Shown here: in pieces, positions 1-64,000 of the stretch
How positions within the stretch are numbered: position 1 is the first letter of the stretch
Layout of the letters: the number at the start of each line of letters is the position of its first letter
Source: a virus
Virus record (IMG/VR): IMGVR_UViG_3300008107_000056
Location: 2,700-66,699 of that record
Length of the DNA stretch: 64,000 nt
Reading direction: 5' to 3' (one strand)
Translations under genes and position numbers: made by a program
The notes under the pieces: generated by a model
What the model saw: the letters and a program-made list of their open reading frames with translations, nothing else
What the model was told of the DNA's origin: nothing
Database searches by the model: none

Positions 1-1
1 C

Positions 2-310
2 AATGACCCCAGCAACTTTGCCGCACCCAGTGATGTGCGTGTTGCGGGTACTGCTACTTTCACAGCTGGTACACGTACTTTAGATACCAATGCAGTGGCT
101 GTGGGATTAGTTGCAACCAGCCAAGTTGCTGCCGCGTCAGCTGTATATCCACAACAGACCATCATATTGCATGATGTTAATACTGGTGATCACCCAATTA
201 TATTGGAAAACAATGAAGGTATTGTTATCAACAATATCACAGTATGGCCTGCCGCAGCCAACGGCTTCATGTCATTCAACATTGAATGGATTGAAGGCAC
301 AGCTTATTAA
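2..310 (+). CDS. 3' end of a gene truncated by the window edge; Thr/Ala/Val-rich, probable virion structural protein
   Basis: Frame is open from nt 2 (NDPSNFAAPSDVRVAG...) to TAA at 308-310; followed by a terminator. Confidence 0.6.
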   Translation, partial: NDPSNFAAPSDVRVAGTATFTAGTRTLDTNAVAVGLVATSQVAAASAVYPQQTIILHDVNTGDHPIILENNEGIVINNITVWPAAANGFMSFNIEWIEGTAY

Positions 311-328
311 ACCATCGATGACTGCCAT

Positions 329-356
329 AAAAAAAGCACCTTCGGGTGCTTTTTTA
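329..356. terminator. Bidirectional intrinsic terminator
   Basis: A7-GCACC-TTCG-GGTGC-T-run with a C(UUCG)G tetraloop, between convergent genes. Confidence 0.9.
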
Positions 357-692
357 TTTCCTCTGGTGCCTAACTGGACCATCTAGATTTTTATACAGCA
401 TGAATCTAACACCATCAAAATCCAAGGTATATTCGTCTAGGATATAGGCTATGCTGGTTGCATCCATGACTATTTCAACACCAGCTATGTTTAGAATATA
501 ATCTTCAGAAGCAAATTGATCATCCCACTCAAAGTAAATGTCTGTCTTTAGAGCCAGTATGTCACAGCGAACCCTAAACGCACCTTGTGGTTTGTTCTCT
601 CCTAATCTTTTGATTTCTAGCACAGCACTGGGAGTAACTGTGAGGAGATTTGGTTGATTGCCCGGAAGAAGATCTACTTGACTTTTATCCAT
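354..692 (-). CDS. HesB/IscA-like (A-type Fe-S carrier fold) protein lacking the C-terminal CxC
   Basis: LTVTPSAVLEI...FRVR...EDYILNIAGVEIVMDATSIAYI...TLDF pattern of the IscA/HesB family; TAAATA box 5 nt upstream. Confidence 0.6.
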   Translation of the reverse strand: MDKSQVDLLPGNQPNLLTVTPSAVLEIKRLGENKPQGAFRVRCDILALKTDIYFEWDDQFASEDYILNIAGVEIVMDATSIAYILDEYTLDFDGVRFMLYKNLDGPVRHQRK

Positions 693-704
693 GCTGATAT
701 TTAA

Positions 705-926
705 TTATATCTTGAATGGACTTTGGAAGGTTTTGGGTCTACTGTTTTCTTCAAGTTCTTTGATCTTCTGTTGGTAGTAGGCGGCTTCGTCTTTTCTAGC
801 CTGTGACAGTTGACTCATGATTTTGTCGCGTTCAGTCATTAATTCCAATCGTTTTTTCACGCTGGGTTCTGAGCGTACTTGCTCATGAATTATATCCAAT
901 TCTTTTATTAGGTTTTCTACACTCAT
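705..926 (-). CDS. Small hypothetical coiled-coil protein
   Basis: 73-aa charged, helical ORF filling the gap between genes. Confidence 0.6.
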   Translation of the reverse strand: MSVENLIKELDIIHEQVRSEPSVKKRLELMTERDKIMSQLSQARKDEAAYYQQKIKELEENSRPKTFQSPFKI

Positions 927-930
927 ATAT

Positions 931-1050
931 ATGTCTTAGTATATCTTTTAAAACTCGTAACAAAAAGAATGTCTTTTCATTAAAAACGTAAGAATTTTCT
1001 TTTAAAAACTGCTGAAAATTTTAAAGAATTTAACGAAAAGAATATCTTTT
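931..1050. repeat. AT-rich imperfect ~25-28 bp repeat region with AAAAGA-N3-TCTTTT palindromes
   Basis: AAAAGAATGTCTTTT at 963-977, AAAAGAATATCTTTT at 1036-1050, TAAGAATTTTCTTTT at 989-1003, half-site ATATCTTTT at 941-949. Confidence 0.5.
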
Positions 1051-1751
1051 TATTTCAAACTCAAGTTCTTGTTAACTATGTCTATCTTCCTGTTTTGTAT
1101 TCTTTCTATATCACCGTTATTTCTAAGGGCTTTGAATACTAGATTTTCTGTGCTAAGTTCGCCAAACTTATCCAAGCCAGACTGACGGTAATTTTTCAAC
1201 TTATCCATTAGTTTGGTAATATCTTCTTTATCATCAGCCCTATTCAAATATCTCTTAATTTCCACGCTGAGCCAACGATATTTGGCACGTACTGCACGAT
1301 CATCATAACTGGTATCACGTTGTACATCTTTACGTTGTACCCATTCATCAGTTAATAAACTATAGGCATTGCCCTCTACAGTTTCATCGTCATCTTCTAC
1401 ATATATTTCTACTGGAACACTTCGCATAGCAATATCATAGGTATTGTTCCAAAGTCTACGCTTACTGTCAAAAAATTGATCTACTAACTCATTACCGCCA
1501 TATATTTCTTCTTTGGCTACAACAATGTGTAGATCTAAATCGCTGTGTGGAGTATAGGTATAACTGGTGTTGCTGCCTGTAATTATTATATCACGTAGGG
1601 GTATTTTGTCCAGCTTCAAATAGGCCAAAAATTCTTTAGCTGTTTCTAATAATTTTAACCTAACTTCAGCCTGTAGTTTGTCCCCGTCCCATAGTTTAGG
1701 ATTGAGACTGGTGTGAAACATTATGGGAGATTGGAACTCTAAAATCTGCAT
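1050..1751 (-). CDS. Pol-beta superfamily nucleotidyltransferase
   Basis: hhTGSN...SDLDLHIVV (GS...DxD) motif plus a later acidic strand VEIYVE. Confidence 0.8.
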   Translation of the reverse strand: MQILEFQSPIMFHTSLNPKLWDGDKLQAEVRLKLLETAKEFLAYLKLDKIPLRDIIITGSNTSYTYTPHSDLDLHIVVAKEEIYGGNELVDQFFDSKRRLWNNTYDIAMRSVPVEIYVEDDDETVEGNAYSLLTDEWVQRKDVQRDTSYDDRAVRAKYRWLSVEIKRYLNRADDKEDITKLMDKLKNYRQSGLDKFGELSTENLVFKALRNNGDIERIQNRKIDIVNKNLSLK

Positions 1752-1757
1752 AACACA

Positions 1758-1777
1758 TATTTATTCAACGGTAAATA
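1758..1777. promoter_or_regulatory. Back-to-back divergent T4-type late promoter boxes (TAAATA)
   Basis: TAAATA on minus (1758-1763) is 6 nt before ATG 1751; TAAATA on plus (1772-1777) is 5 nt before ATG 1783. Confidence 0.7.
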
Positions 1778-1782
1778 CTCAT

Positions 1783-2334
1783 ATGGACACAAATTATTAT
1801 ACTGGAAATTTATTAGTAGCACCGCCAAAAATGATGGATAAAAGATTCAGCAGTACGGTGGTCTACGTGGTTAATCACACGCCTTCTGGTGCGTGGGGGC
1901 TGGTGCTCAACAAACCAGGAAATCTTTCTAATAAAGAGTTATTATCACAAATTGGCATTGATCTAAATCTTTCTGGTATTGCACACGCTGGCGGTCCAAT
2001 GAATACAAATAGTGTGCATTTTTTACACAGTCCAGATGTAACAAGTTCAGGAACTTTTCCTGGCAATATTTTTGCCAGTGGAGATATGGAATTTATTACT
2101 AGACTGCAAGAAGGTAACAGACCAGAAAGATATAGAATGTTTGTGGGCAGTTGTAGCTGGGCACCTGGACAATTGGAAATGGAGGTCATGGGCGAAAGTC
2201 CGTGGAGACCAGAGTTTAGTTGGCTAACAGTTCCTGCTACGCCAGAGCTTGTATTTGATTATGATGATATGTCACAATGGCAGCATTGTCTTGATGCATG
2301 TGCTAATAACGTGGTTAAAGATTGGATGGTCTAA
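1783..2334 (+). CDS. YqgE/AlgH (DUF179) family protein
   Basis: GNLLVAPP...F..TVVY...GAWGLVLNKP, GGP and YRMFVG...W.PGQLE.E...W motifs; start moved to ATG 1783 behind the late box. Confidence 0.85.
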   Translation: MDTNYYTGNLLVAPPKMMDKRFSSTVVYVVNHTPSGAWGLVLNKPGNLSNKELLSQIGIDLNLSGIAHAGGPMNTNSVHFLHSPDVTSSGTFPGNIFASGDMEFITRLQEGNRPERYRMFVGSCSWAPGQLEMEVMGESPWRPEFSWLTVPATPELVFDYDDMSQWQHCLDACANNVVKDWMV

Positions 2335-2336
2335 AA

Positions 2337-3794
2337 TTAATCTTTTTCAGCATTAATATTAGCTAACATTTCTCTAATACGACTTCCGTCAACCTTACCT
2401 CTAACTTTTGGAACTGCTATACCTTCATCTGGTTCTCTAGCAATTTCCCCAGTTGAGCTATCTACAACTGTGCTAGTCTTTTTCAATCCATTTAAAATAT
2501 TCGCTGTTCCAGAACTAGGTTGTGGTCTACCGCCACCTTGACTAAAACTAGACTCTTGAGCATCTTCACCTGGATCAGTAATACGTAAACTATCCAAGTT
2601 AAAGTCCAAATCAATCTTTTGTCCTACTGCACTACTTGAGCGTGTCTTCATAAACTGTATTTGATAACGTCCACGCTCACGCATAGCACGACTTGTAAAG
2701 ATACCAATCACGTTATCAGCTGTTTGGATTTTACTCAAACCGCCACTAATATGACTGTGATCAAATTCAATTTCTTCAACAGCACTACGGTTTAACTGTG
2801 ATGCTGTAACGCAAACACATTGTTGTTCCATAGCAAAGTTACGAATTTCTTCTGACACATATTTGTCTTTAACAAACAAATCACTAGGACTAACTTTAAC
2901 ACTAACTGGCATCATCAAATCCAAATAGTCAATCAACACAACATCAGGCTTGTGTCCTTTCTTTACTTGATACTCTTTGATGTAAGCACGTAGATCATTA
3001 ATGTTCTTTCCTGATGGCATATATTTGATTTGAATAGCACCACTACTTTTACCTGCCATTTTTACTTTGAGTTCAACGTCTTCCAAACTTTTAAAAATCT
3101 CTCGGGTCGGAAGACCAGTCATCATCGAATCCAATCTCATCGCAACTAGGTGCTCGCTCAGTTCCAGTGAAACGTAAAGTACGTTGAGTCCTACCTGGGA
3201 GAAGTTCACCGCAAGATTCTGTAGAAACAGGGATTTCCCCGCACCACTGCCCCCAGCGAAAATATTCAATTCGCCCCTGTTGAACCCTCCAAAAAGTTTT
3301 TTGTCGAATGTCGGCCATCCTGTGCTCACTTGTCCATTTTTGTCTTTAAGACCCATCAAACGTCCACGAGGATCTTCAAAATAGTCTGTGCCCATATCTT
3401 TATTAAGACTGATTTGAACTGCTGCCTTAATCATAGTTTCTACAGGCCCAAACTCTCCCTTTTCCAACATATCTGCACTCTTAATAATTGCTCTTTCTAG
3501 TGCTTTATGCCTACTGAATTTTTCAAACTCATCTAATAGCCAATCATAATTTTCAGAAGGTAATCCTGTTACATCTTTGAAATCTGTTTCACAACTTGTA
3601 TTGACTATATCCAACTCTGGCATCACTTTGTATTTGTCAACGTATACATTGATAAATTCTGCCGCATCCTTTAACTTCCTATCAAAGTTTTCTGGATCAA
3701 AAATATTTTGACAACGTACAAATGTTTCTGCATCACTCAAAAACATTTCTAAATATAATCGTTGTACTTCACTACTGTAATTTGTTTTATTCAT
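2337..3794 (-). CDS. gp41: Replicative DnaB-like helicase (T4 gp41-like)
   Basis: Walker A GGSGAGKS, VSLELSE, Walker B VLIDYLDL, TASQLNR and KTR motifs; next to the primase. Confidence 0.93.
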   Translation of the reverse strand: MNKTNYSSEVQRLYLEMFLSDAETFVRCQNIFDPENFDRKLKDAAEFINVYVDKYKVMPELDIVNTSCETDFKDVTGLPSENYDWLLDEFEKFSRHKALERAIIKSADMLEKGEFGPVETMIKAAVQISLNKDMGTDYFEDPRGRLMGLKDKNGQVSTGWPTFDKKLFGGFNRGELNIFAGGSGAGKSLFLQNLAVNFSQVGLNVLYVSLELSEHLVAMRLDSMMTGLPTREIFKSLEDVELKVKMAGKSSGAIQIKYMPSGKNINDLRAYIKEYQVKKGHKPDVVLIDYLDLMMPVSVKVSPSDLFVKDKYVSEEIRNFAMEQQCVCVTASQLNRSAVEEIEFDHSHISGGLSKIQTADNVIGIFTSRAMRERGRYQIQFMKTRSSSAVGQKIDLDFNLDSLRITDPGEDAQESSFSQGGGRPQPSSGTANILNGLKKTSTVVDSSTGEIAREPDEGIAVPKVRGKVDGSRIREMLANINAEKD

Positions 3795-3811
3795 GCTTAT
3801 ATGTTATCTTT

Positions 3812-4012
3812 TTAATCTGTGACTCTAGTGAATCTTGAAACGAAACTTTCTACGTAACAACTATACTCATTTTCTCCAGACAATCTTTCATGACTCATGT
3901 TGCCTTCTTTAATATAGTGTACCCAAGTTTTCCCCTCAATATCGAGCACGTCTAATACATGAAAGTATGTGCCCCTACCATCCCACCAACGTGATCCAGT
4001 CTCAACTATCAT
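3812..4012 (-). CDS. Small hypothetical protein
   Basis: 66-aa ORF coupled between primase and helicase; AAGGAG upstream. Confidence 0.6.
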   Translation of the reverse strand: MIVETGSRWWDGRGTYFHVLDVLDIEGKTWVHYIKEGNMSHERLSGENEYSCYVESFVSRFTRVTD

Positions 4013-5102
4013 TCTTTTTCTCCTTTGGATATTTTTTCATTAGCAATTCTAATTTTATTTTATTATCTGTAGCAGAATCTAAAATACTTTTGATCGTAAA
4101 AAGTTTACCATAACGTTTGAACGCATCACTAGCGTCTTTAATATCATCTTCCCATGGGGGTATGGCTACCAACCACTCATTCTCCATAGCATACTGTACT
4201 AACCCCATACCAGTATGATCCCTGTCTGGAACAACAATAACTGTTTTACCTAGACTATTAATTATAGCACGTTGTCTGTCGTTGGGTAAATTAGTTAATA
4301 GTCCAACTCCATTTACTGCCAATGCATCAAAAGGTCCTTCTGTAACCAAAACTATTTTGTTTGAATAATTTTGTTTATCTATATTGAATACATAACCGCT
4401 TTGACTTTCACTCAAATATTTGGGACTACCTGAAACTACTTTTCTAGCAGTATAGCCTATGAGCTTTTTTTGATGATAAAATGGTATTATTAATCTATCA
4501 TTATATCCAGGCATGGGACAATAATGCCAGTCATAGTCATCTAAATCATGTCCTCTATCAAGCAAATATTCTAAACACCTAACACTATCATCATATTCTA
4601 ACAAAGCATTAACTAAAGGTATTGAATCAGGTGGCAGATACTTTTCATGAAAATCCAGTTGAGCCACAGCTTCAACATCATTATTGTCCAATAATTTAAG
4701 AGCTTCTAAACTCCACTCATTTATCTTACTGGAAGGAACATTTAACCATTTGAATAATTTTTTATTTTTTACACTTATTTGTCTGCCAGGATTATTGTCC
4801 AATAATTTAAGAGCTTCTAAACTCCACTCATTTATCTTACTGGAAGGAACATTTAACCATTTGAATAATTTTTTATTTTTTACACTTATTTGTCTGCCAG
4901 GTTGCCAACTAGTCTTATAGCCGCAATTGAAACAGTGATATGTAAATCCAGACCCATGGCTAATGAATCCACCTCTTTGTCTTGTGTCAGTAGTTTCGCC
5001 ATTGTGTACACAGCAAGGTGCGTCAAAACTCATCCAACCAGAGGAAGTTTGTTTTCTTTTAAAAGGTAGATATGATAGCAGTTCAGCCTGTATGGCAGTC
5101 AT
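4002..5102 (-). CDS. gp61: DNA primase (Zn-binding plus TOPRIM; T4 gp61-like) with an internal 37-aa duplication
   Basis: PCCVH...YHCFNC Zn site, RLIIPF...GYTAR, TOPRIM VTEGPFDAL...VPDRD, KDASD. Confidence 0.88.
   Translation of the reverse strand: MTAIQAELLSYLPFKRKQTSSGWMSFDAPCCVHNGETTDTRQRGGFISHGSGFTYHCFNCGYKTSWQPGRQISVKNKKLFKWLNVPSSKINEWSLEALKLLDNNPGRQISVKNKKLFKWLNVPSSKINEWSLEALKLLDNNDVEAVAQLDFHEKYLPPDSIPLVNALLEYDDSVRCLEYLLDRGHDLDDYDWHYCPMPGYNDRLIIPFYHQKKLIGYTARKVVSGSPKYLSESQSGYVFNIDKQNYSNKIVLVTEGPFDALAVNGVGLLTNLPNDRQRAIINSLGKTVIVVPDRDHTGMGLVQYAMENEWLVAIPPWEDDIKDASDAFKRYGKLFTIKSILDSATDNKIKLELLMKKYPKEKKNDS
4680..4901. repeat. Perfect 111-bp tandem duplication (2 copies) inside the primase
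   Basis: 4680-4790 is identical to 4791-4901; encodes PGRQISVKNKKLFKWLNVPSSKINEWSLEALKLLDNN twice. Confidence 0.95.
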
Positions 5103-5108
5103 GCTATT

Positions 5109-5137
5109 ATTTTAGCTTCTATAGAGTATTTTGTCAA
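5109..5137 (-). promoter_or_regulatory. Sigma70-type promoter for the primase operon
   Basis: TTGACA-17 nt-TAAAAT, ending 6 nt before ATG 5102. Confidence 0.75.
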
Positions 5138-5900
5138 TAGAACCGATAGTCTTAGTATACCTAAACATTAGATAATTGATATTATCTATATCAGTTATTG
5201 TAATTGGCGATGTGCCATTTTCAGATGAGTATGACTCAGTAGTGATTGGGGTGCAGGCATCCCAGCTAGTTGGTGCAGAATTTGACAATGAACCTCTAAT
5301 TTCTAAATTGCCTGTAAAATTGGTAAAGTATGCTTGTATTGAATGTGTACCATTATTTCCTTTACCATCTCTATTGGTAGATATTGGACCTGAAGTGTAG
5401 ATATTGTTCTGACCTTGCAAAAATGATAACTCTTCACTAGGAATAAATTTAGAAATAATTCCGTCAACAACTTCTATTTTTCCCTGTAAATCGCTAGCAC
5501 CGTCAATATATGTTGGCAATAGTTGAGTATTTGAAACTTGTAAAATACTATACACATACTGACCTGATTTGAAACTTGTAGGGATATCATTTACGGTTAA
5601 TGTTAGTTGTGTTTTACCTTTTAAATTAAATGTTTCACCGTCATCTAGCACAGTTAAATTTTTAGAAACAACTTCTTTATTAGTGACATAGTCAAACAGT
5701 TTAAATACAAAGGTCTTTGTACTAACATCAATAGGACGTTGATCGCCGTTTAAAAAGTTGAATTGAAGCGTGTTGGTAACGCCTTTTGCTAGTTTTGCAT
5801 ATCCGTGATACATTATATCCACCCCATGTTTGGTAGAATTTTCCAAATCTAAAAAGACCCGGATGGCTGGAGTATATAAATAGACTGGTAAATTCAACAT
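5112..5900 (-). CDS. Hypothetical protein, probable late virion/baseplate component
   Basis: Beta-rich ORF; start set at ATG 5900 (MLNLPVYLY) by a TAAATA box 5 nt upstream (5906-5911). Confidence 0.65.
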   Translation of the reverse strand: MLNLPVYLYTPAIRVFLDLENSTKHGVDIMYHGYAKLAKGVTNTLQFNFLNGDQRPIDVSTKTFVFKLFDYVTNKEVVSKNLTVLDDGETFNLKGKTQLTLTVNDIPTSFKSGQYVYSILQVSNTQLLPTYIDGASDLQGKIEVVDGIISKFIPSEELSFLQGQNNIYTSGPISTNRDGKGNNGTHSIQAYFTNFTGNLEIRGSLSNSAPTSWDACTPITTESYSSENGTSPITITDIDNINYLMFRYTKTIGSIDKILYRS

Positions 5901-5932
5901 GCACGTATTTATTGTTACAGGAATTCTAGAAG

Positions 5933-6310
5933 GTGAACGAACTATTGAAAAACAATTTCCCATTCCTAACCTGCATCAGATGCAATGAGATTGAGATCGT
6001 AGGGATCATAATCAATCAAAATGACAGCGTTTTAAGCATCTACGATTTTGGGGCTATACACAACGACACTGAAAAACAGCAACTCTTAGATTTAGGGGAT
6101 CAGTGGTGGTGGGAAAGCAATCGAAAGATCCCAATTAATATTTTCCTAAAAGGCGAAATGGACTTGTTTCGCAGATATATCAAAACACTGAACAGCAAGG
6201 ATATAGAGCTTGTTTTTGGTCCAGTTGTTAATTTAAATGATATATCAGAAAAAAGGGTTAAACGTAAAAGTATTCAGCTAGTTCGGTCTGTTAAGAAAAC
6301 CCGTAGCTGA
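5933..6310 (+). CDS. Hypothetical protein
   Basis: 125-aa ORF with GTG start and AGAAGG upstream; canonical TATAAATA at 5875-5882. Confidence 0.7.
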   Translation: MNELLKNNFPFLTCIRCNEIEIVGIIINQNDSVLSIYDFGAIHNDTEKQQLLDLGDQWWWESNRKIPINIFLKGEMDLFRRYIKTLNSKDIELVFGPVVNLNDISEKRVKRKSIQLVRSVKKTRS

Positions 6311-6878
6311 TACCTTCACAAATTTTGTTCATTTGAACAACAATAGCGTGGGCATACGCAACTGCGTGACTCTTTTTAAAACTATAAGAATCGTCTGTCT
6401 TTTCCCATATTTCATCTTTAATACTATCCCAACCTTTTGTTTCACAAGTTGGAACTAGGTGTTTCTTACCTGGACGTAGTATTGCTAAGAACATGGCTAA
6501 TTGTTCAATGCTACGTGGCTTTAATCGTGCAATTAAATCATGATAACCATTGACGTGGAAGATTAAGTCACAAAATTCTTTTTGTTCTAATAAATCCCAT
6601 AGTGGTTCAATTTTTAGTAAATTTACAATCTCTTCTTCAGATTTTATATCTTTATAGATACCAACATTTAAAAAGTCTACTTTAAAGTATCCTCTTTTTT
6701 CAGCATCATCATAATCTAAACTGGCAAGACCTGTTAATGGATCAGTTGGGACTTGATGCAAGTAGACACCAGTATTGTGTTTTTTGATTTCATCATTATC
6801 AATTCTTGATGCAGGAATATGCTTTAACAATTTTAAAGCAATGTCTCTATCAAAAAAATCAATATCAATATCAGGCAA
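6291..6878 (-). CDS. Miniature DnaE-like (family C DNA polymerase III alpha core) protein
   Basis: PDIDIDF, KHNTGVY, GYFKVDFL, LAILRPG and YSFKKSHAVAYA correspond in order to DnaE PDFDVDF, KHAGGVV, GLVKFDFL, VALFRPG and YGFNKSHSAAYA; TTG start with AAGGAG SD. Confidence 0.85.
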   Translation of the reverse strand: MPDIDIDFFDRDIALKLLKHIPASRIDNDEIKKHNTGVYLHQVPTDPLTGLASLDYDDAEKRGYFKVDFLNVGIYKDIKSEEEIVNLLKIEPLWDLLEQKEFCDLIFHVNGYHDLIARLKPRSIEQLAMFLAILRPGKKHLVPTCETKGWDSIKDEIWEKTDDSYSFKKSHAVAYAHAIVVQMNKICEGISYGFS

Positions 6879-7551
6879 TGCCAGTCTCCTTACATATTTC
6901 TTTTACCAGTGCAATTTCACTAGGATATGTTTTAAATCTTTTTACCCAATAGGATGGATCAATAATAGTTGCCACAATATCTAATTGTTCGTCATTAAAT
7001 TTTGACAACATATCAGTTCCGCTTTTACAATTTAAAAGTAACCACGGACTAATGAGTCCATCTGCAATTTGTCTAACTGCACGATTAATATTAACATAGT
7101 TGAAATAGTGTGTAAAATCTGCTTGATTTTCGTCTGCCCATTCCATCATAGTTGACAATGATCTCTGTATGGCAGCATCAGCTGGTTCTGTTTTTATTAT
7201 TTCGGATAGATAGGTATAGTAGAGTTCATCGCGGCACCAATGATCGAGCTTAACTCCGGATTTGATAACATAATCCACAAACTTGTCAGGGTAGATAGGA
7301 TTAACATTATTGACAAAAGAACCAAACTTAACGAAGGCGTTATAGTAAGGGCTTTTACAAAATTCTTCATACGTTTTATCTTTTTTAGCATTTTGTGTCA
7401 ATCTGTAAAATCTATTATATGTCATAAAGCCTGCTTGCACACGCTTCTCATCTTTTTGTAGAGCTCTACGCTTATTCTCACACATGTGGGCAACTAAAGT
7501 AGCTTCTTTAGTATAGCCTTTACCACAGTGAACACAAGTGTAATTACTCAT
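6871..7551 (-). CDS. Hypothetical protein with an N-terminal C2H2/C2HC-like zinc finger
   Basis: YTCVHCGKGY...LVAHMC; start at ATG 7551 overlaps the upstream stop; its own stop overlaps the mini-DnaE start. Confidence 0.7.
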   Translation of the reverse strand: MSNYTCVHCGKGYTKEATLVAHMCENKRRALQKDEKRVQAGFMTYNRFYRLTQNAKKDKTYEEFCKSPYYNAFVKFGSFVNNVNPIYPDKFVDYVIKSGVKLDHWCRDELYYTYLSEIIKTEPADAAIQRSLSTMMEWADENQADFTHYFNYVNINRAVRQIADGLISPWLLLNCKSGTDMLSKFNDEQLDIVATIIDPSYWVKRFKTYPSEIALVKEICKETGIA

Positions 7552-7999
7552 ATTCTTTTCTTTGCTTCTTGTCGAACCCCAACTGGTCAAATAAACTTTC
7601 GATGTCATTTTTATCCATTAAACTTGCTTGTAACTTAACGTCACTCATCTTCATAGCTGGGTTAAGTTCGGCAATTAATTTTTCAATTTTAACTGCTTTC
7701 TCTTTTTTACCTGCGGCTAGATACGGGTGATATGCTTTTGCACCTGTACCACAACCTGCAAATAATTTCCAAAGTAGACCTTTGTGATCTTTACTCAATG
7801 ACCAATGATTCTTATTCACAAGTTCATTGGTCATTTCTACAAACCATTCTTGTACATCTCTGTCACCTTGTACATTACTAACATAGCGCATCAAAATATA
7901 CGGACTAAAAGATTTACGTTCTTCATCAGTCCAATTATTAAATGCGTCTTTATCACGCATATCTACACCATTTAATTCTTTCTTAATATCAAGTGCCAT
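7544..7999 (-). CDS. Probable clamp-loader small subunit (T4 gp62-like)
   Basis: KSFSPYILMRYVS...NE...HPYL resembles gp62 homologues of T4-like phages; size and replication context fit. Confidence 0.5.
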   Translation of the reverse strand: MALDIKKELNGVDMRDKDAFNNWTDEERKSFSPYILMRYVSNVQGDRDVQEWFVEMTNELVNKNHWSLSKDHKGLLWKLFAGCGTGAKAYHPYLAAGKKEKAVKIEKLIAELNPAMKMSDVKLQASLMDKNDIESLFDQLGFDKKQRKEYE

Positions 8000-8282
8000 G
8001 GTCTTTACTCAAGTTATATATTAGTATACATTGATCTAGTGCATGACGCAATGCCTCATTTGTTTGGGCTTCTCTTCGAATTTCTCCCCAAAGTTTACTT
8101 TCCATTATGTGACTGTGCAATGATCTTCCATCACCAGTTCTAGGATCAAAGTTTGGATCCTCTGGATCGTAGTCCCAACCAACAACTGTGCGTGTGCTAG
8201 GATCTGCACCAAATTCTCTAGAATACACAACGTTGTCGTGACGTTCGTATATTAATTTTGTGCCTGGTTTAAGTTGTCCCAT
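7989..8282 (-). CDS. Hypothetical protein
   Basis: 97-aa ORF, tightly coupled within the operon. Confidence 0.7.
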   Translation of the reverse strand: MGQLKPGTKLIYERHDNVVYSREFGADPSTRTVVGWDYDPEDPNFDPRTGDGRSLHSHIMESKLWGEIRREAQTNEALRHALDQCILIYNLSKDHGT

Positions 8283-8286
8283 AATA

Positions 8287-8793
8287 TCACCAACATTTAG
8301 AATAATCTAATATCTCACTTTGACGACTGACTTCTTTAACAAAGTAAGCACATACTGGATTTTCTCCGGCATGTAATGGAGTTGCCAATAATTGTCCAAT
8401 ACGCATTTTTGGAAAATACCATTTGACATCTTGATAAACATTGACAATGTCTACAGGATAAAATTCTGGTTTGAAACTACTAAGTGGATTGAAAGTAAAA
8501 GCACTAAATCCCCTGTCATTCAAACTAGTAAGTGGTAGCACTTCCATTTCACCAGTACTTTCTGGATCGCCAACTACCATGCACCAATCCAGTGGCATCT
8601 GAATTTGCCAAGGGCCAATTTGCAATACTGCCGCAGGACATGTAAATGATTCTAAAAAAATCAATGGTTGAAAAAAGTAATCTGGATTTTGATTGTCGCT
8701 GTTATCTAGTACAGCAAATCTACAGTCCTCGTCTACTTCTTCTGGTAGATCATTCAAATAGAATGTCTCATCTTTGAGTGTTAAAATTTGCAT
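8287..8793 (-). CDS. Hypothetical protein
   Basis: 168-aa ORF; start overlaps the uvsW stop (TAATG). Confidence 0.75.
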   Translation of the reverse strand: MQILTLKDETFYLNDLPEEVDEDCRFAVLDNSDNQNPDYFFQPLIFLESFTCPAAVLQIGPWQIQMPLDWCMVVGDPESTGEMEVLPLTSLNDRGFSAFTFNPLSSFKPEFYPVDIVNVYQDVKWYFPKMRIGQLLATPLHAGENPVCAYFVKEVSRQSEILDYSKCW

Positions 8794-10250
8794 TAATATT
8801 TCACCTTATCTATTGTAAATGGGTACTTTGCTTCTTTGTAGAATTTTTTACGTTCTGTTAAATGTCTTTTAGCGTATTTGGTACTAGCAGTTATATCCCA
8901 AATTTGGACGAAGTCTTTGTCTTCCGCTTTTCTAATACCACGTCCAATAGATTGGATAACGCGGACAAAGCTCTTTCCGGGTTCAATAAGAACCAAATTA
9001 AAGATCCTAGGAATATTAAGGCCCACAGCGGCCACACCATAAGTCGCCACAATAATCTTATCATCACTTGTACGTACTTCATCATATTCTGTTTTCCTGT
9101 CTTTTGTCTTTACTGTGCCATTAACAAAAACACTGTTCGGCAAATTTTCTGTTAAAAACTTTCCACACTCAATTCTATCAACTAGAACAAGCGTATTACC
9201 TGATTCGTTAATGCCAGCTATCATACCAGCAATATGTGCCAGTCTATCCTTGTCAGTTACTAGATATTTTAATTCTTCTGCGTAACCGCCAAACTCTTTC
9301 CATTCTTGTGTTTGGATAACATTAACATGACAATTAGCAAGATGGCCTGCCTCTTGTAGTTCATGTGCCGCAATTCCACCAACAACTGGTCCTAAACTTG
9401 CAACAATGCCCTCAAGTTCATAATGTGCCTTTGGTACTGTGCCTGTTAATCCCCAACGTATTGGACAATGTGCAAATGCTCCTGTTAATAAATTTTTTAA
9501 TACATCTGCTTTAGCCATATGTACTTCGTCAACAATAACACAAACAACGCCTTCAATAAACTCTAACAAGCTCATTGCATCGTCTATTTCTTTACCCTTC
9601 TTTTCAAGGATATTAAGTGACTGCCAAGTGCAAATTGTGTGTGTCTTGTCTAAGTCTTTACGGTCACCATAATACACACCAACATCTAAACCAACGTTAC
9701 GATAATCTTCTTCTGTTTGTTCTACAAGTCCTTTGTTTGGTACAATAACAAGTGTACGACCATATTTCTCACACATATGACTCATTGTCGCAGTCATAAT
9801 AGTTTTACCAGCACCAGTCGCAAGTTCCTGTATACTTTGAGGATTTTCAAAGAAACGATTAATTGCATCAGGCTGGTAATCACGCAACATAATGGGCTCG
9901 CCTTCTTTGACGTGTCCCTTAGGCCAAGTTTTACCTTTATCAGACCAATAAGATTCAGTTACTTTTTCAAACTCTAATTTAATTGGTTTACGTAAGTCTA
10001 CTAAATCAATATCATATTTGTCTTGCTCAATAATTGGCAAAACTCTGTCTAGCATACTTAGATAAGTTGTACCACCTAATCCAAAGAAGCTAACTGTCCC
10101 GTCCCAACGTCCTAATTTAAACGCAGGCATATGGCGTGCATACGGCAACTCGTACTTAAACTTAGACACTAATTTTTTTCTTGTGTCCAAGTCCAAGCCT
10201 TCAATTTTTACATTGACTTCATCTTTTAAAATTATTTTACAAGTTGACAA
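8793..10250 (-). CDS. uvsW: UvsW-like SF2 DNA helicase
   Basis: LRDYQ, ATGAGKT, VDEVH, GLTGT and QSIGRGIR motifs; TTG start at 10250 with GAGG SD. Confidence 0.92.
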   Translation of the reverse strand: MSTCKIILKDEVNVKIEGLDLDTRKKLVSKFKYELPYARHMPAFKLGRWDGTVSFFGLGGTTYLSMLDRVLPIIEQDKYDIDLVDLRKPIKLEFEKVTESYWSDKGKTWPKGHVKEGEPIMLRDYQPDAINRFFENPQSIQELATGAGKTIMTATMSHMCEKYGRTLVIVPNKGLVEQTEEDYRNVGLDVGVYYGDRKDLDKTHTICTWQSLNILEKKGKEIDDAMSLLEFIEGVVCVIVDEVHMAKADVLKNLLTGAFAHCPIRWGLTGTVPKAHYELEGIVASLGPVVGGIAAHELQEAGHLANCHVNVIQTQEWKEFGGYAEELKYLVTDKDRLAHIAGMIAGINESGNTLVLVDRIECGKFLTENLPNSVFVNGTVKTKDRKTEYDEVRTSDDKIIVATYGVAAVGLNIPRIFNLVLIEPGKSFVRVIQSIGRGIRKAEDKDFVQIWDITASTKYAKRHLTERKKFYKEAKYPFTIDKVKY

Positions 10251-11412
10251 TGTCTGCCTCTGCTGATTTATGTTCGTTGTACTGCAAAGAAAAAATAGAA
10301 TTTTTAACGGTATTGATAATACTGTAATGAGATGTAACATATCTGTTTACAAACAAACAGACATCAATATTGTGGTGATTTTTTAATAAACTTTTTGGAA
10401 ATTTATTGCTCAAAAATACCCAATTGGGAGCAGAAGACGCTTCTTTATTCAAACCAAAGTCTTTAATCACTTTATTAAAAGTGACGCCGTCCTCTTCATT
10501 TTTTCTTCTAAAAAATACGCCTATTTGATCTAAGCTAACTCCAACATTGATTAGATCACTAACCCATTCATTTAAAGTATCTGCACTAATATTTTCGTCA
10601 ACAAATACAGCAGTATTCACGTTCATTTCTTTAATTAAAGAAAGAACTTCTGTCCTAGAGTGCTTTGCTTTGTCAATAAAGAATTTTTGATTATGACTTT
10701 GTTCGTATATTTTGTACAAAGAATTTAATTTGATTAGTTCTGATATTTCATCAGCAACATTGTCTGCATAAATGTGAACACCTAATTTAGTACTTTCAAT
10801 TAATGCTGATTTTAAATCGTTTGTTTCAAAATCACTCTTAATATTTTTAAATTTATAACTATCGTTTTCTTTTATTAATGTTGGCACAAAATTTTCAAAT
10901 TCATCTTTGATTTGATTATATTTGTCAATATAGTTTTTGATTTCGTCATCAATAACAAAACTATCAGACAAATTGTCTAATATAAAGGCCAAACTGACTT
11001 CGTTTAGATCCAGTGTCCAGTTTTTATTATCAGGATCCCATTCAGCTCTGGTGAGCTTTTCTTTAGTATTAAGTGTTCTAAACAATGTTAACAAATTTTG
11101 ATCAAAGGGAAACTTAATAATAAATCTTTTAGAAATTGGATCTAATGTAACAGATTTTGTGTTATCAATAGTTCTTAAATTAAATTTATAAACTGGAGTC
11201 TCTAACATATTTTCTATGTCAGTGACGCCAATTTTTTTAAATTGATTTCGATATTTTTTGACAAGTCGTAAAGCAATATCGGCCTGTTTATGCGTAAATG
11301 CTTTACCATTGAAAATTTGGTTAGCTAGACTTTGAGATATTTTTTCATCAAAGTTACTGACGTGTATACGTCCTAAACCAAACTGTTCGACTAAATCTTC
11401 AATATATTTCAT
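10237..11412 (-). CDS. Hypothetical protein upstream of uvsW
   Basis: 391-aa ORF preceded by a consensus sigma70 promoter. Confidence 0.75.
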   Translation of the reverse strand: MKYIEDLVEQFGLGRIHVSNFDEKISQSLANQIFNGKAFTHKQADIALRLVKKYRNQFKKIGVTDIENMLETPVYKFNLRTIDNTKSVTLDPISKRFIIKFPFDQNLLTLFRTLNTKEKLTRAEWDPDNKNWTLDLNEVSLAFILDNLSDSFVIDDEIKNYIDKYNQIKDEFENFVPTLIKENDSYKFKNIKSDFETNDLKSALIESTKLGVHIYADNVADEISELIKLNSLYKIYEQSHNQKFFIDKAKHSRTEVLSLIKEMNVNTAVFVDENISADTLNEWVSDLINVGVSLDQIGVFFRRKNEEDGVTFNKVIKDFGLNKEASSAPNWVFLSNKFPKSLLKNHHNIDVCLFVNRYVTSHYSIINTVKNSIFSLQYNEHKSAEADIVNL

Positions 11413-11418
11413 ACTAAT

Positions 11419-11447
11419 ATTATAGTTGATATTGAAGCGTTTGTCAA
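11419..11447 (-). promoter_or_regulatory. Consensus sigma70 (early) promoter
   Basis: TTGACA-17 nt-TATAAT, ending 6 nt before ATG 11412. Confidence 0.88.
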
Positions 11448-11449
11448 TA

Positions 11450-11902
11450 CTATAATGTAATGTCTTCCATTCCAGCAGTTCTTAGTTTAATGATATTACT
11501 CATTTGCCATTGCTTTATATCAAGGCTTTTGATAATACCCAACCATTTATTTCTAATCAATGCAAACTCATTAATTAGCTTTTCAAAGTCAACTACGTCT
11601 GCTTCACCATCAACATATTTTTCTACGTCTCGACTGCTTAACGCTCTTTGATAATTTTCTAGATATTTTCTAAATGTTTTACTACGTAGACGTCTAAGTT
11701 CTATATTAAGATATTCTAATATAGCTTCAATTTCTTGAAGTTGGTTGAATCTCTGCTCAACCACGCCTGGTAACTGAGCAGAGAGTTTTTCAATATTACC
11801 GTATATTTTACATTCTGTCTGTGCTTGAGCTAACTCATTATAGTAGTACTCAAGGCAAGCAGGTAGTTCAGAAAGATCTTTACTTACCTTGTTGTACCAC
11901 AT
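11450..11902 (-). CDS. uvsY: UvsY recombination mediator
   Basis: 150-aa helical protein between uvsX and uvsW; EKYVDGE...KQWQMSNIIKLR pattern. Confidence 0.75.
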   Translation of the reverse strand: MWYNKVSKDLSELPACLEYYYNELAQAQTECKIYGNIEKLSAQLPGVVEQRFNQLQEIEAILEYLNIELRRLRSKTFRKYLENYQRALSSRDVEKYVDGEADVVDFEKLINEFALIRNKWLGIIKSLDIKQWQMSNIIKLRTAGMEDITL

Positions 11903-11904
11903 TA

Positions 11905-12150
11905 TTAGTCCTCGTCTTCGTAATATTCTTCATCTTCACCTTCGTCATCATAGCCTGCTTCCTCACGAAGTAGTGCTTTGATAGCTTCATCAAGATGATT
12001 ATCAAGACCTTGCAAACCTTCTAGAGTGTCTGTACTAACATCATTATCAACTAAAAAGTCAACAAAATGATTAGCGGCAGTATCCATATTTTTTGCAGGG
12101 ATATATTCTTTGAACAAGTCCCAGATTTCAATGATTAGTTGTTCTTCCAT
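11905..12150 (-). CDS. Small acidic hypothetical protein
   Basis: 81-aa ORF with a D/E-rich tail; GAGGA SD. Confidence 0.75.
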   Translation of the reverse strand: MEEQLIIEIWDLFKEYIPAKNMDTAANHFVDFLVDNDVSTDTLEGLQGLDNHLDEAIKALLREEAGYDDEGEDEEYYEDED

Positions 12151-12152
12151 GA

Positions 12153-13214
12153 TTACGCATTTTCCTCTACAATATCTTCAACCTCAGCTTTTGCCAGTGA
12201 AGTATTATAATTAGCCATAATGACATTAAGACCGTCTTTTTCGTTACGTTCCCACGCTTTACGGAATTGTTTAATAATTTCGCCTTCAGGTGTTACATAA
12301 ACAAGACTGTTACCTTCTTTCTTTAGAAGACCTTTACTTTCTGCAAGATCAACTAATCCACTAAACGGGCTCATACCTGTTTCATATGGAATCTCAACCT
12401 GAACAGATTCAAAGGGTTTAGCATACCTTGTTTTCATAATCTTACAAGCGGCACGAATACCGTTAACTGTGGTAGTCTTATTACCATCAGCATCTGTTTT
12501 AAGTTTTAACTTACGCATAGCAACAACAATACTAGATGCATAAATGAAACCTTGACCACCACTGATCTTGTCATCAGGGTCAAACATATCTTGGCTTGCG
12601 TATGTGTGATTGGTTGCTACCAATCCCACGTTATAACTACCAAACATATTAACACAGTTACGAACAAGTGCTGTCAGTGCTTTAGGCTTACGACCCATGT
12701 CACCTTTCAAATCACCTGCTTCAAATTGATTAATATCAGTTGGAGTCAGCAACATGCCCAATGAGTCAATAACAAACAATACTTTTGGTCTGTTACCATC
12801 TTCCATTGTTTTGTACTCTTTCATGAATTCGTGAATAGTTTTTGCCACGTCATCAATCATAGCCATGTTAAGTTTGAGCAGTTTGTCTTCACTAGTATCT
12901 ACACCAAGTGCGTGTAGCCATGCTTCATCTAGTGCGTTTTCACTGTCAATTAGAACAACATAAATGCCTTGTTCTTGTGCGTGTCTTACAATGTTGCCTG
13001 AGCAAATATAAGATTTACCTGCACCACTTTCACCAGCAAATACAGTAACTTTACCAAGAGGAATACCTTTGTTAAAATCGCCACTGATCAGGTAGTTGAG
13101 TGCATAATTACCTGTTGAAATCCAGTCTGTAGGATCGTTAAAACCAACACCAAGCCCGTCAATAGACTTAGTGAGGGTTTTACGAAACTTCGAGACATCA
13201 AATGCCTTACCCAT
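12153..13214 (-). CDS. uvsX: UvsX/RecA-like recombinase
   Basis: STGNYALN, Walker A GESGAGKS, IDSENAL, Walker B VIDSLG, NHTY, SGG.G. Confidence 0.95.
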   Translation of the reverse strand: MGKAFDVSKFRKTLTKSIDGLGVGFNDPTDWISTGNYALNYLISGDFNKGIPLGKVTVFAGESGAGKSYICSGNIVRHAQEQGIYVVLIDSENALDEAWLHALGVDTSEDKLLKLNMAMIDDVAKTIHEFMKEYKTMEDGNRPKVLFVIDSLGMLLTPTDINQFEAGDLKGDMGRKPKALTALVRNCVNMFGSYNVGLVATNHTYASQDMFDPDDKISGGQGFIYASSIVVAMRKLKLKTDADGNKTTTVNGIRAACKIMKTRYAKPFESVQVEIPYETGMSPFSGLVDLAESKGLLKKEGNSLVYVTPEGEIIKQFRKAWERNEKDGLNVIMANYNTSLAKAEVEDIVEENA

Positions 13215-13233
13215 TCGTAAACCCTCCTAATTA

Positions 13234-14232
13234 TTATTCTGATTTATTTTGACGTGCGCGAATTGCGGCTAAAATGTCTTGAGCACGTTCGCTACCGCTA
13301 CCACTTGCTGGTGCTGAAGCTTTTGTGCTTGGTTCATCTTCCCACGGTGCAGTCTCTGCCTTTTCAGCTTTTGGTGCAACTTTAGGCGCCGCATCAACTG
13401 CGCCAACATCTGCTTCTGCATCGTTGCTACGACCACTACCAGTCATACCTGCTGGTTTGAAGTACTGACCCCAACGGTCCATGTCAAATGCTTCGCCATC
13501 AACAGATGCTTCAAACATCTCTTTGATAACTTTCAATTCAACATCTGTTGGCTTCTTAGGAAGGAAGTCACGTAGATTGAAAAGACCTCTTTCTTTTACT
13601 GCGCTTTGTTCGTCATCACTAAGAGCACGTTCACGACGTCCCCACTTACTTGTGGAGTAATCAGCATAACCACCTTTAGTTGTTTTAACGATTTTGAAGT
13701 CAAGACCACGAACGTAGTCTGTTGGCAATTCTTCAATTTCATTATCCATCAACGCACCTTTAATAATATTAAAGATTTGTGGACCAATAATAAAACGACG
13801 AATTGGATTTTCTGGAGTTCTATCTTCTTTGAACTTGCCAGCGTCAACAACAAAACCTTGGAATACGTAAGACTTTTTCTTCCAGTACTTACGACCCATA
13901 TCTTCCAAACTCTTATCCTTGAACCAAGGACGTACTTCAGTTAGAATTGGGCAAGTTTCACCCCACATTTCCATACAAGGAACTTGTACAGTAACAGGAC
14001 GTGAATCTGTTTGACCTTTGATGCCAGCAAATGGCAACTTGATCATGGCACGTTCTGCCCAAAAGAAAGTATTGTTTGGATCGTTGTCTGGAAGGAAACG
14101 GACAGTTACTTCTTGTCCTTCTGCAATATTCCAGTGTGGGAAAATGGCGTTGTCGCCACCTGTTTGACTACCGCCTGACTGACGGTTATTTTGTTCTTGA
14201 AGCTTTGCTCTAATTTCTGCTAAAGATGCCAT
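13234..14232 (-). CDS. gp32: Single-stranded DNA-binding protein (T4 gp32-like)
   Basis: VRFLPD, C...CP, G.DFKIVK...YADYSTS and an acidic/low-complexity tail; upstream of uvsX. Confidence 0.88.
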   Translation of the reverse strand: MASLAEIRAKLQEQNNRQSGGSQTGGDNAIFPHWNIAEGQEVTVRFLPDNDPNNTFFWAERAMIKLPFAGIKGQTDSRPVTVQVPCMEMWGETCPILTEVRPWFKDKSLEDMGRKYWKKKSYVFQGFVVDAGKFKEDRTPENPIRRFIIGPQIFNIIKGALMDNEIEELPTDYVRGLDFKIVKTTKGGYADYSTSKWGRRERALSDDEQSAVKERGLFNLRDFLPKKPTDVELKVIKEMFEASVDGEAFDMDRWGQYFKPAGMTGSGRSNDAEADVGAVDAAPKVAPKAEKAETAPWEDEPSTKASAPASGSGSERAQDILAAIRARQNKSE

Positions 14233-14293
14233 AATGTTTCTCCTTATAATATGCCTTTAGTTTGCCTTTATTTGTCTGTGCCACTACACAAAC

Positions 14294-14340
14294 AAAAAGC
14301 GCATACGTTTAATTGTATGCGCTTTTATTTATCTTGTCAA
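14294..14340 (-). promoter_or_regulatory. Overlapping sigma70 promoter, late TAAATA box and terminator hairpin upstream of gp32
   Basis: TTGACA (14335-14340)-17 nt-TACAAT (14312-14317); TAAATA inside the spacer; 12-bp inverted repeat AAAAGCGCATAC/GTATGCGCTTTT at 14295-14326. Confidence 0.8.
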
Positions 14341-14353
14341 CTGGAATTTAGGA

Positions 14354-16990
14354 TTAGATTCCGGCTAACTTTTTCAAATCAATTACTTCGCCTGTTTGTT
14401 TATTTGATTGAGATTTTGTGCCTATTCCAGCTAATTTCTTTAAGTCGATAAAATCAGTACTTTCATTGACCTTCATAGTTTTTACTGGAGACTTATTAAT
14501 AGCTACTAATGCGCTATCTCTTTTCACTTGTCCACTTAACACTTTAATATCTTCAAACATTTGTGCTTCGTGACTTTGTGAGGCTAGTTTTTGAATTAAA
14601 CGTTCTGCAAGTTGTCCTGCCTTGTCGCCAAATTCTTTTTCAACTTTAATTTTGACACCTGTTTCGCCTAATGGGAAATTGCCTGTGTTACGGTCATAAA
14701 AGCCCATAATAAATTCTGCAATTTCTTTCATTGGTGCTCCACCAGATTTTTTCTTTTCATCTGTTTGTAGTTCTTCACCTTCATCTACATCTGCACCAAA
14801 ACCTGTAGTGTCTTGTTTAATACCACCACTCTTTGCCTTATTGCGTAGATTGGAAATAAATTGTGCATCGTCATCTTCTTCACTGCCTTTAATGCCACGT
14901 AGTTCTGCATCAATGTCCGCATCGCTCATTGCTGAACGTTTTGGTGCTTCATTTGATCCAGTAATGCGACTCCATGCGGTCATTGTTTTTTCATCACTTA
15001 CACCTAACATTGGCAATGTATTGAAGAATTCTTGTTCAACTTCTTCTGGCTGTACTTCGCCACTTTTAATTGCGCGAGCAATGTTTTGTAGATATTCCAT
15101 TGCGTGACGTTTTTCTTCTGGAGTTTGATCCATATTTTCTCTTGTAATAGGTGTGTGACGATTTGGGTCAAGTATATGATCTGGTTTTTCTTTGCCTGGA
15201 TTTACCATATAATCTTGTGCGTCCTTTTCTGCTTTTTCTGCTTTTTCTTTGTCGTTGTAATATTTTCCACCAGCAGCCACACCAGCACCAGTTACACCAA
15301 GTCTTGTTACTGGATTAAAAGCAAAACTAGTAATAGCTTTATCTGCTAAGTCGCCTACTGCACTGCCTAATTTACCAACTGATTTTGTCCAATGTTCTTG
15401 TACTTCAGATTGCTGTGATTCATGCAAACTGTCAAAAACTAATTCATGTAGTAGATCACCATGCTCGTCTCTTAACATTTCTAACTCTTCATCAGACATG
15501 TCCGACCCATCTTCAAATTGTCCGTCACTGAAATATGCATCTGAAAAATCTGGATAATCCCTAGTATCAACACCGTCAACTTGCAGACTGTTTACATCAA
15601 CTTCTTTTCCATTAATAGTGATGCCTTGTTGCATACCTTCTTGAACAGGTGTTTGTTGTACATCCAATGCGTTATAAATTTCTGGTTGGAATTTGCTTAA
15701 GAATTCCATTACAACGTCGGCTGCGTTTGCATCTGGACCTTGTTGTTCTGCCAGTTGTGCCAACTGAATTTTAGTTGCATCTGGAACATCAATGCCTAAT
15801 TCTTCTAGTGTGCCTGTTACATTGTCCCCATTGAGTCCAACAGGGAAATGCTCACTTAATAATTCGCCTAATTTTGAAAGATCTTCAGGATCTAATCTAG
15901 TTTCTACTAATGTATGTGCCCAATCATAAAATACACTCTCTGGTGTTAGGGTTGCTACATCTTCTAAACTTAATTCTGGTGTTTGGTCTTCTAATTGAGC
16001 AACTTCTTCTAAATCAATTTCATTTTCCTGCATGATACGATGTAACAATGGGAAAACTTCTGCAATGTCTTCTTTAAAACTTTTAACAGTAAATTTATCT
16101 TTATAATCTTCTAATGTGATGTCATCAATTAAAGGCATGTCACCGCTCATACCTGATTCACATTCTTGTTTAAATGCCTCATAATGATGTTGCATACTTA
16201 TTTTATTGATCTTATCTTTCAACTCTTGAAGTTTAACTTGTGCTCGTTCAACTATGTTGCTAGTTCCACTATTCATTAGGTCTTCACGGTAGACATAGTT
16301 TTTAAAGTTTGATAACTTAGCCATGTCTTCGCTCATCTGTATAATTTTTTGACCAACTGGATCATGAGGATATCCTTCATTTGCCACGTGACGTTGCATT
16401 GCCTTTGCACCAGCCAAATGTTTAAATGGATATTTGAACCTTTCTCCTGAAGCGTTTTCAATAAACAGACTTTCTAAATTTCTACTTCTTGCGCCTGGAA
16501 TTGATTCGTCTACTGGTTTGCTGTGACGAATAATTAGTTTGGTTCTTTGTAATGCTTCTAGAGGTCTATAACTAGTGCGACTAGTGCCTCTCATCATTGA
16601 TTCACTCATAACAGGTCCTTTATTGGCCAAATAGCCATAATCTCTTTTATCTAAATTTGTTTTGCTGATATCTCTAGTATCAAAGCTCATTAATCTTTTC
16701 ATGGCAAATTTTCTCATTTCTCTTAGGAAAGAATACCAAGTTTTAGAAGTTAACTCGTCAGCATCTTCTAATATGTTCTTGTTAAAATATAATTTTAAGC
16801 TGCCTGGCTCGTTGATGCTAATGCTAACTGTGCCTAAATTGCTTTCATTAAAAATTGCGTCAAAATCAAAGAATCTGCCCTTGGCAGCTTCAAATGTGGA
16901 CTGCCCGCTCTCATCGCCCATCTCCATTTTAGGGAATCGGCTACGTATCTTATAGAACAGGTCTTGGGCAATAATATCTTGATTAATCAT
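14354..16990 (-). CDS. Large acidic late protein, probable internal head/virion protein
   Basis: 878 aa; TAAATA box 5 nt upstream; repeated DLKKLAGI C-terminal motif shared with the scaffold. Confidence 0.7.
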   Translation of the reverse strand: MINQDIIAQDLFYKIRSRFPKMEMGDESGQSTFEAAKGRFFDFDAIFNESNLGTVSISINEPGSLKLYFNKNILEDADELTSKTWYSFLREMRKFAMKRLMSFDTRDISKTNLDKRDYGYLANKGPVMSESMMRGTSRTSYRPLEALQRTKLIIRHSKPVDESIPGARSRNLESLFIENASGERFKYPFKHLAGAKAMQRHVANEGYPHDPVGQKIIQMSEDMAKLSNFKNYVYREDLMNSGTSNIVERAQVKLQELKDKINKISMQHHYEAFKQECESGMSGDMPLIDDITLEDYKDKFTVKSFKEDIAEVFPLLHRIMQENEIDLEEVAQLEDQTPELSLEDVATLTPESVFYDWAHTLVETRLDPEDLSKLGELLSEHFPVGLNGDNVTGTLEELGIDVPDATKIQLAQLAEQQGPDANAADVVMEFLSKFQPEIYNALDVQQTPVQEGMQQGITINGKEVDVNSLQVDGVDTRDYPDFSDAYFSDGQFEDGSDMSDEELEMLRDEHGDLLHELVFDSLHESQQSEVQEHWTKSVGKLGSAVGDLADKAITSFAFNPVTRLGVTGAGVAAGGKYYNDKEKAEKAEKDAQDYMVNPGKEKPDHILDPNRHTPITRENMDQTPEEKRHAMEYLQNIARAIKSGEVQPEEVEQEFFNTLPMLGVSDEKTMTAWSRITGSNEAPKRSAMSDADIDAELRGIKGSEEDDDAQFISNLRNKAKSGGIKQDTTGFGADVDEGEELQTDEKKKSGGAPMKEIAEFIMGFYDRNTGNFPLGETGVKIKVEKEFGDKAGQLAERLIQKLASQSHEAQMFEDIKVLSGQVKRDSALVAINKSPVKTMKVNESTDFIDLKKLAGIGTKSQSNKQTGEVIDLKKLAGI

Positions 16991-17008
16991 AATGATATTT
17001 ATGCTTTC

Positions 17009-18580
17009 TTAGTTTATGAATATAGGCATGGGCATTATGGTTTCTTCAGTGTTTCTTAGGATATCGTAGACTGAAGGATCCCAGTCACTGAGAACTCCCA
17101 TCATTCTAACACATAATAACATGCTCATTACAAGGTCATCATGATCCCCGTTTTTTGCCTCAAAACTGCTGCCTGAAGCAACAAACGATTTTAGTTGACT
17201 CACTAGAGATTTGCTCTTTATTTCTATGGTTTTATTTTCTACTAGTTGCTTGAATTTAGCGCAGGCAGCAATTTTAGCATTGTGCGTGGTGTTAAATCCT
17301 TTACGGAATTTACGAACATGCCCTCTTCTAATAGGTTCGCTGATAAACAATCCTTGTATATTATCTTCGCCAATTTCATTAATAGCTACCAATGCGGCTT
17401 CGCCTACTGTGTTGTTTTCCACACTGTAATAGACTTTGGGACTGTCTATTCCCCCTCCTGCTTCTTCACTGATATACTTGCAGATGTCTCTCATTATTCT
17501 AACCTGTTGCTGTATAGGAGTCATATTATGTTGCCACTCTGCAATTTGTTTCATGCCAGGAATTTCAAATACTTCTATACCAGAATAGTCGCCGCCAGTT
17601 CCTAAACTTGGATCCAATGCCACAAGATATGACTTACCTTTTTGTATTTTGCCATACCAACGAACCTGTCCCATACGCATAACTGGTTCTACACCTTCCA
17701 TCTCTGCTAGAACTAATGCGCTAATCAATGTTTCATCAAAGATAATAAATTCGCATTCGTGTTCACGACGGAAACGTTCTTCGCCAATACGTGCTCGTTC
17801 TTCAGAAGCCCATTTTTCATCTCTATCAGGGTGCTCACTCCAATGTGCTCTAAATGGATGAAACCCGTTGATACCAACATCTTTCTCATCACCGTATTCA
17901 TCAAATAATTTGTTGGCTTCTTTCCATATTGTAGCAAATTGGTCTTCGTCGCTGTTAGGAGTGCTGGTAATAATTGCTTTACCACCAGTGCTCAACGTTG
18001 GGGAGATAGAAGTCCAGAATTCACTAGCAATGTTTGGTGGGACGAAGGCAAACTCATCACAATATAATAATGAAATAGCCATACCACGACCTGTATTACT
18101 GGTTGTAGTTTGACTTACTATTCGACTACCATTGTCAAATTCAATACTGCCTTTATTATAACTTGTAACACCTGCACGTAGAAAGTCAGGACATAGTTCG
18201 TAGGCATAACGAACACGTTGCATGATTTCCTGCGCACCTGAATATTTGTGTGCGGCAACTAGGATTGTGCTATCTGGTATGAACATAGCATACCAAAGCA
18301 AATACCCTGCTGCCGTAGTTGTTTTACCAGTTTGACGTGGCATCATGTTTACATTAAATCTGTAATCATGATAACTGTGTAAAAGTTTAACTTGAAAGTC
18401 AAATGGCTCAAATAGCATTTGACCTTTGGTTGGGTGCTGTATGTAAAAGAAATTACGAATAAAGTATTCGGGTCCCGTAATAGGATCCGCACACAACAGC
18501 ATCTGTTGTATTTCTTCTTCAGTCCACTTTTGCCTTATGTGGGCTTTTTTAATTAATACGCCTTCTAAGCTCTTTGCCAT
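17009..18580 (-). CDS. gp17: Terminase large subunit
   Basis: PFDFQ, Walker A PRQTGKT, Walker B LLYCDEFAF, ITSTPN; nuclease motifs LDPSLGTGGDYS, VENN and HDDLVM. Confidence 0.96.
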   Translation of the reverse strand: MAKSLEGVLIKKAHIRQKWTEEEIQQMLLCADPITGPEYFIRNFFYIQHPTKGQMLFEPFDFQVKLLHSYHDYRFNVNMMPRQTGKTTTAAGYLLWYAMFIPDSTILVAAHKYSGAQEIMQRVRYAYELCPDFLRAGVTSYNKGSIEFDNGSRIVSQTTTSNTGRGMAISLLYCDEFAFVPPNIASEFWTSISPTLSTGGKAIITSTPNSDEDQFATIWKEANKLFDEYGDEKDVGINGFHPFRAHWSEHPDRDEKWASEERARIGEERFRREHECEFIIFDETLISALVLAEMEGVEPVMRMGQVRWYGKIQKGKSYLVALDPSLGTGGDYSGIEVFEIPGMKQIAEWQHNMTPIQQQVRIMRDICKYISEEAGGGIDSPKVYYSVENNTVGEAALVAINEIGEDNIQGLFISEPIRRGHVRKFRKGFNTTHNAKIAACAKFKQLVENKTIEIKSKSLVSQLKSFVASGSSFEAKNGDHDDLVMSMLLCVRMMGVLSDWDPSVYDILRNTEETIMPMPIFIN

Positions 18581-18594
18581 AACTTTATTTACTG

Positions 18595-18620
18595 AAACAA
18601 ATAGGCTCCGTAGAGCCTAT
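18595..18620 (-). terminator. Intrinsic terminator
   Basis: ATAGGCTC-TACG-GAGCCTAT-TTGTTT on the minus strand (UNCG loop), just upstream of the terminase late box. Confidence 0.75.
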
Positions 18621-18645
18621 CTGAAACTTCCTTTTAAGGAATTAA

Positions 18646-19053
18646 TTAAGCAGTTGTAAAGGATGTTGCATCAGCTACAGTAGTTCCACTGATATCTTTA
18701 TCATTTGGTCCAACGCTAGTAACAGAATAGGTAAATGTGCTAACACCTGTTCTAACAGCAGTAGAGTCAGCACCAATTTGACGAATTCTATGCTGTAGAT
18801 CTGCGGCACTGGCATTGTAATCCATAACTAGATAAATCTTACCAGTATTGTCATTAGCAACAAAAAATGCCAATGGGTTAACTTCTCTAACTATTTGTTC
18901 AACTGTTTCTTCAACTGTATCATCTTCTGCACTAATATCTACAGCAGTACCGCCAGTGTTTTTTACTGTGCAAAGAAATAATTTGCTGTTTAATGGGTAA
19001 ATGGTTCCAGCTGTGCAAGCTAGTCCATTAATTCTTGTAAATCCGGCTGACAT
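18646..19053 (-). CDS. Hypothetical virion protein
   Basis: 135-aa ORF with AAGGAG SD, in the late region. Confidence 0.75.
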   Translation of the reverse strand: MSAGFTRINGLACTAGTIYPLNSKLFLCTVKNTGGTAVDISAEDDTVEETVEQIVREVNPLAFFVANDNTGKIYLVMDYNASAADLQHRIRQIGADSTAVRTGVSTFTYSVTSVGPNDKDISGTTVADATSFTTA

Positions 19054-19063
19054 TTAGTTCTCC

Positions 19064-20377
19064 TTATTGACCGTTTTTAAATTGGGTGTATGCTTGTAGT
19101 AGGCTCTCTTTAGTCATTACTGGAAAACCTTTTGGCATAGTGCCATCCATTCTGTCGCCTACATCAACTGCATTAGGCTGGTAAGCATGAGCATTTGTAT
19201 CTAACTCTGGTACCTCTCTTGGATCTTTAGGAGTATTGCCATACTCTTCTTCCATACTGCCAGTTAATGTTTCTTTATCATCGTGGTCGTGATCATGATG
19301 ATGACTATTCATGCTATCTGAATCACCACGAGAAATGATATCAATTGCTTTAACAATCGGCATTGGAGGCATTGGGGAGGATCCCAACATATCGCCTGTT
19401 ACAGGTTTAACTCCTGCTAGATTCATAATAGCTGCCAACATATTAGCAACTTCTTGTCCGTTGCCAGCAGTGGCATTAATACTTAAACTGGCTGTTTGAT
19501 TTGGTGTGCTAGGCATCATTCCACATTCTTCCAATTGAGTTGATTCATGCAGTGCTACGATTTCTTTTGGTTTAATAATGCCTGCAATATTGTCGCGTTC
19601 TGTAATTGACTTTTGACCAGATAATTTTAAAATATCAGCAATACTTTCTTTAGTGGTTTCTGGTTCTACTTGTCTACTATCGCTAGCGTCTCGTCTTTCC
19701 CCTTCTTGTCCGGCACCATCTACTGGTGTATCACCTGCATCTCGATCTTTAAATGCTCCTTGTGCTATGCCAGCCGGAGTGCCAAATATCTTACGTGCCC
19801 CTGCACCCACTATATCGGTTCCAAGATCAACTAGACTATCACCTGTAGGATCTGCCTCTGAGCTTGTTGCGGCTCGGTAACCTAATTCTGCTGTGCCAAC
19901 TGGTGCAGACCATTGCCAAATACTTTGAGAAGTAGGATCTGGTTTATCTACCTTTGCAGGAGTTACTATTTTACTGGCAGCATCTTTCTTAATTGCGTCT
20001 TGCCTTCCAACTATATTGTCAAGTCTAGAAGTGTCGCGACCACGAGTAGTTAGCTTATCTCGCATTTTGTCTAACTTGTCAATTCGAGCATCTGCTTTAT
20101 CTTGTCTTGCTACTTGAGCAAGATTTTTTTCTGCTTGTTTTTCTGCGGCCGCTACCTGAGTTTTGTAGGTATCAAGAACTCCGCCTGGCTTTGAATCGGC
20201 ACTGGAATAAGTTGTTTTAATATCTTTGTTCCAAATCTGTCTTGGATCCATTTTTTTAACTTGATTGCTTAGCCATTCACCACTAGCACCAAGTAAGTCG
20301 CTAGTTGCTCCTGCAAGTTTGGCTGTTTTTTCAACTTTTTTAGCTGGGCCTTCGTTCATCAATTCATTCATTTTCAT
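19064..20377 (-). CDS. Hypothetical protein, probable internal head protein
   Basis: 437 aa, low complexity; N-terminus MKMNELMNE; DILKLSG and IMNLAG motifs. Confidence 0.65.
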   Translation of the reverse strand: MKMNELMNEGPAKKVEKTAKLAGATSDLLGASGEWLSNQVKKMDPRQIWNKDIKTTYSSADSKPGGVLDTYKTQVAAAEKQAEKNLAQVARQDKADARIDKLDKMRDKLTTRGRDTSRLDNIVGRQDAIKKDAASKIVTPAKVDKPDPTSQSIWQWSAPVGTAELGYRAATSSEADPTGDSLVDLGTDIVGAGARKIFGTPAGIAQGAFKDRDAGDTPVDGAGQEGERRDASDSRQVEPETTKESIADILKLSGQKSITERDNIAGIIKPKEIVALHESTQLEECGMMPSTPNQTASLSINATAGNGQEVANMLAAIMNLAGVKPVTGDMLGSSPMPPMPIVKAIDIISRGDSDSMNSHHHDHDHDDKETLTGSMEEEYGNTPKDPREVPELDTNAHAYQPNAVDVGDRMDGTMPKGFPVMTKESLLQAYTQFKNGQ

Positions 20378-20385
20378 AATAATTC

Positions 20386-23031
20386 TTACCTTCTAGATAA
20401 ATGTTTAATTCTTTCTAACTCAGAAGATGGATCTTCTTTAACAGCGCGAGCAACATTTGTTGCCATTGCTGCCGCATCTCTTTTATTGACATCTCCTAGT
20501 TTATCAGCGGCCCATTGCACACCGTCACCAGCTTTGTCAACTCCAGCAGAAAATGCAATATCTCCTGCTAGTGCTTTTCCACCACCTTTTAATAAATCTG
20601 CTTTGCTATTAGCTTGATTTGCCAGTGCTCTAGCTTCTGGACTAGTTGCTACAGCTTTTACTCCTTGTGCAACATTTTTGCCACCTTGATAAGTCTTATG
20701 TAACATATTAGCTAAACGACCACCACGGGCAACAGCCGCTGTGCCTGCAATAGGTGCGGCTAATCCGCCAGTTGCGTAGGTTGCTAGGGCACCAAGACCT
20801 GTGATTCCAGCATCAATGGCTAGATCCTTATAATCATAATCAAAGTCTGGATGTAGTCTGTCACTCATACTCCATTCTATCAGTTCGTCTTTTAAAGAGT
20901 TTAATTGCAAAGACATTTCTTTTAAAGTTAGATCTTCCTTGACACTACCAGCGGCATGTTGGAGTGCTGGCGCAATGTCCTTCCCATCTTTTTGATCCTG
21001 TGCAATCATTTTTTGTAAATCGTTGGCACTTATTGTTGTTAAATCAATGTTACCTGGTGTAGAAGATTTTGTTCGTAGTCTATTACCAGTATTTTGAGAT
21101 GATTGATCAGCAGGCTGTCCTCTAAGGGCTTGTAATCTAGCAAGATCATCTGCGCTAATTATTTGCGATCTTTGTCTATCATAGATTGCTTTGCCTTCTG
21201 CACTATCACTTGCAGGACCAATCCATCCAAGACCTGGACGCTCTTTGAATCCTTGTCCTGCTACTGTATCATCAATCTCCCAGCTACCATGCACTGGATG
21301 TTGACCAGCGGGGGCGGCACGCCATCTCATTACATTACCAGTCTTAGGATCAACATCTCTGTCACCTTGTTTTAAATCAAAATGGCTTTTTTTCATGTTA
21401 CCTGTGGAAACTCGAAGAGAACTAGGATCAGATGATCCATATCTTGCCATTAAGTCTTTGTCTCGTTGTCTACCTTGAGCCGCTGCCAAATCGTCTAATC
21501 TTTTCTTTTCGGCTGCTAGAACTTCTTGATCTTTTCTTTCTTGTTCTTGTTTAGCATCGTCTGCCGCACGTTGTTCTGGAGTCCTTGGTACTAGACTAAA
21601 ATCTGTTTTGGGCATTTCTGGGACTACATACTTACCGTCTTTATCAAATGTCATGGTAGTACCATCTTTAAAATGAACGGTTCTACCTTTTCCTTCACCT
21701 GGCACTATTTTAGCTACGTCTTTTTCATCATAAAAGGTATTGGTGCCGCCAGTAGCACTTGGAACAACAGCGGCCTGGGCAGCACCATTGCCGCCACCAC
21801 CAGTAGTTACAGTAGCAGTGCCATCTACCTTGCCATCTACCTTGCCATCTACCTTGCCATCACCTCCACCGCTAGGATTTTGTCTAAAGTGAGCTAATAA
21901 TGCTAGATTTGCTGCCGCGGTGCCTGCGGTATATTTTCCTTTACCTAATATAGAATCAACTTTCTCTTGATTTAATCTATCAGTTCTATTTTTAAATGCA
22001 CCATTACTTGCTAAGGCTAGTTGTGCTCCTACACTTGTTCCTGTAGACGTGCCAGTACTTGCACCGCCTGCATCATTTTTACCGCCTTTACCGTCTTTAC
22101 CGTCTTTACCGCCTTCAGCTTCCCTACGTTTCTTTTCTTCGGCTGCGGCGGCTTCTTTTCTTTTCCTTTCAGCTTCAGCATCCTCTTCTCTTTTTTTCCT
22201 TGCGGCTTCTTCCTCTTCTCTTTTTTTCCTTGCGGCTTCCTCTTCATCTTTTTTCTTTTTTGCGTCAGCTGAATTTGTATCAGATGCTGGAGGACGTTCT
22301 TGTGCCGAACTATCAGCTGACGCCCCTCGCTTAGGATCAGCGGCCTTGGCTAGTTTCCATGTATTTGCATCAAGATTGTCTACAATTTGTTGTCTCAAAT
22401 TTTCATCCGATACTTTCCATATATCGCCTGGATTTTTTTTAACGTGAGCAATGTAAGCTCTCATTCTTCTAGCATCAGCACTATCACCGGTAGCAACGTC
22501 TTTATACGATTTGACGGTGTCCTTTCTATCTCTAATTATTTCCCACCATTCTTTTCTTCTTGCTTCTTCTAGTGGTTCACCTGGCTTAGGTGTGTCAATT
22601 TTTCTAGGACCTTGTTCAACATCTTTTTGTTGTTGTACACTAGCACTGGTGTTAGGTTGTATAGTTGGCTGTGAAGGCTGTGTTCGTTGACCAGCAACTG
22701 CTCCTAGAGCCGCCTTCATAAGTTCAATGTCTTTTTTTGGATCACTATATTTGGCTGGCTCAGCATCTGGCTTTTGATTTGGAAACTGTAGTGCCTTTAA
22801 TTGTTCTGGCGACAACTGATTAGGTTTATCGTAATCTGGTTGTTTGCCAGGAATTTTGTCTTGTGCATTAGGAGAAATTGAAGTAGGATTTTGATCAACT
22901 TCAGAACCTGTTGGACTAGTACCCTGCATCTTTGACATTTTATTTGCCATTACCAGATCTGGCATTGACATCTTATCTGGCATTGACTGATCTAATTCAT
23001 CTAATCTAGTAAAGAGTTCTCTAAAATTCAT
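20386..23031 (-). CDS. Large low-complexity hypothetical protein, probable internal head protein
   Basis: 881 aa; charged EEAARKK and DGKV repeats; N-terminus MNFRELF, C-terminus ELERIKHLS. Confidence 0.65.
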   Translation of the reverse strand: MNFRELFTRLDELDQSMPDKMSMPDLVMANKMSKMQGTSPTGSEVDQNPTSISPNAQDKIPGKQPDYDKPNQLSPEQLKALQFPNQKPDAEPAKYSDPKKDIELMKAALGAVAGQRTQPSQPTIQPNTSASVQQQKDVEQGPRKIDTPKPGEPLEEARRKEWWEIIRDRKDTVKSYKDVATGDSADARRMRAYIAHVKKNPGDIWKVSDENLRQQIVDNLDANTWKLAKAADPKRGASADSSAQERPPASDTNSADAKKKKDEEEAARKKREEEEAARKKREEDAEAERKRKEAAAAEEKKRREAEGGKDGKDGKGGKNDAGGASTGTSTGTSVGAQLALASNGAFKNRTDRLNQEKVDSILGKGKYTAGTAAANLALLAHFRQNPSGGGDGKVDGKVDGKVDGTATVTTGGGGNGAAQAAVVPSATGGTNTFYDEKDVAKIVPGEGKGRTVHFKDGTTMTFDKDGKYVVPEMPKTDFSLVPRTPEQRAADDAKQEQERKDQEVLAAEKKRLDDLAAAQGRQRDKDLMARYGSSDPSSLRVSTGNMKKSHFDLKQGDRDVDPKTGNVMRWRAAPAGQHPVHGSWEIDDTVAGQGFKERPGLGWIGPASDSAEGKAIYDRQRSQIISADDLARLQALRGQPADQSSQNTGNRLRTKSSTPGNIDLTTISANDLQKMIAQDQKDGKDIAPALQHAAGSVKEDLTLKEMSLQLNSLKDELIEWSMSDRLHPDFDYDYKDLAIDAGITGLGALATYATGGLAAPIAGTAAVARGGRLANMLHKTYQGGKNVAQGVKAVATSPEARALANQANSKADLLKGGGKALAGDIAFSAGVDKAGDGVQWAADKLGDVNKRDAAAMATNVARAVKEDPSSELERIKHLSRR
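21819..21861. repeat. 12-bp coding tandem repeat (DGKV, ~3.5 copies)
   Basis: TGCCATCTACCT repeated three times plus a partial copy. Confidence 0.85.
22181..22240. repeat. 30-bp coding tandem repeat (EAARKKREEE/D, 2 copies)
   Basis: TCCTCTTCTCTTTTTTTCCTTGCGGCTTC[T/C] twice. Confidence 0.85.
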
Positions 23032-23033
23032 AA

Positions 23034-23618
23034 TTATTTCTTCCCGCTAATTGGACTTGTGCTTGAACCTTCACTAAATTCAGGAGATGATTTAGAACCT
23101 TCACTAGGTATTTTTTCTCCTCGATCTTTTGCACGTGCCTTGCTTTCTTTAGCAAGATCTTTTAAAAGGCTCTGATTATATTTGCTACCATAATAATCAT
23201 CTGATTTAACTTTTGGTAGTTCTTTGTAATTTGGGTCGTCTAGTAGAGCGTTTTTACGCTTTTCATCAGTTTCTGCTTGATAGCCTTCGCTTGGCTCATT
23301 TGGATTACGTACAACAACATTGCCTGCTCCTAATTTTGCACCTGAGCAAAGATACTCATGTAATTCTTGAGGTGTTGTTGGATAATTTAAAGATACATCA
23401 AAGATGCTGACATTAACGTTTTTTAATGTAGGAAAATCCAAAGGCAGTCCTTGGATAGGTGTTGTGCTTTGTTTTGTAAAGTTGTCAACACCGTATTTTT
23501 CAAGTAGACTTTTGATGCTTTTCTCTTGATCTTCTGTGATATCCCCAGCGATTTTCAGCTTGAAGACATACTTCTTCTTTTCGAATGATTCAGTAATATA
23601 ATCTTTTAAAGTTTTCAT
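23034..23618 (-). CDS. Hypothetical protein with a T4-like capsid-targeting N-terminus
   Basis: MKTLKDYITE resembles the T4 internal-protein targeting peptide MKTYQEFIAE; late box at 23639-23644. Confidence 0.7.
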   Translation of the reverse strand: MKTLKDYITESFEKKKYVFKLKIAGDITEDQEKSIKSLLEKYGVDNFTKQSTTPIQGLPLDFPTLKNVNVSIFDVSLNYPTTPQELHEYLCSGAKLGAGNVVVRNPNEPSEGYQAETDEKRKNALLDDPNYKELPKVKSDDYYGSKYNQSLLKDLAKESKARAKDRGEKIPSEGSKSSPEFSEGSSTSPISGKK

Positions 23619-23637
23619 AACTCTATGACCCTTTGAT

Positions 23638-24126
23638 TTATTTATCTATGTTTTTTAACTTTTGCAACAGGCTATTCCTGTCAGTGACCACGAATCCTTT
23701 GCCCTCAACTAGGTTTCCATCGTCCCCATTCTGCTTCTGATCTAGGGCTTGTTTTTTGAGCTGTAATTCGATCATTTTAAGTTTTTTGTCTATCTTAGCA
23801 GATTTAGCTTCAATTGCATTTTTCAGCATACTGCTGGCTACTTCAAATATTCTTGATCCGTAACGTGCTTCTACATTCATACCTAGATCCATGAGATCAT
23901 CATAAGCATCTGTGGCTCTTTGAGCCAAAGCATCTAATTCGTTATCACTTAATTCGCCCAAGCCTTTGACCTGAGGCAGTGCAGAGCTGATTTTGTCAAA
24001 CTCTTCTATTGTACGAATTCGTTGTTCTGCGGTCTCCTGAATTTCCTCAGGTTTAATTATTTCTGCCGATATTTTCTTATCTGGATTTGGTGGCAGGTCT
24101 AGTAGTTCTTCAAGTTTCTTTGTCAT
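23638..24126 (-). CDS. Probable terminase small subunit (gp16-like)
   Basis: 162 aa, helical; RIFEVASSMLK resembles the RAYEVAGQLIK motif of T4-like gp16; terminal beta segment FVVTDRNSLL. Confidence 0.55.
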   Translation of the reverse strand: MTKKLEELLDLPPNPDKKISAEIIKPEEIQETAEQRIRTIEEFDKISSALPQVKGLGELSDNELDALAQRATDAYDDLMDLGMNVEARYGSRIFEVASSMLKNAIEAKSAKIDKKLKMIELQLKKQALDQKQNGDDGNLVEGKGFVVTDRNSLLQKLKNIDK

Positions 24127-24572
24127 CTTTTATTTTTCTTTGGATTATGAAATATGTCTTGCTCATTAATTATCCTAAAGACAATTCCGTTTTGTTTACA
24201 CCAGGCCCCTGCTGCCGCCCACTTTGCTTGATTTTTTACATACTGTGCCTGATTGTAAACATTTTTACCTACACGCTCCTTAAGCATTTGACTAGCAGGT
24301 TTGATCTCTACTAGTTCAGTTCTTTTATTGCCATGCTTGTCTTCATACTGTATTAAAAAATCTGGTACATAAACAGTTTGTCTGCCAGATAAAGGATCTT
24401 GATAAGGTATCTTCACACTTTCACTGGCCCAGTTTGTGATGTTAGGATGACTATCACACATATTCATAAAAGTCCACTCCCAACTGCTACGGTATATAGG
24501 TTCTCTACCTCCTACATACTTTGAAGGATTTTTTAAAAGAAATTTACCTTTAGAAAAATTACCTAAACTCAT
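24123..24572 (-). CDS. gp4: Head completion nuclease-fold protein (T4 gp4-like, TnsA-like)
   Basis: NPSKYVG, YRSSWE, WASE, YVPDF, VEIKP and N.AKW.AA motifs. Confidence 0.88.
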   Translation of the reverse strand: MSLGNFSKGKFLLKNPSKYVGGREPIYRSSWEWTFMNMCDSHPNITNWASESVKIPYQDPLSGRQTVYVPDFLIQYEDKHGNKRTELVEIKPASQMLKERVGKNVYNQAQYVKNQAKWAAAGAWCKQNGIVFRIINEQDIFHNPKKNKR

Positions 24573-24943
24573 GCTCTTATATTTCTTTGTACCAAGTTAA
24601 TAGGATTGGTTTTATAAATGATTCCAAGACTACTGGTTTTTACTCTGTTGTAGTTCATTATACTTAATAAAAATTCATTTAGCTGTAATGGATTATAACC
24701 TTTTAACGAATCAATAATTTCCTGTGGCTTGTAATTACTTTCTTTGGCAGTTTTTAAAATAACATAGGTTATATTTTCTGCCGCTGACGATTCAAATCCT
24801 TTACTTTCAAAAAATCCTTTTAAAAGATCAATATCTTCAACTACCAAATCAATTGGCTTAGAATAATAGTTGTCAAAATATTTAACAACTTTTTGAAGAC
24901 TGTTCTTGTCTGGACTGTTAGGTAAATTATTATATGTTGTCAT
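24569..24943 (-). CDS. Hypothetical protein
   Basis: 124-aa ORF coupled within the late operon. Confidence 0.75.
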   Translation of the reverse strand: MTTYNNLPNSPDKNSLQKVVKYFDNYYSKPIDLVVEDIDLLKGFFESKGFESSAAENITYVILKTAKESNYKPQEIIDSLKGYNPLQLNEFLLSIMNYNRVKTSSLGIIYKTNPINLVQRNIRA

Positions 24944-24945
24944 AT

Positions 24946-26697
24946 TTAAAATAGGCCATTTATTGATTCAAAATTGTTAACAGCAAATTTAGCTATTTCA
25001 AAAGTCCATAATGTCTTAGCCGCCACATTTGCATCTTCTAATGTTCCATTATCAACTAAAACTTGATTAGCGGCTTTAGAAGCATTTTTATTAATAGCCA
25101 CTATCAATGACTCTGGCATTTTATCGTAGACTTTCTTTAATTCTAAATTTGTTAGTAACGAAGTTAAAACAGTTCTAACTATTGAATCTGATTCATCAGT
25201 TGTGCTCAATGTACTAGCATTAGATTCTACATAATAAGAAACTGTACCACCACCTATCAATAGTCTTGCTGCCGCAGATGAAACGACATCAGGATTAGAT
25301 TCGCTTTCATAAATTTGAGTTACAGCTTTGGCAGCTAAATTATATAATTCATTTTTCTGTGATCCAGACAAATTATTATATGTTTCTACTAGATATGTGT
25401 TTTGATTTCTTTGTAATGCATCAATAGCATTATTAACTATTGCAGTGTTATTTAAATTTACATTTGTTGCAATATTAGAAGTTGAAATTGTTACTCTATT
25501 TTGTTCTAATGGTGCTATTTGTACATTTACGGCTCTAGGACTTACATTTGATCTACTAGTTGCTTCAGTATAAAATTCGCTAAACGTAGGTCTTGGTACT
25601 GACAATCCTTGAACAGCTCCAGTAACTCCATTTACTAATCCAAATCCAATAGAATTGATTGTAGCATTTCTTACTTCAGCGTTGACCACATCTTGATTTA
25701 AATTATTTGCATTATTGATAAGACGAACACCTCTAAGTATTACATCTAATCCGCCTCTAGCATCTGCATTTGGATTATCTTTCATGTCCTGCAAATCTTG
25801 GAATAAACTTGTTCCATCTGCAATTAAACCATTAGGGCCATATAGTCCGCCACTAAAGCGACCAAATATTCCACCTAACGGACTTGGGTCTAAATCATAA
25901 TGTAAGTCAGTCCATCCACTAGGATTAAACCTAGTAACTTTACCCTGGCCCATGTATAGACCTTCATATTCAATAGTAACATTGTGTTCTAATGTTGCTT
26001 TTGCATCAGAAGCAAGGGTATCCATGTTCCAACTTCTTATTTTTGGATTTACTAGAGTATGTAGGAAAAATTGTTTTCTACTTAATTGGTAAATTTCAAT
26101 ACTGCGTAGAACAGGTTCAGATGCATTAACGTCTAAACCGTAGCGAGCAGGATCTGTAGTGTTAATAAAATTTGAATCAGCAGGATTAGATCTTTCTAAA
26201 AGTTGCTGTTGTGTTACTGGTGTAGGTTGTTGATATCTATTTTTTGGGTTAGTAGGTATAATTCCAGGCGCGGCATTGTTGCCACCATAATAACTATCTG
26301 CACTATGATACTGATAATACATTTGCCAAAATTCTCTTACCAAACCTTTATTATCATCATGCAACACCATATTGACTGGCTGGTATGTTACTTTAGAATA
26401 GTATGGTTGCTTTTTGTTATAGACATTAATAACACCGCCGTCAAATGATATTTTTGGTAGGTCACATTTTTTAACCAACATGCCTAATTCTAAATCTTGT
26501 CTACTACTACGCCATGCTTCACCGTCTGCAACTTTTGGATTTAATCTAAAACGGACAAAATATAAAAAACCATGTTTAGGCGCTAGCCTATAGAAGTTCT
26601 GTACAAACAATCTATTGGCATGTTTGTAATCTTTTAAATTGGTGTCTGATAAATCACCACTGATACTGTTGAGAAAATTGGTAAAGATATTGGCCAT
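24946..26697 (-). CDS. Tail-tube-fold baseplate protein (gp48/gp54-like) with a C-terminal extension
   Basis: N-terminal half parallels the tube protein (CDLPKISFD...YNKK...YQPVNMVLHDD...W; TIEYE); next to gp19; late box 5 nt upstream. Confidence 0.6.
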   Translation of the reverse strand: MANIFTNFLNSISGDLSDTNLKDYKHANRLFVQNFYRLAPKHGFLYFVRFRLNPKVADGEAWRSSRQDLELGMLVKKCDLPKISFDGGVINVYNKKQPYYSKVTYQPVNMVLHDDNKGLVREFWQMYYQYHSADSYYGGNNAAPGIIPTNPKNRYQQPTPVTQQQLLERSNPADSNFINTTDPARYGLDVNASEPVLRSIEIYQLSRKQFFLHTLVNPKIRSWNMDTLASDAKATLEHNVTIEYEGLYMGQGKVTRFNPSGWTDLHYDLDPSPLGGIFGRFSGGLYGPNGLIADGTSLFQDLQDMKDNPNADARGGLDVILRGVRLINNANNLNQDVVNAEVRNATINSIGFGLVNGVTGAVQGLSVPRPTFSEFYTEATSRSNVSPRAVNVQIAPLEQNRVTISTSNIATNVNLNNTAIVNNAIDALQRNQNTYLVETYNNLSGSQKNELYNLAAKAVTQIYESESNPDVVSSAAARLLIGGGTVSYYVESNASTLSTTDESDSIVRTVLTSLLTNLELKKVYDKMPESLIVAINKNASKAANQVLVDNGTLEDANVAAKTLWTFEIAKFAVNNFESINGLF

Positions 26698-26714
26698 AAC
26701 GATATTTATCCATT

Positions 26715-26743
26715 AAAAAAGCCCAGAATAAATCTGGGCTTTT
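26715..26743 (-). terminator. Intrinsic terminator after the tail tube gene
   Basis: GCCCAGA-loop-TCTGGGC stem flanked by A/T runs. Confidence 0.85.
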
Positions 26744-26761
26744 GATCCGCTCCCGTGTCTC

Positions 26762-27388
26762 TTAACCAGTTAAACTAGTACGTAGCTGTCTACCTACGAA
26801 AGTACCGATACCATTTGGATTACCTGCGCCATTTAATTGTAGCGCATTATCGTATTGAATTGCCATTGTAATATCAACTGGACTGCTTTCTGCGTATGTT
26901 AATTCGTTATAGTTAATATCAGTTAAGAAACAACCATATAACTCAAATGTTTCCAAAACGCTTGGATCCTGTGCTCCGTTACCGCCGTCTAAAATCTCAA
27001 TTCTCATTGTAAACTTGTAATCGCTACCTGAAGATGCGCTTACTTGTTCTAACATGTCAAATTGTTTTTGTACCTGCTCGCCTACTAAGCGACTAACTTG
27101 ACCATTAACATCATCACGAACGGTCATATTGATTGGTTGCCATGTATGCTTACCAGCATAGAAAATCTTGCTGTTGTAAACATCCACAGTCTGCATATCA
27201 AACTGAACGTTTGGACGAGCAACTGTCATAACTTGTTTTGTTAATTCAGTTGTTGGTTTAGTAACGCCAAAGTTATCCATAAGTACACGGAATCTGTACT
27301 TGAGCTTAGGCATTAGTAAGCCTTGGCTTGTTGCGCTTTGGCCACCTGGAATAGGTACTGTAAATCTACTTAAACTTGAAATTGCCAT
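26762..27388 (-). CDS. gp19: Tail tube protein
   Basis: 208 aa directly downstream of the sheath; KYRFRV, AGKHTWQPI..TVRDD, LYGCF, IQYDNA. Confidence 0.85.
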   Translation of the reverse strand: MAISSLSRFTVPIPGGQSATSQGLLMPKLKYRFRVLMDNFGVTKPTTELTKQVMTVARPNVQFDMQTVDVYNSKIFYAGKHTWQPINMTVRDDVNGQVSRLVGEQVQKQFDMLEQVSASSGSDYKFTMRIEILDGGNGAQDPSVLETFELYGCFLTDINYNELTYAESSPVDITMAIQYDNALQLNGAGNPNGIGTFVGRQLRTSLTG

Positions 27389-27402
27389 TTATAGCTCCTT
27401 AA

Positions 27403-30400
27403 TTATTGACGTGACTTAATATCGCCTACATTCTTCAATCTTAGAGGAATGTAAATGAACTCAACTGCTTTGACCGGTTCAACAGCAATATCAACATAAA
27501 GTTGGTTATTACTAATCACGCTTGGTGTGTTGTTTGTCTCATCGCACACTACGATGAAGTCATATATACCACGCAAACTAACCAAATCCAACATTAAACT
27601 TTCACAAACGTTCTTAATCTCGCTACGTGTTTGTTTGTCATTTGGTTCAAACAAGAATGGTTTAGTAATAATGCCTAACTGTCTACGTAGATAGCTTACC
27701 AAACGTGCTACGTTGATTCTATCTAAACTACTGTTTATACCTGTCTTTGTGTATTGTCCAAATGCTACTAAACCAGCGCCTGGAATATTAGTAATTGGAT
27801 TGATCTTAACTTGCGCCATTTGATCGCGAACGCCTTGATTCAAACTAACTGGAATAAAGCTACCATCTTTCAAATAACCAACACTTGTTGCATTAGTAAT
27901 ACCACCACGACGTGTACCAGCTGGAGCAAACCATTGGAATGCTCTTTGGTCGCTCACTGCGATTGTACGCAACATCATGTGACTTGCAGGAACAACAACA
28001 TTGCTACCAGTTAGATCAGTTGTTAATCCACTTGGATAGTAAACTGCTAAGTGATCACTGTTTGTGTGCAATCCTTGCTCTCCATCAATGCCAGTATTAA
28101 AATAATCTGTTCCATAGTTAATTAGTGAGCTTGCATTACTTTCTAAACGTAATGGTGTGTCACCAACTACTAGTGCAGTTCCATTTCTACTGCTATTCAA
28201 ATTAACCATGTCGCTGATTAATTCTGGATATCCTGGGCAAGCAATTAGGTTGAAGAAAATATTATCTTCATCTAAAATACGTTGGTTTGTATTGATAGCA
28301 ACTTTTAGTTGACCAACAACGTATGCTCTTTGTGCCTTACGTCCAAAATATGAAACTTGATTTAGATCAGCGCCACTGATACTTACCCAACGATCTGGGA
28401 AGTAGCTAGTCATTGCTTCATCAAAAATTGTGTTTCTTTCAGAAGTGTTAATATAGTTGCGCTTGTATTGCTTGATGTTAAATCCACTTCTGCGAGTATT
28501 CCATAGTAGCATACCACGTGGATAAGCCGCTGGATCTGGACAATCAAAATCAACAAAGTCACTACTTGCTAGTGCATCAATAGTTGCTGGTGCAGTTGCA
28601 CTACCACTAGTGGCCCAACGTGCGTCTGCAAAAATAATACCATATTGACTTGTGTGATCAGTTACATCAATTGCGTCCCAAGTTTGGCTTGTAACATTCC
28701 AACGCTTAATTGTGCGACCATAGTTGTCTTGACTGCTAGAGTCAACCCAAATGTCGCCTTCATTACGACCAACGTTAGATGGTCTTGTTGCTTGTACTAA
28801 TACTTGAGCAGATGCATATACCTGTTTAAGTCCTTTCCAGCGTGTTCCATTGTGTACCATAATATCAACTTGATCTTGATAAGTTGCGTACCAAAGTTTT
28901 CCATCTGCTGGAGCATCTGTTGGCTGTGTAGCTTGTGGGAAGTATCCGTCACCTATTGATGCTAGTGGAGCCCAATTACTAATTCTTAGTTCATAAGTGG
29001 TCCCTATTGGGCCAGTATAAACATTAGCTAATGTGTTGTTAAATCCTAAAGTTCCCCATGTTGCGCCATCTAAATATATCTCACCGCCTTCAGCATGTGT
29101 CAATACTAGTTGACCATCAACATAGTCAGCTGTAACATTTACTAATGCACTGTTATTGATAGCTGTTCTTAAACTATCTAAACTTGTACCTGTGGTAATA
29201 CTTACTACATTTAAAGTCGAAGTATTTTTAACAGTTTCTGCAATACCCACTGTTGCACTAACAATAGTCACGTTTGAAGCAACTGTTACTGCGGCTCTTG
29301 TTGAACCAGAATTTTTTCTATACATTAGTTTAAAACTACCAATGCCGTTTTGTTCAAAATTAGCATTTACAAACAATGAACCAACAGCTAAACCACTACC
29401 ACCGTTTAGTGGATCCATCTTGAATAAAGCTTCAACTGTGCCTGAATAAACTGGAGCATCTTTTGTTTCAAATAAACGTGTATCGCTGTTAAAGTTTTTA
29501 ACAACCCACTTTGCACCCAAATTAAATTCAGTAGTTTTAAACCAAACGCTGCCATTTGGTCTTGGAGTAGCATCTGTACTAGTCCAAAATGGTAATTTGG
29601 TATGATCACTAAACTGTACAGCTGGTGATCTGTATGAACCAGCTAAAATACCAATGTCGTCTGAAGCGGAAGTAGCACCAACTTGTAGTAGTGTTTCTGG
29701 ATCAGTACCTGGTCCAAATACCACCGCAACGTTTGTGTTTGCTAAAATTTCAAATTTGTTGCCATTAACTCTTGCGCCAACTGAAGTGATACTAGCAGTG
29801 TCTAATGCGTCGTTGATTTCTGCTACCATTTCTGCAACTGTTGGATGTGCGTTTTGACTTCCGTTGAAAGAAACAGTTGCAACACTTGATCCAACAGTAA
29901 TGGTCATACCATAGGTTGCGCTGCCTAAATCAATTTCACCATTGGTGAAGCTCTTAGAAGAAACGGCTGGCCAACTTGATGTCCAGTCTAAAATTGTTGG
30001 GTTATTGGCGCCAAATACTGTTTCACCACTTGTACCAATTTTAACCCATGTTCCACTAGTATTTTTGTACCATACGTTATTTTCTGTAGCCAATGTTCCC
30101 ACAGTAACAACTGCATAATCGCCCAATGATCCAATTGTAGATTTTGGCGCGCCTGCTGTAGTATCTGAGCTAGATGTGATTACAATAGGTGATTTTGAAA
30201 TAAACTGTTGTAGAGTTGCGCTCCACTCAAAAATACCAAAACGTGATCTACCAGTGTCAAACCAATAAGTACCAGATGTTGGATCTCCTACTGGGATATT
30301 TGCAGTACCAGAAAGTGCTCCTAAATCAACACCTGCACGTAAAATGTAGGCGCTGTTACTTGCACCTAAATAACTGTAGGCAGCAAATAAACCATATTCG

Positions 30401-30672
30401 TTTAATTCGCTTCCTTGGATAGCATTTCCGCCAGCATCCTTTTGGAAGGATGGTACGCCAAATCTATCTGTTAGATCTTTTTGGCTAGTTGCCAAATATA
30501 AACTGTTTGCGTTGGCTAAAGTGGTGCCTGCGGCAACACCTGTTCCAGACGCATTTGTCTTATCCTGCGCTGTGGCAATCAAAACCAATGGAATTGTGCC
30601 AGGTGTCGCTGGATTATAAAAACTTTCATCAATGACGTTAACTTGTACGCCAGGTGATCCTAATTGTGCCAT
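27403..30672 (-). CDS. gp18: Contractile tail sheath protein (extended, 1089 aa)
   Basis: SPGVQV..IDES, FG.P, WFAPAG.RRG, INPI, LDRINVARL, FEPND and P.KAVEFIYI motifs. Confidence 0.95.
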   Translation of the reverse strand: MAQLGSPGVQVNVIDESFYNPATPGTIPLVLIATAQDKTNASGTGVAAGTTLANANSLYLATSQKDLTDRFGVPSFQKDAGGNAIQGSELNEYGLFAAYSYLGASNSAYILRAGVDLGALSGTANIPVGDPTSGTYWFDTGRSRFGIFEWSATLQQFISKSPIVITSSSDTTAGAPKSTIGSLGDYAVVTVGTLATENNVWYKNTSGTWVKIGTSGETVFGANNPTILDWTSSWPAVSSKSFTNGEIDLGSATYGMTITVGSSVATVSFNGSQNAHPTVAEMVAEINDALDTASITSVGARVNGNKFEILANTNVAVVFGPGTDPETLLQVGATSASDDIGILAGSYRSPAVQFSDHTKLPFWTSTDATPRPNGSVWFKTTEFNLGAKWVVKNFNSDTRLFETKDAPVYSGTVEALFKMDPLNGGSGLAVGSLFVNANFEQNGIGSFKLMYRKNSGSTRAAVTVASNVTIVSATVGIAETVKNTSTLNVVSITTGTSLDSLRTAINNSALVNVTADYVDGQLVLTHAEGGEIYLDGATWGTLGFNNTLANVYTGPIGTTYELRISNWAPLASIGDGYFPQATQPTDAPADGKLWYATYQDQVDIMVHNGTRWKGLKQVYASAQVLVQATRPSNVGRNEGDIWVDSSSQDNYGRTIKRWNVTSQTWDAIDVTDHTSQYGIIFADARWATSGSATAPATIDALASSDFVDFDCPDPAAYPRGMLLWNTRRSGFNIKQYKRNYINTSERNTIFDEAMTSYFPDRWVSISGADLNQVSYFGRKAQRAYVVGQLKVAINTNQRILDEDNIFFNLIACPGYPELISDMVNLNSSRNGTALVVGDTPLRLESNASSLINYGTDYFNTGIDGEQGLHTNSDHLAVYYPSGLTTDLTGSNVVVPASHMMLRTIAVSDQRAFQWFAPAGTRRGGITNATSVGYLKDGSFIPVSLNQGVRDQMAQVKINPITNIPGAGLVAFGQYTKTGINSSLDRINVARLVSYLRRQLGIITKPFLFEPNDKQTRSEIKNVCESLMLDLVSLRGIYDFIVVCDETNNTPSVISNNQLYVDIAVEPVKAVEFIYIPLRLKNVGDIKSRQ

Positions 30673-30779
30673 GTCCTAATCTCCTTAATGGGATCCTTGT
30701 CCATAATATTTAGTGATATTTTTAATATTTCACTGGTTATACCAAAGGAAAAAGGGCACGAAAAGGGCTAATTAATTAT

Positions 30780-31118
30780 ATGAATCGCCCGTTGTGTAAA
30801 AAATGTCGTAAAAATCTAGCCGCTATAAATTATCACAAGGAAGATAGGATATATTATAGAAGCATGTGTGATAGTTGTGCTCGTGGCACAACTGTACAAG
30901 AACCTAGATGGGTACGTGCTGGTTATAAAAAGAAAAGTAAATGCGATAAATGCGGAGTTACCAGCACACAGTCAGTAATTTTTGATGTTTACCACGCAGA
31001 TGGTGATTTAAACAACTGCACACACAGTAATCTAAAAACAGTGTGTGCTAATTGTCAAAGAATTTTAGTTAAACAAGGACTTGGGTGGAAGCAAGGCGAT
31101 CTTCTACCAGATTTTTAA
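30780..31118 (+). CDS. Zn-finger/HNH-fold protein
   Basis: Four CxxC pairs and H.DGD.NN...NL..VCANC. Confidence 0.75.
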   Translation: MNRPLCKKCRKNLAAINYHKEDRIYYRSMCDSCARGTTVQEPRWVRAGYKKKSKCDKCGVTSTQSVIFDVYHADGDLNNCTHSNLKTVCANCQRILVKQGLGWKQGDLLPDF

Positions 31119-31731
31119 CCTTTTCAAATAAATCGTCAATGCTGGTATTATTTTCTAGTACAGCGTCAAACTTAGTTCCAACCCATGCAGTTTCACTAGC
31201 ATGAATTCCAAATTTTTCTAGATTGTGTTTACTAATGGCCCATTTCATATTGCCATTTTCCCCTTGATTAGCGTTTAGAGCCCATTCATACCACTCAGGA
31301 AGTTCACCACGTTTGACCCATACAATGATTCCGCCTGCATCACGGATTGATTTAATTTCGTTAGGGAAACGGCAATCACTAATAACAATATCGTCAGTAC
31401 TATTGCGGAGTTTATTCTCTAAACTAGCAATCCAAATGTCATCATGAAAGCTTCTGCGGCATACTTCAGTGCCCCAATATTGTAGTACCCAGCGTGGTGT
31501 TAAGTTTGGCATACCCAAGCGTTCACTCCACCACGGGTCTACTTGTTCTCGCCATTCACGGGCTTGTTTAGTGCGTCCTTCTAGCATAGTTCTGTCCCAA
31601 CCAAAGACATGAGAAACTGCGTCTTTTAAACTGTTGGCAAAACTCTCTCTTCTAAAACCGTGAAAATTTGTAAGATAGTCAGCAATAGTATCTTTGCCTG
31701 ACCCAATGAATCCGCACACACCTATAATCAT
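31069..31731 (-). CDS. gp1: Deoxynucleoside monophosphate kinase (T4 gp1-like)
   Basis: IIGVCGFIGSGKDT, SFA..LK, TPRWVLQYWGTE, ISDCRFPNE, HASE; start at ATG 31731. Confidence 0.92.
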   Translation of the reverse strand: MIIGVCGFIGSGKDTIADYLTNFHGFRRESFANSLKDAVSHVFGWDRTMLEGRTKQAREWREQVDPWWSERLGMPNLTPRWVLQYWGTEVCRRSFHDDIWIASLENKLRNSTDDIVISDCRFPNEIKSIRDAGGIIVWVKRGELPEWYEWALNANQGENGNMKWAISKHNLEKFGIHASETAWVGTKFDAVLENNTSIDDLFEKVKNLVEDRLASTQVLV

Positions 31732-31753
31732 AGTATCCCCCAAGGTATACTAT

Positions 31754-31782
31754 ATTTTATGTTATTTGTGTTACAGAGTCAA
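31754..31782 (-). promoter_or_regulatory. Sigma70-type promoter for the dNMP kinase gene
   Basis: TTGACT-17 nt-TAAAAT. Confidence 0.7.
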
Positions 31783-31791
31783 GTCTTTTGA

Positions 31792-32580
31792 TTAACCGGT
31801 TACCCAGGTATAACCGCCCCAACCTTGACCACCAACTCCTGAAGGATCACCTTTTTTCAGTTCTTCTTCAAGTTCTTTCATCCTTGTAAGACCTTCAGAT
31901 TTAAGTGCGCCACCGTTTAGTTGTGTGCCACCCTGTGGACTGGCTATTTGTGCAAATTTTTCACGGGCTTCGCCTAGCATGACTTTGCATCCAGCTAGTG
32001 TATATTCTTTAATCCATATACCTGCATAAGGGTCTTCTAAAAATGCAAAGTCTGGACGGTGATTATATACCCAAAGAAGTAGTCGTTCATTGCTTTGTGG
32101 GCGTTGTTGTATTGTCAGTTTACGTGTCTGTGGGTTGTAGGTAAAGTTAATGTAGCTACCAAACATTTTACCCACTAATTTTTGATATCCTGCAAACATG
32201 TAGTAAGTTGCTAAACCGCCCATATTTGAGCTTGTAAGCAAATATGTGTTGGTGTAGGCCAAATTGAATGGTTCAAACAACGTTCCACCATCCCCGCCCC
32301 CTGTTCTTGAACCAATGCTTCTACGGAAGATTTCACGCACCACTGTGATTTCTCTTGGTAGAATATATTCGTTCTGATTTTGTACCATATCTAAGAAACA
32401 ATAACTTTCTTCAACGGCATTACTGGCTCTTTGACGATAAATTGCCATGGCTTTTTCTAACGCTGTTTCGTAGTGTATTGGGTCTAACTCAACATCAATC
32501 ATGCCGTCGCCCAAGAAGGCTTTGACGTATGAGAATACTTTTTCTTTTTCGGTTTTTAGGGCGTCTAGTTGGTCACTCAT
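31792..32580 (-). CDS. gp13: Neck protein (T4 gp13-like)
   Basis: LG..MIDVELD, WIKEY..A..K..LG..R.KF, PQGG.QLNG motifs; start at ATG 32580, 5 nt after TAAATA. Confidence 0.8.
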   Translation of the reverse strand: MSDQLDALKTEKEKVFSYVKAFLGDGMIDVELDPIHYETALEKAMAIYRQRASNAVEESYCFLDMVQNQNEYILPREITVVREIFRRSIGSRTGGGDGGTLFEPFNLAYTNTYLLTSSNMGGLATYYMFAGYQKLVGKMFGSYINFTYNPQTRKLTIQQRPQSNERLLLWVYNHRPDFAFLEDPYAGIWIKEYTLAGCKVMLGEAREKFAQIASPQGGTQLNGGALKSEGLTRMKELEEELKKGDPSGVGGQGWGGYTWVTG

Positions 32581-32585
32581 GCTTA

Positions 32586-32613
32586 TATTTACCTTATCAT
32601 ATTCCAATAAATA
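32586..32613. promoter_or_regulatory. Back-to-back divergent late promoter boxes
   Basis: TAAATA on minus at 32586-32591 and on plus at 32608-32613. Confidence 0.7.
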
Positions 32614-32620
32614 CACTACT

Positions 32621-33955
32621 ATGCCAAGACTCAGTTTATACCGCCCAGAAAAAGCCAACGATTACACCTTTATTGATAGACTTGTTTTAGAACAGTTTAT
32701 GGTAGGGGGAACGGATGTCTACATCCACAAATATTTAGGCCCAAAAGACCCATTAGAGGGACAATCTACCCCAGATCAGCCCACAAATACCCACGGTGTT
32801 TCTGAATTGGGTATACAAGATTTACTATTATTAGAAACTAGAGACAGGAGATACAGTGATGACATCTATGTCATGCGTTGTATCTACAATATGCAACAAT
32901 TGGATTGGAGTCTAACGCAGTTTGGACTATTTTTAGCCAATGATACTATATTTGTTCACATACATTTAAACGATTGTGTAAAAAGAATAGGTAGAAAATT
33001 AATGGCTGGCGACGTTTTGGAGTTGCCGCACCTAAAAGATCCTCATGCGCTTAATGAAGCCACTGTTGCCCTTAGAAGATTTTATGTTGTAGAAGATGTA
33101 TTAAGACCTACAGAAGGATTTAGTCAAACTTGGTACCCACATTTGATAAAAATCAAATGTAAACCACTGGTTGATAGTCAAGAATTTAAAGATATACTTG
33201 ACAAGCCTGCTGAAGATCCATTGAGTCCATATGCAAGTGATGATTCTACTACTGCGCTACGAGATTTAATTAGCAGTTATAATAGAAATATGGATATTAA
33301 TAATGCTGTTGTGGCGCAAGCAGAGCTTGATGCGCCTATGAGTGGTTACGATACTGATTCTTTATGGATGGTACCAGTTGATCCTAGTGGAAAAGTTATG
33401 CTAATAGATGCTAGCGGCGAACAAATAGATGCTAGTAAATTTTATATGACTAGTACCACTGACGAAGGAGTTATTAGATATCTAAATAAACTTTGGACTC
33501 CAGAATCTATTACTGAACCAGAATTTTTAATTAATCCTACTGAGTTAGAATTGCAAAATAAGGGTATACCAGTAATAGATACCAGCATTATTTTAAAGAG
33601 TCCTCGTCAAAATTACTATATTGGCTATTTGATTGGTGACAGTGTGCCTCCAAATGGATATCCTTTGAGTGGCATGGGCGCACAATTTCCTGATACAGCA
33701 GTTGATGGCACATTCTTTTTAAGAACTGACTTTTCACCAACAAGATTGTTTAGGTATAATGGTTCTAGTTGGCGTGTTTTTGAAGATAATGTGCGTATGA
33801 CATTAAGCAACACCAATACACGTAAGACATTAAAAACAGGATTTATTAATAATACGAATCAAACTACCATTGGAGACAAGGTCATTGACGAAAGACAACC
33901 AATTAGTAAACCTTTGGAAGTTGGAAAGAATTTAAAACCTGAGGCAGACAATTAA
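32621..33955 (+). CDS. Neck/head-closure protein (T4 gp14-like)
   Basis: G.DVY...L.QFGL...GDVLELP pattern; lies between the gp13-like and gp15-like genes; start at ATG 32621. Confidence 0.65.
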   Translation: MPRLSLYRPEKANDYTFIDRLVLEQFMVGGTDVYIHKYLGPKDPLEGQSTPDQPTNTHGVSELGIQDLLLLETRDRRYSDDIYVMRCIYNMQQLDWSLTQFGLFLANDTIFVHIHLNDCVKRIGRKLMAGDVLELPHLKDPHALNEATVALRRFYVVEDVLRPTEGFSQTWYPHLIKIKCKPLVDSQEFKDILDKPAEDPLSPYASDDSTTALRDLISSYNRNMDINNAVVAQAELDAPMSGYDTDSLWMVPVDPSGKVMLIDASGEQIDASKFYMTSTTDEGVIRYLNKLWTPESITEPEFLINPTELELQNKGIPVIDTSIILKSPRQNYYIGYLIGDSVPPNGYPLSGMGAQFPDTAVDGTFFLRTDFSPTRLFRYNGSSWRVFEDNVRMTLSNTNTRKTLKTGFINNTNQTTIGDKVIDERQPISKPLEVGKNLKPEADN

Positions 33956-35346
33956 TGCAACATTATTATGACGGACAGATAAGAAGATATCTAACACAAT
34001 TTATTAGAGCACTAAGTGGCTTTAGTTATAAGGATAGTCAAGGAAATTTGAAAGAAGTTCCTGTTAGATTTGGTACGGCTAACAAACAAGCCGCCGCAGT
34101 ACTACGACAAAACAGCGAAAACTTTTTAATGCAAGCACCTTTTATCAGTGTTTACATTAATAATCTTGAATTAAGTCGCGGACGTATGCAGGATCCTAAT
34201 TTTGTCAGTAAAGTTCATGTAAGAGAAAGAGAGTGGGACGAAAATTTAGGCGAATATACAGCTAATAAGGGTGCTGACGTTACTATTGAACGTTTAATGC
34301 CTAATCCTTATCAATTAAGTTTAATAGCTGATATTTGGACCACAAATATTGATCAAAAATTACAAATTTTAGAGCAAATTATTGTATTATTCAACCCTGC
34401 TGTAGAATTACAGACAACTAGCAGTTATTTAGATTGGACCAGTTTAACTACATTGGAATTAATGGACATACAGTACACTAATCAAGTAGTTCCAAGCGGT
34501 GATCAAGAATTAGAAATAGCAAGTTTGACTTTTAGCGCACCAATTTGGTTAAGTCCGCCAGCAAAAGTGAAACGCATGGGAGTTATTACTAGTATTATTG
34601 CTCGTGTGTTTGATGAAGAGGGAAATATTACAGATGATATCATTAATGGCACATTAATGAGCAGACAAGTTATTACTTTTGACAATTATGGCATACTAAT
34701 AACAGATAATAGTGGTCAAGGCCTGTATACTGCCAAATTATTAAGCAATAGTGAAAGCACTACCACTTCTTTTAATACTAAAACAACAAAAAATGGCGTT
34801 GATATCAATTGGTTAGAGATTTTAGAGAAATATCCTGGCAAGTACGTGGCAAATTTAAGTAAAGTTCAGGTTATGAAGCCAGATGGCCGTTGGGCTCAAG
34901 CCAGTATTTCATTAAATCCTGATAACGAATCACTTTTAAATTTAAATTTTAAGACATTCGATGATAGTTGGCCCACTAATACTGTTATTGCTGGCAGAGG
35001 AACCATAGATGCAATTATTGATCCTACTAAACCAACTAATAGGATTGCTACATCTGGTCTACGATACCTAATATTAGAAGATATTAACATCACAGATAGA
35101 ACTTATGGTCCTGAAAATGCGAGTCAGCCAGGTGTTGCTCAATGGGGCGACCTAATAGCTAATGCCAATGACATAATTGAATATAATGGCACTGAATGGA
35201 CAGTTATTTTCAATAGCCAGCAGACTAATACACTAACCTACATAACTAATGCTTATACTGGTGTGCAGTATAAGTGGGACAGCGCACAGTGGACTAAGAG
35301 TATGGAAGGTGTTTATCCTGCAGGCAAATGGCAAATAGTTCTATAA
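33955..35346 (+). CDS. gp15: Tail completion/sheath stabiliser (T4 gp15-like)
   Basis: YYDGQIRRY...F, VPVRFG, MPNPY.L, QILEQI..LFNP motifs. Confidence 0.75.
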   Translation: MQHYYDGQIRRYLTQFIRALSGFSYKDSQGNLKEVPVRFGTANKQAAAVLRQNSENFLMQAPFISVYINNLELSRGRMQDPNFVSKVHVREREWDENLGEYTANKGADVTIERLMPNPYQLSLIADIWTTNIDQKLQILEQIIVLFNPAVELQTTSSYLDWTSLTTLELMDIQYTNQVVPSGDQELEIASLTFSAPIWLSPPAKVKRMGVITSIIARVFDEEGNITDDIINGTLMSRQVITFDNYGILITDNSGQGLYTAKLLSNSESTTTSFNTKTTKNGVDINWLEILEKYPGKYVANLSKVQVMKPDGRWAQASISLNPDNESLLNLNFKTFDDSWPTNTVIAGRGTIDAIIDPTKPTNRIATSGLRYLILEDINITDRTYGPENASQPGVAQWGDLIANANDIIEYNGTEWTVIFNSQQTNTLTYITNAYTGVQYKWDSAQWTKSMEGVYPAGKWQIVL

Positions 35347-35780
35347 ACAAACTAGTAGTATGTAGTGGTGCTTTATTTTATTCAAAAAGCACTAAAAGAT
35401 TCTTATTCTTACAAAGAACCCAAGGTAAAACTGCTAAATCTTGGGGGATTGTTGGCGGAAAACAAGAAGATAAAGACAGTACTACATACGAAGCACTTAA
35501 ACGTGAAATTACTGAAGAAATAGGATTCTTACCAGAAATAAAGAAAACTATTCCTTTAGAATTGTTTGTTAGTAATGATGATAATTTTAATTACCATACA
35601 TACCTGTTAATAGTAGAAGAAGAATTTATACCCAAATTAAACTATGAGCACAGTGGTTGGGCTTGGGCTACTATGGATCTTGCACCAAAGCCATTACATC
35701 AAGGTCTACGCAATACATTTACCAATAAAACAATTAGAACAAAATTAGAAACTGTATTTGACATCATAGATGTAATCTAA
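35328..35780 (+). CDS. Nudix hydrolase
   Basis: WG..GGK.E...EALKREITEEIG Nudix box; LN.EH..W.W. Confidence 0.88.
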   Translation: MANSSINKLVVCSGALFYSKSTKRFLFLQRTQGKTAKSWGIVGGKQEDKDSTTYEALKREITEEIGFLPEIKKTIPLELFVSNDDNFNYHTYLLIVEEEFIPKLNYEHSGWAWATMDLAPKPLHQGLRNTFTNKTIRTKLETVFDIIDVI

Positions 35781-35794
35781 TATTTTTACAGTCA

Positions 35795-35823
35795 CAAAAA
35801 AGCCCCATTTCTGGGGCTTTTTG
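35795..35823. terminator. Bidirectional intrinsic terminator
   Basis: A6-GCCCCA-TTTC-TGGGGC-T5 between convergent genes (GAAA loop on the minus strand). Confidence 0.9.
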
Positions 35824-35840
35824 TTTGACAGCGTAATCTC

Positions 35841-38800
35841 TTACGCTTGGCTTTCTTTCCATGAAATACGTGCTGTAACTGTTGTTGCGGCACTTGTATC
35901 TGTTGGAACAATACAAACTGTAATAATGTCTGGACCGTTTGGATAGACATAATCACCGCCTAAGATACTGTTACCAATTTCAGCAATTTCACTTAGATCT
36001 GCTGTAACTGGGCTGTTAACGGCTGCACGGAATTCGTAAATTGTAACTCCGCCGTTTACTGTATCTGTAGTTTGACCAGTGTGTTTAATAACCTGTGTCA
36101 ATGATGGTGCACCATAGTTTGCAAAGTATGCCTGTTGTGATAACGCGGCATTTAGAATCAACTTAACGGAAGCAGGCTTGTTGTTGCTGTTACCAACAAC
36201 TAGACCAACTTGTTGTAAGTTAATACTCATGCGGTTAATAATATCACGTTCACCTAAAGCACCAACTAAGCTGTTGTCTACACTTGGAGCTAGACGTAAA
36301 CTTAGAATTGGCACGTTTGTTCCAACTAGTGCTTGTGGAATACTGATTGTATCAGAACCACCAGAACCAGAAGCAACTGTGAACAAGTACGCTTTATCAT
36401 CTTCAAACACACCGTCCATGATTACAGAAGCACCCCAGTGATATAAGCTAGGAGCGTAACTTGGTGCGTTACCGTTCTTAATTTCATATCTTGCTGGCAA
36501 GTTACCAGAACGTAAATAAGCCTCTGTTTCTTTGTTGTTGTGAATGAATTCATGTACGTACATTACTACTCCGTCAGTTCCTTTGAATCCAAAACGCACT
36601 TTACCTGCACCGTACCAACTGTAATCCATATAGGTCATCTGCATACGATTGATGTTTAGTACCATTCCACTTCTGCCAGTTCCGTCACACTTATCAAGAC
36701 TCCACTCACTTTGTGGAATACGTAAGTCTTGTGTCAATGTTCCAACAACGTTATTACGTGTTGTTCCACGATAAGCAGGAGTTACTTGTATCTGTGTATC
36801 ACTAACAACTTTGTTAACTCTATAGCTCATACCACGAATAACAATGTTGTTACCAATTTCTAACTGTTTTGTAAAGTTAGTGTTGGTACCATTTACCACG
36901 TTACTCTTGTTAGTCACATTCAAGAAACCACCAAGTTGTTTGGTACTGTTACGACGAACACAGTGTAAACTCTTTCCGTCATATTCCCAGAACATACCGT
37001 TTTGGTCATCAAACATACCTGAACGTACTACAGCATCTTGCCATCCTGCCACAAACAAGTTAGGGAATCCACGTGGTGCTAGATCATAAGGAATTCCATT
37101 TGTAATGTATCTAAATGTAAAGTCATCAATGACGTTAGCAACTACGAAGTTTGGTCCACTTAACGGCTGTGTATATGGAGCACCACGTACAATGTTAGCA
37201 ATGATTGAAGCACTGTTAGTATCAATTGCTGTCTTTGCAGTTTGGAATTCTGCATCTGCCCATACTACGCTAGGTTCAGTACGTGTTGCTGGCAATAATG
37301 ACAATGCTTGTGTAACACTAGTTGCACCAACAACATCTGCTGTAATTTGAACTAAATCTTGTGCTTTAGTAATTTCTCCAGCATTTGCGTTTGAACCTGT
37401 AGTATCTTGTGTTAGCAAGTTACCTGTAGACTTAGTTACAGTAGTTCCAGCTAAAATTTGACCAATGATAGTCTTCAAACGACCATATGCGGCAACAGTT
37501 TGAACTCTGTGATCTGGACTAATTGTTGCTCCTTGATTTGAGAAACCATAGAAGAAGAATTTAGCCTGATCATAGGTTGCACTGTTTCCACCATATAGAA
37601 TGTCATAAACAATTGCGTTAATGGCATACTTAACGTCACGTTCGCACTTAGCAGTGTCGTGATTGTATAGTGGATAATTTTGTTCTACCCATTTCTCAAC
37701 TTCACGTGCCATAAAGTCACGGTTATTAACTAAACGTGCCTTAGCTGCCAATTGACTTGAACTTGCGTTAGTTGGATCGTTGTAGCTTAATGCATCAGCG
37801 GCACTTCTACCGTTGTTGATGATATCTAATACTTCATTCCAGAACGTATTGCTACGTGTTGTTGCGGCTGCACTTGCACTAACCCCAGCCAAAGCCGCAG
37901 TAGCATTTCTTGCATTGGTAATGTTACGCTTAACTCCTTCAGAAATTTCTAAGCTGTTAACTTCAGCAATTCCTAAGAAAATAGAGTTATAGTTTGTACC
38001 TAACGCAACGTCAAATCCTGCTCCTAATAGTAGGTAACCTAAATCGCGTTCGCATTTTACTGCTTCGTATTCACTAGTAGATCCTACGTTTTCTACGATA
38101 ATTTTATTACCTGTAAGAAGTTTGTGTGGACGACGTGTTACAACTGTTGCGTATGTTGAACCGTCATGTGTAATTCGACTTACATCAATACTTGGACTAA
38201 AGTTTATACCTGTAGAGTATTGTAAGCCTTTACCAGACTGATAACGGAAATACTTACGTGTTTGACGTACAATACTTACGTTTGGTCCTCTACTTGCATT
38301 AATTTCAACGCCACCATCAAACGGTCTGTGTACGTTCATACAATCTGGACGTACATACAACTGTGTTTCATTAATGATTGGTAGTGCTGTTAAAACACCG
38401 TCACGAATATTACCGTCAACTTGACCAGTGAAGAATGCTGTACCAGTAAATGATGTACCACTGGTAATATCACCAGTTGTATTGTAACGGATCCAACTTG
38501 AACCTGCCGCAGTTGCCGCTACCAAATAATGGTTGAATCCTGAGCCAGTGTTAGTAATATCACGATGTACCGCCTTTAATGCGTTGGCTAGGTTGTCAGC
38601 TAAACGAATTGTGTCATCGTTAACACGGATAACATAATAAGTTGCACCGTCTGTTAAGTTACCAACAATTGTACCAGAGTTAGCTGGACCAATTGAGTAG
38701 TAAACTTTAGTACCAGTTTGTAATCCGTGCGCTGGCAATGTAATTTCATCAGTTGTTGCGTTGACAACTTGTGTAACTAAACCACTGACTGCCACTGTTG

Positions 38801-41800
38801 TTTCCTGTGGGTTAAATGTAATTGCACGGCTTGGGAACGGATCAGTAACTACCATTTCTGAATCGTTGTTTACTGCAAGTACGTTCATAGAATATGTAGC
38901 GTGTTCTAACACTTCAAATCTATGATATACACCAGTACCAAGTGCTGTCAAGTTGACCATGTATTGGAAGTTTCCTGTATCACCGCTACCACCACGCAGT
39001 GCTTCAGCAGGGTTAGTATGTAGCGTAATATCGTTTGCTCCTAAAACGTTTACATAGTAAACTCTGTTGGCTGTTAGACCACCAATAGCAGTTTGAGGTA
39101 GACCAGATACGTAAGAATCATAATCACTTGAAGCTGCCTGTGAAGCACCGCCAAGTGCATCAATTCTATAAATTACTGCATCACCGTTACGTAGACCGTG
39201 TGCGGCTGTAAAGTTAATAACATTATCTGCAAGAATAACACGAGCTGCCAAAGAACCGTCAAAGTAAATTGTTCTACGTGGAATTGTATTAGATACACGT
39301 ATTACATCTCCACCTCTATAGCTGGTTAAGAAACGTGTGCTATAACTTGGCAATGATGGGCATACAATCCAGCTGACACTATAACGAGCACTATCATTAA
39401 TTGGTGCTTGACCTGTATTAGCTGTACCAGATCTTGTACCACTTACGGACATGTAATATGAATTTCTGTATAGTACAACGTCACCATAGTAGTAACTATC
39501 TGATGTGTTCCACTCGCCTTTGAAAGTTGTACCAGTTAAAGTTGGGTTAGTAACTTTAAATTGGTGAACTGATCCAGTTCCTACACCTAAAATATCCGCA
39601 CGGTCAGTGTTGGTATAAGCACCTACCCATGTATTGTGTAGAGAGAATTGGTTTGCTGCCTGTCCAGCTGCCGCGCCACCTGCAACTGAGCCAAATAGTG
39701 TATTAGAAACGAAGTATTGGCGTCCATTGATTAGACCATTAATCTGCGTTCCACCTGCCCATACTTGGTAAACAACGCGGTCACCAGTGGTAAAGCCATG
39801 ATTGTTAAACACGATACGATCTGAAGCTGCCAAGGCTGCTGCCGATGAACTACCGTTAACAACAATGTCACGTGCAACAACTGTGCCTAGTCCAACTCCT
39901 AAACTATCACCTGCAACTTGAGCAGTGGTTAATGTATGGCTACCTGCACTACCATTACTGCTATAACGTGTGATAGCAATACCAGCCAATGCGTTTGCTT
40001 TGGTTGTGGCCAATTGGAAAGCATTTAATTCTTTGCTGATCACGTAGTAAACTGTTGCATCGGTTAATTTAACATAGCTGTCATAAACACCAGTAGCACT
40101 GTCACCAATAGCGTATGTTAATGCGCCTTTGCTATATGTTACGGCAGTACCTGTAGCTAGACCATGGTTAGGAATATAAATTATACCGTCTGTCAAATTC
40201 ATTTGATCTTGAGGATCAAACTTAAATTGACGCTGAGCGATAGTAGAACTAGCAGTAAATGACATGCTGGTTGTAGTTGGCAAACTTGAGATTGTATATC
40301 CGCCATCTAGTGTACCAGTTGAACTAGTATCTTCAAAACTATGTGTTGGAACTGAAGTTGTAGTCAACCCTGCCAATGGAACAGCATTATAGAACTGGCG
40401 GAAAGTAAAGTTAGCGGCAGTACCAACAGCAGTGATGTCAATTGGATATGCCGCGTAAGCCAATGCTGGGCTTAGTGCTAATGCGAATGTATTGTTGTCA
40501 ATAACGATCACATAGTAAATGGTTGTTGCGGACCAACCAGTAACTGCACCACCAGTTGACAGTGCTGTTAGCAATACTGTTTCAGCTGTTCTAAAACCGT
40601 GATTTGTAAATGTCCAAGTATCAGTTGTTGCATTTGCACTACCAAAAGCAACGTTGAATGTACGTGGCAATGTTTGTGTTGTTGTGAACAACTGGAATGT
40701 ACCATATAGTTTTTCAACTACTTGGCCATCCTCATAAGCTGCCGCAGTAGTACTGTTTTGAGCACGAGTTACATTTATGGTAAATGGATTACTTGCACCA
40801 GTAATGGTTCCAACAATCATAACTTCGTTACCAACACGTATATAATCACCTTGAGCCAAGTTTGTTGTAGCTGTAATCTGTAGTGCAGTTGCACTTGCTG
40901 TACATGCGTACAATGTTCCTGGAACAGCCAAAGGAAGATCTTGTACTACGTTTTTAACAATGTATTGATTATTATTGATTAAACCAGGGGCACCAGTATA
41001 TGGGCTACCAATATCTACACCGCCTTGATTTTCATAACGCACTAGTGCGTTTTCAACAAAAAGCTGTGATTGTCTAGGAATAATAATTCTATTGCCTTGT
41101 GGGTTAGCTACTGCTGTATTGGCAAAACTTTGTGTAGCAGTAACACCTGCAATGGCAGTAAACTGCACAGTTGGCTGACCTGTTGGAAAAGTACCAACGG
41201 AGTACGCTTGTACTTTGAAGATATTATTGGTAATTGGAACCATATAATAACTAGATGCATTAGTCATACCAGTAATTGGTGTTGCCGCTGTATAGGTCAT
41301 ACGTACACGAGGCCAACTACGACCAGAACTATCACTTACTAAGTCAAATAATGGACCTGGATAGTCATAACCAGTTGGATATGTACCTTGTGTACCAGTA
41401 CCACCAGTTGTTTGAGTAGCCGCAGTACCGCCATGATTAATCAAGTAGAAGCTGTTGCTGTATGGATTTTCTTCAATTCTAAAAGCATAGAATCTACCTG
41501 CACCAACTGTTACTGTGCCAGCAAAGTTAATTGGGGCGCCATTTGGAGCAGTTGTTAAAGAGAATTCTTTAACAGCGCCAGCAGTATTAGCACTGATTAT
41601 ACTTTCAACATAATACTTTTGATAAGAAGTATATGTATTTGGCGTATCAATTACTGTAGTTGGTAATGTTGAACCAGTACCATTTTTAATAACAATTGGT
41701 GTGTTTTCTTGGATGTAAGATGGTAATGTGTTAAACAATGCAATTACACGATCTCGACCAGTACCAGCACCGCCAGTTGTACCAGCCGCAGTAAAGTTAG

Positions 41801-43844
41801 CAATGGTAAATCCTGGATGGAACGCATAAACACCGCCTGCAGCCGTATTAGATGTTGTAAAGTTTAACTTAGTTGCTCCAACACCAGTTGAATATGGAGT
41901 TGCACCAGCTGTGCCGTTTTCAGTTGTGTATACGTCAAATTGGTCTCTGTTTACAACGCTGACGAAATAGACTTGTCCTTCTACTGGAACAGTTGTACCA
42001 CCAGACCAACTATTACCGCCACCAACAAACATAATTGGTTCACCAGTTGTTAAACCGTGATTTTTAATAAAAATTCTATCTGCTGTAATTGCACTTACGT
42101 TTTGACGGAACCAATACTTACCAGTGGTTGCTTTCCAATCATGGATAGAAGCACGAGTATGGTTGATCATTGGTGAAGTGTGTAGAACAGCACGAGCGCC
42201 AACAGTAGTATAAATGTTATAACGATCAAAACTTGTTGTTCCGTTACCACCACTATCAACTAGAGTATAGGTTTGCGTTGCAGCCTGATTGCTCAATGTA
42301 CCAGTGTTGTCGGTTGGACCTTCCATTTCAAAAGTATTACCTGTTGCTGTCCAGTTAGCTGAACGAACAACGTACACACCGTTAAGTGCGGCAACACCCA
42401 TACCAGCAAGGGTAATTTGTTGACTTGGAACAATACCTAACGCATTAACTGTGTTTAAACCGTTAAGTGTTACAACAACAGTTGCAGATCCGCTTGTGGC
42501 AGCAATAGTTGAGATTTTATCTTCAATTCTGTCACCGCGTTTGAAAAGAGCAAAATCATGATTACCAGAACCACGACCGTTAAATGAAATTAAGTTTGTG
42601 CCTGCATAAGCATCTTTAGGATTAGATGTTAAACGTAATGTGTCTTTTGTTAACACTACAGCAAACATCATACCAGAGTTGGTGGTAGCCCATGTTGGAA
42701 TTGTACCGCTGCCTAATGGGAAATCGTTTCCACTGATAGCGTCAATACTAGGTGTTGCACCGCCGCTACTTACACCAACGTATGCTACTGGGTCACCAGT
42801 AATTAATCCGTGATTTGGAATAGTAACAACGCTTGTGCCAGTATCAATACCGCCTACCGCCGCAATAGTGCGACGAATTGTGCCATCATGATATGGTTCA
42901 AAAATGTTAAAGTTACCAGTGGCTAAACTGATAGAGCTACGATCTTCAACTTGTCCACCGTTAACAACACTACGTGGATCAAATGAAATTGCATTTTTAC
43001 TTAAACTGTTAACTAGGGCAAATGTAGCACCAACTTTAAAACCGTGATCAAAAGTGGTTCTTGCTGTTAATGTTGTTGAGCCGTCAGTGGTAATTGTTCC
43101 AGTGATATTAGAAGCTGTGTTATCTAATTGAATATTTGAACCTACATAGAAACGACCAGTTGTGATTGTTGTATATGAAGTAAAGATACTAACTGGGTTA
43201 GTAACCGTACCTTGTAGTTGTACAGCTCTTGCTTCAAATGTAAACACATAATCTGTTGTACGTTTGACAACAAATGTTCCCTCAGCAGTTACGCTGTCAA
43301 CTCCACGAACGTCAATTGGTGTACCTGTACTAATACCATGAGGACTTGAAGTAGTAACAGAAATTAAACTTGTGCCGTTAACAGTAACATCAACAACGTT
43401 ACTTAATGGAACGTCACCTGCTAATGAGTGGAAAGCTGGGACTTCGTTTTGACGCTCTAAGGTTTCCCATTTTGAGCTCTGTAAGCCATATTCAAAGTCA
43501 GTGTCAATTAATGTATTTGGTTGTGAAACGCGAAGTTTTGAAACAGGATCTGTCAAAAATTCTGCGGGTTGGAAAGGCACAGTGTCTCTCTCAATAAAGA
43601 CCTGTACTTGATCGCTGGCGCTCATTGCCGCGCAATCATACTCTAATATGTATGATGTAGTATCAGTAGCTGGATTGTATGACCAACTACTTACGCCTTT
43701 ATTTCCATCGGCGAAGTTGTAAAGAATAATGTTGCGTGTCACGTTTGTAATCAGCAACACTCTCTTTAGAGGCACATTACCTTCAACAGTGATTGTATCT
43801 GTTGTTGGACTAAATGTGTAGTCGAAAATCAGTGATTTTGCCAT
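35841..43844 (-). CDS. Giant (2667 aa) modular tail/baseplate appendage protein
   Basis: T/G/A/S-rich; about ten xHG[LF]xxGxx[VI] beta-repeat units, one CBM5/12-like repeat and a helical KCERD insert; late box at 43870-43875. Confidence 0.8.
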   Translation of the reverse strand: MAKSLIFDYTFSPTTDTITVEGNVPLKRVLLITNVTRNIILYNFADGNKGVSSWSYNPATDTTSYILEYDCAAMSASDQVQVFIERDTVPFQPAEFLTDPVSKLRVSQPNTLIDTDFEYGLQSSKWETLERQNEVPAFHSLAGDVPLSNVVDVTVNGTSLISVTTSSPHGISTGTPIDVRGVDSVTAEGTFVVKRTTDYVFTFEARAVQLQGTVTNPVSIFTSYTTITTGRFYVGSNIQLDNTASNITGTITTDGSTTLTARTTFDHGFKVGATFALVNSLSKNAISFDPRSVVNGGQVEDRSSISLATGNFNIFEPYHDGTIRRTIAAVGGIDTGTSVVTIPNHGLITGDPVAYVGVSSGGATPSIDAISGNDFPLGSGTIPTWATTNSGMMFAVVLTKDTLRLTSNPKDAYAGTNLISFNGRGSGNHDFALFKRGDRIEDKISTIAATSGSATVVVTLNGLNTVNALGIVPSQQITLAGMGVAALNGVYVVRSANWTATGNTFEMEGPTDNTGTLSNQAATQTYTLVDSGGNGTTSFDRYNIYTTVGARAVLHTSPMINHTRASIHDWKATTGKYWFRQNVSAITADRIFIKNHGLTTGEPIMFVGGGNSWSGGTTVPVEGQVYFVSVVNRDQFDVYTTENGTAGATPYSTGVGATKLNFTTSNTAAGGVYAFHPGFTIANFTAAGTTGGAGTGRDRVIALFNTLPSYIQENTPIVIKNGTGSTLPTTVIDTPNTYTSYQKYYVESIISANTAGAVKEFSLTTAPNGAPINFAGTVTVGAGRFYAFRIEENPYSNSFYLINHGGTAATQTTGGTGTQGTYPTGYDYPGPLFDLVSDSSGRSWPRVRMTYTAATPITGMTNASSYYMVPITNNIFKVQAYSVGTFPTGQPTVQFTAIAGVTATQSFANTAVANPQGNRIIIPRQSQLFVENALVRYENQGGVDIGSPYTGAPGLINNNQYIVKNVVQDLPLAVPGTLYACTASATALQITATTNLAQGDYIRVGNEVMIVGTITGASNPFTINVTRAQNSTTAAAYEDGQVVEKLYGTFQLFTTTQTLPRTFNVAFGSANATTDTWTFTNHGFRTAETVLLTALSTGGAVTGWSATTIYYVIVIDNNTFALALSPALAYAAYPIDITAVGTAANFTFRQFYNAVPLAGLTTTSVPTHSFEDTSSTGTLDGGYTISSLPTTTSMSFTASSTIAQRQFKFDPQDQMNLTDGIIYIPNHGLATGTAVTYSKGALTYAIGDSATGVYDSYVKLTDATVYYVISKELNAFQLATTKANALAGIAITRYSSNGSAGSHTLTTAQVAGDSLGVGLGTVVARDIVVNGSSSAAALAASDRIVFNNHGFTTGDRVVYQVWAGGTQINGLINGRQYFVSNTLFGSVAGGAAAGQAANQFSLHNTWVGAYTNTDRADILGVGTGSVHQFKVTNPTLTGTTFKGEWNTSDSYYYGDVVLYRNSYYMSVSGTRSGTANTGQAPINDSARYSVSWIVCPSLPSYSTRFLTSYRGGDVIRVSNTIPRRTIYFDGSLAARVILADNVINFTAAHGLRNGDAVIYRIDALGGASQAASSDYDSYVSGLPQTAIGGLTANRVYYVNVLGANDITLHTNPAEALRGGSGDTGNFQYMVNLTALGTGVYHRFEVLEHATYSMNVLAVNNDSEMVVTDPFPSRAITFNPQETTVAVSGLVTQVVNATTDEITLPAHGLQTGTKVYYSIGPANSGTIVGNLTDGATYYVIRVNDDTIRLADNLANALKAVHRDITNTGSGFNHYLVAATAAGSSWIRYNTTGDITSGTSFTGTAFFTGQVDGNIRDGVLTALPIINETQLYVRPDCMNVHRPFDGGVEINASRGPNVSIVRQTRKYFRYQSGKGLQYSTGINFSPSIDVSRITHDGSTYATVVTRRPHKLLTGNKIIVENVGSTSEYEAVKCERDLGYLLLGAGFDVALGTNYNSIFLGIAEVNSLEISEGVKRNITNARNATAALAGVSASAAATTRSNTFWNEVLDIINNGRSAADALSYNDPTNASSSQLAAKARLVNNRDFMAREVEKWVEQNYPLYNHDTAKCERDVKYAINAIVYDILYGGNSATYDQAKFFFYGFSNQGATISPDHRVQTVAAYGRLKTIIGQILAGTTVTKSTGNLLTQDTTGSNANAGEITKAQDLVQITADVVGATSVTQALSLLPATRTEPSVVWADAEFQTAKTAIDTNSASIIANIVRGAPYTQPLSGPNFVVANVIDDFTFRYITNGIPYDLAPRGFPNLFVAGWQDAVVRSGMFDDQNGMFWEYDGKSLHCVRRNSTKQLGGFLNVTNKSNVVNGTNTNFTKQLEIGNNIVIRGMSYRVNKVVSDTQIQVTPAYRGTTRNNVVGTLTQDLRIPQSEWSLDKCDGTGRSGMVLNINRMQMTYMDYSWYGAGKVRFGFKGTDGVVMYVHEFIHNNKETEAYLRSGNLPARYEIKNGNAPSYAPSLYHWGASVIMDGVFEDDKAYLFTVASGSGGSDTISIPQALVGTNVPILSLRLAPSVDNSLVGALGERDIINRMSINLQQVGLVVGNSNNKPASVKLILNAALSQQAYFANYGAPSLTQVIKHTGQTTDTVNGGVTIYEFRAAVNSPVTADLSEIAEIGNSILGGDYVYPNGPDIITVCIVPTDTSAATTVTARISWKESQA

Positions 43845-43882
43845 TTTAAGTTACCCTTTTAAGTTCTAATATTTATCTATGC

Positions 43883-46800
43883 TTACGCCAACGCAATACT
43901 AAACGCCACACTTAGCGAGTTAATACTTTGATCCACATAAGTTTTTACAGCCTGTTCTGTTGGAACAGCTAAGTTTGAATTTCCGCTTAATGTTCCATCA
44001 GCAGAAAATTCGTTAATTTGTTCTCCAATCTGCGCACCAATACTACCTAGTCGCAAACTTGTCAAACCGCTTAAGTCAAACGCATTAGCGTTCAATGTTG
44101 CACGACCTGTTGCTTGATCAACTTTGAAGAAGTCGCCTACCCTAAAGTTACCGTCTTGATCCGTACTTACGTAGAACACACGTCCTGGTAAGTTTTCAAC
44201 AATTTCGTTAACTTGTAATGTTGGCGAAAGTTGTGTAGGATATGCAGTTGATCTTCCTCCACTACCAATAGCCAAGAAATCATGACCAGTTAAACGAACC
44301 TTACTATACTTTGTTCTAACAGTGACTCCTGTTCCCTCTGCACTTGCTAAGAGCTTTTCAGTGGTCAATGTTAATATTGCAAATCCTGCTGGTTTATATC
44401 CAGTAGCAGCCGCAGTATAGTCAACAGCTTGAATAACGTATGTTCCGCCTGCACTAGCAATGCTCAAACTTGCGCCTGCAACAGGTTCAGCAGTTAGTCC
44501 TGAAACTACTACTAGGAATCCTTTTTGTCCAGTAACTCCACCAGTAACAATTGACGCTTGAACCGCAGTAGCAGTTCCAGTGATAGTCTGTCCAGCACTA
44601 AATGTACCACTGTTTACTTTAACGTATAATACGCCTGCGCTTGGTTGTGAACTTAGGATTGTTGCACTACCAGTTGGACTCGTTAATGTCTCTCCAGTAT
44701 TGAATACACCAGTTGAACTAGCATAAGTGATTAGTTCTCCGTATAATGTTCCAGTAATAGCTGTTTCGCTGGCATCAAAACCGCCTGCAATACAACCATA
44801 TGTTCCATAACTGTTATTACCGTTCAATGAACGAATCTGTCCGCCTGTACTTGCCGCATATCCATATGTACAGAAATATGTAAAGCAAGAAACAACTTCA
44901 GCTTTTCCAGTATTTGAACACCAAATACCAATTCCACCGTCATTGTTCATAGTATATCCGTGGAAAACAATCGATCTATAACCAGTGGCATGAACTGCTC
45001 CATTTACAACTGCGCCAATACCGCCCACTGAGAAACATGAACATTCTAGTACATACGGAGACTTAGTTGTGATTGGACTTGCAGGATTCAACGCCACAAA
45101 TACTCCTCCTGGAGTTGAAGTATCAACGTCGCCTGGAGTTCCAACTAAAAATCCATTTAATCCTTGCATTGTTATTTTTTGCAACAATGAGCCATTACTC
45201 ATTAAGAACATAGTTTGAGTTTCGTCGCCAACTTGTGGTTCAACAATAACACTTCTTAAACTATCTCCGACAATATACACATTGGCAGGGATGATAATAG
45301 GAAGATCTTCTGTGTATGTTCCACTCTTAACAAAAATAGTTGCTGGACCAGTTACTGTTGTACAGGCATATTTGATTGTTGCAAACGCACGATTAATGCT
45401 CTTTCCGTCGTTGCCATTATTTCCTTCTGGTGTAACATAATAAACTTGTCCAGTTACATTATTGTTTTCCCAAGCAGGTAGTCCAGCGCCGTTAACTGCT
45501 AAAACTTGACCGTTAGTTCCTACTGGAATACGTTCAACTGCACCACCTGAACCTTTACGTAGTAAGTCACCTGCGGTAGTCAAGATTGGGGTCACATCAC
45601 CTGTTTGTGCTACCAAATTCCATTTTGTTGGATTTGTAGTTGGGGTGTTACCAATGTTGTTAGCACTGATGCTGATCCATGTGCTACCCAAGTATTCTAC
45701 TGTGTCATCTAATTCATATTCTGTTCCAGCCGCATAAGTTCCCTTCCAGAACATACCAGCAGCCAACAAACTCCAATATGTAGCATTTGGTGGTTCAACT
45801 CCACCGCCGTTGTTTGAAGTATGTGCAAGAATACAAATGTAACTACGTGCGCCATATCTTACAATATCGCCTGCTAGATAAGCAGTACCATTTGTATAAG
45901 TTGGATTTGGTGCTAGTCTAACCCCGTCAACGTACAATGTAAAGAAACTGGTATTAGTTGGTAAATTGCCAGATCCTTCTGCGGTTGCAATATATAATTT
46001 TGCACCGTACTTAACTACTTCACCAACTTTATAAGTTGTTCCTCCAGCATAATCGCCTGCAAAACTAAAACCTGTAGTAAACGGATCCCAGTTAGCTGTA
46101 TTAGTTGGCGTAACACCAGTTGTATTAACTTTGGCAGCATAGATACTACCACCATAATTTACTAACTCACCTGGCTTATATGCTGTAGCACCACTATAAA
46201 CACCTGCGTAAGTATAGCCTTTGGTTAATACGTCCCAGTTTGCTGTTACTGTTGGCAAATTGCCAGTAGTGTTTCCTTTAGCTACATAGCTGTAACCACC
46301 ATACTGTACAATGTCACCTTTAACGTATGCAGTTGCTCCGCTATACGCACCTAGTGATTGTAGGCCGCTGACCATCGTATCCCAGTTGGCTGTATCAGAT
46401 GGTAAATTGCCTGTTGTATCTTGTTTTGCTACAAATGCGCTTGCACCGTATGTAACAATGTCGCCCTTCTTATAAAGAGTTGCGCCATTATAAATTCCTT
46501 TATAAACGACACCTTGTGTAATTACTGTAAAATAATTTGTGTCTGTTGGAAGATTACCTGTGGTAGTTACGGAAGCAACGTAAGTGTTAGCACCATAAGA
46601 AACAACATCACCTGGTTGATAAGTTGCGCCGTTATCGTATGTACCTTCAAATTGCAAACCAGTTGCAAACATTGTAAATTTAACTGTGTCAAATGTTACG
46701 GTACTGGTATGATGCGTGTTACAAATATAAACTTGCCCACCATAGCTAACCATATCGTTTAGCTTGTAACGAGTAGCACTTGCCCATGTTCCTTTGAAAG

Positions 46801-47170
46801 CAATACCGTCGTTGAATAAGCTCCACTTACTGAAATCATCTTCAAGACCTAATGCGGCAGTTGAAGCAGAAGTGTGACTGGTATTTGCAATGTAGCTACG
46901 TCCACCATAGTTAACAATATCGTTAACCTTGTAGTATGTAGCAGTTGCCCAAGTACTTCCCCAAGACTGACCGTCATTCATTAACTGCCATTTGCCAGCA
47001 GTTAAATCAGTCTCAAACCCGCCAGTTGCGTCAGAGTCTGCAATGTGACCTAGCACACAGACGTATGCCTTGCCGCCGTAGCGTACAATATCATCTTTTA
47101 CGTATGTTGTAGAATTGGTCCATACGTTTTTCCATACGAAACGCAATCTACCAAGTTTAAATTCTGCCAT
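43883..47170 (-). CDS. Tail fibre/spike protein with ten CBM5/12-like repeats and a beta-helix-type domain
   Basis: Ten [WY]xxxxxYxxxDxVxYxGxxY units (~45620-47140), then YYVTPEGN..NDG...AFATI and KSPYV. Confidence 0.8.
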   Translation of the reverse strand: MAEFKLGRLRFVWKNVWTNSTTYVKDDIVRYGGKAYVCVLGHIADSDATGGFETDLTAGKWQLMNDGQSWGSTWATATYYKVNDIVNYGGRSYIANTSHTSASTAALGLEDDFSKWSLFNDGIAFKGTWASATRYKLNDMVSYGGQVYICNTHHTSTVTFDTVKFTMFATGLQFEGTYDNGATYQPGDVVSYGANTYVASVTTTGNLPTDTNYFTVITQGVVYKGIYNGATLYKKGDIVTYGASAFVAKQDTTGNLPSDTANWDTMVSGLQSLGAYSGATAYVKGDIVQYGGYSYVAKGNTTGNLPTVTANWDVLTKGYTYAGVYSGATAYKPGELVNYGGSIYAAKVNTTGVTPTNTANWDPFTTGFSFAGDYAGGTTYKVGEVVKYGAKLYIATAEGSGNLPTNTSFFTLYVDGVRLAPNPTYTNGTAYLAGDIVRYGARSYICILAHTSNNGGGVEPPNATYWSLLAAGMFWKGTYAAGTEYELDDTVEYLGSTWISISANNIGNTPTTNPTKWNLVAQTGDVTPILTTAGDLLRKGSGGAVERIPVGTNGQVLAVNGAGLPAWENNNVTGQVYYVTPEGNNGNDGKSINRAFATIKYACTTVTGPATIFVKSGTYTEDLPIIIPANVYIVGDSLRSVIVEPQVGDETQTMFLMSNGSLLQKITMQGLNGFLVGTPGDVDTSTPGGVFVALNPASPITTKSPYVLECSCFSVGGIGAVVNGAVHATGYRSIVFHGYTMNNDGGIGIWCSNTGKAEVVSCFTYFCTYGYAASTGGQIRSLNGNNSYGTYGCIAGGFDASETAITGTLYGELITYASSTGVFNTGETLTSPTGSATILSSQPSAGVLYVKVNSGTFSAGQTITGTATAVQASIVTGGVTGQKGFLVVVSGLTAEPVAGASLSIASAGGTYVIQAVDYTAAATGYKPAGFAILTLTTEKLLASAEGTGVTVRTKYSKVRLTGHDFLAIGSGGRSTAYPTQLSPTLQVNEIVENLPGRVFYVSTDQDGNFRVGDFFKVDQATGRATLNANAFDLSGLTSLRLGSIGAQIGEQINEFSADGTLSGNSNLAVPTEQAVKTYVDQSINSLSVAFSIALA

Positions 47171-47213
47171 TTTCTTTTTCCTTTAAGGTAAATCTTATTA
47201 ATTTTTATATTTA

Positions 47214-47579
47214 TTACACATCTGAAGGGTAAGTATAGGCCTTGTTGACTCGTGCAACCAACTCGCCTTGTGCGTTCAAATAATAATAAATGCTTCTGCT
47301 ATCCCATCTATATTGGTCTGGATTTAGATTAGTATCTGGTCTAATATGATCTTCATTTCGACCGTCAAAATAGTCTACTCCTACCTCAAACTCTGTAAAA
47401 TCGTCTTCTGCCAATCCTATATTATTGACAACAATTTCTTCATCAACGCCTAATAATTGATCTACTCTAGTAAAATATAAATCACCTTCTTCTGTTCTAC
47501 GTAGAGCGTAATAATATCTTGGATTATTTGCACCAAGCAGTGCTGATGTATCCTGATCTCCTACATAATATGTACTCAT
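47214..47579 (-). CDS. Hypothetical tail-associated protein
   Basis: 121-aa ORF with AAGGAG SD. Confidence 0.75.
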   Translation of the reverse strand: MSTYYVGDQDTSALLGANNPRYYYALRRTEEGDLYFTRVDQLLGVDEEIVVNNIGLAEDDFTEFEVGVDYFDGRNEDHIRPDTNLNPDQYRWDSRSIYYYLNAQGELVARVNKAYTYPSDV

Positions 47580-47591
47580 AATTTCTCCTTA

Positions 47592-47930
47592 TTACGATAT
47601 TTCTACGTAACTTACAATTGAATCAACTGCATTTGCTACATTTGCTATCACATGAACTGCATTATCTGGAGCGACCAATAATCTTTCGCCACCATTGACT
47701 GCTCTCAATGTTTGATTAGCAGGTATAATTATATCTTTCATGTAATACCCTAAAACTGATGGTACTACACTTGAGTCAGTGACTGTGATACTAACAGTCA
47801 CTGGATCTGCTGTTTTATTGGCCAAACTCATACCAATCACAGTTGCTCTTGCTGTAGGAGGCATTGTTATGATTGATGTTGGACTTGTCGCCACATTTGG
47901 GGTTATTTTATTTTTAAATGCTGTTGCCAT
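47592..47930 (-). CDS. Small beta-rich tail-associated protein (paralogue of 55904-56218)
   Basis: 112 aa; L.N...V.V...I.A...E+L...D.V......V....S pattern shared with the 55904 ORF. Confidence 0.7.
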   Translation of the reverse strand: MATAFKNKITPNVATSPTSIITMPPTARATVIGMSLANKTADPVTVSITVTDSSVVPSVLGYYMKDIIIPANQTLRAVNGGERLLVAPDNAVHVIANVANAVDSIVSYVEIS

Positions 47931-47933
47931 TTT

Positions 47934-50900
47934 TTATCCTAATGTTAAAACTAATTGAATTGATAATTCTTCAGCTTCGCCAACTGTAATATTTGCAGTC
48001 TGTTCACCTGCAGAGTTAATCCACTGACTTCCGTTGTAAACTTCTACTCGTTTATCAGAAGTATTATATCTAAGCATTCCAATTTCAGGAACTATTGGTC
48101 TTTCAGGTGTTAATCCATAAGGAATGACTATTGCGCCAGTTCCTTCAAACTTGTAATAGCCTGTACCAGTTTGTTGGAAAGTTAAAACTGCATTATTTGT
48201 TGTTGCTCTAATTTCATTATCTTTAAATGCAAAATTTTCAATATTAACAGATCCTGTACCAGTAGCCTGAATATTAATATTAGTATCAGTGGCCAATGTA
48301 GAAATTGTATTATTGTCTATTGATAATTGGCCAATTTCAAATCTATCAGCACGTAGTCTTGTAGCATTAATATCTGCTATTAAATTTCCATTAGAATAAA
48401 ATCTAATAACATTGTCGTTTGCACCTGGTGTTAATTCAGCTGTAATATAAGTGTTTAGATCTGTATCATATACACCATCTAATATGAGCCAATTGCTGCC
48501 GTTATAACCTTCAAAGTGAGTTGTTTCACTGTTATATCTAATACCGCCAACTTGTGACCCTCTTTGATCAATCGTACCAGAAGGAAGTCTTAAGCTCTGT
48601 GTTGAATCAATATAAACAATTCCAGAGCCATTTGGTTTGATTACAAAATTTTCGTTGGATGTTGTTCTTATTTCATTATCTTGAATTTCAAAATTTTCAA
48701 ATTTAACAACACCTATACCAGTGGCAGCTAGGGTCAATGGACTATTGACATTTGATGATTGTACAGTTGATCCGGTAATTTGTAAGGTGTCAACATTTAA
48801 TGTATTAGTATATAAATTATTCCAACGTTTTGATGTTGATCCTAAATTGTATACTCCGCTTGGAATTAAATCGCTGGTAATTCCTGCAACAAAGCTAATA
48901 GTATCTGTTGGTTGATCACCAATTATAATATTACCACCAATAGTAACGTTACCACCAACTTCTAAGTCGCCCGTAATAGAAACATTGTTTTGTAAGTTGA
49001 TTTGATCACTAGCTGAAGCAATATTTAGGTTAGTGGTCAATGTTTCTATAGTAGAACCACTAATTTTAATGTCGCCAGTAGTTATTTGTGTTGGCTCAAC
49101 AGTTGTTACGTTTGTTCCATCACTCAATGTTAAACCAGTACTACTTGCAATGTTGACATTAGATGCAGTAAATTGTACCTGTCCTGTTACTTGATTAACA
49201 TAAAATAAATCACCAACTCTAAAGTCGCCTTTATGGTCTACTGAATTATAATAAATGTATGCACCGTTGGTATCAACTACTTCGTTCGCTTGTACAACTA
49301 GTCCTTCATCATTAGAACTATCTTTTCCAGTTCCAATGTAAGCAAAGTTGTGACCAATCAAATACATGATTACGCCTTTGCCGTCTCCTGCAACGCCGTA
49401 ATTTCCGTATACGTTGGCGCTGGACATAGATCTAACTTCTGTACCAAAATCTGAATAATCGACCAATTCAATATATTTTGCAGTTCCTGTTGCAGTTCTT
49501 ATATCTTGTATTACAAATGAATCGTCTTCTATATCTGTAGAACCCTCTGTGCCATTAAAATGTAATAATAAAACTGTATCAGCTGTTTTTACAAATTCTG
49601 ATGTTGGAACTGAGAAATTGCTTGTATATTTTGCAATGCCTTTGCTAACTCTAAGTTCGTCAATTAGTCCATTAAAGTTCCCAGCAATTCCATCAAATCT
49701 TGAACCAATAGTCAATGGACTCTGTATGTAATTAGTGTTATCAGTCCAAGTAGAACCTACTTGTACTCCGTTAAAGAACAATCTTGTAGATGTACCACTT
49801 CTAGAAAGGGCTATGTGATGAAACGCTCCCGTTGTAACATCAGTTCCTGTAATTCTAACTGCACCATTTACATAATATGTAAGCTGATTAGTGTTTTGAA
49901 TATAAACTACCGGTGCATTTTGTGTATTTGTTGTTCTAAAATCTAAAATATTATGTTGAGCGCCAGATACACTTCGGTTAATAAAACATTCTAATGTAAA
50001 ATCTCCTGTACCAAAATTAAAATCTGGTGTTGAGCCTATCGTTAGATAATCACCAGTACCGTCTAATAACAGCGCCGCAGTTCCAAATTTTTTGTTGGTC
50101 TGTGTCAATTGTGCATTGCCGTTGGCCGTTACTGTTTTTCCGTTAGCATCAGCTTTAGAAACTAAACCATCAACTTTGCCAGTTAGGAAAATTTTGTCGC
50201 CGCTGATACTACTAATAACTCCCTGTGCTAGAATAGTAGTTCCATCACTGTCGTAAGATGTTAGTGTTTGTCCTGCACTAAATGTACCAGTGGTAGTTGA
50301 AACTCTAATGGCTGTTTTTCCTGTGCCAGCAAAACCAGTTGTTCCAGTTAATCCTCTTAGACCATAATTTGCATAGTAGGTAAAACTGTTAAGCCATTCA
50401 ACTCTAACACCGTTGGTCATTGTTATGGCATTGGCACCAGGAGTAATAAATGTTGCACCATGGAATAAACAGGCTGCTTCTTTGCTTGATGGGCTTACGA
50501 CACTGCCATCTAACAATGCACCACGACCAGCATCACCTTGATCAAATCCTAAAGGATCTGTTGGGCTTGTTACACTTCCTTTTGTTATTACACTCACGTT
50601 TCTAATATAAGGGCTCTTAGAAGTTACAGTCATTCCTGAAGCATATCTAAAAGCGTGTCCAGTATTATTTGTACTGTTATAGAAAAAATCAGCAACTGTT
50701 AAATCTTCAATGGTTACTTCACCATTTAATAAAAACGCATCTTTATCATTTGACCCCAATGTTGGTTTGATAATAACACTTCTAATCCCTGATCCTCTAA
50801 TTGTCACTCCAGCAGGAACAGTCATTGGGAAGATTTCAGTGTAAACTCCTGGATAAACTATAACAGTAGTTCCAGAAGTTGCTTGTGTTAGTGCATATTT

Positions 50901-51641
50901 TACAGATCCGTAAGGATCGTTTTGATGGGTACCTGAATTGGCGTTGTCACCAAACGTTGAAACATATATTGTATTTCCTGGACGGAATGCTAGATCAATT
51001 CCGCCTACAGTTAGGGAATTTGTTACAATGTTGTCAGCGTTAACAGTGTTAATATAGGCGTTTTGCCAACGTTTGTCACTTTGACCAATGTCATATGTGT
51101 CGGTTTGAGATGGTAATAAATTTCCATCTACTCCGCCTGCCAATGTAACGTTTTCTGAGTTAATGGTTCCAGTAGCAGTAATGATTCCTTGAATATGTAA
51201 ATCGCCATAAATCTCTAAATTAGAGTTAATGTTTACATCACCTGTACCAGAGGGGTCTATATCAATATCAGTGTCTGGAGTGAATGCCCCAATGATATTG
51301 TCTTCAACAGTTAGGTCGCCTGCACGTAGTTTTCCATTATAAACTACTGCATTAGCTCCAGAAGGAAGAATATTAATAATTCCATTAGTAGAAGTAATAG
51401 AATTGTTTGTAACTGTTAGGTATGTGGTATTATCGCCGACCTTTAGTTGATTGTCAACTATTAAATTTGTAGTTTTTGTTGTTCCGTTTACGGTTAATTC
51501 GTGAGTGGGCGTGTTGGTTTTGATCCCAATTTTGCGATCGTTAACATCTAAATACAATAGATCCGTGTCAAACGCTAAATCAACTCCATTACGAAGCAGA
51601 TTCGATTTGAGCAATGGACCGGAAATTTGACCAACGGCCAT
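47934..51641 (-). CDS. Tail fibre protein with beta-helix-type and LamG/ConA-like domains
   Basis: N-terminus GQISGPLLKSNL.R.G.DLAF; KFGTAALL.DG.GDY...FGTGDFTLE...HHIAL.R...IDELRVS LamG signature; C-terminal G.LRYN...E.YNG..W repeats. Confidence 0.82.
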   Translation of the reverse strand: MAVGQISGPLLKSNLLRNGVDLAFDTDLLYLDVNDRKIGIKTNTPTHELTVNGTTKTTNLIVDNQLKVGDNTTYLTVTNNSITSTNGIINILPSGANAVVYNGKLRAGDLTVEDNIIGAFTPDTDIDIDPSGTGDVNINSNLEIYGDLHIQGIITATGTINSENVTLAGGVDGNLLPSQTDTYDIGQSDKRWQNAYINTVNADNIVTNSLTVGGIDLAFRPGNTIYVSTFGDNANSGTHQNDPYGSVKYALTQATSGTTVIVYPGVYTEIFPMTVPAGVTIRGSGIRSVIIKPTLGSNDKDAFLLNGEVTIEDLTVADFFYNSTNNTGHAFRYASGMTVTSKSPYIRNVSVITKGSVTSPTDPLGFDQGDAGRGALLDGSVVSPSSKEAACLFHGATFITPGANAITMTNGVRVEWLNSFTYYANYGLRGLTGTTGFAGTGKTAIRVSTTTGTFSAGQTLTSYDSDGTTILAQGVISSISGDKIFLTGKVDGLVSKADANGKTVTANGNAQLTQTNKKFGTAALLLDGTGDYLTIGSTPDFNFGTGDFTLECFINRSVSGAQHNILDFRTTNTQNAPVVYIQNTNQLTYYVNGAVRITGTDVTTGAFHHIALSRSGTSTRLFFNGVQVGSTWTDNTNYIQSPLTIGSRFDGIAGNFNGLIDELRVSKGIAKYTSNFSVPTSEFVKTADTVLLLHFNGTEGSTDIEDDSFVIQDIRTATGTAKYIELVDYSDFGTEVRSMSSANVYGNYGVAGDGKGVIMYLIGHNFAYIGTGKDSSNDEGLVVQANEVVDTNGAYIYYNSVDHKGDFRVGDLFYVNQVTGQVQFTASNVNIASSTGLTLSDGTNVTTVEPTQITTGDIKISGSTIETLTTNLNIASASDQINLQNNVSITGDLEVGGNVTIGGNIIIGDQPTDTISFVAGITSDLIPSGVYNLGSTSKRWNNLYTNTLNVDTLQITGSTVQSSNVNSPLTLAATGIGVVKFENFEIQDNEIRTTSNENFVIKPNGSGIVYIDSTQSLRLPSGTIDQRGSQVGGIRYNSETTHFEGYNGSNWLILDGVYDTDLNTYITAELTPGANDNVIRFYSNGNLIADINATRLRADRFEIGQLSIDNNTISTLATDTNINIQATGTGSVNIENFAFKDNEIRATTNNAVLTFQQTGTGYYKFEGTGAIVIPYGLTPERPIVPEIGMLRYNTSDKRVEVYNGSQWINSAGEQTANITVGEAEELSIQLVLTLG

Positions 51642-51747
51642 ACAATCACTCCTTTAACCCCGTGTTTCACGGTTAACCACCTTACATTGCGGGTTTACCA
51701 CAGTATGTCATGTAAAACTTGGTCGGCTTTACAATTATAGATATTTA
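51642..51747 (-). promoter_or_regulatory. Late promoter box followed by a structured ~95-nt 5' leader (candidate cis-regulatory RNA)
   Basis: TAAATA at 51742-51747; hairpins at 51711-51733 and 51654-51676, the latter abutting the AGGAG SD. Confidence 0.55.
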
Positions 51748-51760
51748 TCGGTTTTTGAAA

Positions 51761-54700
51761 TTAACCCAAGATAAGGGTCCAAACATTGGTTAATTGTTCA
51801 ACGTCGTCTTCAGTGGCGTTGCCTCCTACCCCACCAAAGTTATCAAAAGAATCTCCGTCCCAAACTTCCATAGTCTGTGTATCAGGATTAAATCGAATTG
51901 TTCCAATTTCGTTTGCTAGAGGTGCTACCAAATTATTAACTGGTACTAATACCGCAGTTGTGCCTCCTAATTTAACCCAACTAAATTGTGTTCCAGGCAT
52001 CTTGATAGGATCATTGGTTAAATTAATAATATCATCACCATCAAATTTAATATTATTAAGCATAACATAACCTGTCCCAGATGTAGACAAATTCAAACTA
52101 TTTGACCCAGTGACAGAAATAGTATTTCCAGTGCTTGTAATTTGATCAACATTCATAGCGTTAGCTGATATTGCAGTTGTAGTTATGGCAGCTACTGTTG
52201 AATTATTAATTACAAATGGTATAGTATTATTAGTTGGATGGGCAACAACTCTTGTATTCCTATTAGATGAATATACTCCCCCTAGAGCAGTCCTAAAATT
52301 TCTTTGCCCTACAAATTGATTTAGTGCGTTGTCATACCTAATTTCTGCACTGTTCATAATAGGTTTATCTGCGCCTGTACCTGAAGGTAATCTTAAAGAA
52401 TCACTTGAATCTATATAGACATTGTAGTTAGATTTAGGTTTAATTCTAATGTTAACACCAGTATTAGCTGATAGTATATTGTCAGTAAATGTCAAACCGT
52501 CAACGATTACCCCACCTGTACCATTTCCTACTAGGTTTAGGTTAGAATTAAGTGCCGTTATTGTATTGTTGTCTATTGTTAGATTTGGTAAATCAATGCC
52601 ATTGATCCAAGAAGTCGTCCATCTTTTTGAGTTAGATCCAAGATTGTATGTGTCGCCAACATCTGGTATGATATCTTGATTTAAATCCATTGCAATGGTC
52701 ACAGTGTCAGTACTTTGATTTCCAACAGTGATCGTTCCTTTGAAATCTAAAATTCCTGAAACATTTAGATTTTTTGCAATATTGACGTTGTCGTCAAGTA
52801 AAAATATACCAGTTGCAGTTTTAAAGTTTATAGGACCAGATATAGTCTCAATAGTAGACCCACTAAATCTAAAGTTGTTAGACTCAACTTTATAAGGAGC
52901 TAATATTGTTGTATTTGTTCCGTCACTGACAGTAATAGTTGATAGCCCAGATAAGTCAAAAGAATCACCACTAAAACTAGTAGTTCCTTTCTTAAAGTTT
53001 ACTAAAAAGTTATCGCCAATTCTAAAATCTCCACCATGATCAGTAGAAATATATCTAACTTTAGCACCGTTTAACTCTACAGTTTCATTGGCTTGCACCC
53101 TCAATGTGTTGTCATTTGATGCATCCTTTTCAGTGCCAATATAGGCAAAATTGTGTCCTATTAGATAAGCTAAAACATCTGCTCCATTACCAACAAAGCC
53201 ATACTTGCCATAAACATTTGCACAACTGATACATCTAATCTCTGCACCATAAGTGGCTGTTGTAGCTACTCCTGGAGAGGAAAAAATTGGGATTCCAAAG
53301 CCAGCTACCAATGAAGTAGTAACATAGATTCTCCACATATTAGTATTAACAGGGTCTTCAATTACGTAATCAACGATGTATAATGTACCTGCTACATTAA
53401 TGGTCCAATCTTTACCTACAGTTGTTTCAAAATTAGGAGGAAGATTATACTTGTACCATGCTACCCACTTTTCACCTACTGAGTTTCCAGTAGTATCCCA
53501 AATATCATTAGTAACAATAAGCGTTGTTCCAACATCTGGATAGAAGCTAATAGGTTTAAGCTGTGCTGTTGGATCAATGTTTTGATCAAATGTCATTCTC
53601 CACTGGGTTGGATATATAGGATCTGTTACAACTGATACTACTTGGTAGAATAAAGGTTGTAGTGGATACCTATCAAGCACTGCTGTTTGACCTACTAACG
53701 ACTCTACAAATGTTTGACTGGTGTATAGAGATTTGTCTAAATTTACGCTGTCTGGAGTATAAGAAATGCTTGTATATCCTGGACCAACATTAACTACACC
53801 AGGAGCTGTACCATTTACTGTTTCAAACCCTAGTAAACCTTGAGTTGCATAAAATCCTCTATTGGCATAATATGTAAAACAATCAATTGCTTCTACTCTT
53901 ACACCATTAGTCATAGTAACAGCGTCAACACCTGGAGTGATAAAAGTCACTCCATAAAATAGCATACTGGCACTGATGCTGGTATTATCAGCTACACTGC
54001 CATCAATATATGCTCCTTTACCTGCATCATGTGTATCATAACTTAGTGGGTCAGATAATGTTATATTTGATCCTTTGGTAATTACGCTGACATTTCTAAC
54101 ATAAGGACTCTTACTAGTAACTAGATAATTGTTTGCAAATCTAAAAGCGTGACCAGTATTGTCTACAGCATTATATCTAAACCCAGTTACTGTTAAATCT
54201 TCTACTGATGTATCACCATTTAGTAAAAAGGCATCTTTATCAATTGTTCCTGCGGTAGGCTGAACTATAACTCCTCTTATTGATGTTCCAATTATAGAAA
54301 CACCTGCAGGAACTGTTAAAGGAAAGACTTCAGTGTATGTACCGCTAGTGATATGGATAGTCGTTCCAGCAGTTGCTACACTTAGAGCTTTTGCGATAGT
54401 TCTAAATGGACTCAACTGTATGTTACCTTGATTTGTGTCTGATCCTAAAATACTAACATAATAACTGTCGCCTGGTAGTGTTAAAAATACTGATATGCCA
54501 GGAGGAACTGTTGGTATCACTACATTATTAGTGTTAACAGTTTCAAAATATGCTTGATCCCAAGTGTATTCAGGACTACCAACAGAACCTGTATTGTTAA
54601 CTGCTGGTCTTACATCAATACTTAAATTGCCTACTTCAGTTTGTGGTAATGGATCTGTTACAGTTGTTGTAAAATATAGTGCATTTCCATTAATAAAAAC

Positions 54701-55141
54701 GTTACCAGTAACATTTGTTGTAGACTTAAAATTTGTTCTTCCTGTTCCTGATGGATTAATATTAACACTAGAGTTGGTGCTGGTAGTGCTTATTGTTGCC
54801 GCAGAAAATCTTATATCGTCTGTATCAAGTTTTGGTACATTTATTAATTGTGGCGATTCAATAATAAAATCTGAATTATTTGACGAAGTAATATTGTTTG
54901 TGGTAAATGTTACTCCATTAACCACAACTGGGAAATCTGAAATTATGTCTACAGTTCTAAGCCCAGTATTAATTACCTCTAAATCAGGAGTTGAAGGAGT
55001 ACAAACTACTTTTTTGCCTACACCAATTTTTCTACATTGTACATCTAAGTACAACATATTAGTTTCAAAGGCTAAATCTATACCTTTTCTTTCAAGGTTA
55101 GCTTTGAGTAACGGTCCAGAAATTCTTCCGACGTTGGACAT
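51761..55141 (-). CDS. Tail fibre protein, paralogue of 47934-51641
   Basis: Same N-terminus GRISGPLLKANL, DKDAFLLNG, TSKSPYVRNVSVITKGS, YLIGHNFAYIGT and C-terminus LILG. Confidence 0.82.
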   Translation of the reverse strand: MSNVGRISGPLLKANLERKGIDLAFETNMLYLDVQCRKIGVGKKVVCTPSTPDLEVINTGLRTVDIISDFPVVVNGVTFTTNNITSSNNSDFIIESPQLINVPKLDTDDIRFSAATISTTSTNSSVNINPSGTGRTNFKSTTNVTGNVFINGNALYFTTTVTDPLPQTEVGNLSIDVRPAVNNTGSVGSPEYTWDQAYFETVNTNNVVIPTVPPGISVFLTLPGDSYYVSILGSDTNQGNIQLSPFRTIAKALSVATAGTTIHITSGTYTEVFPLTVPAGVSIIGTSIRGVIVQPTAGTIDKDAFLLNGDTSVEDLTVTGFRYNAVDNTGHAFRFANNYLVTSKSPYVRNVSVITKGSNITLSDPLSYDTHDAGKGAYIDGSVADNTSISASMLFYGVTFITPGVDAVTMTNGVRVEAIDCFTYYANRGFYATQGLLGFETVNGTAPGVVNVGPGYTSISYTPDSVNLDKSLYTSQTFVESLVGQTAVLDRYPLQPLFYQVVSVVTDPIYPTQWRMTFDQNIDPTAQLKPISFYPDVGTTLIVTNDIWDTTGNSVGEKWVAWYKYNLPPNFETTVGKDWTINVAGTLYIVDYVIEDPVNTNMWRIYVTTSLVAGFGIPIFSSPGVATTATYGAEIRCISCANVYGKYGFVGNGADVLAYLIGHNFAYIGTEKDASNDNTLRVQANETVELNGAKVRYISTDHGGDFRIGDNFLVNFKKGTTSFSGDSFDLSGLSTITVSDGTNTTILAPYKVESNNFRFSGSTIETISGPINFKTATGIFLLDDNVNIAKNLNVSGILDFKGTITVGNQSTDTVTIAMDLNQDIIPDVGDTYNLGSNSKRWTTSWINGIDLPNLTIDNNTITALNSNLNLVGNGTGGVIVDGLTFTDNILSANTGVNIRIKPKSNYNVYIDSSDSLRLPSGTGADKPIMNSAEIRYDNALNQFVGQRNFRTALGGVYSSNRNTRVVAHPTNNTIPFVINNSTVAAITTTAISANAMNVDQITSTGNTISVTGSNSLNLSTSGTGYVMLNNIKFDGDDIINLTNDPIKMPGTQFSWVKLGGTTAVLVPVNNLVAPLANEIGTIRFNPDTQTMEVWDGDSFDNFGGVGGNATEDDVEQLTNVWTLILG

Positions 55142-55151
55142 ATTTTACTCC

Positions 55152-55904
55152 TTATCTATCAAAACCGTATATAATGTATATAGGTTTTCCTAAAGGCACT
55201 GGATTGTCAAATTTAACGTATCCTTTATTGGCTGTGACTTCTATAGTGTAATTAATTTCTGGGAGTTGATAAACGTTTTCAACGTAAACTTGTATGTTAG
55301 TTGAACTAGGGTTTCCTAAATCATCAACTGGAATAAAATTATTATTATCAACGTCTAAAATTTCATGTGTTAAAGAACCATCTAAATTTACTTTTAATGT
55401 TGCAGTTCCTGAAACAGTGGCAGTTGGTACATTCACGTATCCTGTACCACCAGAAACAACTGTAATTTCAGTGATCACGCCAGAAGGATTTACTACTGCT
55501 ATTGCCACTGCATTGTCATCTCCAATGTCTGGAGGACTAATTGTAACGTCTGGCGGATCTAAAGGATCGTAACCACTACCACCATTTAAAACAGTTATAG
55601 TATTAATTTCTCCTGTGGCAGCACCAACACCAATTTCTTTTAATTTAATTCTACTTGGTCTATTAGTTCTAACTTTTTCCCAACTCCAAGAAGGATCATA
55701 ATCAGTGTATACTTCAAAATCATTTTCTTCTGAGTTATAACGTATCATACCTGGAACACCAGTCACAGGCCTATCATTGGTAGTTCCAATTGGTACAGTT
55801 AATGATTTATTAGTATTGACTATTGCTCTACCATCAGCTTCAACAGAGAAACGTTGACTTTTTGGTTTGTACGTGTCAATATTTTTACGTTTTATAAATT
55901 TCAT
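55152..55904 (-). CDS. Tail/baseplate-associated structural protein
   Basis: VPIGTT.DRP...GMIRYN...FE.Y fibre motif; two I..ITV..GG.GY...P repeats. Confidence 0.75.
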   Translation of the reverse strand: MKFIKRKNIDTYKPKSQRFSVEADGRAIVNTNKSLTVPIGTTNDRPVTGVPGMIRYNSEENDFEVYTDYDPSWSWEKVRTNRPSRIKLKEIGVGAATGEINTITVLNGGSGYDPLDPPDVTISPPDIGDDNAVAIAVVNPSGVITEITVVSGGTGYVNVPTATVSGTATLKVNLDGSLTHEILDVDNNNFIPVDDLGNPSSTNIQVYVENVYQLPEINYTIEVTANKGYVKFDNPVPLGKPIYIIYGFDR

Positions 55905-56218
55905 TATGCTACCGCCATACTGCTGATCACAGCATTAACAACATCTGCGGCATTAGATTGCATAGTAACAGTATCACCATCACTTAAAACTAATTTTTCC
56001 ATATCCATAACAAATGTGTCGCTGGCCACTATAGTTAAACTTTTTAAAATTTGATTAGCGTTTCCTCGACTGCTTCCATCAGGTATTACCCAAACATCCA
56101 CAACAGCATCCGTACTGGTGCTGTGATTGCAAATCATTAATGTTGTTATACCGTTTTCGCCAACAGACACAAAAACATCTGTTGGGTTAGTATTTGCTAA
56201 ATTCGTTGCTGTTATCAT
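55904..56218 (-). CDS. Small beta-rich tail-associated protein
   Basis: 104-aa ORF, paralogue of 47592-47930. Confidence 0.7.
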   Translation of the reverse strand: MITATNLANTNPTDVFVSVGENGITTLMICNHSTSTDAVVDVWVIPDGSSRGNANQILKSLTIVASDTFVMDMEKLVLSDGDTVTMQSNAADVVNAVISSMAVA

Positions 56219-56226
56219 AATAATCC

Positions 56227-57333
56227 TTAGAACATTAAACTAGCAAAAAACGCACGGCGTTTGCTAGGTAATTCATCTCTCACATTTTCACTATTCACAA
56301 AAAATAATCCTGTACCTCCTGGTCCTTCATAATCAGGATAAATTTTAACTCTACCACTTTCATTAGCTGGCGCTTGATAAACACTATCAATGACCATACT
56401 CAATGAAGTTTTTAATTCTATAGAAGGATTAGTTGATATCCCAGGTCCTGGTTTAGTAGACAGTATCATTCTTGTATTAGCTGTCTCCATGGTAATCTCG
56501 TTTGAATCATTGATTTTTATATCACCAATAACCATTCTATTACCAAAGACTGTAATCCATTGATTGCCACCAATACTTGTTCTTAGTTGTGCTTCTGTTA
56601 CAGCGCCTGCGCCTGAGCTTGGATAACCTGGAACGTCTTGTTCAACAAATTCTAGATAAGTGTTATTTCTAAAAACTGGAACACCTGCACCAGTTCTATA
56701 GTTTAACTGAATACGTCTTCTATCTGGCTGTAGTTCAATTGCATAATCTACATAGCCTTTGTTTGGAATATCGTTGTCTTTATTTCTAGTAATAATTCTT
56801 TGTGTGTAGTTTGAAACTCCATCAACAGTAACAGTTCCTTGTGAATTATCTGCTCCTAAAAGACTAAGATCAGTATTTGATGTTCCTGTTCTAATAGCGT
56901 TCACTACGATTGCAGAATGTCCTTCTGAACTTATTCCACCAGAAGGAGGACCAATATAAAATTCCCAAATTCCAGAATTTGTTACGCCATTAAAAGTCCA
57001 ACTTTTATTTTGATTATAAAATAAGTTTGCATTGTAATTAGGAGATGCAGGACCTCCTCTAGCAATACTTAAACCTGAAATACCATTGCCACTAACACCT
57101 GCAGTTGCACCATTACTTAAACCTGATTCGCCCTTGTTTAAGACTAATATTTTATCATTGATGACTAAATCACTACTTTCAATAGTAGTGGTTTGGCCGT
57201 TTACTTGTAAGTTTCCGTAGATGTGAACGGTGCCTAAATTGTCACTGTCATATTTGGTTTCTAGATAGATATCGTTAGACGATTGTACGTGCCAATCGCC
57301 ACTAATTCGATTAACTTTTTTAATAGATGGCAT
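56227..57333 (-). CDS. Virion structural protein (tail-fibre-like N-terminus)
   Basis: GNLQVNGQTTTIES.DL.I.DK...LNKGE motif; late box at 57352-57357 plus SD. Confidence 0.7.
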   Translation of the reverse strand: MPSIKKVNRISGDWHVQSSNDIYLETKYDSDNLGTVHIYGNLQVNGQTTTIESSDLVINDKILVLNKGESGLSNGATAGVSGNGISGLSIARGGPASPNYNANLFYNQNKSWTFNGVTNSGIWEFYIGPPSGGISSEGHSAIVVNAIRTGTSNTDLSLLGADNSQGTVTVDGVSNYTQRIITRNKDNDIPNKGYVDYAIELQPDRRRIQLNYRTGAGVPVFRNNTYLEFVEQDVPGYPSSGAGAVTEAQLRTSIGGNQWITVFGNRMVIGDIKINDSNEITMETANTRMILSTKPGPGISTNPSIELKTSLSMVIDSVYQAPANESGRVKIYPDYEGPGGTGLFFVNSENVRDELPSKRRAFFASLMF

Positions 57334-57374
57334 GTTCGTTTCCTTGTATGATATTTATCTGTATGGCAAAATCA

Positions 57375-57653
57375 TTAACTTTGCGATAAAAGAGCTACCA
57401 TATACAGCTTATTAAAATTTTTGATCAGTTTATTGATAATAATTATTTGCTCATCTACTCTTCGTAAACTAGCTTTAGATTTTTGATTTCTAGCAATCAC
57501 TTCAAGATTACCAAGTTTTACAACTTCTAAATCAACTGCCCGTAACATCCGACTAACATCTTTTTTAAACATAGGTAGGTTGTTTTGGCTATTTTCTAAA
57601 CGATTCCTAACCCTATGCCAGTCTAAACTAGAAGTTATCAAATACTCTTCCAT
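57375..57653 (-). CDS. Hypothetical protein
   Basis: 92-aa helical ORF; TAAATA 5 nt upstream (57659-57664). Confidence 0.7.
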   Translation of the reverse strand: MEEYLITSSLDWHRVRNRLENSQNNLPMFKKDVSRMLRAVDLEVVKLGNLEVIARNQKSKASLRRVDEQIIIINKLIKNFNKLYMVALLSQS

Positions 57654-57668
57654 AGCAGTATTTACTCA

Positions 57669-57697
57669 CAAAAAAGCCCACCGAAGTGGGCTTTTTG
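57669..57697 (-). terminator. Intrinsic terminator after the major capsid gene
   Basis: GCCCAC-TTCG-GTGGGC-T6 on the minus strand. Confidence 0.9.
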
Positions 57698-57717
57698 TTT
57701 GCTTTGTAACTCTAAGA

Positions 57718-58896
57718 TTACTGGAAGCTAACGTTGCTAGATGTGATAGCAACTTTGCTTAGGTAATCAGCCGCGTTACCTAGAGAAGAAGCAGTGTTGC
57801 TTAGTTCTACGTAACCATAACGTGTCATAAAGCCAACTACTGGTTCAAAAGTAGCTGGATCTAGAACAACGCCAGAGCTCATTAGAGGAATGTATGGGCA
57901 ATAGAATGCAGCCGCATCAGCTTCGCTTGGTCCTTTGTAACCTAGTAGAACTTGGTTATTGTCTTGACCACTGTCAGCTAAGTATGCGTCAACGTAAACA
58001 CGCATAGCACCGTTCAATGTACCAACAAACTTAGTGTTTGTAGGTGCTTCAAAAGTACCTTCTGTTGTACGTGCAAATGCACTTGTAGTAGCAGACTGAA
58101 GAATTGTAAGAGCTTGGTTACTTACAACTGCCCAGTTAGCCGCACCACGACGTGTACGCTGTGCAATCTTGTTTGCTTCACGGTTGATTAGAACTGCTAA
58201 TGCGGCATGCTCGTCACCAACGAATGTAGCTGTACCACTTACTGCTGCCTGGTCGTATGTAGAACCAACACCAGCTAGTGTACGTAGGGAAGCTAGAACT
58301 TCTTGATCGATTTCAGCAGTAATTTCTTGTGCTAGAGCAGCCATAATTTCTGCTTCAATATCGATACCTTGTTGTGCTTGTGCATCTTGAGCAGCTTCGA
58401 AGGTCCAACGTGCGCTTAGTTTGCGTGTCTTAGCTTCAACAGCTTGTTTCAAGATTTGAATGCTCATACGCTTACCTGGTGTACCTTCTAGGCTAGCAGT
58501 AGCGGCAGCTTTACCGTCACCACTGGAACCTGTACCAGAGTAGCTAGTAGCAATCTTGAATGGGCTTAGTGCTTCTTCACCAGCTGTGATACCATCACTT
58601 GTATCAGCATAGCGGATACGTAGTGTATGAATCTGACCAACTGGACCAGTCATTGGTTGAACGCCGACGATTTCGTTAGCGATAACTGTTGGCATAACAC
58701 GACGGATTACTGGAAGAATCACGCGGTTTAGTGTTGCAACATTACCAGCACTTGTAGAGCCAGCTGTTGCACTTTCTGCAAGATACTTACGAGTATTCTC
58801 TAATGTAACACCCATAACGGCCTTTTTATGACCTTGTAGGCCTTCTAGTAGGGCCTCTTTAGTTTCTTGCCATTTTTCGTTTAGCAATACGGACAT
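57718..58896 (-). CDS. gp23: Major capsid protein
   Basis: GVQPMTGP.G, V.AKTRKL.A.WT.E..QD, EI..EID.E and FYCPYIPL...F.P..GFMTRYG, T4 gp23-family motifs. Confidence 0.97.
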   Translation of the reverse strand: MSVLLNEKWQETKEALLEGLQGHKKAVMGVTLENTRKYLAESATAGSTSAGNVATLNRVILPVIRRVMPTVIANEIVGVQPMTGPVGQIHTLRIRYADTSDGITAGEEALSPFKIATSYSGTGSSGDGKAAATASLEGTPGKRMSIQILKQAVEAKTRKLSARWTFEAAQDAQAQQGIDIEAEIMAALAQEITAEIDQEVLASLRTLAGVGSTYDQAAVSGTATFVGDEHAALAVLINREANKIAQRTRRGAANWAVVSNQALTILQSATTSAFARTTEGTFEAPTNTKFVGTLNGAMRVYVDAYLADSGQDNNQVLLGYKGPSEADAAAFYCPYIPLMSSGVVLDPATFEPVVGFMTRYGYVELSNTASSLGNAADYLSKVAITSSNVSFQ

Positions 58897-58908
58897 TTTG
58901 TCATCTCC

Positions 58909-60012
58909 TTAGTTTTTAAGACCCGCTAGTTTGCGGATGTCAATTAAATTATCAATACCTTCTTGAACTTCGGCAGTGATTTTGGTAGGCTTGTCGCCTG
59001 TGATTTCTTTGCTTTCATTTAGTGCCTGTTTTTGTGCCTTTGCGTGTGCCTTACCTTCCATCACCGCTGGTAAGTACTTGTCAAACGCTACGGACAACTT
59101 AGCAGTCTGTACAGACTCTAGGAGTTGACTCATAATCGCTCTCTTTTCACTACTTAGCGGAGCTAGTAATTCTTGCATTGCTTCCTTGCGTTCCATCAAG
59201 TCTTGAGCAATGCGAGCTTCACGCTCCTTGCTTTCAACTAGTTGTTGTGCTTCAGATAATGCTTGTTGTGCTTCAGCTAGTTCTGCTTCTTTCTTATCAA
59301 CAATCTTCAACAAACGTGAAGTTGTTGACTTTTCATTAACATGACTAGCCATATATTCTGCTGTGAAGGCTTCAAAAATCTTGCGTCCAAAGTGATTCTG
59401 ACGAGCACTATCAATGTCTTCACGTAGTTGAGTGATTTCAGTTGTTAACTTTTCACTTACTGCGTTTTCAACAATAGCGGCGCTCTTCTGGATAAACGCT
59501 TGTTTGATTTCAGCAAATTTTTCTTTTGCTTCACGAACTAAACGTACTTTGGTTTCTGCAAGGTCTTTTTTATCTTCTGCGAATTCTTGGATTTCACGAG
59601 CTAGTGCTTCTACTACAAAAGCTTCTAACTTAGCGAAATTTTCTGCAACTTTTTGACGGTCGCTTTGGAATTCACCTAACTCTTTTGCTAGATTCTGGAT
59701 AACAAAAGTTTCAAGTAATTGAGAATCTTTGGTCATCTTTGCTACATATTGAGCTTGTGCTTCCGCTAGGCTCTGTCTGTCAGCAACGAATTCAGCGATC
59801 TCTCCGGTCAACTTCTCACCTACCATCTTGTCAAGACTTTCAATCATAACGCTACGATCGTGATCGTAACGTTGTGCAAATTCTTCACGCAATTCGGCAG
59901 TAAGTTGGTCGCGAGTTTCTTGGAGCTTTGTGGTCCAAGCTGTTTCGATATCAGCCTTAATTTCCTCAGAAATTACGCCGCTCTCGAAAAGTTTTTTGAA
60001 TGCGTCCAACAT
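58909..60012 (-). CDS. gp22: Prohead core scaffold protein
   Basis: Coiled-coil, E-rich, between gp21 and gp23; IFEAF motif. Confidence 0.85.
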   Translation of the reverse strand: MLDAFKKLFESGVISEEIKADIETAWTTKLQETRDQLTAELREEFAQRYDHDRSVMIESLDKMVGEKLTGEIAEFVADRQSLAEAQAQYVAKMTKDSQLLETFVIQNLAKELGEFQSDRQKVAENFAKLEAFVVEALAREIQEFAEDKKDLAETKVRLVREAKEKFAEIKQAFIQKSAAIVENAVSEKLTTEITQLREDIDSARQNHFGRKIFEAFTAEYMASHVNEKSTTSRLLKIVDKKEAELAEAQQALSEAQQLVESKEREARIAQDLMERKEAMQELLAPLSSEKRAIMSQLLESVQTAKLSVAFDKYLPAVMEGKAHAKAQKQALNESKEITGDKPTKITAEVQEGIDNLIDIRKLAGLKN

Positions 60013-60030
60013 TTCTATTTCTCCTCGGGC

Positions 60031-60657
60031 TTATTTTAGACCTTGAATAATATTAAGGAGACTTTCCTTAAGATATTTTTGGGCCTTTGGATCTTCTTTA
60101 ACTTCGTGTGCTATTTGCATAGCTCTATAACCACCTTTAGAATTCATAAAATGTTCATAAATGGCTGTAGGATATGCACCTGGCGCACTTGGCTGTGCTA
60201 CTACGTCGACTGTAATAATTTCAAAATCTGACACTTCGCCAGTTCTATCATCAACGTTGCCGCTACCTCTGCTACTAACACCTAGCTTAACGCCAGACTC
60301 TAACATGGTGCGGACTAAATTTCCCATTGGCGTTGGCAAAATTTTAAATTTGCCGTAGCCGTTTGGACCGTCCATCCACATATCTGTAATCATGTGACTG
60401 ACACGATCCAAATTTACTTTTAAGTCATCTGGATGATCAACTTCGCCTAATACGCTATATCCATTTTTGATTTGATCAATCAACGTCTTGACAGCATTGC
60501 CAATTTGGTCTACAGGATAAACACGCTGATTTGCGTTGCGTATCCCGCCTTGAATGCAAATACCCTTCATATAAAGGTTTTTTCCATCCTTGTCGTCGGA
60601 TTCAACAATACAACGTGCTTGATCGAAGCTTAAACTTTCGCGTAATAATAGGCTCAT
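60031..60657 (-). CDS. gp21: Prohead protease
   Basis: N.NQRVYP, LGEVDHP, VSH.I, TPMG, LGVSSRGSG, DVVAQPSAP.A. Confidence 0.96.
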   Translation of the reverse strand: MSLLLRESLSFDQARCIVESDDKDGKNLYMKGICIQGGIRNANQRVYPVDQIGNAVKTLIDQIKNGYSVLGEVDHPDDLKVNLDRVSHMITDMWMDGPNGYGKFKILPTPMGNLVRTMLESGVKLGVSSRGSGNVDDRTGEVSDFEIITVDVVAQPSAPGAYPTAIYEHFMNSKGGYRAMQIAHEVKEDPKAQKYLKESLLNIIQGLK

Positions 60658-60670
60658 TAATTTGTCCTAA

Positions 60671-61504
60671 TTACTTGGCGTGGCTTGGAGCTAGTGGGCT
60701 CTTGGTATTGCCTGCGCTTTCTCCGCTACCTTTTTTCTCAGCGCCATGACCTTTGCTGTCCTTGCTGAAAAATTGTTTAGCATTGGTGCCGCCTGGAACA
60801 TTAACATTACCTGCGTTATCTTCCTTTGCACTTGGGTTTAGCAAGCCACCTTTGACTCCACCCTTTTCATCACCAGATCCTAATTTAAATGCTGTTCCGC
60901 CCATACGGTTTTCACCTGCTACTGGACTTTTAGCATTTACACTCTTTTCACCTGCGCCTTTCTTCTCTGCGCCGTGTCCATCACTTACTTTTTCGGTATA
61001 TTCACGAATCATGAACTCGTCTTTCTGTTCATCATCGCCTTCTTCACCTTCTTCACCTTCTTCATCGCCCATGTCGTCCATGCCTTCTTCGCCGGACATT
61101 AGAGCTTCAAATTCTGCTTTTAGTTCTGCTAGAGCGTCTTCTAGGTCATCAATACGTGCATCTGTATCGCCTTCTTCACCCTCATCGCCAAATTCGTCGC
61201 CAAAGTCGCCCATGTCTCCATCGTCCATGCCGTCAGCTTCCATGTCACCAACTAGATCGTCAGTTTCATCTTCAACTGCGCCACCAATTTCGATCACGCT
61301 TTCTTCTTCCATTCCAAAACTTTCTTCAGTTTTGTCTTGTTTATTTTTTTCATCTTCTTCGTCTTTTTTTGCTTCTTCTTCAGCAATTAGACTTTCATAA
61401 ATGCCACGGCTTTTTTCCACAACGATTTGATGGAAAAGCTCATTGGCCTTTTCAGTTTCTTCGTTAACTAGATAATCTAGTAATTGTTCAAATTTAGATT
61501 GCAT
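60671..61504 (-). CDS. Acidic prohead core protein (gp67/gp68-like position)
   Basis: Extremely D/E-rich, between portal and protease; AAGGAG SD and late box at 61543-61548. Confidence 0.65.
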   Translation of the reverse strand: MQSKFEQLLDYLVNEETEKANELFHQIVVEKSRGIYESLIAEEEAKKDEEDEKNKQDKTEESFGMEEESVIEIGGAVEDETDDLVGDMEADGMDDGDMGDFGDEFGDEGEEGDTDARIDDLEDALAELKAEFEALMSGEEGMDDMGDEEGEEGEEGDDEQKDEFMIREYTEKVSDGHGAEKKGAGEKSVNAKSPVAGENRMGGTAFKLGSGDEKGGVKGGLLNPSAKEDNAGNVNVPGGTNAKQFFSKDSKGHGAEKKGSGESAGNTKSPLAPSHAK

Positions 61505-61576
61505 TGCAAGGTCTCCTTAAATTTAGGCAAGGCTGTCGAGTATATTTACAGCGTAGATAATTTATATAGCAGAAAT

Positions 61577-61602
61577 ACGTCAAAAAGACGCATTTTTGAC
61601 GT
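61577..61602. other. 10-bp inverted repeat in an intergenic region
   Basis: ACGTCAAAAA-GACGCA-TTTTTGACGT. Confidence 0.55.
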
Positions 61603-61625
61603 TAAATGTCAAATAATTTTTAATT

Positions 61626-61886
61626 TTATTGAGCAGGTTGAACTGGAGTTGCGTACTGAGCTTGTATTAATTCAGACTCCATTGCAAGTTCTGCCATGTG
61701 TGCTTCATAATTTTTACGCATTTGATTTATCTGTTTCAAAGACAAACGTGTCTTTCTTGTATCAGATAACTCAAGTTTGTGTTTATCATCTTCTGGCTCA
61801 TAGCGTTTATCCGCAATCATATCGGCGTCAAAATCATCTTCGCCTTTATAATCTTTGTCAAAATAAATGAATTCACGTAAGAACAT
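61626..61886 (-). CDS. Small hypothetical head-associated protein
   Basis: 86-aa ORF after the portal; late box at 61895-61900. Confidence 0.7.
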   Translation of the reverse strand: MFLREFIYFDKDYKGEDDFDADMIADKRYEPEDDKHKLELSDTRKTRLSLKQINQMRKNYEAHMAELAMESELIQAQYATPVQPAQ

Positions 61887-61897
61887 AGTAGTATTAT

Positions 61898-63622
61898 TTA
61901 TTGTGCAGGGGCAGGAGTTGCACTTGCACCTATGGATTCTGGGCCACCTGCTGGCTCTGCGCCTGGTGGCGGTACATCTGGATTTTCTTCTTCACCACTT
62001 AATGAATCCATATCACCTTGTATACCACCTGGTGTAATGCCAATACCACGCATTTCCTGTCCAGGTGCTTGTGCTGTACCAGTGTCTCCAACGATGTTTT
62101 CTTGACGCCATAGCATTTCGTTTTCCTGCATTTCTTCTGCACTTAGTCCTAAGAAACGCTTTAATGCAAATCGTTTGCTCATGTAAGGTACTTCAGATAC
62201 TGCTTGGAATGTGCTTACACGTTGTCCATCTAGCTCTGTTTGACGATAAGCCGCAAAGTTTTGTGGAGGATTAAACTTTAAATCAAAGATGTTAGGGTCA
62301 ATATTAATACCACTATTCTTTAGATATAGTTTAAATTCTAAGTCAAACGCTTCAGCAAATAAGCTCTGTAAACGCTCACAATAATAGTTAAAACGTAGCT
62401 CTTGAATGTATGCAGTACCTACACGACCATCGGTAAAACTTGCATTTGAATCGTCTGGACCTGTTGGCAAATAGCTACTTGGTATGCGTAAAGCACGGAA
62501 TAATTTGTTGGTAAAGAAGCGTAAATCTTCAATCTCACCCAAGTTTGAACCGCCTTGTAATGTGTCAACACGGCTACCACGACCCTCTGCTGTTTGTGGG
62601 AAGAAGTAATCTTCTGTGGTGCTTAGTGGGTTAAAACCACTGTCAATAACTGACTGACCACCGCCTGTAATACTTGGGATACGGCGTTGATTAACTTCAT
62701 TTTTAACACGTTCTACGAAACTCATAGCCATGTGACTTGGCATGTTACCAACGTCAATGTAAAAAATTCTACGTTCTGGAGCACGGACAACACGATAGAT
62801 AATAATCGCATCTTCCAATAATTCTTTTTGTTTGTAAACTTTAAAACACATTTCCAGCAGACTATTGCCAAATGGATAGTTGCTGTCCAGTCCTTCACTT
62901 AAACTTAAATGAATAACATGATTAGCGTCAACTGCTACTTGATCTTGACTATGACTGAATCTGCTGCCAGTTAATTGCGGATATCCGCCAACCATACCAC
63001 GTTGGAATCCACCACCAGTTACATAGGCCGCATTTCCTGGCGTTGCTCCTGGAGCATTTGGATTGATTTGTGTAACCGTTAGTGTTTGTAAATTAATGTT
63101 TAAATCACGAATAACATACTGCTCTGGAATTTTTCCTTCACTTTCGTTAACAATGATTTTATCGACTTTGCTAGGATCAATGTAAATCCATTTTTGTGTT
63201 TCTGGATCACGTACAAAGAAGCAGTCCCCGTATTTGTATAAATTACGTATTGTTTTAAAAATTCTAACATCAAATTGATTGAGTTTATACCACTGCTGTA
63301 GATACTTTTTGATCAATTTAATTTCAGTGTTTGTTGCTTGTTCGTTATAGCTTACAGTAAAACAAGTACCGTTATCTTTGTTTTTCTGTGTGCAAAATTC
63401 TGCTAAAATATCTAAAGCCGCATTAACTTCACTGTCAGCATCCATGGTTTGATACTGCTGATAACGCTCTAATCTATTAGGATGACCGCTATAAACATCT
63501 GGAAGGAAGCTAGAGTAGTTGCTACGATAGGCGTTATACGCACTACCTTGTCCGCTTATAGGACTCATGGCTCCGCCTTGATTGTTAACTTTAACAGGTG
63601 TGAAATACTTTTTCCAAGCCAT
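61898..63622 (-). CDS. gp20: Portal (head vertex) protein
   Basis: EDAIIIYR..RAPERRIFYIDVGNMP, EDYFFP, NLGEI.D..FF..KL..ALRIP.S, ELRF. Confidence 0.97.
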   Translation of the reverse strand: MAWKKYFTPVKVNNQGGAMSPISGQGSAYNAYRSNYSSFLPDVYSGHPNRLERYQQYQTMDADSEVNAALDILAEFCTQKNKDNGTCFTVSYNEQATNTEIKLIKKYLQQWYKLNQFDVRIFKTIRNLYKYGDCFFVRDPETQKWIYIDPSKVDKIIVNESEGKIPEQYVIRDLNINLQTLTVTQINPNAPGATPGNAAYVTGGGFQRGMVGGYPQLTGSRFSHSQDQVAVDANHVIHLSLSEGLDSNYPFGNSLLEMCFKVYKQKELLEDAIIIYRVVRAPERRIFYIDVGNMPSHMAMSFVERVKNEVNQRRIPSITGGGQSVIDSGFNPLSTTEDYFFPQTAEGRGSRVDTLQGGSNLGEIEDLRFFTNKLFRALRIPSSYLPTGPDDSNASFTDGRVGTAYIQELRFNYYCERLQSLFAEAFDLEFKLYLKNSGINIDPNIFDLKFNPPQNFAAYRQTELDGQRVSTFQAVSEVPYMSKRFALKRFLGLSAEEMQENEMLWRQENIVGDTGTAQAPGQEMRGIGITPGGIQGDMDSLSGEEENPDVPPPGAEPAGGPESIGASATPAPAQ

Positions 63623-63631
63623 CCTTAATCC

Positions 63632-64000
63632 TTATTTTTGTAGGTTTTGTTTTAATATATCAGTTAATCTAGAAAAGGCACTTTCTAGATTTTTTACAGC
63701 AGTCATCGTACCTTCATTTGCAGTTTTCATAGCACCGTCCCACCAATCAGGCTTAACAAATGATACTATTGACACATTGTTATTTACCGTTCCTGCCATG
63801 GGTACTACAACATTTCCTGTACCGGCTCCACTTGCATCAGAGGGCGCCGCAGTGTCTGCTCTTACCTGTGTTCGAGCACTATTTTCTTGATATTGCTTTA
63901 ATATATTCTGTGCATCATTTCGAAGACTTTGACTGACTGTAGGATCAATTATTTGAACTTTAACCAATGACTCACCATTATTTGTTTTTTCATCAATGAT
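63632..64000 (-). CDS. 3' end of a gene truncated by the window edge (unknown product)
   Basis: Frame is open from nt 64000 (IIDEKTNNGESLV...) to the stop at 63632. Confidence 0.55.
   Translation of the reverse strand: MIDEKTNNGESLVKVQIIDPTVSQSLRNDAQNILKQYQENSARTQVRADTAAPSDASGAGTGNVVVPMAGTVNNNVSIVSFVKPDWWDGAMKTANEGTMTAVKNLESAFSRLTDILKQNLQK

Follow-up and report, generated by a model that had tools for sequence, protein, structure and literature searches.

The 195-aa ORF at positions 6291 to 6878 as the probable C-terminal unit of a split minimal DNA polymerase III alpha of RaK2-like jumbo phages

A short viral ORF that carries the catalytic motifs of the family-C DNA polymerases raises the question of whether it encodes a complete, streamlined enzyme or one part of a larger one. 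The ORF lies in the window, that is, the whole stretch of viral DNA analysed here (64,000 nucleotides). A sequence-only reading had described it as a self-contained "mini-DnaE" that keeps every core motif and is coupled to a zinc-finger protein and a clamp-loader-like gene. The results given below indicate that the ORF very probably encodes the C-terminal unit (C-unit) of the minimal DNA polymerase III (Pol III) alpha that RaK2-like jumbo phages carry as two genes. Coordinates of the features discussed are collected in Table 1.

Table 1. Features of the locus, in window positions
Feature	Positions	Strand	Description
Probable C-unit of split minimal DNA polymerase III alpha	6291..6878	-	195 aa; ORF list, phrog_11778
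Ribosome-binding site and start of C-unit gene	6876..6891	-	AGGAGA 6890-6885, 6-nt spacer, TTG 6878-6876
Zinc-finger neighbour	6871..7551	-	226 aa (245 aa from upstream ATG 7608); phrog_11058 "unknown function", E 1.3e-64
151-aa conserved protein	7544..7999	-	phrog_11758 "unknown function", E 5.2e-23
Convergent 125-aa gene	5933..6310	+	phrog_11637 "unknown function", E 1e-32

The C-unit gene and its motifs

The start codon of the ORF is TTG and the protein begins MPDIDIDF; close relatives start at the identical residue, encoded by ATG or TTG. All motifs named in the sequence-only reading were located in the 195-aa translation and in the order given there: PDIDIDF (residues 2-8), KHNTGVY (33-39), GYFKVDFL (63-70), IFH (106-108), LKPRSIEQL (119-127), LRPG (134-137) and YSFKKSHAVAYA (165-176). 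D3 and D5 make up the Mg2+-binding DxD strand, K66 and D68 correspond to E. coli K553 and D555 by hhalign, and the shortened fingers region contains RPxK at 135-138 and FKKSH at 167-171. The ORF lacks the nucleotide-binding GRGS-type motif that belongs to the palm, and the statement that every core motif is kept was therefore incorrect.

The strong Shine-Dalgarno sequence was confirmed, as was the overlap with the upstream zinc-finger gene, the stop codon of which (TGA, 6873-6871) falls just past the C-unit start codon, so that the two genes share 8 nt. The ORF is also not flanked by other DnaE pieces, as had been noted, and its neighbours gave no Pol III match in Pfam, PHROGs or NCBIfam. One metatranscriptome (X20) contains a single 204-nt contig at the locus, spanning 6197-6400; a contig of this kind carries no information on strand or transcription and may derive from DNA in the RNA library. 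In a second RNA run (X21), no contig matching the locus was found.

Among GenBank phages, no DNA near-identical to the window was found, and the closest copies of the C-unit share at most 48% identity with it. The phage lineage of the window was also recovered from DNA runs, mostly from freshwater, of 11 studies other than the one that may be its source.

Fold, missing regions and conservation

The C-unit was modelled by using AF2 with high confidence (pLDDT 95.9). Foldseek ranks 1-16 for this model were occupied by C-family polymerases only. Using VIA-align, the model was superposed on residues 400-781 of E. coli alpha (2hnh) with a Z of 9.9 and an rmsd of 3.8 over 185 aligned residues; the top 15 rows were all C-family and the next row had a Z of 3.2. 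Across the bacterial alpha and PolC structures (E. coli 2hnh; T. aquaticus 2hpi/3e0d/4iqj; M. tuberculosis 5lew/7pu7; PolC 3f2b/3f2c), Z ranged from 9.0 to 9.9 over 185-190 residues. The superposition on E. coli and Taq DnaE proposed in the sequence-only reading thus returned a match to the C-family palm and fingers. In common with DnaE and PolC, the C-unit carries the catalytic DxD and K.D residues of the Pol-beta-like palm as well as the proximal fingers.

The same comparison located what is absent. By hhalign against the single E. coli sequence, residues 53-138 correspond to E. coli 540-642 with a modest probability (68%), and FKKSH was aligned to E. coli 752-766. Between these anchors the phage protein is much shorter, with residues 3-53 covering E. 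coli 401-540 and residues 138-163 covering 642-752. Roughly 89 residues are gone relative to E. coli alpha from the region that we take to be the thumb, and the fingers are short by about 85 residues, approximately half. The C-unit ends near E. coli 781-811, and the clamp-binding, OB and tau-binding parts beyond that point are absent; the domain names used for the missing regions are those of the E. coli structure paper. Unlike bacterial alpha, the phage enzyme has no PHP, HhH/clamp-binding, OB or tau-binding parts, as the sequence-only reading had largely recognised. In Pfam searches, the C-unit ORF gave no PHP domain and nothing above threshold, the only entry being PF17657 at 16 bits (cut-off 22), and PF07733 at its gathering score matched neither the C-unit ORF nor the rest of the record. 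A PHP domain was likewise found in none of four relatives' genomes (0/4; the control matched 14/14 genomes), nor was HHH_6 (0/4).

The C-unit belongs to a large family. It matched phrog_11778 over its full length with an E of 1.2e-66 (residues 3-188 aligned to positions 8-193 of the 197-position profile), homologues were found by tblastn in 96 phage records, and the family comprises at least 5,002 protein clusters of near-constant length, those listed being mostly 191-197 aa. Given these figures and a fold match confined to C-family polymerases, the similarity is far beyond chance. One match was set aside as spurious, namely a repetitive, eukaryote-like protein of 5,419 aa (P0219) that was hit through a short biased stretch, with 24 matched stretches in total.

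Across 94 C-unit sequences, D3, D5, K66, D68 and P136 are invariant, in agreement with the earlier observation that the three catalytic aspartates (D3, D5 and D68) are kept, and the C-family-specific fingers residues R135, K138, K168 and H171 are at least 90% conserved. A D.D.D pattern occurs within the first 30 residues in 85 of 88 representatives. The median dN/dS was 0.143 over 46 pairs, with one pair at 1.14. Variable truncations or lost aspartates, named in the sequence-only reading as signs of a pseudogene, were not what the homologues displayed, and its view of a selected rather than decaying gene agrees with the near-constant length and the low dN/dS.

The N-unit and assembly of the palm

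In RaK2 and Phosso, positions 19-96 of PF07733 matched exactly one other ORF (172 aa, E 3.4e-9, and 177 aa, E 7.9e-13, respectively). This N-terminal unit (N-unit; about 170 aa, with a GRGSS loop) corresponds to phrog_11127. By hhalign, its residues 96-169 align with E. coli 320-393 and its RGSS (138-141) with R362-G365, at a modest probability of 87.6%. In bacterial Pol III alpha, the GRGSS loop holds the triphosphate of the incoming nucleotide. All N-units examined end in ...EFL(R/K/N) or a close variant. The split point is accordingly narrow, with the N-unit ending near E. coli 393 and the C-unit beginning near 400. Unlike bacterial alpha, which is a single chain (1,160 aa in E. coli), the phage palm is cut into two proteins.

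The two units occur together; in RaK2 their genes correspond to ORF162 and ORF124. In all four IMG/VR relatives with a completeness of 71% or more, each unit is encoded once, with both genes on the same strand and 175-186 kb between them, and the distance between the two genes ranges from 33 to 224 kb when RaK2 and Phosso are included. A 40%-complete IMG/VR relative has the C-unit only. In GenBank, counts of N-units and C-units per host genus are nearly equal. No N-unit was found in the window's own 66.7-kb record, which is uninformative because that record is only 18% complete; with the N-unit gene tens to hundreds of kb away in relatives, its counterpart would be expected outside this fragmentary contig. 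The partner of the window's C-unit is thus a putative one, predicted from its relatives.

Two statements of the sequence-only reading are affected by these results. The idea of a self-contained mini-DnaE was not upheld, since the N-terminal half of the palm with GRGSS is a distant, separate gene in the complete relatives, and the option of a "catalytic subunit of a split polymerase", mentioned among others, was borne out in that respect. The same reading had held that missing DnaE parts lying elsewhere as ordinary split pieces would argue against a streamlined enzyme; the N-unit is one such piece, and this objection applies in part.

Natural fusions of the two units were found in three clusters of 375-376 aa. 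In one of these (P0167), residues 97-207 align with PF07733 positions 12-121 without a break over the junction. In a quick, midpoint-rooted tree of 108 C-unit sequences, the three fused forms make up one clade (SH-aLRT 100) nested among split forms, the enclosing forks having a support of 86-91, which suggests that the fused forms arose by a single secondary fusion. A joint MAFFT alignment of fused, N-unit and C-unit sequences misplaced the N-units and was left out of folding.

For the model of the N+C complex, the N-unit was taken from a relative; the C-units of this relative and of the window share 67% identity. The complex score was 0.90 in three of three runs and 0.00 for the best control; the mark applied is passed by 58 of 80 solved complexes and by 2 of 110 mismatched pairs. 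The runs agreed in no fewer than 96% of contacts, the partner pLDDT was at least 85, and residues 2-9 of the C-unit were placed against residues 130-143 of the N-unit. Because the two units together make up a single domain, homologues of which have been solved, this pass may mirror likeness to known structures. The natural fused forms and the models support the view that the two units would assemble physically. In such an assembly, the N-unit strand IVWGVG would pair with the DIDIDF strand of the C-unit, most likely non-covalently, and one nucleotidyltransferase domain would be rebuilt. The C-unit would supply the metal-binding half of the palm (DxD, K66/D68) and the shortened fingers, and its active site would be incomplete until the N-unit brought in the GRGSS half.

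For jumbo phages of group 2.2, a split minimal Pol III alpha has been described computationally (Iyer et al. 2021, Viruses 13:63, PMC7824862). Sections 3.4.1 and 3.5 and the Figure 3 legend of that paper present a phage-specific catalytic module of minimal size that is divided between two proteins encoded by distant genes, the N-terminal one binding NTP and the C-terminal one binding Mg2+ and template, with the other Pol III domains absent and a family-B polymerase also encoded. The authors propose the split enzyme as a model for ancestral Pol III. Judged by these parts of the paper, the window ORF is the same thing, the C-terminal unit (phrog_11778), in a copy from an uncultivated freshwater-type phage that differs in nothing essential; the relatives RaK2, 121Q, PA5oct and Atu_ph07 that came up in the searches belong to the RaK2-like group 2.2. 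The label of an uncharacterised enzyme system is accordingly superseded as far as published description goes. The exact split point, the three fused forms, the family size and a complex model go unmentioned in the same sections and legend. In the literature searched, no report of activity, binding or phenotype of the split enzyme was found; the PaBG paper and a 2026 survey of bacterial polymerases contained nothing on it, and a DNA polymerase goes unmentioned in the main text of the omics paper on PA5oct.

Full-length phage DnaE (phrog_405, 1,190 positions) is homologous to both units, the N-unit corresponding to positions 356-436 and the C-unit to 576-679, and is unsplit, for example in Bacillus and Cellulophaga phages and in group 3.2 jumbo phages. 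In the parts of Iyer et al. (2021, PMC7824862) named above, this form is described as host-like, with a PHP domain, and as the main phage polymerase.

Function, neighbours and alternative readings

The sequence-only reading had called for a check of the full genome for gp43 or other DnaE pieces. In the window's own fragmentary record (18% complete) neither a family-B polymerase nor a further DnaE piece was found; all four complete relatives encode a family-B polymerase, and relatives also encode the N-unit. Given this family-B (gp43-type) polymerase alongside, the N+C enzyme, for which we infer catalytic activity, would probably be auxiliary, acting in repair, in recombination-dependent synthesis or on one strand, and would not be the main replicase. 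A DnaQ-like exonuclease (epsilon) was considered as a constant partner and rejected: among the four relatives the domain exceeded the cut-off in one, being clear only in RaK2 and weak in Phosso, and none was found in the window's own record, in G001 or in G002.

An enzyme that has neither thumb nor clamp-binding region may not be a templated polymerase at all. The N+C enzyme could then be a nucleotidyltransferase of another kind, for example a terminal transferase, an enzyme that extends primers or modifies DNA, or one that makes a nucleotide signal. The loss of about half of the fingers in addition to those two regions, the complete family-B replicase of the relatives and the inconstant proofreading partner (1/4) all fit this reading. 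We nevertheless regard it as unlikely, given that the C-family-specific fingers motifs are at least 90% conserved, that C-family polymerases are the only fold matches and that the gene lies within a replication/recombination module.

The neighbouring zinc-finger protein was proposed as the DNA-binding partner of the ORF, and could be a dedicated subunit that replaces the thumb, with or without the N-unit. The finger itself is genuine: the protein has a single N-terminal C2H2-type finger (C6-x2-C9-x12-H22-x-C24) followed by an all-helical domain of no recognised fold. A search of PDB sequences with the family profile returned C2H2 fingers only (best E 8.3e-9, residues 5-27), and of the four metal ligands, H22 and C24 do not vary among 41 sequences, in which C6 and C9 are at least 90% conserved; the single sequence scored 18.9 bits against Pfam, below the cut-off of 25.2. 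Read from ATG 7551, the gene encodes the 226-aa form, which the Atlas contains, and its start overlaps the stop codon of the gene for the 151-aa protein. The AF2 model is confident (pLDDT 92.7) and gave no significant fold match among known structures. In addition to the overlap seen in the window, the gene is found upstream of the C-unit, and in the same orientation, at 77 of 80 related loci. That overlap is lineage-specific, however, the zinc-finger stop and the C-unit start lying within 20 nt or less in 16 of the 77 loci and being separated by gaps of 158-3,538 nt in 61. One gene lies between the two positions in RaK2 and three in Phosso, where the homology of the zinc-finger gene is by position and size only. 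Adjacency says little, moreover, because the entire block is a conserved replication/recombination module that includes a helicase, a primase and UvsW. The described coupling holds as regards a true finger and a conserved neighbour and fails as regards a general overlap; with the evidence pointing to the N-unit as the partner, a dedicated zinc-finger subunit seems improbable.

A helicase loader was also considered for the zinc-finger protein and set aside as doubtful. The only structural match spanning most of its model was T4 gp59 (1c1k), which was weak (Z 4.1, rmsd 12.3, TMq 0.28), and there was no sequence support, hhalign against gp59 giving a probability of 0.2%.

For the 151-aa protein, which is encoded in 74 of 80 related loci, the description as clamp-loader-like found no support. 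PF16790 matched none of 40 family members, the family profile returned nothing relevant and no gp62 from PDB sequences, and hhalign against T4 gp62 gave a probability of 0.15%. The sole clamp-loader lead, a weak one, came from the Atlas, where PF16790 occurs in 11% of the members of a neighbour cluster, and identity with gp62 was set aside as doubtful. The most constant neighbour of the C-unit is instead the convergent 125-aa gene, present in 78 of 80 loci; the 3' ends of the two genes overlap by 20 nt, and the same arrangement occurs in RaK2 (ORF125w) and Phosso (CDS 438). It is conceivable, though we would put little weight on it, that the 168-aa, 97-aa, 151-aa, zinc-finger and convergent 125-aa proteins, encoded in the block that constantly accompanies the C-unit, are accessory subunits of the mini-polymerase that replace its thumb and clamp-binding modules. 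If so, they would make up a multi-subunit "minimal C-family holoenzyme" of small proteins with unrecognised folds.

That the 195-aa protein by itself is a complete, streamlined nucleotidyltransferase is very improbable. Its catalytic aspartates and fingers motifs are present and conserved and it is confidently folded on its own, but the ORF begins exactly at a break internal to the domain, the absent GRGSS half of the palm is encoded by a co-occurring separate gene, and natural fused forms of the two units are known.

In cyanobacteria, dnaE is encoded in two distant pieces that carry split-intein halves and are joined into one chain, the split being elsewhere in the protein. In view of this precedent, and with the ORF being a fragment of a far larger bacterial protein, it might be imagined that the gene is a decaying remnant, or that an intron or a split intein unites two exons or extein halves, a reading that can practically be dismissed: the near-constant length, invariant catalytic residues and dN/dS of 0.14 speak against decay, and against joining stand the own start and stop of each unit, the 33-224 kb between the genes, the lack of an intein or Hint domain from both units in Pfam, and the absence of room for intein halves between E. 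coli positions of about 393 and 400. Unlike the cyanobacterial pieces, the phage halves would have to associate non-covalently.

As the probable C-terminal unit of the two-gene enzyme, the "mini-DnaE" is half of an enzyme already described, and its family is very large and strongly selected. The enzyme can be seen as a natural test of how much of a C-family polymerase can be dispensed with, in which the catalytic core would be rebuilt from two proteins, about 170 and 195 aa in length.

The C-unit gene and its protein family

The 195-aa ORF that the sequence-only reading had called a 'mini-DnaE' (here the C-unit) was found at the position and with the motif order claimed: PDIDIDF, KHNTGVY, GYFKVDFL, IFH, LKPRSIEQL...LRPG and YSFKKSHAVAYA. 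The claimed ribosome-binding site and overlap were also present, with an AGGAGA box 6 bases upstream of the start codon and an 8-nt overlap between the C-unit TTG and the TGA of the upstream zinc-finger gene. The latter is best read from the ATG at 7551, a start that in turn overlaps the 151-aa gene's stop. As had been stated, no other Pol III fragments lie beside the C-unit, the flanking ORFs having no Pol III alpha resemblance in Pfam, PHROGs or NCBIfam.

Features around the C-unit gene, with occurrence in related loci (lower bounds, because contig ends cut many loci)
Feature	Window position	Strand	Description	Related loci
C-unit ORF	6291..6878	minus	195 aa, TTG start	
Zinc-finger gene	6871..7551	minus	226 aa	77 of 80
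151-aa gene	7544..7999	minus	151 aa	74 of 80
Convergent 125-aa gene	5933-6310	plus	phrog_11637	78 of 80
Primase	4002-5102	minus		68 of 80
Duplication in primase	4680-4901		111-bp tandem, 2.0 copies	
283-aa ORF	5112-5963	minus	283 aa	
UvsW	8793-10340	minus	515 aa	64 of 80
ORF upstream of UvsW	10237-11412	minus	391 aa	

Over its full length the C-unit matched phrog_11778 (E 1.2e-66), a family of 197 profile positions that bears the label 'DNA polymerase', and Pfam returned a sub-threshold fingers match alone (PF17657, 16 bits versus a cut-off of 22). Its structure was predicted from an alignment of 94 sequences (mean pLDDT 95.9). Ranks 1-16 in Foldseek were all C-family polymerases, and VIA-align superposed model residues 1-192 on residues 400-781 of Pol III alpha from E. 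coli (Z 9.9, rmsd 3.8, 185 aligned). PolC and the enzymes of Thermus and M. tuberculosis gave similar values; C-family entries filled the top 15 rows, and the row after them had Z 3.2. The homology to Pol III alpha proposed from motifs was thus borne out. Residues 53-138 aligned with E. coli dnaE 540-642 by profile comparison, so that K66 and D68 correspond to K553 and D555, and phmmer placed residues 163-177 on 752-766. Since residues 3-53 span E. coli 401-540, approximately 89 residues are absent where the thumb lies; residues 138-163 span 642-752, and approximately 85 fingers residues are therefore absent. The ORF ends at about E. coli residue 781-811.

Of 5,107 candidates in a word-indexed search, 5,002 clusters reached E ≤ 0.001; the 120 listed were mostly 191-197 aa, and many carried the JGI name 'DNA polymerase III alpha subunit'. 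An exhaustive search gave 442 representatives (50% clustering). D3, D5, K66, D68 and P136 were invariant in the 94 sequences, down to 30% identity, and D7, H34, G37, R135, K138, K168 and H171 were at least 90% conserved. Against an 81%-identical relative dN was 0.125 with dS saturated, and the median dN/dS over 46 gene pairs with usable dS was 0.143 (range 0.05 to 1.14). Family size, invariant catalytic residues and dN/dS agree with the earlier view of a selected rather than decaying gene. One 233-aa protein (P0251), with a C-unit in its first ~110 residues and a match to the unrelated family phrog_9266 in the remainder, probably represents a gene call that is chimeric or frameshifted, or else a broken gene copy.

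The N-unit and the divided palm

The C-unit ORF starts exactly at the DxD strand, and the part of the palm that lies ahead of it in bacterial enzymes was not found in the window. The possibility that missing DnaE parts lie elsewhere as split pieces was examined with PF07733 on the complete genomes of the jumbo phages RaK2 and Phosso. Each gave one above-threshold match, to profile positions 19-96; the ORFs concerned (172 aa in RaK2, 177 aa in Phosso) have a C-terminal '...GRGSS...EFL(K/N)'. This N-unit (phrog_11127) is ORF162 in RaK2, annotated 'DNA polymerase' and ~33 kb from ORF124, the C-unit; the Phosso pair, each annotated 'DnaE-like', is separated by ~224 kb. On phrog_405, the profile of full-length phage DnaE, the N-unit occupied positions 356-436 and the C-unit 576-679. 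N-unit residues 96-169 aligned with E. coli 320-393 by hhalign, and R138-G139-S140-S141 therefore corresponds to the R362-G363-S364-G365 loop, which in bacterial Pol III alpha grips the triphosphate of the incoming nucleotide. The split point falls within one domain, after E. coli residue ~393 and before residue ~400; both units lack an intein domain, and the split leaves no space for one. The N-unit is termed 'NTP-binding' in the available part of Iyer et al. (PMC7824862). Its family comprised 1,380 clusters, and PF07733 was present in all 120 members listed, which were 169 aa in all but one case (168 aa).

The idea of a stand-alone mini-DnaE was consequently abandoned, the GRGSS half of the palm being a distant separate gene in RaK2, Phosso and IMG/VR relatives. 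All four relatives at least 71% complete carried a single N-unit and a single C-unit, encoded on the same strand at a distance of 175-186 kb; a 40%-complete relative had the C-unit alone. The N-unit was not found in the window's own record (66,699 bases, estimated 18% complete), as its incompleteness and the wide spacing of the units in relatives would explain. In GenBank, N-unit and C-unit searches returned equal counts for phages of Escherichia (34/34), Pseudomonas (11/11), Erwinia (8/8), Salmonella (8/8), Xanthomonas (4 and 4) and Yersinia (4 and 4), and nearly coincident counts for Klebsiella (11 and 10). Surplus N-unit matches came from Bacillus and Cellulophaga phages, whose DnaE genes are full-length.

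Natural fusions were found as three clusters of 375-376 aa from public metagenomes (P0167, P0391 and P0392), on short contigs (2.4-5.9 kb). P0167 consists of the N-unit, a 10-residue linker and the C-unit, and PF07733 runs unbroken over the junction, its profile positions 12-121 matching residues 97-207. The fused forms made one clade amid split forms in a quick midpoint-rooted tree, which suggests a single secondary fusion event. A complex was modelled from the window's C-unit and, as a stand-in, the N-unit of its closest near-complete relative (G001). The model scored 0.90 in 3/3 runs, the best of three controls scoring 0.00; this mark was attained by 58/80 solved complexes and 2/110 mismatched pairs. 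Runs shared at least 96% of contacts with partner pLDDT of at least 85, and C-unit residues 2-9 (the DxD strand) met N-unit residues 130-143 (IVWGVGRGSS). The units may assemble in this way; being halves of one domain with solved unsplit homologues, they may pass through that likeness, and the model is short of proof that these copies bind.

In RaK2 (143000-155000), ORF162 sits upstream of the gp44 clamp-loader gene (ORF166), four genes away, which places real clamp-loader genes near the N-unit and not the C-unit. ORF162 also has nearby a GroES-like gene that is annotated 'head morphogenesis', and the N-unit of the window's closer relatives likewise adjoins a GroES-like ORF.

Neighboring genes and genome setting

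The proposed coupling of the C-unit to the zinc-finger gene holds as an overlap in the window and is not conserved: stop and start were at most 20 nt apart in 16/77 loci, the remaining 61 had distances of 158-3,538 nt, and the link is local. The zinc finger itself was confirmed as C2H2-type (profile E 8.3e-9, ligands conserved). Besides the finger, the protein has a confidently predicted helical domain (pLDDT 92.7), for which fold searches gave nothing significant; T4 gp59 was the sole match spanning most of the protein, and a weak one (Z 4.1, rmsd 12.3; hhalign 0.2%). The 'clamp-loader-like' label of the 151-aa gene was not supported, with PF16790 in 0/40 family members, no relevant match among PDB sequences and a probability of 0.15% in hhalign with T4 gp62; the single lead was PF16790 in 11% of members of an Atlas neighbor cluster. 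The convergent ~125-aa gene (RaK2 ORF125w, Phosso CDS 438) overlaps the C-unit 3' end by 20 nt in the window, and its linkage is steadier than that of the zinc-finger gene. Such linkage might point to antisense control or to a functional connection.

The window carries a T4-like replication/recombination module (DnaB-like helicase, primase, UvsW, UvsY, UvsX and gp32-like SSB), followed by terminase and tail-sheath genes. Virion-structural annotations are interleaved among the replication genes near the C-unit, namely the 283-aa ORF (weak match to phrog_14467, 'virion structural protein') and RaK2 ORF123 and ORF126. The primase duplication is perfect (100% match) and in frame, doubling 37 aa (PGRQISVKNKK...LLDNN); primase matches in related loci are shorter, and the repeat may have arisen by recent duplication or be an artefact of assembly. 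The UvsW ORF overlaps the end of the upstream 391-aa ORF by ~100 nt, and as the UvsW_N match begins at residue 35, the true start is probably further downstream.

No near-identical DNA was found among GenBank phages. The C-unit matched 96 GenBank phage records, each at < 60% identity, all RaK2/121Q/PBECO4/PA5oct/Atu_ph07/XacN1/SCTP-2/Phosso-type jumbo phages. RaK2 shares the gene order UvsW, four small genes, polymerase piece, convergent small gene, virion protein, primase, helicase. The phage lineage is widespread, since DNA runs of 11 studies other than the possible source contained 73-94% of sampled words from window 5900-8300; for most of these runs the label was freshwater, lake, aquatic or 'fungus metagenome'. 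One metatranscriptome contained a single 204-nt contig at 6197-6400.

The main replicase and the described split enzyme

A check for a gp43-type polymerase was run on complete relatives, and a family-B polymerase ORF of 895-1,013 aa was present in 4/4; none was found in the window's fragment. PHP and HHH_6 were each found in 0/4 relatives (search controls matched in 14/14 genomes), and a DnaQ-like exonuclease exceeded the cut-off in 1/4 and was not found in the window's record.

A Pol III alpha subunit conserved in Rak2-like phages was already annotated in the Atu_ph07 paper (2018), and the Sharanji paper lists 'DNA polymerase III DnaE'. Experimental work on the split enzyme was not found in the literature searched, most subscription journals being beyond its reach. 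The available part of Iyer et al. describes a split minimal Pol III alpha with a family-B polymerase alongside and other Pol III domains absent. Relative to that part, the additions here are the placing of the split at residue level, the size and uniformity of the two families, the evidence for purifying selection, the three fusions found in nature, a high-scoring model of the assembled halves and a constant convergent 125-aa neighbor. Judged from its sequence, the C-unit is a selected enzyme core, the predicted C-terminal half of this already described two-gene enzyme. The same source suggests that the enzyme may synthesize one strand or act in repair, and proposes it as a model of the ancestral enzyme.
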